DNA from: Maribacter forsetii DSM 18668
GTDB taxonomy: Bacteria; Bacteroidota; Bacteroidia; Flavobacteriales; Flavobacteriaceae
Reading direction: 5' to 3'
Assembly: GCF_000744105.1 (NCBI RefSeq)
Contig: NZ_JQLH01000001.1
Location: forward strand, 3,637,964 to 3,669,963
Length of the DNA stretch: 32,000 nt
Position 1 is the stretch's first letter. Each line of letters starts with the position of its first letter. Position numbers and translations under genes: made by a program. Shown here piece after piece: positions 1 to 32,000 of the stretch. The notes under the pieces were generated by a model. That model did not search any database and was not told the DNA's origin. It saw only the letters and a list, made by a program, of their open reading frames with translations.

Positions 1-1075
1 GTTCGTTAGGGTACCCGATACGAGTATCCATACCTGTTATATATTCTACTAATTGCTTTAAATGCTTCAACTGGCTACCACCACCTGTTAACACGATACC
101 TGCAATCAATTTTTTCTTTTGCTCTTCATGACCGTAGTTTTTAATTTCTACATACACTTGTTCAATAATTTCAACTACACGAGCGTGAATAATCTTAGAT
201 AGATTTTTCAATGAGATCTCTTTTGGCTCTCTACCACGTAAACCTGGAATGGACACAATTTCATTATCTCTATTCTCACCTGGCCAAGCAGATCCAAATC
301 TGGTTTTCAACAATTCGGCTTGCTTCTCAATAATCGAACATCCTTCTTTTATATCCTCGGTAATAACTCCACCACCAAAAGGAATAACCGCAGTATGCCT
401 AATGATACCATCTTTAAAAATGGCAAGATCAGTTGTACCACCACCTATATCGATCAATGCTACACCAGCTTCTTTTTCTTCTTGACTCAGTACTGCGTCA
501 GATGATGCTAATGGCTCTAGTGTTATATTTCCTAAATCCAATCCTGCACTTTTAATGCAACGACCTACGTTTTTAATGGAAACTACCTGCCCAACCACTA
601 CATGAAAGTTAGCTTCTAGCCTACCACCGTACATACCAACAGGTTCACGGATTTCCGCTTGCCCGTCAACTTTGTATTCTTGTGGTAACACATGAATAAT
701 CTCCTCACCTGGTAGCATAATCAATTTGTGCACTTGATTACATAACAAGTCTACATCTTCCTCTCCTATTACCTCCTCAGAATCTTTTCTGGTGATGTAA
801 TCGCTGTGCTGTAAACTTCTAATATGCTGACCGGCAATACCAACAACAACAGATCCAATCTTAAGACCAGAATTTGCTTCTGCCTCTTCAACCGCCTGCT
901 GTATAGATTTTATGGTCTGGGTAATGTTATTTACCACCCCTCTGTGTACACCTAAACTTTTGGACTTACCGATACCCAAAATCTCAATTTTACCATACTC
1001 GTTTTGTTTTCCGATTATGGCAACGATTTTCGTTGTTCCTATGTCTAAACCGACTGAATATTTAGTTTGTTCCAT
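1..1075 (-). CDS. ftsA: cell division protein FtsA (N-terminal ~358 codons; gene continues past the left edge)
   Basis: Absent from the ORF track because there is no stop in the window. My reverse-strand translation from the ATG (complement of 1073-1075) reads MEQTKYSVGLDIGTTKIVAIIGK...VALIDIGGGTTDLAIFKDG..., which carries the actin-like ATPase phosphate-binding motifs. It lies directly downstream of ftsQ, in dcw order. Confidence 0.9.
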   Translation of the reverse strand, partial: MEQTKYSVGLDIGTTKIVAIIGKQNEYGKIEILGIGKSKSLGVHRGVVNNITQTIKSIQQAVEEAEANSGLKIGSVVVGIAGQHIRSLQHSDYITRKDSEEVIGEEDVDLLCNQVHKLIMLPGEEIIHVLPQEYKVDGQAEIREPVGMYGGRLEANFHVVVGQVVSIKNVGRCIKSAGLDLGNITLEPLASSDAVLSQEEKEAGVALIDIGGGTTDLAIFKDGIIRHTAVIPFGGGVITEDIKEGCSIIEKQAELLKTRFGSAWPGENRDNEIVSIPGLRGREPKEISLKNLSKIIHARVVEIIEQVYVEIKNYGHEEQKKKLIAGIVLTGGGSQLKHLKQLVEYITGMDTRIGYPNE

Positions 1076-1079
1076 TTTA

Positions 1080-1799
1080 TTATATTTTAGTGCACACCAC
1101 CTGGTTATTGAATTCTAAACTTACTTCTGCATAATCCTCCAAGGTCTCATCCTTGTTCGCTTTGACATAAAACGCCTTAAAATTGCTAAACTTGGCATCT
1201 AAATCTTCAATACCGCCTATGTTTACAACAAAATTGTTAAGCCTTAATCGTAACTGATATTCTTCCTCTCCTTTGATATGAATACCAATTACAGATTCCC
1301 GAAAAAAATCATCCATATTTATGTGTTCCAATATGACATAAACATCCTCAAGGCTTTTACCACTGATATTGCCTGTGATGATAGGAACTCTAGCCGAATG
1401 ATTATTTGAAAGAGGCATTCTCTTTCCTTCATCGTCCAAATAGAACTTTGTGTTCCCTTCTATGCGCCCTATTGGTTTCCTTTGAACAATTTTAGACGTT
1501 AGCTGACCATCTATTGTTAGATAGACTTGTGCACTTTTCACCATTTCATTGGCCTCAAGGGCCTTTTCTACAGTATTCAAAACTATATTTTCTTTAGGCA
1601 CATTATCAAGGCTACCGTAATTTTGTATTAACAATTTATTAACCGTTCCTTCAGTGAGGTACAAATTTTGATCCCCAATGAATTCTACCTTCATTCCCGT
1701 AACATTTTTAGCGCTATTACGCTCATTTGAAAAAGCATATAACCCCATGATTACTAGAACTAAAGCCGCTAACTTTATAAAATTCCAATTAACCTGCAT
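1080..1799 (-). CDS. ftsQ: cell division protein FtsQ (single N-terminal TM plus POTRA-like region)
   Basis: 239-aa ORF with one N-terminal TM helix (KLAALVLVIMGLYAF). It sits between murC and ftsA and overlaps murC by 11 nt. Confidence 0.8.
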   Translation of the reverse strand: MQVNWNFIKLAALVLVIMGLYAFSNERNSAKNVTGMKVEFIGDQNLYLTEGTVNKLLIQNYGSLDNVPKENIVLNTVEKALEANEMVKSAQVYLTIDGQLTSKIVQRKPIGRIEGNTKFYLDDEGKRMPLSNNHSARVPIITGNISGKSLEDVYVILEHINMDDFFRESVIGIHIKGEEEYQLRLRLNNFVVNIGGIEDLDAKFSNFKAFYVKANKDETLEDYAEVSLEFNNQVVCTKI

Positions 1800-3144
1800 A
1801 CGACATTTCTTTTTTAATTTTCACAACTTCTAAACCTATATCTCCGGCTCCCATTGTTAGTAAAACATCAGGATCCTGTTTTTTTATTTCAGAAAGGATT
1901 TGTTCTTTCGAAATTAATTTTTTATTACCGCTATTTACCTTTTCCAACAACCATTCTGATGTTATCCCCTCAAGTGGTTCTTCTCTAGCCGGATAGATAT
2001 CCAGCAACAAAATATTCTGGAATTGCGACAAGCTTTTTGCAAACTCATCTGCAAAATCACGTGTTCTTGAAAACAGGTGTGGCTGAAAAATCGCCAATAC
2101 TTTTTTATTTGGATGCATTTCTGCAACTGCTTCAAAAACAGCATTTATTTCTGTTGGGTGATGCGCATAATCATCTATAAAAACGAAATCATCATTTTTA
2201 ATTTTGTATGAAAAACGCCTTTGCACTCCTTTAAATGTTGCTAATGCCTCTGCAAGGCGATGCGGTGGGGAACCTGCTTGCATCGCCATTGCGAAAGCTA
2301 CCAAACCGTTCAACAGATTATGTCGCCCAGGTTTGTTGAATTCAACCCCTTCTAGTTTGAGGTCAGGGGTCTCCAAATCGAATATGTAGGTGCCATGTTC
2401 TATTTTTATGTTTCGAATGCAATAATCCGAATCGTCTTCTATACCATATGTCAACCCTTCTAAAGGCAAACCATTACGAACAAATAGTTTACCACCCGGT
2501 TTTAAGCGTTTGGTAAAATCAACAAATGTTCTTTCCAATTCTTGCGCATCACCATAAATATCAAGGTGATCAGCATCCATAGACGTAACACACGCTACAT
2601 TTGGCGTCAACTGCATAAATGAACGATCAAATTCATCTGCTTCAACTACCGAATAGTCTGTTCCTTCTAAAAGGAAATTACTATTAAAATCTTCTGAAAT
2701 TCCGCCTAAGAACGCCGTCATTTTTACTCCTGTTTCTTTTAACAAATGCGCCAAAATACTAGAGGTCGTTGTTTTACCATGCGTACCGGCAACTGCCAAA
2801 CAGAAAGAGTCTTTGGTAATTAAACCAAGTACCTCTGAGCGTTTCTTAATCGTGAACCCATTATTTAAAAAGTACTGATACTCCGAATGAGTAGATGGTA
2901 CCGCAGGGGTATACACTACTAAAGTGTGCTCAACATCGTCTTTAAACTCATCTGCAACACTTTTGATGTCATCTAAATAATGAATGTCAATACCTGAACT
3001 TGCCAACTCTTGTGTAAGCGGAGTCTCGGTTTTATCGTACCCTGCAACCGCTTTATCAATGAACGCAAAATAACGCGCCAAAGCAGACATACCTATGCCC
3101 CCAATGCCTATAAAATACACCCTATGTATTTGCGTTACGTTCAT
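1789..3144 (-). CDS. murC: UDP-N-acetylmuramate--L-alanine ligase
   Basis: 451 aa. Has the N-terminal Rossmann motif FIGIGGIGMSALA and the Mur ligase P-loop GTHGKTTT. The position in the dcw cluster fits. Confidence 0.95.
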   Translation of the reverse strand: MNVTQIHRVYFIGIGGIGMSALARYFAFIDKAVAGYDKTETPLTQELASSGIDIHYLDDIKSVADEFKDDVEHTLVVYTPAVPSTHSEYQYFLNNGFTIKKRSEVLGLITKDSFCLAVAGTHGKTTTSSILAHLLKETGVKMTAFLGGISEDFNSNFLLEGTDYSVVEADEFDRSFMQLTPNVACVTSMDADHLDIYGDAQELERTFVDFTKRLKPGGKLFVRNGLPLEGLTYGIEDDSDYCIRNIKIEHGTYIFDLETPDLKLEGVEFNKPGRHNLLNGLVAFAMAMQAGSPPHRLAEALATFKGVQRRFSYKIKNDDFVFIDDYAHHPTEINAVFEAVAEMHPNKKVLAIFQPHLFSRTRDFADEFAKSLSQFQNILLLDIYPAREEPLEGITSEWLLEKVNSGNKKLISKEQILSEIKKQDPDVLLTMGAGDIGLEVVKIKKEMSYAG

Positions 3145-3145
3145 T

Positions 3146-4234
3146 TTATTTGATCAATTTTTCTATTTCATCGCAGATATCAGATGTTGCATTTGGTAAT
3201 GCCAACGACTTAATATTCTTTGATAATTCTTGTTGCTTTTCTTCGGATTTAAATACCGATTCAAACTCCGTTTTAAATGTTGTATCAAGCTCTTTCTCCC
3301 TGATCATAATTGCAGCGTTATGACCAACAAGAGATAATGCATTCATAGTTTGGTGATCTTCTGCTACAACTGGCGACGGAATAAAGAATGTTGGTTTCCC
3401 AACCAAACACAATTCTGACACTGCACCTGCACCTGCTCTTGAAATGATGAAATCTGCAGCTACATAAGCTTTATCCATCGAGTTTAAAAAAGCATGTACT
3501 TTAATATTCTCTGACTGATGCGATTTATAGGTTTCGTAATACCCTTTTCCACATTGCCATATCACTTGCAATCCTAATGCCTCAAAATATTCTAAATGAT
3601 CCGCTACCAATTGGTTGATGCGTCTTGCCCCTAAACTTCCACCTAATACTAAAAGTGTTTTCTTATCGGCATTCAATTCAAAATACTGTAAAGCTTCATT
3701 TTTAGTAGCTTTCAATACCACCAAATCTGAACGTACAGGATTACCCGTTTTTACAATTTTATCTTTCGGGAAAAATTTCTCCATGCCATCATAGGCCACG
3801 CAGATTTTTTTCACTTTGTCTTTTAATAGTTTATTGGTAATACCAGCAAAGGAATTCTGTTCTTGCAATACACAAGGTATACCCTTAGTGGTTGCCATTT
3901 TTAACAACGGACCACTAGCAAAACCACCCGTACCAATTACGGCGTGTGGTTTAAACTTCGATACGATGCTATTTGCTCTCATTAAGCTACTTATCAATTT
4001 TATTGGAAAAAGTAGATTTTTAAGGGTCAGTTTTCGCTGAATTCCCGTAATCCACAATCCTTCTATTTTATATCCTGCTTGCGGCACTTTTTCCATCTCC
4101 ATTCTATCCTTCGCTCCTACGAACAAAAACTCCGCATCAGGATACCTCCTTTTCAATTCGTTCGCTATGGCAATGGCCGGATAAATATGTCCGCCAGTAC
4201 CTCCTCCTGATAAAATGAACTTATAACTGCCCAC
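3146..4234 (-). CDS. murG: undecaprenyldiphospho-muramoylpentapeptide beta-N-acetylglucosaminyltransferase
   Basis: 362 aa. Has the N-terminal [15 protein letters not shown] motif typical of MurG (GT28). The position in the dcw cluster fits. Confidence 0.95.
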
Positions 4235-5429
4235 TTAAAATCTCTAAAGGGTTCGTTTCATCTATATCAACATCATTGCCAGAAGCACTCTCCTGCGCTA
4301 TACTTTTATTACTTGCACTTAAAATGATTCCTATTGCCAAACAGGTCATCCAACTAGAGGTACCACCGCTACTGATCAATGGTAAATTCTGTCCCGTTAC
4401 CGGAAATAATTCTACCGCAACCGCCATGTTTATTAGTGCTTGAAAAACAATAGGTAATCCTACCCCTAGCACTAATAATTTGCTAAAGATCGATGCACAT
4501 CCGTTAGCGACGACCACTATCCTAAACAACAGAAACAAATAAAATAGCATCAAAATAAATCCACCTATTAAACCATATTCTTCAACGATAATCGCATAGA
4601 TAAAATCTGATGAACTCTGTGGTAAAAAGTTCTTTTGCACACTTTTACCCGCTCCTTTACCCATTACTCCACCTGTAGCTATGGCAATTTTTGCTCTTTC
4701 TATTTGATAGGTTCCTTCTGAATCTTCAGGGTTAGAGAAACTATCTATCCTGCTCATCCATGTATCTACCCTATTCGGAAATAAATCTGGAAACGCTTTT
4801 GCCGTTAATATGAATATGGACAAAAACAGAACTCCCGTTCCTACAATACCTAATAAATATTTCATAGGATATCCTCCTAAAAAACACAATACCATAACCA
4901 TAGAGAAAACAATAGCCGCAGTTGAAAAGTTAGCTGGTAATATTAACGCCACTACAGCAAATACAGGCAACCACAATGGCACTATGCTTTCTGTAAACGT
5001 TATTTTAATATCTCTAACCTTAGAGAAATAACGCGCTACATATATCATTAACACTACTGCCGCCAAGTTAGAGGGCTGAAAACCGAAACCTACCAAAGGC
5101 AGACGAATCCAACGACTGGCATTGGTACCACCACTTGAAGTACCTTGCGCCAATACGAATATGAGCAATACCAACACTATGGGCAACGCTATCATGGACA
5201 GCCCTTTAAAAAAGTGCGTAGGTATTTTATGTACCCCGTAAATAATTCCAAAGCCTAAAAACAACAGTATGGCATGTTTTACCAAGTGCCCAACCGGCGT
5301 ACCACTACCTACAACATATACCAAATTACTACTGGCACTATATACTGGTAGAAATGAAAATAAGGCCAAGAGTGCCGCAATGGCCCAAATAGCTTTATCT
5401 CCTTTTATATTTTGAAATATATTCAACAC
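4221..5429 (-). CDS. ftsW: FtsW/RodA/SpoVE-family peptidoglycan glycosyltransferase (FtsW by position)
   Basis: 402 aa, polytopic membrane protein of the SEDS type (…[13 protein letters not shown]…). It sits between murD and murG and overlaps murG by 14 nt. Confidence 0.9.
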
Positions 5430-5430
5430 C

Positions 5431-6765
5431 TTATAGGTTCTTTACACAGTTCTTAAATTGATCGCCGCGATCCTCATAGTTCTTAAACAAATCGAAACTT
5501 GCACATGCCGGTGATAACAAAACCGTATCACCACGCTCTGCAATTTTATAAGCCACTTTAACAGCTTCTTCCATGGCATAGGTTTCTACCAATAGATCCA
5601 CAGCATTACCGAATACATGCTTGATTTTTTCATTATCCTCACCTAAGCAAATAATCGCTTTTACTTTTTCACGTACCAATGGCATTAACTCCATGTACTC
5701 ATTGCCCTTATCTACACCACCTACGATCCAAACAGTAGGTGTTTTCATGCTATCCAATGCGTAATAAGCAGCGTTTACATTCGTTGCTTTTGAGTCATTG
5801 ATATATTCCACATGATGTATTTTCAACACCTTTTCCAAACGGTGGGGAGCCCCTTGAAAATTAGAAACACAAGCTCTTATAGTTTCCTTACGGATACCGA
5901 CTAATTTGGCAATTGTTGCCGCTGCCATTGTGTTCTTTACATTGTGCTGACCTTCTAAGGCCAAAGTGTTCTTCGTCATGCTAATAGTATCTGTTGTTGT
6001 TTTTATTATTATCTCGCTTTGTTCTATAAATGCGCCTTGTTCAAATACTTTATTCAATGAAAAGGGCATTAATTTTGATTTAACCGGGTGCTTGTTCAGC
6101 CATTCTACCAAAACTGTATCATCTGCATCATAAATCAAATAATCGTTTTCGTCTTGGTTTTCTGCAATTCTAAATTTCGATGCTATGTAGTTTTCAAACT
6201 CATACTCATACCGATCTAAGTGATCTGGTGTAATATTCGTAATCACGGCAATGTGTGGTTTAAAATCTACTATGCCGTCTAATTGAAAACTACTGATCTC
6301 AAGCACGTAATACTCAAAATCATTCTCTGCAACCATTTTCGCATAACTATCACCAATGTTTCCTGCCATACCCACTTTCAATTCGGCATTTGCCAAAATG
6401 TGGTTAGTTAGCATGGTAGTCGTTGTTTTTCCGTTGCTACCTGTGATACCAATGATTTTTGCATTGGTGTATTTTGATGCAAATTCTATCTCTGATATTA
6501 CAGGAACACCTTTCGACACCAACTGCTTTACCAAGGGTACTTTGTCTGGTATACCCGGACTCTTCATTACCAAATCGGCTTTTAGTATGCGGTCTTCAGA
6601 ATGCTGTTCTTCTTCCCAATCAATTCCAAAATGTTCAAGAACGTTTTTATACTTCTCTTTAATTTTTCCTTTATCGGATACAAAAACATCGTATCCTTTT
6701 TTCAATCCTAAAATGGCTGTTCCTACTCCACTTTCTCCTCCTCCAAGAACTACCAGTAATGCCAT
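5431..6765 (-). CDS. murD: UDP-N-acetylmuramoylalanine--D-glutamate ligase
   Basis: 444 aa. Has the N-terminal GGGESGVG dinucleotide-fold motif and the Mur ligase P-loop GITGSNGKTTT. Confidence 0.95.
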   Translation of the reverse strand: MALLVVLGGGESGVGTAILGLKKGYDVFVSDKGKIKEKYKNVLEHFGIDWEEEQHSEDRILKADLVMKSPGIPDKVPLVKQLVSKGVPVISEIEFASKYTNAKIIGITGSNGKTTTTMLTNHILANAELKVGMAGNIGDSYAKMVAENDFEYYVLEISSFQLDGIVDFKPHIAVITNITPDHLDRYEYEFENYIASKFRIAENQDENDYLIYDADDTVLVEWLNKHPVKSKLMPFSLNKVFEQGAFIEQSEIIIKTTTDTISMTKNTLALEGQHNVKNTMAAATIAKLVGIRKETIRACVSNFQGAPHRLEKVLKIHHVEYINDSKATNVNAAYYALDSMKTPTVWIVGGVDKGNEYMELMPLVREKVKAIICLGEDNEKIKHVFGNAVDLLVETYAMEEAVKVAYKIAERGDTVLLSPACASFDLFKNYEDRGDQFKNCVKNL

Positions 6766-7985
6766 TATCTAATTTTTAAGGTCACTACAGTTACAATTGC
6801 CAATAGTATACCTACAATCCAAAAACGGGTTACGATCTTACTTTCGTGGTATCCCATTTTTTGATAATGGTGATGTAATGGAGACATTAAAAATATACGT
6901 CTACCCTCACCAAATTTTTTCTTTGTGTATTTAAAATACCCTACTTGTATCATCACTGAAAGCGACTCCGCAAAGAAGATTCCGCATAACACGGGTATCA
7001 ATAATTCTTTACGTACTATAATTGCGATTACGGCAATTACTCCACCAATGGTTAAACTACCCGTATCTCCCATAAACACTTGTGCTGGAAATGCATTGTA
7101 CCATAAGAACCCGATTAATGCACCTGCAAAGGCGGTAATGAATACTAGCAACTCACCTACTCGTGGTATGTACATTATGTCTAAATAATCAGAAAAAATA
7201 ATGTTACCAGATACCAAGGCAAAAATGCCCAGCGTAAATACAATAATTGCGGATGTACCTGCCGCAAGTCCGTCTATTCCATCAGTTAAATTTGCGCCGT
7301 TAGATACTGCAGTTACTATCAAAATGATAATTGGTATAAACAGTAACCACGCATATTCTTTTGCTCCATCGCCCGCCCATGATATTAGACTACCATAATC
7401 AAACTCATTGTTCTTAAAAAAAGGTACCGTAGTCATGGTCGACTTTATCTCAGCGCCTTTTACTTGTTCTACCGTATAGTCTTGCGTAATAATTGTTTTG
7501 TCATGATCACGCATGGTCACCTCTGGGTGAAAATAAAGTACTGCACCTACTATTAGCCCTAATACTATCTGACCTAAGACCTTAAAACGACCTTTTAACC
7601 CTTCTTTATTCTTTTTAAATACTTTGATGTAATCATCTAAAAAGCCAATTGCTCCCATCCACAACGTGGTGAATATCAGTAGTATAATATAAATATTCTC
7701 TAACCTCGCAAACAGCAATACCGGTATCAATGTGGACATGATGATGATAACCCCACCCATTGTTGGCGTACCTGCTTTTTGCTTTTGACCATCCAGACCT
7801 AAATCGCGAATAGTCTCTCCTACTTGTTGCTTTTGTAAAAATAGAATTACACGCTTACCGTACACTGTCGCAATCATCAATGAAAACAGAATAGCCATTG
7901 CCGCACGGAATGTGCTGAACTGAAACAGCGAAGCTCCAGGCAACTGGTATTGTTTTTCTAAATATTCGAACAGGTAGGTTAACAT
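6765..7985 (-). CDS. mraY: phospho-N-acetylmuramoyl-pentapeptide transferase
   Basis: 406 aa polytopic membrane protein with the MraY motifs [19 protein letters not shown] and FMGDTGSL. Shares 1 nt with the start of murD. Confidence 0.95.
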
Positions 7986-8016
7986 ATAATCTGTATTCTT
8001 TGCTACTAAGCTTTGG

Positions 8017-9480
8017 TTATTTTTCTAAGCTTGCTAAAAGCTCTTTTACTATTTTAAAATCGTCGAAATCTATGCGTACGCCATTGGTTTCTTGGTAGGT
8101 CTCATGACCTTTGCCGGCTACTAATATGATATCGTTATCGTCTGCTAGTTGACATGCCGTTTTTATGGCTTGCTCCCTATTTTCAATGGATAAAATCTTC
8201 TTTACATTCTGAGGTTCTACCCCCGCCTCCATTTCTGCAATAATTTCAGTAGGGGATTCAGTTCTAGGATTATCTGAAGTGAGAATAACTTTATTACTCA
8301 TTTCAGATGCGATATTACCCATTACCGGACGCTTTGATCTGTCTCTATCGCCACCACACCCCACAACGGTGATGACGTTTTCATTTCCAGTTCTCAACGT
8401 GTTGATTGTCTCAAGCACATTTTTTAGGGCGTCCGGCGTATGGGCATAATCAACTATAGCCGTAATTCTTTTCTTAGATATATAATATTGAAACCTTCCA
8501 TCTACATTCTCCAATTCACTCAACAAGCGAAGGGTTTCTAATTGCTCCAATCCCAATAAATCTGCTGTCGCAAAAATCGCTAGCATATTATAGGCATTGA
8601 AATGACCTATTAATTTTGTCCATAGCTCATGATCATTGATTTTCAACAATTGACCGTCGAACTGATTTTCTAAAATCTGTGCTCTGTAATCTGCATAGTT
8701 CTTTAAGGCGTAGCTTGCTTTTCTAGCCTTAGTATTCTGCAACATGACCAAACCATTCTTATCATCTACATTAGTCAATGCAAATGCCGTTTTTGGCAAC
8801 TGATCAAACAATATCTTTTTAGTATCGCGGTACTCTGCAAATGTTTTATGATAGTCTAGATGATCATGAGACAGATTCGTAAAAATTGCCCCTTCAAACA
8901 CCAAACCTTCGGTTCTTTTCTGGTGAATACCATGAGAACTTACTTCCATAAAGCAATACTCTACACCGGCATCGTTCATCAATTTTAAATGCTGATTGAT
9001 CACCAATGCATCAGGAGTAGTATGTTTTGTTGGATAAACCGTATCATCTACCATGATTTTAATGGTGGACAACAAGCCTACTTTGTATCCTGCTTTTTTA
9101 AATAACTGATATAACAAACTAGATACCGTGGTTTTACCATTGGTACCCGTAACACCTACTAATTTTAAATTTTTTGATGGTGTACCGTAGTAATTTGAAG
9201 CCATCAATGCCAATGCCTGATTACCACTTTCTACTTGCACATACGTTACATCATCTATCATCTCAGCTGGTAACTGCTCGCAAACTATTGCTCTTGCACC
9301 TGCAGCAACTACCTGATCAATATATTTATGACCATCGGTCAACGTGCCTTTTATAGCTACGAAGGCATCAGATTTTTGCACCTCGCGAGAATCAAAACGA
9401 ACTGATGCTATATCACAAGAGGTAGTACCGCTAACAGCAGTAATACGCACTCCATATAATATGTCCTTTAATTGCATCAT
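8017..9480 (-). CDS. murE: UDP-N-acetylmuramoyl-L-alanyl-D-glutamate--2,6-diaminopimelate ligase
   Basis: 487 aa. Has the P-loop [10 protein letters not shown]. The DNPR motif (LTSDNPRTE) is associated with meso-DAP specificity. Confidence 0.95.
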
Positions 9481-11483
9481 ATTAATTCTAATACTATTTT
9501 TTTCACTGATTTTAAATCGGTGCCTTTGGTAATGGACTGTTTTTTTACCTTGCCATTTCCTCTTACCTCTACTTCAATACCCAAATTCTCAAGAATTGCA
9601 ACGGCATCCATACCACACATACCTTTTACATTTGGCATTGCAGCATATTTTGCCTGTGCCACCTTATAGTATCCTTGGTGAGAATCTTCATTTTTAGCGA
9701 TCAACACATTTTTTACATCTACCTCACTTGTTAAAGGTGATGTTGCATATACTTTTTGTGCTACAGATTTAAATACCGGACCAGATACATCTGCACCATA
9801 ATACCCAACACTTTTGTCTGGCTTATGGATTACCACTATACAAGAGTATTTTGGATCATCTGCCGGAAAATATCCTGCGAACGAAGAAACATATTCATAC
9901 TTCGACCTATCCTTAGACACATAATTCGTCTGAGTTGTACCCGTTTTTCCCGCCATAGAGAAATTCTTTGAATACATACGGTGACCCGTTCCATGGTCTT
10001 TCTCCACTACATTCTTTAATATCTGCTGTACTTTCTTTACGGTGGACTGAGAACAAATTGCAGGGTTCAATACCTTTTTATCAAACTTCTCAATCGTCTT
10101 GTTCCACTCTTTTACTTCTTTCAACAAACGCGGCTTTACCATTTCGCCATTATTTGCAATAGCATTATAGAATGCCAATGTTTGTAGCGGAGTCATAGAT
10201 ACCTCATAGCCATAAGCCATTTGCGCCAATGAAAGACCTGACCATCCTTTATCACCTGGGTAACGCAGAACAGGTTTTCCTTCGCCAACTACCGGAAGTC
10301 CTAATTCTTTATGGATACCCATGCTCATTAATCTGTTCACATATTTCTCTGGGTCATTCTTATACCCTTCATGAATCATTTTAGCAAAGGCAACATTTGA
10401 CGACACCTCAAAAGCTTCTGACATGGTAATTTCACCGTGACCTCCACGTTTGGTATCCCTAATAGTATGCTTATATAATTTCCAAGCTCCTTTTTCGGTA
10501 TCAATAACAGAACTGGTATCTATCACCTTATCTTCTAAAGCAGCCACCAAATTCACTAATTTAAAAGTAGAACCAGGCTCGTGAGATTCACCGATGGCGT
10601 AATTCAATCGCTCGTAATATTTACCTTCTGAGGTCTGACCCAAATTCGATATCGCCTTTACCTCACCCGTTTTCACTTCCATTACGATTACCGTACCGTG
10701 ATCCGCTTGATATTTCTCTAACTGACCCAATAATGCATGGTGCGCTATATCTTGTATATTAATGTCTATAGTAGAATACACATCATAACCATCTTTTGGC
10801 TCAATGATATTATCGTTACCAATTGGCTTCCACTGTCCCTTTGCGATTTTTTGCTTTAAACGCTTCCCTGAAATTCCTCTTAGGTATTCCCCAAAAGCAC
10901 CTTCCATACCCACTCGAGTATAATATCCGTTTTCATCTACACGCTCATACCCAACACTACGCTCGGCAATTTTACCTAAAGGATGCTCTCTTTTCGTTTT
11001 CTGCTCAATAATGAGTCCGCCTTTGAACGCTCCTTTATTGAATAGCGGAAATTCCTTTACTGCCATATATTCAGAATAATCTAGATTACGCACAATTAGC
11101 GCATACCTATTTTTATTCTCTCTCGCTTTTCTTAAAAGTTGCTGATAATGAGAAGACGTTTTACCAAATTGCTTGGCCAAGGCATCTGCCAATGGTTTTA
11201 CATTTTCTTTAAAATCTTCACTACTTACCGTTACGGCATCAAAACGTATAGTGTATTTAGATACTGAAGTTGCCAAAAGGCTACCGTCATCTGAATATAG
11301 GTTACCTCTATTCGGCTCAATGGTGAACATACGCTCGGTACGCGTATCTGCCAATGCCTGGTATTTTTCGCCATCTACAATTTGAATAGAAACCAGCTTA
11401 AACAACACAGCACCCGCAAAGAGCACCATGAAACCCGCCACTATGTAGAGCCTTTTTAATATGCTTTTATCCGTCGCTGCCAT
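9477..11483 (-). CDS. ftsI: penicillin-binding protein 3-type transpeptidase (FtsI) with a C-terminal PASTA-like domain
   Basis: 668 aa. Has an N-terminal TM anchor and the transpeptidase motifs STFK, SSN and KTGT. The C-terminal segment MPNVKGMCGMDAVAILENLGIEVEVRGNGKV looks PASTA-like. There is a 4-nt ATGA overlap with murE. Confidence 0.92.
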   Translation of the reverse strand: MAATDKSILKRLYIVAGFMVLFAGAVLFKLVSIQIVDGEKYQALADTRTERMFTIEPNRGNLYSDDGSLLATSVSKYTIRFDAVTVSSEDFKENVKPLADALAKQFGKTSSHYQQLLRKARENKNRYALIVRNLDYSEYMAVKEFPLFNKGAFKGGLIIEQKTKREHPLGKIAERSVGYERVDENGYYTRVGMEGAFGEYLRGISGKRLKQKIAKGQWKPIGNDNIIEPKDGYDVYSTIDINIQDIAHHALLGQLEKYQADHGTVIVMEVKTGEVKAISNLGQTSEGKYYERLNYAIGESHEPGSTFKLVNLVAALEDKVIDTSSVIDTEKGAWKLYKHTIRDTKRGGHGEITMSEAFEVSSNVAFAKMIHEGYKNDPEKYVNRLMSMGIHKELGLPVVGEGKPVLRYPGDKGWSGLSLAQMAYGYEVSMTPLQTLAFYNAIANNGEMVKPRLLKEVKEWNKTIEKFDKKVLNPAICSQSTVKKVQQILKNVVEKDHGTGHRMYSKNFSMAGKTGTTQTNYVSKDRSKYEYVSSFAGYFPADDPKYSCIVVIHKPDKSVGYYGADVSGPVFKSVAQKVYATSPLTSEVDVKNVLIAKNEDSHQGYYKVAQAKYAAMPNVKGMCGMDAVAILENLGIEVEVRGNGKVKKQSITKGTDLKSVKKIVLELI

Positions 11484-11824
11484 TATTCCTCCTCTTTTAA
11501 AGATTTCACCTTAATTTTCTGCGGGGGATTCTCTGAAGGATACAGTCCTTTTTCCGATATTTTACCGGTAATGCTCGATTCTAATTTTAGCTGCTGCACA
11601 TCTGATCGCATATCTACGAACTCATTACGCAACTCTTTTACTTCTTCATTCAATAAAGCAATGCGGTGTACTTTTTGATCGGCACTATGAGAGCTACTGA
11701 TCATAACCGTTGCCAAAAACGAAATGAAAATAATGAACAGCCAATTTTTAGGGGCGTCATCGCTCACCAAAAATTTACCCTTCAAAAGGTCAAAAACACC
11801 TGTTTTCACTTTACTTTTCGCCAT
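11483..11824 (-). CDS. FtsL-like small bitopic cell-division protein
   Basis: 113 aa with one TM (WLFIIFISFLATVMI) followed by a coiled-coil-like segment. It sits between rsmH and ftsI, where ftsL lies in dcw clusters. The sequence itself is not diagnostic. Confidence 0.6.
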   Translation of the reverse strand: MAKSKVKTGVFDLLKGKFLVSDDAPKNWLFIIFISFLATVMISSSHSADQKVHRIALLNEEVKELRNEFVDMRSDVQQLKLESSITGKISEKGLYPSENPPQKIKVKSLKEEE

Positions 11825-12731
11825 TACGCTCTGCTATTCTTAATTTTGCACTACGTGCTCTGTTATTCAATTTTATTTCCTCTTTAGTCGGCACTATCAA
11901 TCCACCAACCTTTTTTAACGGTACATCTATATTGCCGTAAAAATCTTTTTCCGGCTCTCCTTCAAACTGTCCTGCTCTTATAAATCTTTTTACAAGCCTG
12001 TCTTCTAAAGAGTGGTAGCTAATTACACTTAGCCTTCCTTTTTCATTCAATAAACCTGGAGCCTGCTCCAAAAACTCTTTGATCACTTCTATCTCTTGAT
12101 TCACCTCTATGCGAATCGCTTGATATATCTGTGCCAATATTTTATGTTGCCTATGTTCCGGCAAAAACTGCTTCAACACTGTTTTCAATGCATCGGTAGT
12201 CTGTATCTCTTCTTCTTCCCTACTGGCAACAATTACTTTTGCCATGGCGTTCGCGTTTCTAATATCGCCGTACTCGAACAACACCTTACGCAAGTCATCA
12301 TATGAGTACTTATTCACTACCTCAAAAGCTGATAGTGTATTGCGCTTGCTCATTCGCATATCCAAATCCGCATCAAAACGCGTAGAGAATCCTCTTTCCG
12401 CTTGATCAAACTGATGCGATGACACTCCGTAATCCGCAAGAATACCATCTACCTTCTTTATGCCATAGAACTTTAAAAACTGGGTGATGTATCTAAAATT
12501 CTCCGCTATCAGCGTAAATCTTGGGTCACCTAATGCATTTGCCTGCGCATCCTCATCTTGATCAAAGGCATATAATTTGCCTTCCTTGCCCAATCTTTTT
12601 AATATCTCTTTAGAGTGACCGCCACCACCAAATGTCACATCTACATATATACCATCTTCTTTGATGTTTAAACCGTCTACCGATTCTTTCAGCAATACAG
12701 GATTATGATACATCTCCACTTGGTTTTTCAC
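11811..12731 (-). CDS. rsmH: 16S rRNA (cytosine1402-N4)-methyltransferase RsmH/MraW
   Basis: 306 aa. Has YHNPVLLKESVDGL, DVTFGGGGHS and the SYHSLEDRLVK motifs. The true start may be the internal Met (MYHNPVLL, start at 12713). Confidence 0.93.
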   Translation of the reverse strand: MKNQVEMYHNPVLLKESVDGLNIKEDGIYVDVTFGGGGHSKEILKRLGKEGKLYAFDQDEDAQANALGDPRFTLIAENFRYITQFLKFYGIKKVDGILADYGVSSHQFDQAERGFSTRFDADLDMRMSKRNTLSAFEVVNKYSYDDLRKVLFEYGDIRNANAMAKVIVASREEEEIQTTDALKTVLKQFLPEHRQHKILAQIYQAIRIEVNQEIEVIKEFLEQAPGLLNEKGRLSVISYHSLEDRLVKRFIRAGQFEGEPEKDFYGNIDVPLKKVGGLIVPTKEEIKLNNRARSAKLRIAERNGEK

Positions 12732-13176
12732 CTAACATTACACGCTTTGCCAACTTCACCTTCTCTTCTTTCGTTGCGTTTATAGATTCGTCATACGCCT
12801 TCTTGTCCCAAATCTCTAATCTTTTACCAATTGGTGCAATCACCACTTCTTTGGTAATACCACCTAATGAAATAATGTCTTTAGGTATCAATAATCTACC
12901 GGTAGCATCTACTTCTACTTGACGAAGCCCCGCAGTATACATTCTTATGAACTGTAGGTTTTCTTCATCGAACCTGCTCTTTTCGTTCAATTCTGCCATT
13001 ACTCTGTGCCACTCGTAAGCAGGGTATAATTCTAAACACTCGCTCAAATATGATTTTTTGATAAAGAAGCCATCTTTTAAGATCGGAGCCACTTGATTGC
13101 GCAGCGCAACAGGGAGCATAATACGCCCCTTAGCATCAGCTTTGCAGTTAAATGTCCCAAAGAAAAAGATGTCCAA
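12703..13176 (-). CDS. mraZ: transcriptional regulator MraZ (start re-assigned to an in-frame TTG)
   Basis: The ORF-track version (to 13368, 221 aa) is too long for MraZ. An in-frame TTG (complement of 13174-13176) gives 157 aa starting (M)DIFFFGTFNCKADAKGRIMLP. This carries the two tandem MraZ/SpoVT-AbrB half-domains (…DAKGRIMLP… and …DATGRLLIP…). Confidence 0.85.
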   Translation of the reverse strand: MDIFFFGTFNCKADAKGRIMLPVALRNQVAPILKDGFFIKKSYLSECLELYPAYEWHRVMAELNEKSRFDEENLQFIRMYTAGLRQVEVDATGRLLIPKDIISLGGITKEVVIAPIGKRLEIWDKKAYDESINATKEEKVKLAKRVMLGEKPSGDVS

Positions 13177-13202
13177 ATTGGTTCTGTTTAGTTTATATAA
13201 CT

Positions 13203-13267
13203 CAAATATATAAATATTATTACCACATTTTACCACTAAAAACCACTTTGTTAATAAATTACCCCAC
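13203..13267 (-). promoter_or_regulatory. dcw promoter region: Bacteroidetes-type -7 box plus phased GTGG direct repeats (putative MraZ operator)
   Basis: Read on the minus strand. TATATTTG (complement of 13203-13210) fits TAnnTTTG and lies about 27 nt upstream of the TTG start. GTGG boxes (complement of 13223-26, 13233-36, 13243-46 and 13264-67) are spaced 10, 10 and 21 bp apart. MraZ operators in other bacteria are direct repeats with about 10-bp phasing. Confidence 0.45.
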
Positions 13268-13439
13268 TTTTGAACACGTTTTTGCACTTCATCGGATTTT
13301 ATGGGATAATTTTCCCACTCAGCCCCTAAATCTTGAAAAAGTGAATTCTTAAAGTTTCTTGTGGTCACCTTATCGAAAAGAGTTGTTTGCTATTCTCGGT
13401 AATTACCTATATTTGGACAATTACTGATGAGTAGTGCGC

Positions 13440-14204
13440 ATGGAAAACGAATTGATCAACGACGGAGGATTTAAGTATATAGAAAAAGGCGAAGGAAAAC
13501 CCATTATTATTCTACACGGATTAATGGGCGGACTCAGTAATTTTGAGGGAGTGAATACTTATTTCCCTCCTAAAGGTTACAAAGTACTGATTCCTGAATT
13601 GCCCCTATACTCAATGCCGATGTTAAAGACAACGGTAAAGAATTTTGCCAAATACCTTAAGAAATTCATTGACTATAAAGAGCTGGATGATGTTATTCTT
13701 TTAGGCAACTCTTTAGGTGGCCATATTGGTCTTTTACACACCAAATTATACCCTGCCAAAGTAAAAGCTTTGGTGATTACCGGTAGTTCTGGACTTTATG
13801 AAAGCGCTATGGGCGATGGTTACCCAAAACGTGGTGATTATGAGTTCATTAAAAAGAAGGCACAAGATGTTTTCTATGACCCGGCAGTTGCCACCAAAGA
13901 GATTGTAGATGAAGTTTTTGCTACGGTCAATGATCGTGTAAAATTGGTGAAGACTTTGGCAATTGCAAAAAGTGCCATTCGCCATAACATGGCGCAAGAT
14001 CTACCTAGCATGAAAACCCCTACTTGTATTATATGGGGAAAAAATGATACGGTTACTCCGCCAGACGTTGCAGAACTGTTCGATGAGCTTTTACCTAATT
14101 CAGATTTATTTTGGATGGATAAATGTGGACATGCACCTATGATGGAGCACCCAGACCAATTCAATACCATTCTTGATGAGTGGTTGACGAAAAACAATTT
14201 CTAA
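13440..14204 (+). CDS. alpha/beta-fold hydrolase
   Basis: Has the oxyanion-region motif ILHGLMGG, the nucleophile elbow GNSLGG and a C-terminal [10 protein letters not shown] (catalytic His region). The track starts at GTG 13434, but ATG 13440 is more likely. Confidence 0.8.
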
Positions 14205-14215
14205 ATACCCTACGG

Positions 14216-14830
14216 ATGAAAATAAAGTCGGCCGACTTTGTAATGAGCAACTCTGATGTTGCCAAATGCCCGAAAGAGCCTTTACCCGAGTACGCCTTTA
14301 TTGGTCGTTCTAACGTTGGTAAGTCTTCTTTGATCAATATGTTGACCGAGCGTAAAAGCTTGGCAAAAACATCTGGCAGACCTGGTAAGACACAATTGAT
14401 CAACCATTTTAAAATCAATGAAAATTGGTTTCTGGTAGATTTACCCGGTTACGGTTATGCCCGTGTTTCTAAAAGAGATAAAAATACCTTTCAAAAATAT
14501 ATCACCAATTACTTTTTACAACGAGAGCAGCTAGTGTGTTCTTTTGTACTTGTAGATATTCGCCATGATCCACAACCTATAGATATGGAGTTCATGCAGT
14601 GGATGGGTGAAAACGGAGTACCTTTTGCCATTATCTTCACCAAAGCAGATAAATTGAAACCGAAAGCCATTGAGCGCCAGGTAAAACAATATCTGGACAA
14701 ACTTTTAGCCGATATGTGGGAAGAAGCACCGCCACATTTTGTAACCAGCTCTAGCCACCGTAGCGGTCGTGATGAAGTACTGGCGTACATAGATGATATC
14801 AACGAGAAGTTTTTTGAGGCAACGAAGTAG
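14216..14830 (+). CDS. engB: ribosome-biogenesis GTPase YihA/YsxC (EngB)
   Basis: Has G1 [13 protein letters not shown]3 DLPGYG and G4 TKADK. The track starts at GTG 14180, inside the upstream gene. ATG 14216 ([11 protein letters not shown]…) matches typical EngB N-termini. Confidence 0.9.
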
Positions 14831-14857
14831 TTGTTGGTTGTTGGTTGTTCGTTTTTT

Positions 14858-14876
14858 AACGCTGCGCGTTTTTTGT
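14858..14876 (+). terminator. weak intrinsic-terminator-like hairpin plus T-run downstream of engB (a second copy lies at 14930-14947)
   Basis: AACGC-TGC-GCGTT is a 5-bp stem with a 3-nt loop, followed by TTTTT(T)G. The same module, with one loop change, lies at 28574-28590 after the 27821-28426 gene. The stem is short, so function is uncertain. Confidence 0.3.
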
Positions 14877-15402
14877 ATTAAGTACTTGTTCTAGTGTTCA
14901 GTTGGCAGTATCAGTTGGCAGTTTTTTTTAACGCTGCGCGTTTTTTGTATTAAGTATTAAGTACATAGCTGTTTGTGTTAGTTCTTTGTACTTCGTACTC
15001 AGAGCTGTTCGCTTTTTGCTATTCTCTTTACATTGCACATCCACTACTTAATACTTTGTACTTATTACTTTGTACTCTTTAATTACTTACGGCTTCATAC
15101 GCTGTACTTTTTACTCTTTAAAACCGAAATGTCACTTCGAGCGCAGTCGAGAACTTTGGAACACGAATCACTTCGGCTGCGCTCAGCGACCGAGTAAGCT
15201 CTACGACCGAGTGAGACCAACAACCAACAACCAAAAACCATCAACCAAGCGGGACCAACAACCAAATACAGAACACACCTTCAACAGATTGCCACGTCAC
15301 GATAAGCTCCTCGCAAAGACGAATATTAAAATCTCTCCGTCATAGCGAGCAAAGCGCGGCTATATGCTTATTTGGAACACGACACCCATCTCGTAAACGC
15401 AT

Positions 15403-15547
15403 TGTCAGTTCGAGTGATTTTAGCATGAGTGCAACGAAAGCCTAAAATTGTATCGAGAACCCTTGCGTGTTCCAAACCTGTTCTCGATACCCTCCTTATC
15501 GGCGGGCAAGCGAATTTCTAGTACCTCGAAATTCACTCGAACTGACA
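15403..15547. repeat. long-hairpin (MITE/REP-like) element, copy 1
   Basis: The outer inverted repeat is tgtcagttcgagtga (15403-15417) / tcactcgaactgaca (15533-15547). The inner inverted repeat is tatcgagaac (15451-15460) / gttctcgata (15480-15489). These flank the conserved apical sequence gcgtgttccaaacct. Related copies lie at 28663-28788 and 28885-29030. Confidence 0.8.
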
Positions 15548-15721
15548 GTGGTACTCGCTAACGAAAACATCTGAAAACTGAAACTGCTTACTGAAAACTT
15601 CCTCGTCAACGTCATAGCGAGCAAAACGCGGCTATCTTTTTGTTTGGAACACGAATCACTTCGGCTACGCTCAGCGACCGAGTAAGCTCAGAGACAGAGT
15701 AAGACCGACAACCGACAACCA

Positions 15722-16084
15722 TCAACTAAGCGTAGCGATCAACTCCTCCACCGTCTCCATAGCATTCAACTTCTCGGCAGACACCAACACCTCTAGGTCA
15801 TGATCTGTTTCTACCAATATAATAGGATAGGTATACTTATGCCCAAATTTGCTTTTATAGTTTTCTTGAAATTCATCTTTATGAAAGAATTCTAACTCGT
15901 AGCCTTTAGCTAACAAACTTTCCCTAAACCCTTTCCACTGCTTGTTCTCGGTAAAACTACCATAGGTTAAACTGCAGAGATTGCAGTTATAGGTAGCTGG
16001 GTTAATGATTTTATGGGCGAAATCTAGCATTTTACTGCCCGTATCGCTATTGGCATTATAGATAAATAGAATTTTCTTTGACAT
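15722..16084 (-). CDS. small conserved hypothetical protein, possibly thioredoxin/glutaredoxin-like fold
   Basis: 120-aa ORF with normal composition. It has a CNLC motif (YNCNLCSLTYG) in the pattern beta-strand (ILFIYNA), then CxxC, then YPIILV. This resembles small glutaredoxin-like proteins common in Bacteroidota. Function not established. Confidence 0.55.
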   Translation of the reverse strand: MSKKILFIYNANSDTGSKMLDFAHKIINPATYNCNLCSLTYGSFTENKQWKGFRESLLAKGYELEFFHKDEFQENYKSKFGHKYTYPIILVETDHDLEVLVSAEKLNAMETVEELIATLS

Positions 16085-16268
16085 GACCTTTTGGTCGTAA
16101 AAATACCCAAACCATACATATTTTTTAACCGATTATGGTTTCCCGTAATGGAGTTTGAAATGTTAATTGTAGGTTTATTCTTTAGTGGTATATTAGCTAA
16201 GTAAGCTTAACCCTCCAAAACAGGAAATAAACGTACTCTGGTCAGTTTATACGTACGTTGGCATTAAT

Positions 16269-17174
16269 TTGAACAAAATGAGAGTATTCATATCACATAG
16301 TAGTAAGGACAAAAAATTTGTTCGATTATTAAAAGACAGTTTATTAGAAAATAGTATTGAAACTTGGTTTGACGAAGACCAACTTGATTTAGGAGATAAA
16401 TTGGTTAATAAACTTGAAAATGCTTTAGATGATTCCTCGCATTTAGTAATCATTTTATCACCTTCCTCTATAAATTCTGATTGGGTAAATTTTGAATTGA
16501 AAAGAGCTATTAAAAATAATCGCACTGGATTGAATTCAAAAATAATTCCTATAAAATATAAAGAATGTAATGTTCCTGATGAAATTTCGGATTTACTTCA
16601 TGCAGATTTAACCGATGAAGTTGTTCTTCCCGACAATGATAGAGTTAAATTTATTTCAAGTGGTTTTGATAGTTTTTTTCTGAAATTAGTACGAACGATT
16701 AGAAATTCTGCAAAAACAATTACTAAAGCCGAAAAAGAAGAAATTTTAAAATCTATAAAAGCAAGTAAGCAAGCAGTAGACAAACATCAAAAATCAATTC
16801 ATAGGGGGAATTATAAATTAATAGGATACACAACGCTTGAATCAAGGAAAAAATTCCAAAATAAACTTAAAGGAAGAGTAGATAAAGTTGAGTCTATTGA
16901 AGACATCAAACCATTACTACTCCCTTATAGTTTGAAAACAGTTTATAAACCCGAATTGGGAATAAAGTTAATGGTTGAAGGAGACGAACTACCATTTGGT
17001 ACTGAAGCACATTTCGCAGGTTATAGGAATGACGATTTAGCAATTGCTGTTGATAAAAGAACTCGAGACGGAATAATGATTGATTTTGATAATTATTATC
17101 AAATAGAAATTGATCCAGAAAAAGATTTGATAAGGTTCGTGAATAAAATAAAAACTAATGCAAACACCGTATAA
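16269..17174 (+). CDS. TIR-domain protein with an uncharacterised ~170-aa C-terminal domain
   Basis: Residues about 4-130 read RVFISHSSKDKKFVRLLKDSL…WFDEDQLDLGDKL…LVIILSPSSINSDWVNFELKRAI. This is a canonical bacterial TIR pattern, with the conserved Glu at residue 76. The C-terminal half has no motif I recognise. Confidence 0.9.
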   Translation: MNKMRVFISHSSKDKKFVRLLKDSLLENSIETWFDEDQLDLGDKLVNKLENALDDSSHLVIILSPSSINSDWVNFELKRAIKNNRTGLNSKIIPIKYKECNVPDEISDLLHADLTDEVVLPDNDRVKFISSGFDSFFLKLVRTIRNSAKTITKAEKEEILKSIKASKQAVDKHQKSIHRGNYKLIGYTTLESRKKFQNKLKGRVDKVESIEDIKPLLLPYSLKTVYKPELGIKLMVEGDELPFGTEAHFAGYRNDDLAIAVDKRTRDGIMIDFDNYYQIEIDPEKDLIRFVNKIKTNANTV

Positions 17175-17336
17175 AAATAATTGCGATTTAGTGCTTAATC
17201 AAAGGTCGTTGCGTGTTTGTAACTTCTGATTTTCCTTCGGAAAATCCTCGCATAAAAATCCACAACTATTATTATACAAATACGTTGCAGCCAATGCAAA
17301 TCAGACATTACAGAAAGTTAAAAAACAACCAAAATT

Positions 17337-17894
17337 ATGAGTAAAAACTATAGCGCGTTTTATGTTAGTGAGCCTTTTAGTGAATCATCTCTTGGAGCGC
17401 ATGCTACCAAAGATTTTTGTTATTATAGTATATTAAAGGCATGGAAAGGTTCTGACTCTTCTTTTCCTTTTAATAATGCTCATGACACAACTTATAATGT
17501 TCGTGATAACAGTGACTGGGAATTAACACTTAAACCAAGACTGAGGCAAAGATTAAGAAACTCTAAAAACATCATATTATTTTTAAGTGAAAATACAAAA
17601 AGTTCTAGAGCGTTGAGAGAAGAAATAGATTATGGAACTAATACATTAAACCTTCCAATAATTGTTATTTATCCAGACTTAAAAACAAAAGAAGATTTAC
17701 TAAATAATGCTAATACTGGCTTGAATAATATTGTGAAAGCATTGTGGAACAAGCTACCAATTTTTAGAGATTCAAAATCGAACGTGCCTGTGCTACATGT
17801 TCCAATGAACAAAGTGATTATTCGGAAAGCATTAAATAATGTCAATTTAAGGGAGGGTTCTAAAAAAGAAGCTGGAGACTATTTTTATAACTAA
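17337..17894 (+). CDS. ThsB-like TIR-like domain protein (DUF1863 / MTH538-type)
   Basis: 185 aa. The pattern AFYVSEPF…FNNAHD…LKPRLRQRLRNSKNIILFLSENTKSSRALREEIDYG…LPIIVIYPD parallels the ThsB pattern FFSFHY…LK..I…VLIG..T..RRWV.YEI…IIGI. A Glu (E96) sits at the ThsB catalytic position. This is a memory-based alignment, not a search. Confidence 0.7.
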   Translation: MSKNYSAFYVSEPFSESSLGAHATKDFCYYSILKAWKGSDSSFPFNNAHDTTYNVRDNSDWELTLKPRLRQRLRNSKNIILFLSENTKSSRALREEIDYGTNTLNLPIIVIYPDLKTKEDLLNNANTGLNNIVKALWNKLPIFRDSKSNVPVLHVPMNKVIIRKALNNVNLREGSKKEAGDYFYN

Positions 17895-17900
17895 GTAAAT

Positions 17901-18743
17901 ATGAAAGTTAATTTTTTAGATAAAAATGTAAGAAACAAATTCTGGATTTACTTTTCAGTAATTTCTGGTATTTTGTCATTCATATTACTTTTTAATATCA
18001 TTCCTGACCAATACAACAATTGTTTAAAATACTTTGGTTATGCAGCATTTGTAGTATTAATTTTGATTTATTTATTTATTTGGTACAGAGCTAATAATCT
18101 TACCAATATAAATATTGATATTGAGGGCAGTAATGTAAATATCAAATGCGGAGACTTATTTTCTGAGAAAGGACTAAAAACAATACCTTTTAATGAATTC
18201 TTTGACACAATAGTAGATGATAAAATTATATCCAATAAATCTCTTAACGGTATTTTTATTAATCGATTTTTTAATGATAATCTAAATGAACTTGATACAT
18301 TTATTGTAGAAAATTCAGATAGTTCAGATATAATTGACAACGAATTTGAAAGGACAAGAGGAGGTAAAAAAGTTAAATTTAAACTTAGTACATTATTTGT
18401 GCATGATGATTATATAATAACTGCATTTTCTAAGTTTGACGAACATAATAAGGCAACTTTGACTATGCCTGAATACATAGAATTTTTAATTAACTTTTGG
18501 GATAGAGTCAACCGCATTTATGCACAAAAAAATGTTTCTGTTCCCATTTTTGGCTCTGGGATAACTCGACTGAAAGAGCACAAAAATATAGGTGACGAGG
18601 ATTTATTAAAGATAATGCTATGGACATTTAAACTAAGTGAAATGAAATTCAAATATCCCGCAAAACTATCAATAATAATTCATGAGGATAAAATTGACCA
18701 AATCAATCTATACAATTTAAAATCTATTGAACTTGGATTGTAA
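17901..18743 (+). CDS. membrane-anchored (2 TM) protein with a Macro-like C-terminal domain; candidate Thoeris type II ThsA-like effector
   Basis: Starts 6 nt after the previous stop. The TM helices are at about residues 14-34 (FWIYFSVISGILSFILLFNII) and 44-62 (YFGYAAFVVLILIYLFIWY). The soluble domain (~70-280) carries VNIKCGDLF…IPFNEFFDT and SVPIFGSGITR, which resemble the two Macro-domain ligand loops (GD…N and P-x-x-G-[ST]-G). The domain call is inferential. Confidence 0.55.
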   Translation: MKVNFLDKNVRNKFWIYFSVISGILSFILLFNIIPDQYNNCLKYFGYAAFVVLILIYLFIWYRANNLTNINIDIEGSNVNIKCGDLFSEKGLKTIPFNEFFDTIVDDKIISNKSLNGIFINRFFNDNLNELDTFIVENSDSSDIIDNEFERTRGGKKVKFKLSTLFVHDDYIITAFSKFDEHNKATLTMPEYIEFLINFWDRVNRIYAQKNVSVPIFGSGITRLKEHKNIGDEDLLKIMLWTFKLSEMKFKYPAKLSIIIHEDKIDQINLYNLKSIELGL

Positions 18744-19189
18744 TTCATAGCTATTAAATGAAGAAAGTATTAGCTACAAAATAGCTATAAACAATTGGGA
18801 ATAAAGTGATTAAAGAAAAGTATAACCATAATAAAAAGTCTGTTCTAAAATAAAAAGTTAGAGCATGAAATCCCCAACTGTCAATAGCCGAGACCATTGA
18901 ACAAAATTAGAGAAACGAAATACCAAATAAAGATTGTTAATTAGAATATTCACACATTTCAAATTTCACTAAATCTTTAATAGCATTAGTGGATAAATTG
19001 AAATTATAACTTTCTATAACAACGTAAATAAAATATAGCTTATAAGAGTTAAACTGAAAGATTTTGTTTATTTACAAAAAACGACAAATTTTAAAATCTG
19101 GCTCTGTGTTTATATTAAAAATAAGCTGCTTTTTTACATTTCGTTTCATACATAAACCATCAGGCAAAATTTAATATCCCCGTTCAGAC

Positions 19190-19768
19190 ATGAATATTAC
19201 TTTTATAATTATTTTAATTGCAATTTGCTCGTATTTGATTTTGGATAACATCAAAATAAGGAAAATATTAAATGAGTATAATTCTGAATTTTCTGAACGC
19301 CAAAAATCATTGAAATTAATTGAAATTAAAATATCAAAGAATAGGAAAGAGTTTGCAAATATAGAAAGAGAGTTATTTAATATTCGAATTCAAAAAGAGA
19401 AGGAAAAACTTATGTTATCTAAACTTCCAACAGAAGAATACACAAACTTAACCATTAATCAATTCAGGAAAATAACGAATAATTTAATTCAGAAAGTGGA
19501 AAATTCTATTGAAAAAGAATCTATAATTAATTTTTTAAAATTTGACTTATCATATATCGATTTGAGCAAAGTGACTTTTGAAAATCTTGAGTTAAACAGA
19601 GAAGTTGAAATAGAAAAACAAGTCGCAATAATTACCAATAGCGGAAAAATACAATGGCGAAATAGTGCTGACAACCTGAATGTCAACCTTATAATTGGAA
19701 AACCTTTAAAAAGAATCGAATATTACAATAAAGTTATAGAATTAATTATGAAAAATATTGTTGATTAA
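19190..19768 (+). CDS. hypothetical membrane-anchored coiled-coil protein
   Basis: 192 aa. Has an N-terminal TM (ITFIIILIAICSYLIL) followed by a Lys/Glu-rich heptad-like region. No recognisable catalytic motif. Very AT-rich. Confidence 0.55.
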   Translation: MNITFIIILIAICSYLILDNIKIRKILNEYNSEFSERQKSLKLIEIKISKNRKEFANIERELFNIRIQKEKEKLMLSKLPTEEYTNLTINQFRKITNNLIQKVENSIEKESIINFLKFDLSYIDLSKVTFENLELNREVEIEKQVAIITNSGKIQWRNSADNLNVNLIIGKPLKRIEYYNKVIELIMKNIVD

Positions 19769-19951
19769 ATTTAATTATGTATTACAATGAGCTCAAAAAC
19801 AAACAAATTCTTCTTTGAATCTGATACAATATTATTCTAAGCTCATAGACTCTAAAATCAGATTCTTTGAGCTTTTTTTTTAGATAATTATAAATCACAA
19901 GACAACTAATCAATAGTAAATACGTTATCGCTTTTTAAAGATTTATCCTTA

Positions 19952-21001
19952 ATGGCAAGAATATACAGAACCATAGAATCATTGAAATCTCTAAAATATG
20001 AGTTAGAAAGTAGAGGTGTTACTAGATTTAAATCTGTTAAAGAAATTAAAGAATTTTTAAAAGAATTTGATTCGGAAAAACAAGCAGTTCTAAATTACAC
20101 TAAAAACGAACTGAATGAAGAATATCATAAAACCTGTATACGTCTTAAAAGCAACACCCAAAAAAGGGTTGAAATAAGCAACTTAGCGACAGAAAAGATT
20201 GATGGACAAATTGCAGATTTACAATCAAAAATTGATATAATTCATAAAAAGAACGGTCTTAATTTTATAAACAAACTACTATCAAGTGTAAAGCTTTATT
20301 ATTTAAACAAACAACGCAATGATTTTAAAGTCAGGAAATCTAAAATAATCAATAAAGTTGTTCAGCCATTATCTCAAAAAATTAAAATTGACGAGCATTT
20401 TATATACGAATATGAAACTGACAAGCAATTATTGATTGAAACAAGAGCTAATCTTAAAATTGCTGATGTGGAATACACCCGTGATGTTTTAGAAGAATGT
20501 AAAAACCTAATTTCTGGAGCAATAGGAGAAAACTTGGTTGTAAAAGAAATTAAAAAACTTTCTGACGATTACGTTTTAATTAACGACTTCAAATTAGAAT
20601 TTTCTCCACCAATTTTTTACCAACAACAAAACGAGAGAATTTACTCTATACAAATAGACCACCTTTTAATTTCAAAAGCTGGAATTTTTATAATAGAAAC
20701 AAAAAACTGGAGCAAGAAGTCTGTCAATTCATTTAGCCTTAGGTCGCCTATAGAACAAATTAGAAGATTAAATTTTGCGCTTTACATATACATTTCAGAA
20801 AACATAACTTTGCATGACCATCATTGGGGAGAACAAAAAATTCCGATTCGAAATCTTATTGTCATGATCAACAATAAACCTAACACTCAATTTAAATATG
20901 TAAGTGTAAAATTATTGAGAGAACTTAATGCCTATATTAATTACTTTGAGCCTATCTTGACCGAGGAACAGGTTAATGAAATATCAAGTCAATTAATTTA
21001 A
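19952..21001 (+). CDS. NERD (nuclease-related) domain protein with a long N-terminal coiled-coil
   Basis: 349 aa. The C-terminal half reads GAIGENLVVKEIKKLSDDYVLINDFKLEF…IQIDHLLISKAGIFIIETKNWSKKS. This fits the NERD signature (GxxGE … D-h-h-h … E-x-K, PD-(D/E)xK-like). Confidence 0.8.
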   Translation: MARIYRTIESLKSLKYELESRGVTRFKSVKEIKEFLKEFDSEKQAVLNYTKNELNEEYHKTCIRLKSNTQKRVEISNLATEKIDGQIADLQSKIDIIHKKNGLNFINKLLSSVKLYYLNKQRNDFKVRKSKIINKVVQPLSQKIKIDEHFIYEYETDKQLLIETRANLKIADVEYTRDVLEECKNLISGAIGENLVVKEIKKLSDDYVLINDFKLEFSPPIFYQQQNERIYSIQIDHLLISKAGIFIIETKNWSKKSVNSFSLRSPIEQIRRLNFALYIYISENITLHDHHWGEQKIPIRNLIVMINNKPNTQFKYVSVKLLRELNAYINYFEPILTEEQVNEISSQLI

Positions 21002-21040
21002 ACAAACCCTATTCACAAACCCTATTCACAAACACAATAC

Positions 21041-21499
21041 ATGGAACAACAAGGCTCAGATATCATTGCAAATAGATACAAGAAATTTATAAAAACGGTT
21101 TGCGAAACAGACATTGTTTATGCGCTTCAAAATCATGAAGGCTTTGCCACCTCAGCTTCTGCGCATTATGAAAATGAACGTGGTAAACCTGTTGACATAC
21201 TATGTTTTTGGGCAGAAAATGGCAGAGCAAAATCTTGTACCATAAACCATTGGGAGAACTACCAGATTACAGAAATAGCATTAGTTGATTTCATAGAAAA
21301 TTGGGGTGTAGGCATGGAAAATGACGGAATATTAGCAGGTATTGAATTCGACCAAAATATGTTTGGCTATGAAGCTAAACCCTTAGATTTAATTCTTGCC
21401 TTAGTTGCTGAAATAAAAGCGACCAATAAAGAACTACCACTTCAAAAATTTGAAAATATTGCTGATTTAGAAAAACAGGCGAAAGAGGCGAATGGGTAA
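21041..21499 (+). CDS. small cytoplasmic hypothetical protein, DUF2750-like
   Basis: 152 aa. The pattern RYKKFIKTV…VYALQNHEGFA…LCFWAENGRAKSC…ITEIALVDFIENW…DGILAGIEF resembles my recollection of the DUF2750 family. Unverified. Confidence 0.5.
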   Translation: MEQQGSDIIANRYKKFIKTVCETDIVYALQNHEGFATSASAHYENERGKPVDILCFWAENGRAKSCTINHWENYQITEIALVDFIENWGVGMENDGILAGIEFDQNMFGYEAKPLDLILALVAEIKATNKELPLQKFENIADLEKQAKEANG

Positions 21500-21552
21500 A
21501 AAATTAATACCGTTTAATGAGTAGCATTTTAGCAAGTAGATAAAAGTGCCTC

Positions 21553-22251
21553 TTATAATTTCAGAAAATCAAGAACTTTAGTTTTATATACTTTACCTAT
21601 GGGAACTTGATGCTCTTTTATTTGTATTCTATTGCCCTCTAAAGTTTCAATATGTTTTTTTGCTACTATAAATGATTTATGTACTTGAATGAATTTATCT
21701 TCAGCAAGCATTTCTAATGCATCTGATATTTTTTCTCGAATTAGAATCTGACCTTCGATTAAAATAACCTTACAATAGTTTCCGGCTGCTTCAACAAGTA
21801 ATATATCATTCAATTTTACCTGAATATGCTTTTTATCGCTGTATAGAAAAATGAACGATTCTTCTACATTTTTTATAGCTTCTAATTGTAGTGAATAACC
21901 TTTTTGTTGTATGGTTTTATTGATGGCTTTCAAAAACCGTTCAAAACTAAATGGTTTTAATAAATAATCTATAACATTCAGCTCATACCCTTCTAAAGCA
22001 TACTCCCTGTAGGCTGTAGTGACTATAATTTTTGGAGGATTCTGTAGTGTTCTTAAAAAATCGAATCCCTTTAATTTGGGCATATTTAAATCTAAAAAAA
22101 TTAAATCTACTTGATTACCCTGCAAATAGGCCAATGCTTCTATAGCGTCATAACAATGCTTAGCTAATTTCATATTTGACAACAAATCACCATAGCCTTT
22201 TATGATTTCATGAGCTATTGGTTCATCATCAATAATTAAATATGTAATCAT
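21553..22251 (-). CDS. LytR/AlgR-family response regulator (REC + LytTR DNA-binding domain)
   Basis: 232 aa. The receiver domain has the phospho-acceptor context LIFLDLNMP. The C-terminal LytTR pattern reads IQVKLNDILLVEAAGNYCKV…FIQVHKSFIV. There is a 4-nt overlap with the kinase gene. Confidence 0.9.
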   Translation of the reverse strand: MITYLIIDDEPIAHEIIKGYGDLLSNMKLAKHCYDAIEALAYLQGNQVDLIFLDLNMPKLKGFDFLRTLQNPPKIIVTTAYREYALEGYELNVIDYLLKPFSFERFLKAINKTIQQKGYSLQLEAIKNVEESFIFLYSDKKHIQVKLNDILLVEAAGNYCKVILIEGQILIREKISDALEMLAEDKFIQVHKSFIVAKKHIETLEGNRIQIKEHQVPIGKVYKTKVLDFLKL

Positions 22252-23066
22252 ACGTGTAGTTCTAATTGTGCTTTAAATACTATATTGTTCTTTTCTACAC
22301 TAAGTTGATGCTTTTTAGGATATGCCAGCGCCAATCTTCGTTTTAAGTTTTTGAGACCTATCCCTTTTGTCTCTGTAATTTCATTTTGATCAAAATTGTT
22401 TTTTATCTCAAAAAGTAATCTTTCGTTACCGGTTTTTAAATGTATGGCAACATATGCTTTTTCCCGCAAATTCTCTACACCATGTTTAAAGGCATTCTCT
22501 AATAGAATAATCAATAACAATGGTCTTATTTTTAATGTATCATCTACTACATCTATTATAAACTCAATATCAATTTTCTTATGATACCTCATTTTATGTA
22601 ACGCTATGTAATTTTGTAAATACGAAATCTCTTCTGCCAACGTAACAGTTTCCTTTTCCCCTTCATAAATACTATACCGCATTAAATCTGACAACTTTAA
22701 AATAAGGTCTTTAGCCCCATCGGTATCTTTATCAACCATACCGTACACATTGTTTAACATGTTAAAAAAGAAATGCGGGTTCACCTGACTTTGCAAATGC
22801 AACAACTCACTTTTTTTGGTTTCATTTTTTAAATTTAAAATGGCGATCAATTGTTTTATTAGCCATAGCAACCCAACCACTAGTAAGAGTGAATAATAAA
22901 CAACCACGATTACACCTACTACCGATGGGTAATCTGCCAGAAAAACAACAGATTCATTACCTAAGATAATAAACTCATACGTGGTAATTGACAAAGGGAT
23001 CAGTATAGTTATTAGCACCACTACTTTGACTACCAGCCAATTATTTTTCTTTAAAAATTGCATCAT
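22248..23066 (-). CDS. LytS/YehU-type sensor histidine kinase (2 TM, minimal sensor)
   Basis: 272 aa with two N-terminal TM segments. The His-kinase region LQSQVNPHFFFNMLNNV is typical of the LytS-type (His_kinase) family. The N-box reads LLENAFKHG. Confidence 0.85.
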   Translation of the reverse strand: MMQFLKKNNWLVVKVVVLITILIPLSITTYEFIILGNESVVFLADYPSVVGVIVVVYYSLLLVVGLLWLIKQLIAILNLKNETKKSELLHLQSQVNPHFFFNMLNNVYGMVDKDTDGAKDLILKLSDLMRYSIYEGEKETVTLAEEISYLQNYIALHKMRYHKKIDIEFIIDVVDDTLKIRPLLLIILLENAFKHGVENLREKAYVAIHLKTGNERLLFEIKNNFDQNEITETKGIGLKNLKRRLALAYPKKHQLSVEKNNIVFKAQLELHV

Positions 23067-23273
23067 GCTACAAAAATAAAAGAAATACTACCGCAAATAA
23101 TTAATAGTGACAAACGCATCTATTTCTGTTACAAACAACTTTTAAACTAGGTCAAAAACAGTTCAACACTCCCAGTTGCAAGTATAGCCTCCAATTATAT
23201 AAGTATATCACATAAAATTTTAGGTCTATTCTTTTGCCCCCATGTTTGCGCCATCATCAATCAAAAAACGAAC

Positions 23274-24461
23274 ATGAAATCAAGTAACATGAAAGAAAGA
23301 ATTATTCGCTATTTTAAAAATGTACTCGGCACTATAATAGTTTTATTAATCATTGGCATTATCGTCGTTGTCTCGTTAAACGGAAGTGTGGCTTACGGTA
23401 CCGATCCACTAAGCCTTAATTTAGACAGGGAAGGTCCTTATGTATTTTATGAAAATGACAGCACCATTAACGTACAATATATTAGAGGGAATAAAACTGA
23501 TGGTTTTTATGTGGACAAAACAACGCACAATAGTAAAGAACACATTGCCGCTATAAGCCAATTTCCTTTAGACAACTCTAGTTTTAGTTTTAAAATCAGG
23601 TCTGAATTTGAAATTCCGGCAACCTCCTATACCGACAACCAACCTATTGTAGCCATTTCTGATATTGAAAGTGGTTATAAAACATTTCGCGATTTTTTAA
23701 TTACCCACAACGTAATAGACACCAACTTAAATTGGATTTTTAAGAAAGGTCATCTTGTACTTGTTGGTGATTTTGTGGATAGAGGTTTTTCTACTACCCA
23801 AGTACTTTGGTTCATTTACAAACTGGAACAAGATGCTAAAAATAATGGCGGACACGTACATTTTATTATTGGCAATCATGAGCTTTACAACATGCAAGGT
23901 AAATTTAAATCGGCTTCTTACAAGTATTACGGTGTTGCCTCTATTTTAGAAAAACAACACCATGACCTCTATAATAAAAACGCTTTTCTAGGACGATGGA
24001 TGGCTTCTAAAAATACTATAGAGCGTATTAACGGGCATTTATTTGCTCACGGAGGCATTCACCCAGATATAGCCAGATATGACATTACATTAGACCAGGC
24101 CAATCAAATAAACAGAGACAATTATCACCTATCCTATTTTCCGAAACCTGAAGAGACTATTGAACAATTAGTTACTTCTAACAAAAAAGGAATCTGTTGG
24201 TACAGAGGTTATTTTAAAGATGACCTATCACAGGAAGATGTTACCCAAGGAATTGAAAAATTTAATGCAACCGATATTATTGTTGGTCACACCCTACAAT
24301 GGTCTGTAAAAAAACTATTTAATGGAAAAGTTTATGCTATTGATGTGAAACACCCAAAAGATTATAATAAAAACTGGCCAAACAAAAATTCCGAAGGTCT
24401 GCTTATTAAGCAAGAGAAATTCTTCAGGCTAAAGAATGATGGTAAACAATTGGAATTATAA
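23274..24461 (+). CDS. membrane-anchored calcineurin-like metallophosphoesterase
   Basis: 395 aa with an N-terminal TM (LGTIIVLLIIGIIVVVSL). Has the PPP-type motifs GDFVDRG and GNHE. The first motif reads SDIESG, which is DxE rather than the canonical DxH. Confidence 0.8.
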   Translation: MKSSNMKERIIRYFKNVLGTIIVLLIIGIIVVVSLNGSVAYGTDPLSLNLDREGPYVFYENDSTINVQYIRGNKTDGFYVDKTTHNSKEHIAAISQFPLDNSSFSFKIRSEFEIPATSYTDNQPIVAISDIESGYKTFRDFLITHNVIDTNLNWIFKKGHLVLVGDFVDRGFSTTQVLWFIYKLEQDAKNNGGHVHFIIGNHELYNMQGKFKSASYKYYGVASILEKQHHDLYNKNAFLGRWMASKNTIERINGHLFAHGGIHPDIARYDITLDQANQINRDNYHLSYFPKPEETIEQLVTSNKKGICWYRGYFKDDLSQEDVTQGIEKFNATDIIVGHTLQWSVKKLFNGKVYAIDVKHPKDYNKNWPNKNSEGLLIKQEKFFRLKNDGKQLEL

Positions 24462-24526
24462 AAATTCTAATTTAATATTGGATTCTGATGAAATAATAGT
24501 GTTTTTCTTAAATTTAGAATAAAAAC

Positions 24527-25015
24527 ATGCTACACCTCATCGTCGGTAATACAGGTTCAGGTAAAACAACCTATTCAAACGAACTAAAAAAGAAAACAAA
24601 AGGTGTGATTTTCTCTATAGACACTTGGAATAATACCTTATTTCTACCAGACAAAACTGCAACCGACGGATTAGCATGGTTTTTAGAACGTATTGAACGG
24701 GCTGAGAAGATGATATTAAATTTGGTAACGCAATTAGAGGAATCTGATACCGATGCTATTTTAGACTTGGGATTATCGAAATTTGAACATCGCGAAAAAT
24801 TTAGAGCTTTTGCAGCATCTAATGGGTTCGAGATTCAACTTCACTATTTAGATATTTCTAAAGAAACCAGATGGCAACGTGTACAACAGCGCAACACCGA
24901 AAAAGGAGCTACGTTTGAGTTTGAAGTTAGCCAAGAGAATTTCGATTTCATGGAAACCTGGTTTGAAAAACCTACCGAAAATGAACTAAAAGGTAGTGTC
25001 ATTATCACCGAATAA
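24527..25015 (+). CDS. P-loop NTPase / small kinase-like ATP-binding protein
   Basis: 162 aa. Walker A is GNTGSGKTT at residues 7-15. The size and layout resemble AAA_33/zeta-toxin-like kinases. No specific function can be assigned. Confidence 0.65.
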   Translation: MLHLIVGNTGSGKTTYSNELKKKTKGVIFSIDTWNNTLFLPDKTATDGLAWFLERIERAEKMILNLVTQLEESDTDAILDLGLSKFEHREKFRAFAASNGFEIQLHYLDISKETRWQRVQQRNTEKGATFEFEVSQENFDFMETWFEKPTENELKGSVIITE

Positions 25016-25084
25016 TACTAATTTTACGCCAGCGTTCTTCGCTAAACCTCAACAAAAAACCATACTCCTAACCAAACCAGTTAC

Positions 25085-25813
25085 TTGAACGTAAAACATA
25101 CCTTCGTCAACTTTTTTCTAAAATCTAGCAGCAAGCATGAATGCCATGAAGTGCTTAGCAAATGGAACGTGTATTATACCGCCTTATCCAAAAAACACCA
25201 ACAGTCTTTTGTGGTGAGAACTTTGTTGTTCTTAAATACTACAAATTTTGGCTCTAAGGAAGGTTTTGAACTTACTACAGAAATGAAACTGGTCATTTCC
25301 AGTGCTTTTGTTGAGATTACTTTTGGTCTAAAGCAAGATGTTTTAAGCATCTTTAAAACCGTATTCGTTACTCCGTCTTCATACGCATACACAGGCAGAG
25401 ATGTTTTATATGATGGTGATGTAAATACGGTTACCAAGCGTGTAAACATGTCATGGCCTGCCGTAGAGAAGGGTTTTATCATTAACGATGACGGACTAAA
25501 CATTGCCATACACGAATTCAGCCATTGCCTGATTATTGAACATGCTAAAGGTTCCTACTTCTCTAAGGTATTCAATGATACGGATCTCAACGCTTGGAAA
25601 GAACTGGCTACTAAAAAAATACCACTTATACGTGAAGGTAAATACACCATTTTTAGAGACTATGGCGGCACTAATTTAATGGAGCTTTTTGCCATTACGT
25701 TAGAAACGTTTTTTGAGCAACCTCATGAGTTTTATTCTTATTCGCCCACCTTTTACCGTACCACCGCCAAGGTGCTTAAACAAGACCCACGGAACGGCAA
25801 AAATCCGAAGTAA
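25085..25813 (+). CDS. zinc metallopeptidase, MtfA/M90-like
   Basis: 242 aa in the track, from TTG 25085. Has the HExxH motif HEFSH followed by LMELFAITLETFF, which resembles glucose-regulated peptidase MtfA-type proteins. The start codon is uncertain because there is no early in-frame ATG. Confidence 0.6.
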   Translation: MNVKHTFVNFFLKSSSKHECHEVLSKWNVYYTALSKKHQQSFVVRTLLFLNTTNFGSKEGFELTTEMKLVISSAFVEITFGLKQDVLSIFKTVFVTPSSYAYTGRDVLYDGDVNTVTKRVNMSWPAVEKGFIINDDGLNIAIHEFSHCLIIEHAKGSYFSKVFNDTDLNAWKELATKKIPLIREGKYTIFRDYGGTNLMELFAITLETFFEQPHEFYSYSPTFYRTTAKVLKQDPRNGKNPK

Positions 25814-25950
25814 AAAAGAAATTACATAGGGTCATAATTTTATCTAACACTATAAGAAAATACGGAACAAAAGCGAATTGCTCTTTCCGTAACCTGAGAA
25901 GTGTCATAGTTTAGCATACCAATGTTTTATACTATTGTAAAAATACGAGC

Positions 25951-26295
25951 ATGCAAAAGGTATCTTTCACTGAAAATTTAGATTTTAACGATGATAAAAT
26001 AGTCACCAAAGTTCTTTTAGAAACTTCTTTCTCAAAAGAGATTAGAATTCTTTTAAAGAAAGGGCAACTCATGAAAGAGCACAAGGCTCCTTTTTCCATT
26101 ATCATCCATATAGTTGAAGGGAGTATTGACTTTGGTGTTGAAGGCAAAGTTCATATGCTAAAACAAGGAGATATCATTACCTTAGCTGCCAATGTTCCGC
26201 ATGACCTTTTAGCAAAATCCGACAGTATTGTGCGTCTTACCCTTTCTAAACAAGATGCCGCTGAACGAATAGAAAAAGTTGTTGCCGATTCATAA
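25951..26295 (+). CDS. cupin-domain protein
   Basis: 114 aa. The size and the pattern (…EHKAPFSIIIHIVEGSIDFGVEG…GDIITLAANVPHDL) fit a single-barrel cupin. Confidence 0.7.
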   Translation: MQKVSFTENLDFNDDKIVTKVLLETSFSKEIRILLKKGQLMKEHKAPFSIIIHIVEGSIDFGVEGKVHMLKQGDIITLAANVPHDLLAKSDSIVRLTLSKQDAAERIEKVVADS

Positions 26296-26304
26296 AAAGA
26301 GACT

Positions 26305-26706
26305 ATGACCCAAATTACCAATAGAGAAGATGTGCGTGTATTGGTACATACCTTTTACGATAAAATACGGCAAAACGAAATGCTAGGACCCATTTTCAAC
26401 GGACATATTACCGACGAGCAATGGCCTACACATTTAAGCAAACTCACAGATTTCTGGGAGTCTAATCTTTTTGGTGTCCGCACGTTTAGGGGAAGTCCGT
26501 CTAAGGCCCACGTCAAGGTCGATAAAAATCTCCATCATTCCATATCACAAGACCACTTTGCACAATGGCTACAACTTTGGTTTGAAACCATTGACGAACT
26601 GTACGAGGGCGAATTGGCTACGAGAGCTAAAGACATGGCCCGTAGAATGTCTACAGGGCAGTATATTCACATTTGGCAAAGTAGACCGGAAGAATTTAAA
26701 AACTAG
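26305..26706 (+). CDS. group III truncated haemoglobin-like globin
   Basis: 133 aa. The pattern VHTFYDKIRQNEMLGPIF…WPTHLSKLTDFWESNLFG…FRGSP…H… resembles the group III truncated globin family. It starts 9 nt downstream of the cupin gene. Confidence 0.7.
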   Translation: MTQITNREDVRVLVHTFYDKIRQNEMLGPIFNGHITDEQWPTHLSKLTDFWESNLFGVRTFRGSPSKAHVKVDKNLHHSISQDHFAQWLQLWFETIDELYEGELATRAKDMARRMSTGQYIHIWQSRPEEFKN

Positions 26707-26842
26707 GTTTTAGGTTTTAGTAGGCAGTATTCAGTATTCAGTAACAGTTGGCAGTTTCAGTTTTCAGTGGCTATTGGCTATTGGCTATTGGCTATTGGCT
26801 ATTGGCTATTGGCTATTGGCTATTGGCTATTGGCTATTGGCT
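26707..26842. repeat. heptamer-periodic microsatellite block ending in (GGCTATT)x10
   Basis: Begins directly after the TAG stop at 26704-26706. The sequence runs gttttag x2 (26707-26720), then cagtatt-type units, then cagtt-type units. It ends with 10 perfect GGCTATT units plus a partial unit at 26769-26842. Confidence 0.95.
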
Positions 26843-27115
26843 GTGTAAACAATTTAGCTTAGCTAAATACAAATTAAAAATAAGTCTAACATCTACACTC
26901 TATTTTCTCTCTTTAAACTTTACAATTATTACTTAATACTTTGTACTTAATACTGATTTTAAGCTTCTGATAAAACAAGTCTATTCTCTATCATCTATTT
27001 TCTCTATTCCACTTTACAATAGCTACTTAATTTAAACCCTCTACCATTGACGAAGCATGTATGCCAAATCTATTTCGTAAATTGAACATGAAATAATTTT
27101 CAAATTGAAACTTCT

Positions 27116-27751
27116 ATGGACTACCTATCCCCTACCTATTTTTTTGATTATGAAAGTGACGAGATACAAGATTTAGTATCAGATTTTAAAAACACTTCAC
27201 TTTCCGAGAAAGAAATTACTATCGCACTTTACAACAAAGTACGCGATACATGGCGATATGACCCATATAGCTTAAGCTTCAACAAAGAAAAATACCGAGC
27301 CAGTGAAATTGTAAAACGCCCAAAGGGTCACTGTATCGATAAGTCTATCATTTTAATCGCAGGACTTCGTGCCCTTGGTATACCCGCTAGAATTCATTTG
27401 GCGAAAGTTAAAAACCATATTGGCGTAGAACGATTAATAGAGAAATTTGGCTCAAACGAACTTACGCCCCACGGTATGGTAGATGCATATATTAACGATA
27501 AATGGCTGAAGCTATCCCCTACATTCAATGCATCGTTATGTGAAATGCTTCATGTTGCTCCTTTAGATTTTGATGGTGAAAATGATGCTGTTTTACAGGA
27601 GTTCAGTGCAGACGGAACGCAATTTATGGAGTACCTGGAAGACTACGGTCACTTTGAAGATGTACCTATGGAATTTATGGAACGGAATGCACGCGAGCAC
27701 TACCCCAATATTTTTGATACCGGAACTAACCAGACGGAGTTTCAGTTGTAG
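27116..27751 (+). CDS. transglutaminase-like cysteine protease-fold protein
   Basis: 211 aa. The candidate catalytic Cys context is RPKGHCIDKSIIL, with a downstream His (TPHGMVDAY), as in the transglutaminase-core family. Confidence 0.7.
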   Translation: MDYLSPTYFFDYESDEIQDLVSDFKNTSLSEKEITIALYNKVRDTWRYDPYSLSFNKEKYRASEIVKRPKGHCIDKSIILIAGLRALGIPARIHLAKVKNHIGVERLIEKFGSNELTPHGMVDAYINDKWLKLSPTFNASLCEMLHVAPLDFDGENDAVLQEFSADGTQFMEYLEDYGHFEDVPMEFMERNAREHYPNIFDTGTNQTEFQL

Positions 27752-27820
27752 GTTTTAACAAACTTTAATATTCAAAATTTCACCAATCTACTTTACAGAT
27801 TATTTTTTATAGTACATTCG

Positions 27821-28426
27821 ATGGAAAATACAATTCCCTTGAAAAAATTCATATTTACTTTATTCATAGCATTTTCATCTTCATTGGTATTTGCTCAAGA
27901 ACCAATGGCATGGACGCCAGATTACGAATTACAATTGAGTGACTACCAATCTCCAGAATCGGAAATTGACTCTACGCTTACCTCCTATTCTATCTATTCA
28001 GGTGCTAAAATTGATTTTAGTTTTAACATGAATTCGGTCTCTTTCATGTTTACCAAAAACTTCAACGACAAAGTAAAAGCTATTTTTCAAAAAAACCTGG
28101 CTGTTTTGGTTGCCCCAGATTCGTTGACCGCAAATCAGCTACTACAATTCGGACGGTACGATTTTGATTTGGTAGAGCTGTATTCTAGAAAAATTCGCAA
28201 GAAAATTTACGAGGAAAAAGGTGCTTTTAGCGACGCTAGTTTATTTCAACCTATTTTCAATGAGCTACAAGAGGAAATGAACACTGTAAGTGCTCAAGTC
28301 TTCAAAGCCACCGATTTTGGGAAAGATGCCGAATTACTTCAAAAAGAACATAACAAGGTGATTGATGAAATCAATGCCCTTTCCGATTTTTGCATGACCT
28401 GTAAGCCGAAGAAGAATAGGAAGTAG
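27821..28426 (+). CDS. secreted hypothetical protein
   Basis: 201 aa. Has the signal peptide MENTIPLKKFIFTLFIAFSSSLVFA|QEP. No family recognised. The stop TAG (28424-28426) abuts a tandem array. Confidence 0.65.
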   Translation: MENTIPLKKFIFTLFIAFSSSLVFAQEPMAWTPDYELQLSDYQSPESEIDSTLTSYSIYSGAKIDFSFNMNSVSFMFTKNFNDKVKAIFQKNLAVLVAPDSLTANQLLQFGRYDFDLVELYSRKIRKKIYEEKGAFSDASLFQPIFNELQEEMNTVSAQVFKATDFGKDAELLQKEHNKVIDEINALSDFCMTCKPKKNRK

Positions 28427-28571
28427 TTGTTCGTTGATGGTTGTTCGTTGATGGTTGTTCGTTGATGGTTGTTCGTTGATGGTTGTTCGTTGATGGTTGT
28501 TCGTTGATGGTTGTTCGTTGATGGTTGTTCGTTGATGGTTGTTCGTTGATGGTTGTTCGTTGATGGTTGTT
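28426..28571. repeat. 14-bp tandem repeat (GTTGTTCGTTGATG) x10 plus a partial unit
   Basis: Ten perfect units span 28426-28565, then gttgtt. Each unit is two related heptamers (GTTGTTC + GTTGATG). The first base is the G of the upstream TAG stop codon. Confidence 0.95.
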
Positions 28572-28653
28572 TAAACGCTTCGCGTTTTTTGTATTAAGTA
28601 TTAAGCCGTTCTCAGAAACTCCAAATTTTGATTTTCTTTAATTAGTCTTTTTA

Positions 28654-29117
28654 AAAACGAAATGTCAGTTCGAGTGAATTTTCGAAGCATGAGAAAATTT
28701 GTATCGAGAACCTATCGTGTTCCTAACCTGTTCTCGATACAATTTTATGCTTCCGCTATGCTACATCATAAAACCACTCGAACTGACATTGTTAATATAA
28801 AGACCACAGATTGCCACGTCGCGAAAAATTCCTAGCAATGACGTTTACTTTTTGCTTAAGACTCTTTACCATAGCAAAACGTATTGTCAGTTCGAGTGAA
28901 TTTTCGAAGTATGAGAAAATTTGCCTGCCTGCCGATGTGTAGGTATCAAGAACCTATCGTGTTCCTAACCTGTTCTCGATACACTTTTATGCTTCCGCTA
29001 TGCTACATCATAAAACCAATCGAACTGACAATGTTAATATAAAGACCACAGGTTACCACGTCGCGAAAAATTCCTAGCAATGACGTTTACTTTTTACTTA
29101 ATACTTTGTACCTAATA
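28654..29117. repeat. tandem duplication (~222 bp + ~242 bp units), each carrying a long-hairpin element
   Basis: Unit 1 spans 28654-28875, with its hairpin at 28663-28788. Unit 2 spans 28876 to about 29117, with its hairpin at 28885-29030. The units are near-identical except for a roughly 20-bp insertion (gcctgcctgccgatgtgtagg) and point changes in unit 2. Both end with attgccacgtcgcgaaaaattcctagcaatgacg-type modules. Confidence 0.85.
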
Positions 29118-29233
29118 CTTTTTACTCATTACCTCCCAACACAACTCAGCACCTAAAACTTACAATTGAGTAACTTAACTTATTTTCTAAGCAAAAATTC
29201 CCCCATCTTTGAGTAACATAAAACCAACCGACC

Positions 29234-29893
29234 ATGGAGAGCATCATTACAATATTCATTTACATACACGCCTTTTTTGGTGGTGTGGGACTTATTACCG
29301 GCATAGCAAGTATTGTTGTAAAAAAAGGACTGCTAAACCATAAACGGTTGGGCAAATGGTTTTCTTGGTCTATGATTATAAGCTCTGCTATTTCTTTAGT
29401 GGTGGCTAGAATGCCCAATCACATCAATACTTTTTTATTCCTGATCGGTATTTTTACTATTTACATGATACTGGCAGGTAATAGAGCGCTTACCTTTAAA
29501 TCGACCAAAAAAACAAAAGCGAACTTGACCGATATTTTAGTTTCAGCAATTATGGCTGTTTGCGCACTATTAATGATCGGCTTTGGTACTACCGGACTTA
29601 TACAAGGTTATTCTCACAGTATCCTATATCTAGTATTTGGTCTAACCGGTCTCTTTTTAACCTTTGGCGATTACAAACTATTTAAGACCACGTTAGAAAA
29701 CAGAAAACTTTGGCTCATAAATCACCTAAGCAGAATGTTAGGTGCTCTAATAGCCTCTGTTACTGCATTTATAGTTGCAGGTATGCACCAAGATAATCTT
29801 TGGGCATGGCTTACCCCATCCGTATTAGGAACTGCCTATATTATTTACTGGATTAAAAAAACAAAAGGAAAAAAGAAGTTGAAAACTGCTTAG
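29234..29893 (+). CDS. hypothetical integral membrane protein (about 6 TM)
   Basis: 219 aa with six hydrophobic segments and a Lys-rich C-terminus. No family recognised. Confidence 0.7.
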   Translation: MESIITIFIYIHAFFGGVGLITGIASIVVKKGLLNHKRLGKWFSWSMIISSAISLVVARMPNHINTFLFLIGIFTIYMILAGNRALTFKSTKKTKANLTDILVSAIMAVCALLMIGFGTTGLIQGYSHSILYLVFGLTGLFLTFGDYKLFKTTLENRKLWLINHLSRMLGALIASVTAFIVAGMHQDNLWAWLTPSVLGTAYIIYWIKKTKGKKKLKTA

Positions 29894-30231
29894 CCTTGAT
29901 CTTTAAGATTTAGGTTTTCTGCGAAGTAATCACAGAAATCTTTCATGGTAGCTGTCATTTTTTCGTCTTGTGTTGCCTTTAAAAAAGTATCTGACAAAGA
30001 AACCAAGGTTTGGTGAAAGAATGTTTTCATCTCATCTACCGGCATATCTTTAGTCCACAAGTCAATCTTTAACGACTCTTGGTTCTTGCTATCCCAAACG
30101 GACAATAACATTGCCTTTGCGGCTTCATTCTCTATACCACCGTCTTGTGCAGACCAGTTTAATGTTTCCGGAATTCTATTTTCATCTAATCCTACGCGCA
30201 GTGTAATTTCTGAAGTATGTAAATCTGCCAT
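29890..30231 (-). CDS. gldC: gliding motility protein GldC
   Basis: 113 aa. The pattern …IPETLNWSAQDGGIENEAAKAMLLSVWDSKNQESLKIDLWTKDMPVDEMKTFFHQTL… matches my memory of the GldC family. It lies immediately downstream of a GldB-like lipoprotein gene, as in Flavobacterium johnsoniae. Confidence 0.8.
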   Translation of the reverse strand: MADLHTSEITLRVGLDENRIPETLNWSAQDGGIENEAAKAMLLSVWDSKNQESLKIDLWTKDMPVDEMKTFFHQTLVSLSDTFLKATQDEKMTATMKDFCDYFAENLNLKDQG

Positions 30232-31230
30232 CTAATTTCTCGGTTTGTAATTTGATTTCTTAAATATTTCATCTGCAGGCATTGGCATTAACTGCATCAT
30301 GCTTACGTCATTGTTTTCCATAAAGGCACGTACTATTTGCCAGCCTATATAACGACCTAACCTTCCTGGTGACTCATTGTCCAACTCTAATCCAAATTTA
30401 GAAAAGGGTGCTGGTTCTAAAAATCGTTGATTTAATTTGTTGTCGGTGCTATATAGATATTCGTTCTCTATAAAATTTCTCCACATAGGCTCTTCATTTG
30501 CTATAGCCCAGTCTATTTCTTCTTGAGAATACCCTATTTTTTTTCCATCGCTAGCCATGGACATTAGTTTATCCTTAAGGTATAGTTCTTTTCCAAAATA
30601 AATCATACGGGCAAGGTATGTGCGGTCTCTAGGTCTTGGTACAACCTGCTTGGCAAATGCGCTTGCAACATCACTAACTAGATAATTGCGATCTAAGGAT
30701 TGTGCTATGTAACGCTGAAAACCACCATAATACTTATGCTCAGACCCCAAGTAATTATCAAGGCTAATGAACAACAAACTATCCGTTAAAATAATTCTGT
30801 TATTATAATCAACATCATTGGTCACTGTTATTACCTTAGGAACTTTATACTGCGGAAAATAGTATTTAACATGTTTAAACAACTGAACCAAACCTTCTTC
30901 TTCATCTTCAAAACTGCGGAATGCGTTGCCCACTTCTTGAAATAATTCTATTTGAAGGGAATCTTCCATTTTTGCGATCCAAACACTATCTGGTGCCGGA
31001 AACAAATACGGATACATTTTACGTAAACTAGGCAAACCTTTTTCACCAGAAGCGGCAAACTCACGATCAAATCGAGAAATTTTAAGATCCATAGGTATAG
31101 CGGCAATCTCTTCTGCTACCTTATCACTATCATTACAGCTAGAAAGAATGAAAAAAACTGATAATAGCATAAAAATAGGTTTGACCTTGGCAAGTATTTT
31201 ACAATACATTTTATTATTTACAGTGTTCAA
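30232..31230 (-). CDS. gldB: gliding motility lipoprotein GldB
   Basis: 332 aa. Has a lipoprotein signal with lipobox LSSC. The size and its adjacency to gldC fit GldB. The start may be the internal Met at 31209. Confidence 0.7.
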   Translation of the reverse strand: MNTVNNKMYCKILAKVKPIFMLLSVFFILSSCNDSDKVAEEIAAIPMDLKISRFDREFAASGEKGLPSLRKMYPYLFPAPDSVWIAKMEDSLQIELFQEVGNAFRSFEDEEEGLVQLFKHVKYYFPQYKVPKVITVTNDVDYNNRIILTDSLLFISLDNYLGSEHKYYGGFQRYIAQSLDRNYLVSDVASAFAKQVVPRPRDRTYLARMIYFGKELYLKDKLMSMASDGKKIGYSQEEIDWAIANEEPMWRNFIENEYLYSTDNKLNQRFLEPAPFSKFGLELDNESPGRLGRYIGWQIVRAFMENNDVSMMQLMPMPADEIFKKSNYKPRN

Positions 31231-31279
31231 CTTATTTTTAGGGCAAAGTTAATTGATTTTACTAAATAATTAGAGCGGT

Positions 31280-32000
31280 ATGCAAACGGAAAAGGTAATT
31301 GAGCACATTGTTAAATGGTTAAAAGATTATGCTACAAATGCAAAACAGAAAGGTTTTGTCATTGGTATATCTGGCGGAATTGATTCTGCGGTTACCTCTA
31401 CCCTCTGTGCAAAGACCGGTTTAGAGCTACTTTGCCTTGAGATGCCAATTCACCAAGCAGAGAACCAAAGTGACCGTGCCTCTAGACATATTGATTGGCT
31501 GACCGCTAATTTTCCGAATGTGAAAAGACAACCGGTAAACCTTACACCTGTATTCGATAGTTTAGTGGATGCACTACCTAGTGTTGACAATGAAGAGGAC
31601 AGATTTATGTCTTTGGCCAATACAAGAGCTCGTTTACGCATGACCAGTTTATACTATTTCGCAGCCCTAGAAAGATATCTGGTAGCGGGAACGGGAAATA
31701 AAGTGGAGGACTTTGGAGTAGGATTTTACACCAAATACGGTGACGGCGGTGTAGATTTAAGCCCGATCGCTGATTTAATGAAGACCGAAGTGTATGCAAT
31801 TGCCAAGGTATTAGGTGTAAACGAAGAAATTATTGGTGCTGCACCAACTGACGGATTGTGGGGCGATGACAGAACAGATGAAGATCAGATAGGTGCCTCT
31901 TACCCCGAGCTAGAATGGGCAATGAACATGAAAGACGAGGGTAAAACAATTGATGATTTTGAAGGAAGAAAAAAGGAAGTTTATACTATCTTTATGCGAC
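31280..32000 (+). CDS. nadE: NH3-dependent NAD+ synthetase (C-terminus beyond the right edge)
   Basis: Absent from the ORF track because there is no stop in the window. My translation from ATG 31280 reads MQTEKVIEHIVKWLKDYA…GFVIGISGGIDSAV (PP-loop SGGxDS) …NTRARLRM…GTGNKVEDFGVGFYTKYGDGGVDLSPI. Confidence 0.9.
   Translation, partial: MQTEKVIEHIVKWLKDYATNAKQKGFVIGISGGIDSAVTSTLCAKTGLELLCLEMPIHQAENQSDRASRHIDWLTANFPNVKRQPVNLTPVFDSLVDALPSVDNEEDRFMSLANTRARLRMTSLYYFAALERYLVAGTGNKVEDFGVGFYTKYGDGGVDLSPIADLMKTEVYAIAKVLGVNEEIIGAAPTDGLWGDDRTDEDQIGASYPELEWAMNMKDEGKTIDDFEGRKKEVYTIFMR

Follow-up and report, generated by a model that had tools for sequence, protein, structure and literature searches.

The region from 17175 to 18954 of the 32,000-nt stretch of Maribacter forsetii DNA analysed here (the window) is very probably a canonical type II Thoeris module, consisting of thsB followed by thsA, with the TIR gene upstream of it (gene 1) being a separate cassette. 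Profile, structure-database and synteny evidence leads to this assignment, and standard defence annotators would call the locus. The core of the original prediction, type II Thoeris made up of a TIR signal generator and a Macro receptor with two transmembrane (TM) helices, is borne out by the same evidence. The prediction had extended the cassette to three genes; that part is not established, and only thsBA stands as a unit. We found nothing substantive against the thsBA reading. With this module, a well-characterised defence family gains a further example, this one from a marine flavobacterium, and gene 1 is the sole part of the locus with research value.

All three open reading frames (ORFs) lie in the same direction on the + strand of the window and occupy its AT-richest part, as had been described: the GC content is 0.24–0.30 across about 16000–21500 compared with 0.36–0.40 in the rest of the window. 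Chance cannot account for ORFs of 185–300 codons at 27–30% GC with profile matches at E values between 1e-25 and 1e-115. The window contains no tRNA or tmRNA genes, and Rfam gave no match at the gathering threshold, nor at E ≤ 1 around the locus. A scan for sigma-70 promoters and terminators, with Bacteroidota promoters lying outside its coverage, returned counts equal to the shuffled expectation. A 16-nt direct repeat that brackets the three genes (16269 and 18897, 15 of 16 positions matching) was rejected as an element boundary, because a rough estimate gives about a dozen chance pairs of this kind for 7.5 kb of AT-rich DNA, and 19 comparable families were listed. The hairpin motif GAAAATCCTCGC was considered as a recurring cassette boundary and also rejected: the window contains a single exact copy, and near-matches are no more frequent than by chance.

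Table 1. Features of the locus (window coordinates)
Feature	Position	Strand	Description
Gene 1 (TIR-CTD family)	16278..17174	+	298 aa, TIR and C-terminal domain
Gene 1 TIR domain	16278..16652	+	FISHSS strand, catalytic Glu E73
Gene 1 conserved C-terminal domain, ~120 aa	16791..17150	+	predicted beta-barrel
thsB upstream leader	17175..17336	+	travels with the thsBA module
thsB	17337..17894	+	185 aa, single-domain TIR-like (DUF1863), predicted signal synthase
thsA (ThsC in 2025 nomenclature)	17901..18743	+	280-aa effector, two TM helices and Macro
ThsA TM helices, two predicted	17940..18086	+	residues ~14-34 and 44-62
ThsA Macro domain	18135..18683	+	residues 79-261
thsBA conserved 3' flank	18744..18954	+	hairpin at 18856-18879

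The third gene is, by its sequence, a textbook ThsA protein of the TM-Macro type. Pfam PF20016 (ThsA_Macro) matches residues 79–261 over 183 of 183 profile positions (8.5e-61), and the PADLOC model ThsA1 covers residues 1–279 (5.3e-115). Matches in the PDB include 8v6s (2.1e-85) and 8v6q (4.6e-84), which are the ThsA Macro-domain crystal structures of Shi et al. 2024, and BaThsA 8r66 (9.4e-48). The Macro-like character that the original prediction had read from the letters is confirmed by Pfam, PADLOC and the PDB. The two N-terminal TM helices proposed with it correspond to two hydrophobic segments at residues ~13–36 and 40–67 (Kyte–Doolittle, 19-residue windows >1.6), and the full-length PADLOC model aligns from residue 1. 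Deletion of the TM helices in the E. coli homologue abolished defence (bioRxiv 10.64898/2026.01.22.701046).

The ligand pocket of ThsA is kept. All ten ligand-binding or structural residues of EcThsA that we mapped (taken from PMC11204291) recur with an offset of +2: D85, D102, L115, N116, S177, S219, G220, T222, H261 and K264 correspond to EcThsA D83, D100, L113, N114, S175, S217, G218, T220, H259 and K262. The GD and GSGITR motifs, previously likened to Macro ligand loops, do hold mapped contacts: D85 lies in ‘GD’ and S219, G220 and T222 lie in ‘FGSGIT’. Arg223 sits in the GSGITR loop, which is common to BaThsA. A constant residue offset suggests that it is the equivalent of BaThsA R240, which contacts the histidine (carboxylate) of His-ADPR (bioRxiv 10.1101/2024.01.03.573942).

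The second gene ends 6 nt upstream of thsA, the spacing noted before, and its product is recognized by Pfam PF08937 (ThsB_TIR; 5.9e-26) and, over its full length, by PADLOC ThsB1 (1.8e-69). It belongs to the subgroup of PDB entries 9uv0 and 3hyn (both 4e-68) and matches EcThsB2 (8v6t) only at 1e-9. Entry 9uv0 was deposited alongside 9uuz, a fragment whose alignment to the window protein is the same as that of 8r66 over their common span; 9uv0 is therefore probably the ThsB of the Bacillus amyloliquefaciens Y2 system. Tyr5 of the window ThsB aligns with EcThsB2 Tyr8, the one position counted explicitly in the alignment. The counterpart of Glu96 is the Glu in the conserved ‘HEID’ motif of the EcThsB2 type, presumably the catalytic E89 described by Shi et al. 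An active site composed of Tyr and Glu has been reported only in TM-Macro Thoeris (PMC11204291), and Y5/E96 would provide ThsB with this Macro-type-specific site. The call of a DUF1863/ThsB TIR-like fold with a Glu at position 96 was thus right, as was the domain call for the effector.

thsB and thsA travel together as a module of two genes, preceded by a conserved leader of its own. Of 80 related metagenome loci, 78 have thsB immediately upstream of thsA. The module is 93.6% identical at the nucleotide level to a TARA contig (L083), the identity spanning ~17145 to 18954, and the TARA relatives show 91–97% protein identity with intact ORFs. In two further loci (L082 and L104), identity starts at ~17269–17283, although the upstream genes differ; on the 3' side, the identity with L082 stops at 18797. 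The leader contains a hairpin (GATTTTCC-TTCG-GGAAAATC, 17228–17247) and a conserved motif (CGTTGCAGCCAATGC, 17283–17297). TAG[CG]CAATG is present upstream of thsB in 17 of 65 loci versus 3 matches in 849 kb of background, and the hairpin 3' of thsA is terminator-like. Possession of its own conserved leader suggests that thsB is transcribed independently. Little about the module changes as it moves between phyla: of 5426 complete E. coli genomes, 202 have a related pair at ~70% nucleotide identity.

The signal chemistry, the oligomerisation and the defence phenotype of thsBA can be proposed by analogy with the systems of B. amyloliquefaciens Y2 and of E. coli CFT073 and ATCC 25922. Upon infection, ThsB would turn NAD+ into a histidine-ADPR-type signal using Y5 and E96, and this signal would be bound in the conserved Macro pocket of ThsA. 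Ligand-bound Macro dimers would then assemble into open-ended oligomers, in which the N-terminal TM helices are clustered and perturb the membrane, leading to growth arrest or abortive infection. Phage defence in M. forsetii would be expected on the same analogy. It had been suggested that the signal may differ from that of Bacillus; for thsBA there is no sign of this, as ThsB matches the crystallised ThsB 9uv0 at 4e-68 and the Macro pocket is retained together with the presumed His-ADPR arginine.

The two-gene core of the window is the same as that of the B. amyloliquefaciens Y2 type II system, which combines ThsB with a TM-Macro ThsA and uses His-ADPR (8r66); the GSGITR loop and the pocket are shared. 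Unlike this Bacillota system, the one in the window has a Bacteroidota host and an additional TIR gene upstream. The systems of E. coli CFT073 and ATCC 25922 (8v6q, 8v6r, 8v6s and 8v6t) consist of a TM-Macro ThsA, a small DUF1863 ThsB2 and a larger pf13676 ThsB1 (PMC11204291; bioRxiv 10.64898/2026.01.22.701046), a three-component layout that matches that of the window. The gene order and orientation are different; in ATCC 25922, thsB2 is divergent from thsA. TM-Macro Thoeris of Flavobacterium, Prevotella and Porphyromonas appears in table S2 of Shi et al. Both type II systems with two ThsB genes and hosts from Flavobacterium have been published before, and the two TIR genes, their order and the host are not the distinguishing features they had been taken for.

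Gene 1 had been placed at 16269–17174. Its end is correct; its true start is probably the ATG at 16278 rather than the TTG at 16269, which lies 9 nt too early, because the protein is 100% identical to a 298-aa TIR protein of M. forsetii at NCBI and all homologues begin with MKVFISHSS. With this start, the Glu numbered E76 before becomes E73. The description of a textbook TIR domain with a conserved Glu holds: Pfam TIR_2 matches residues 6–117 (6.8e-25), and an alignment of 36 family sequences shows no variation at F4, S6, H7, S8, W69 and E73, the last being the Glu of the W-x-x-x-E motif (DWVNFELK). Full-length members of the family have ~290–312 aa and are conserved in Bacteroidota. TIR folds dominate the Foldseek matches of the full-length protein, and the best solved relatives of the TIR domain are the NADase TIRs BtTIR, AbTir and AaTIR (~5e-14). 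The best PADLOC match of gene 1, the candidate PDC-S66, aligns residues 4–98 with model positions 149–243 of 282; membership was rejected, since the match covers the TIR part alone and this part is differently placed in the protein. NCBIfam returned only sub-threshold TIR-region matches for gene 1 and has no model for thsA or thsB, searches of phages (INPHARED and IMG/VR) returned only TIR-domain-only matches, and exact-sequence look-ups found no record of the gene 1 protein.

The C-terminal domain of gene 1, modelled separately from the full-length protein with AlphaFold2 (pLDDT 88.9, pTM 0.80), looks like a beta-barrel of cradle-loop topology (double-psi / swapped-hairpin, AbrB-like). Its top Foldseek matches are all DPBB domains (best E 1.4e-2, target TM 0.61–0.68), and its profile matches 2glw weakly (E 0.014). 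Entry 2glw is PhS018, a swapped-hairpin barrel protein. The domain has no matching Pfam family, and MazE_antitoxin was matched by one family member only, at 0.006. It resembles the cradle-loop barrels, including the swapped-hairpin AbrB/MazE proteins, the double-psi N-domain of VCP/Cdc48 and PhS018, through DPBB matches with a target TM of ~0.65, and differs from them by an extra N-terminal strand–helix element. Owing to this element, to E values of only ~1e-2 and to the missing Pfam match, membership of the cradle-loop barrels is unproven. We take the domain to be the infection sensor module.

Gene 1 is a separately acquired cassette in which a canonical TIR domain, predicted to cleave NAD+, is fused with a C-terminal domain resembling a cradle-loop barrel. 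None of the 80 related thsBA loci carries it, and its slot in the nearest relative (L083), which shares the left flank, is filled by an unrelated DUF4236 gene. Its family adjoins a ThsA-Macro gene in 3 of 24 loci. A profile search found no ThsA in the other 21; in 18 of these the gene stands alone, and in 3 it has a DUF8370/DUF8371 gene as its partner.

Gene 1 has the same direction as thsB and ends 162 nt upstream of it. The three adjacencies of its family to ThsA represent three gene orders: that of the window; thsA-thsB-TIR-CTD, among housekeeping genes (L167); and, in Flavobacterium sp. 90 (L001), a TIR-CTD gene followed 48 nt later by thsA, in a locus devoid of further TIR genes. The adjoining ThsA proteins fall into two clades that are mutually only 28% identical. 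Three gene orders and two such distant clades make a chance adjacency hard to accept. We slightly favour the view that gene 1 serves as a second, accessory ThsB (of the ‘ThsB1’ type), while its relatives elsewhere act alone as self-contained TIR NADases. ThsA would then respond to the NAD+-derived product of gene 1 as well, so that a wider range of phages would be sensed. There is precedent in the E. coli type II systems, where a pf13676 TIR ThsB1 with an extra domain accompanies the DUF1863 ThsB2; the EcThsB1 TIR makes ADPR and IAD, and the EcThsA Macro domain binds both (PMC11204291; 10.64898/2026.01.22.701046). Two results from E. coli ATCC 25922 count against such a coupling: thsA and thsB2 are enough for defence, and the toxicity of ThsB1 is independent of its WxxxE motifs.

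The competing explanation for gene 1, to which we assign somewhat less than an even chance, is that it forms a one-gene TIR defence or toxin cassette of its own, which has no more than a defence island in common with Thoeris; the barrel would sense a phage component and self-association of the TIR domains would deplete NAD+ directly, with no role for ThsA. The solitary loci of the family, some of them located between housekeeping genes or beside integrases, argue for this, as do the lack of gene 1 in every thsBA relative, the DUF4236 gene in its slot, the closeness of its TIR domain to free-standing NADase TIRs and the separate leader of thsB. The three adjacencies to ThsA_Macro, which look independent, and the ThsA of Flavobacterium sp. 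90, left without any other TIR partner, weigh on the opposite side.

Two further explanations concern the whole locus. Frameshifts in two gene 1 family members elsewhere (L014 and L017) and the native E. coli ATCC 25922 system, which was without phenotype at its chromosomal locus, would fit a decayed, non-functional remnant in an AT-rich island; we consider this improbable, given that the three ORFs of the window are all intact and of full length when compared with their profiles, that catalytic and ligand residues are kept, and that the ORFs of the TARA relatives are still intact at their level of divergence. A type I-like or other TIR signalling system, using cADPR isomers and a different effector, would make the Macro call a false positive and is scarcely credible. 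The gene 1 TIR does resemble TIRs that make 2'cADPR or 3'cADPR. Pfam and PADLOC, however, revealed no SIR2, SLOG or other Thoeris effector domain in the flanking ORFs scanned (15722–16084 and 19190–21499), and type I Thoeris was rejected because neither SIR2 nor SLOG was found in the seven ORFs scanned across 15722–21499. The Macro match is full-length (1e-61 to 1e-115) and the EcThsA Macro domain binds neither 2'cADPR nor 3'cADPR (PMC11204291). Macro profile, PDB and pocket evidence effectively refutes the type I-like reading.

With thsBA assigned to type II Thoeris, the TIR and cradle-loop-barrel family (~300 aa, Bacteroidota) may, as a tentative proposal, constitute an undescribed class of modular TIR sensors, which mostly act as solo NADases and have repeatedly been recruited as an alternative or second ThsB. 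If so, a canonical Phe-type TIR active site could also generate a Macro-activating signal. A family that works both alone and with TM-Macro effectors would be a tractable case for sensor swapping between Thoeris effectors, and for asking whether generic products of the ADPR type are enough to trigger Macro effectors. The region added to the TIR domain differs between gene 1 and E. coli ThsB1: it is a C-terminal cradle-loop-type barrel in the predicted structure of gene 1, whereas the schematic of the CFT073 system in Shi et al. includes a bacterial PH domain, and the non-TIR part of ATCC 25922 ThsB1 is N-terminal (Englert et al.). The stand-alone NADase TIRs AbTir, BtTIR and AaTIR (7uxu, 7uxr and 7uwg) share the FISH-type strand and the WxxxE Glu with gene 1; in those proteins the TIR domain is accompanied by coiled-coil or other N-terminal regions, whereas gene 1 has an N-terminal TIR domain followed by a helical linker and the predicted C-terminal beta-barrel.

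The effector ThsA matches the Pfam family ThsA_Macro over all 183 model positions (8.5e-61), and its residues 1-279 match the PADLOC ThsA1 model at full length (5.3e-115). Residues 13-36 and 40-67 form two hydrophobic segments ahead of the Macro domain, confirming the originally proposed architecture of two N-terminal TM helices followed by a Macro-like domain. Among solved structures, ThsA matches the Macro domains of the TM-Macro ThsA proteins described by Shi et al. 2024 (8v6s, 2.1e-85; 8v6q/8v6r, 4.6e-84) and that of ThsA from B. amyloliquefaciens Y2 (BaThsA), co-crystallized with His-ADPR (8r66, 9.4e-48). In the E. coli protein EcThsA, the residues D83, D100, L113, N114, S175, S217, G218, T220, H259 and K262 contact ADPR or hold the fold (PMC11204291); all ten are retained in the window ThsA at a constant offset of +2. 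The GSGITR loop is common to the window ThsA and BaThsA. Judged by constant residue offsets, its arginine should be the counterpart of R240 in BaThsA, the residue that binds the carboxylate of the histidine moiety in His-ADPR (bioRxiv 10.1101/2024.01.03.573942).

ThsB was expected to be a DUF1863/ThsB TIR-like protein with a glutamate at residue 96, and the profile searches agree: it matches Pfam ThsB_TIR/DUF1863 (5.9e-26), the PADLOC model ThsB1 along its entire length (1.8e-69), PDB entries 3hyn and 9uv0, the latter deposited as ThsB (~4e-68 each), and EcThsB2 (8v6t, 1e-9). In a multiple alignment, Tyr5 corresponds to EcThsB2 Tyr8 and Glu96 to the glutamate of the conserved EcThsB2 HEID motif, which we take to be the catalytic E89. 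Shi et al. found a Tyr+Glu active site solely in ThsBs of TM-Macro systems (PMC11204291).

Only 6 nt separate the thsB stop from the thsA start. Of 80 metagenome loci whose ThsA is a relative with 53-97% identity, 78 have a ThsB homologue adjoining thsA, nearly always directly upstream. Of 5426 complete E. coli genomes, 202 carry related thsB-thsA or thsA DNA with ~66-71% identity to the window, either chromosomal or, in 6 cases, on plasmids, which indicates cross-phylum horizontal spread of this Thoeris subtype. Given this spacing, adjacency and occurrence, the thsBA pair is canonical type II Thoeris, a module that is widely mobile; the predicted type II architecture is thus borne out by both profile matches and synteny. 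It is an already known system, which standard tools such as the PADLOC models call outright. The mechanism can be transferred from characterised homologues: by analogy, ThsB would make His-ADPR, the Macro domain of ThsA would bind it, and oligomerization of Macro dimers would cluster the TM helices, so that the membrane is perturbed or growth stops (PMC11204291; 10.1101/2024.01.03.573942; 10.64898/2026.01.22.701046).

Differences from known systems had been proposed. The presence of two dissimilar TIR genes is not new: besides a TM-Macro ThsA, type II Thoeris of E. coli CFT073 and ATCC 25922 comprises two ThsBs, the small DUF1863 protein ThsB2 and ThsB1, a larger pf13676 TIR protein with an extra domain (PMC11204291; 10.64898/2026.01.22.701046). 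These systems are a direct published precedent for the layout seen here. The EcThsB1 TIR makes ADPR and imidazole-ADPR, both bound by the EcThsA Macro domain (PMC11204291; 10.64898/2026.01.22.701046); in ATCC 25922, however, thsA and thsB2 by themselves are enough for defence (10.64898/2026.01.22.701046). An E. coli locus (L170) carries divergent thsB2/thsA genes adjoining mobQ, the arrangement described for ATCC 25922. The flavobacterial host is no novelty either: TM-Macro Thoeris systems of Flavobacterium, Prevotella and Porphyromonas appear in table S2 of Shi et al., which draws on the dataset of Doron et al. (PMC11204291). Finally, a different signal is unsupported for the thsBA pair because of its high identity to characterised proteins and its conserved pocket.

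Features of the thsBA locus and its flanks
Feature	Position	Strand	Description
Repeat stretch	14830-15720		~900 bp without genes, between engB and the 120-aa gene; GC 0.42-0.43
84-nt unit, two copies	15155, 15643		88% identical
45-nt unit, two copies	15338, 15610		
33-nt unit, two copies	14852, 14924		exact
22-nt inverted-repeat arms	15400, 15529		
120-aa gene	15786-16184	-	
Gene 1	16278-17174	+	TIR + C-terminal domain (TIR-CTD family)
CAGCCAATG	17283-17297		window form of conserved motif
thsB	17337-17894	+	
thsA	17901-18743	+	effector
192-aa protein	within 19190-21499		N-terminal TM helix, no family match
349-aa protein	within 19190-21499		NERD domain (PF08378, 1.1e-14)
DUF2750 protein	within 19190-21499		1.2e-24
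LytTR-type response regulator and 272-aa ORF	21553-23066	-	4-nt overlap; GC 0.30-0.32

The three genes are co-directional and sit, as first noted, in AT-rich DNA (GC 0.24-0.30 over ~16000-21500, against a background of 0.36-0.40). The TARA Oceans contig L083 matches the window with 93.6% nucleotide identity over 17145-18954 and, in a separate block of 85% identity, over the 120-aa gene on the left. Between these blocks the window carries gene 1 (16185-17144), and L083 (401-1067) carries an unrelated 203-aa DUF4236 protein (DUF4236 / TM / lipoyl-like), so that one cassette cleanly replaces another in genomes that are nearly identical. In two further close relatives, L082 and L104, the match begins only at ~17269-17283 and the contexts differ. 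Given these boundaries, thsBA moves with its own ~60-160-nt upstream leader, and the slot ahead of the leader varies. The leader contains a short motif, CGTTRTAGCCAATGG, which 17 of 65 related loci carry ~45-70 nt ahead of the ATG of thsB; in 849 kb of background sequence, the regular expression TAG[CG]CAATG occurs only 3 times. Because the motif stays conserved where the surrounding DNA does not (L082-L104, upstream of thsB), it is a candidate promoter/operator of this thsB clade. Separately, window positions 17141-17184, spanning the final 30 nt and the stop region of gene 1, recur in L082 (4030-4073; 79.5% over 44 nt) in an intergenic position ~800 nt downstream of thsA; this copy could be a TIR-CTD gene remnant or a short recombination/repeat motif.

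The start codon of gene 1 is almost certainly ATG 16278, since the identical (100%) NCBI M. forsetii protein, which places the window in that flavobacterium, is a 298-aa model and every homologue begins MKVFISHSS. The original call of a TIR domain with a conserved glutamate stands; its start at 16269 is almost certainly too early, and its E76 becomes E73. The N-terminal 120 residues form a canonical TIR domain (TIR_2, 6.8e-25) with the FISHSS strand and the invariant WxxxE glutamate, and among solved structures it is closest to the NADase TIRs BtTIR, AbTir and AaTIR. The TIR-CTD family, to which gene 1 belongs, is well conserved over its full length (290-312 aa) and occurs within Bacteroidota in such taxa as Flavobacterium, Nonlabens, Lacinutrix, Pedobacter, Mucilaginibacter and Chitinophagaceae. 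Some members seem to be decaying, as the homologues in Lacinutrix neustonica (L014) and a Sphingobacteriaceae MAG (L017) are each split into two overlapping ORFs by an apparent frameshift. The C-terminal 120-130 residues matched no Pfam family. Their predicted structure is of high confidence (pLDDT 88.9, pTM 0.80), and its top Foldseek matches are all double-psi beta-barrels (E 1.4e-2, target-normalised TM ~0.65). The match of the family profile to 2glw, the swapped-hairpin AbrB-like barrel PhS018, is weak (E 0.014). We tentatively assign the modelled domain to the cradle-loop barrels. Elsewhere this fold binds peptides, proteins or DNA, which makes a sensor role plausible.

Whether gene 1 belongs to the Thoeris system was addressed from both sides. 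In the 80 thsBA-relative loci, thsB nearly always accompanies thsA, but a TIR-CTD gene is present in none. Conversely, among 24 distinct TIR-CTD loci, surveyed with a ThsA profile search to catch divergent effectors, TIR-CTD abuts a ThsA_Macro gene in three: the window (TIR-CTD, thsB, thsA), L167 (thsA, thsB, TIR-CTD, three compactly arranged genes with housekeeping genes on either side) and L001 from Flavobacterium sp. 90 (TIR-CTD, then thsA 48 nt on, the locus containing no further TIR gene). The L001 and L167 ThsA proteins are 60% identical to each other and each only ~28% identical to the window ThsA; the L167 ThsB is 33% identical to that of the window. That the association recurs with two lineages of effector and in three gene orders argues against pure coincidence. 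Eighteen of the 24 loci are solitary, some between housekeeping genes and some beside integrases, as would suit an independent single-gene TIR defence. Our conclusion is that gene 1 forms a separable cassette and that its tie to Thoeris is facultative. That it acts here as an accessory ThsB is the reading we lean towards, if only slightly; an independent defence is somewhat less probable but a serious contender. What this locus offers as a modest lead is the TIR + barrel family, which might serve as a modular sensor.

In the three remaining loci (L018, L022 and L023; Pedobacter and Mucilaginibacter), from a diverged TIR-CTD branch, a 466-aa protein directly precedes the TIR gene with a 1-nt gap. 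A precomputed Pfam table assigns it DUF8370 and DUF8371; our own Pfam scan returned no match. In Pedobacter the pair adjoins McrBC and methyltransferases, and it may represent a distinct two-gene TIR system.

The flanks of the locus hold further elements. On the left, the nested and inverted repeats of the gene-free stretch look like REP or MITE-like intergenic elements; Rfam and tRNA searches of this stretch gave no match. On the right, three further co-directional genes share the AT-rich island with thsBA; they had no meaningful match in PADLOC and may be additional uncharacterised island cargo. Beyond them, the LytTR-type regulator has BtsR/LytR-like proteins as its best, sub-threshold NCBIfam matches. 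The low GC content of this regulator and the upstream ORF suggests that the island may reach ~23 kb.
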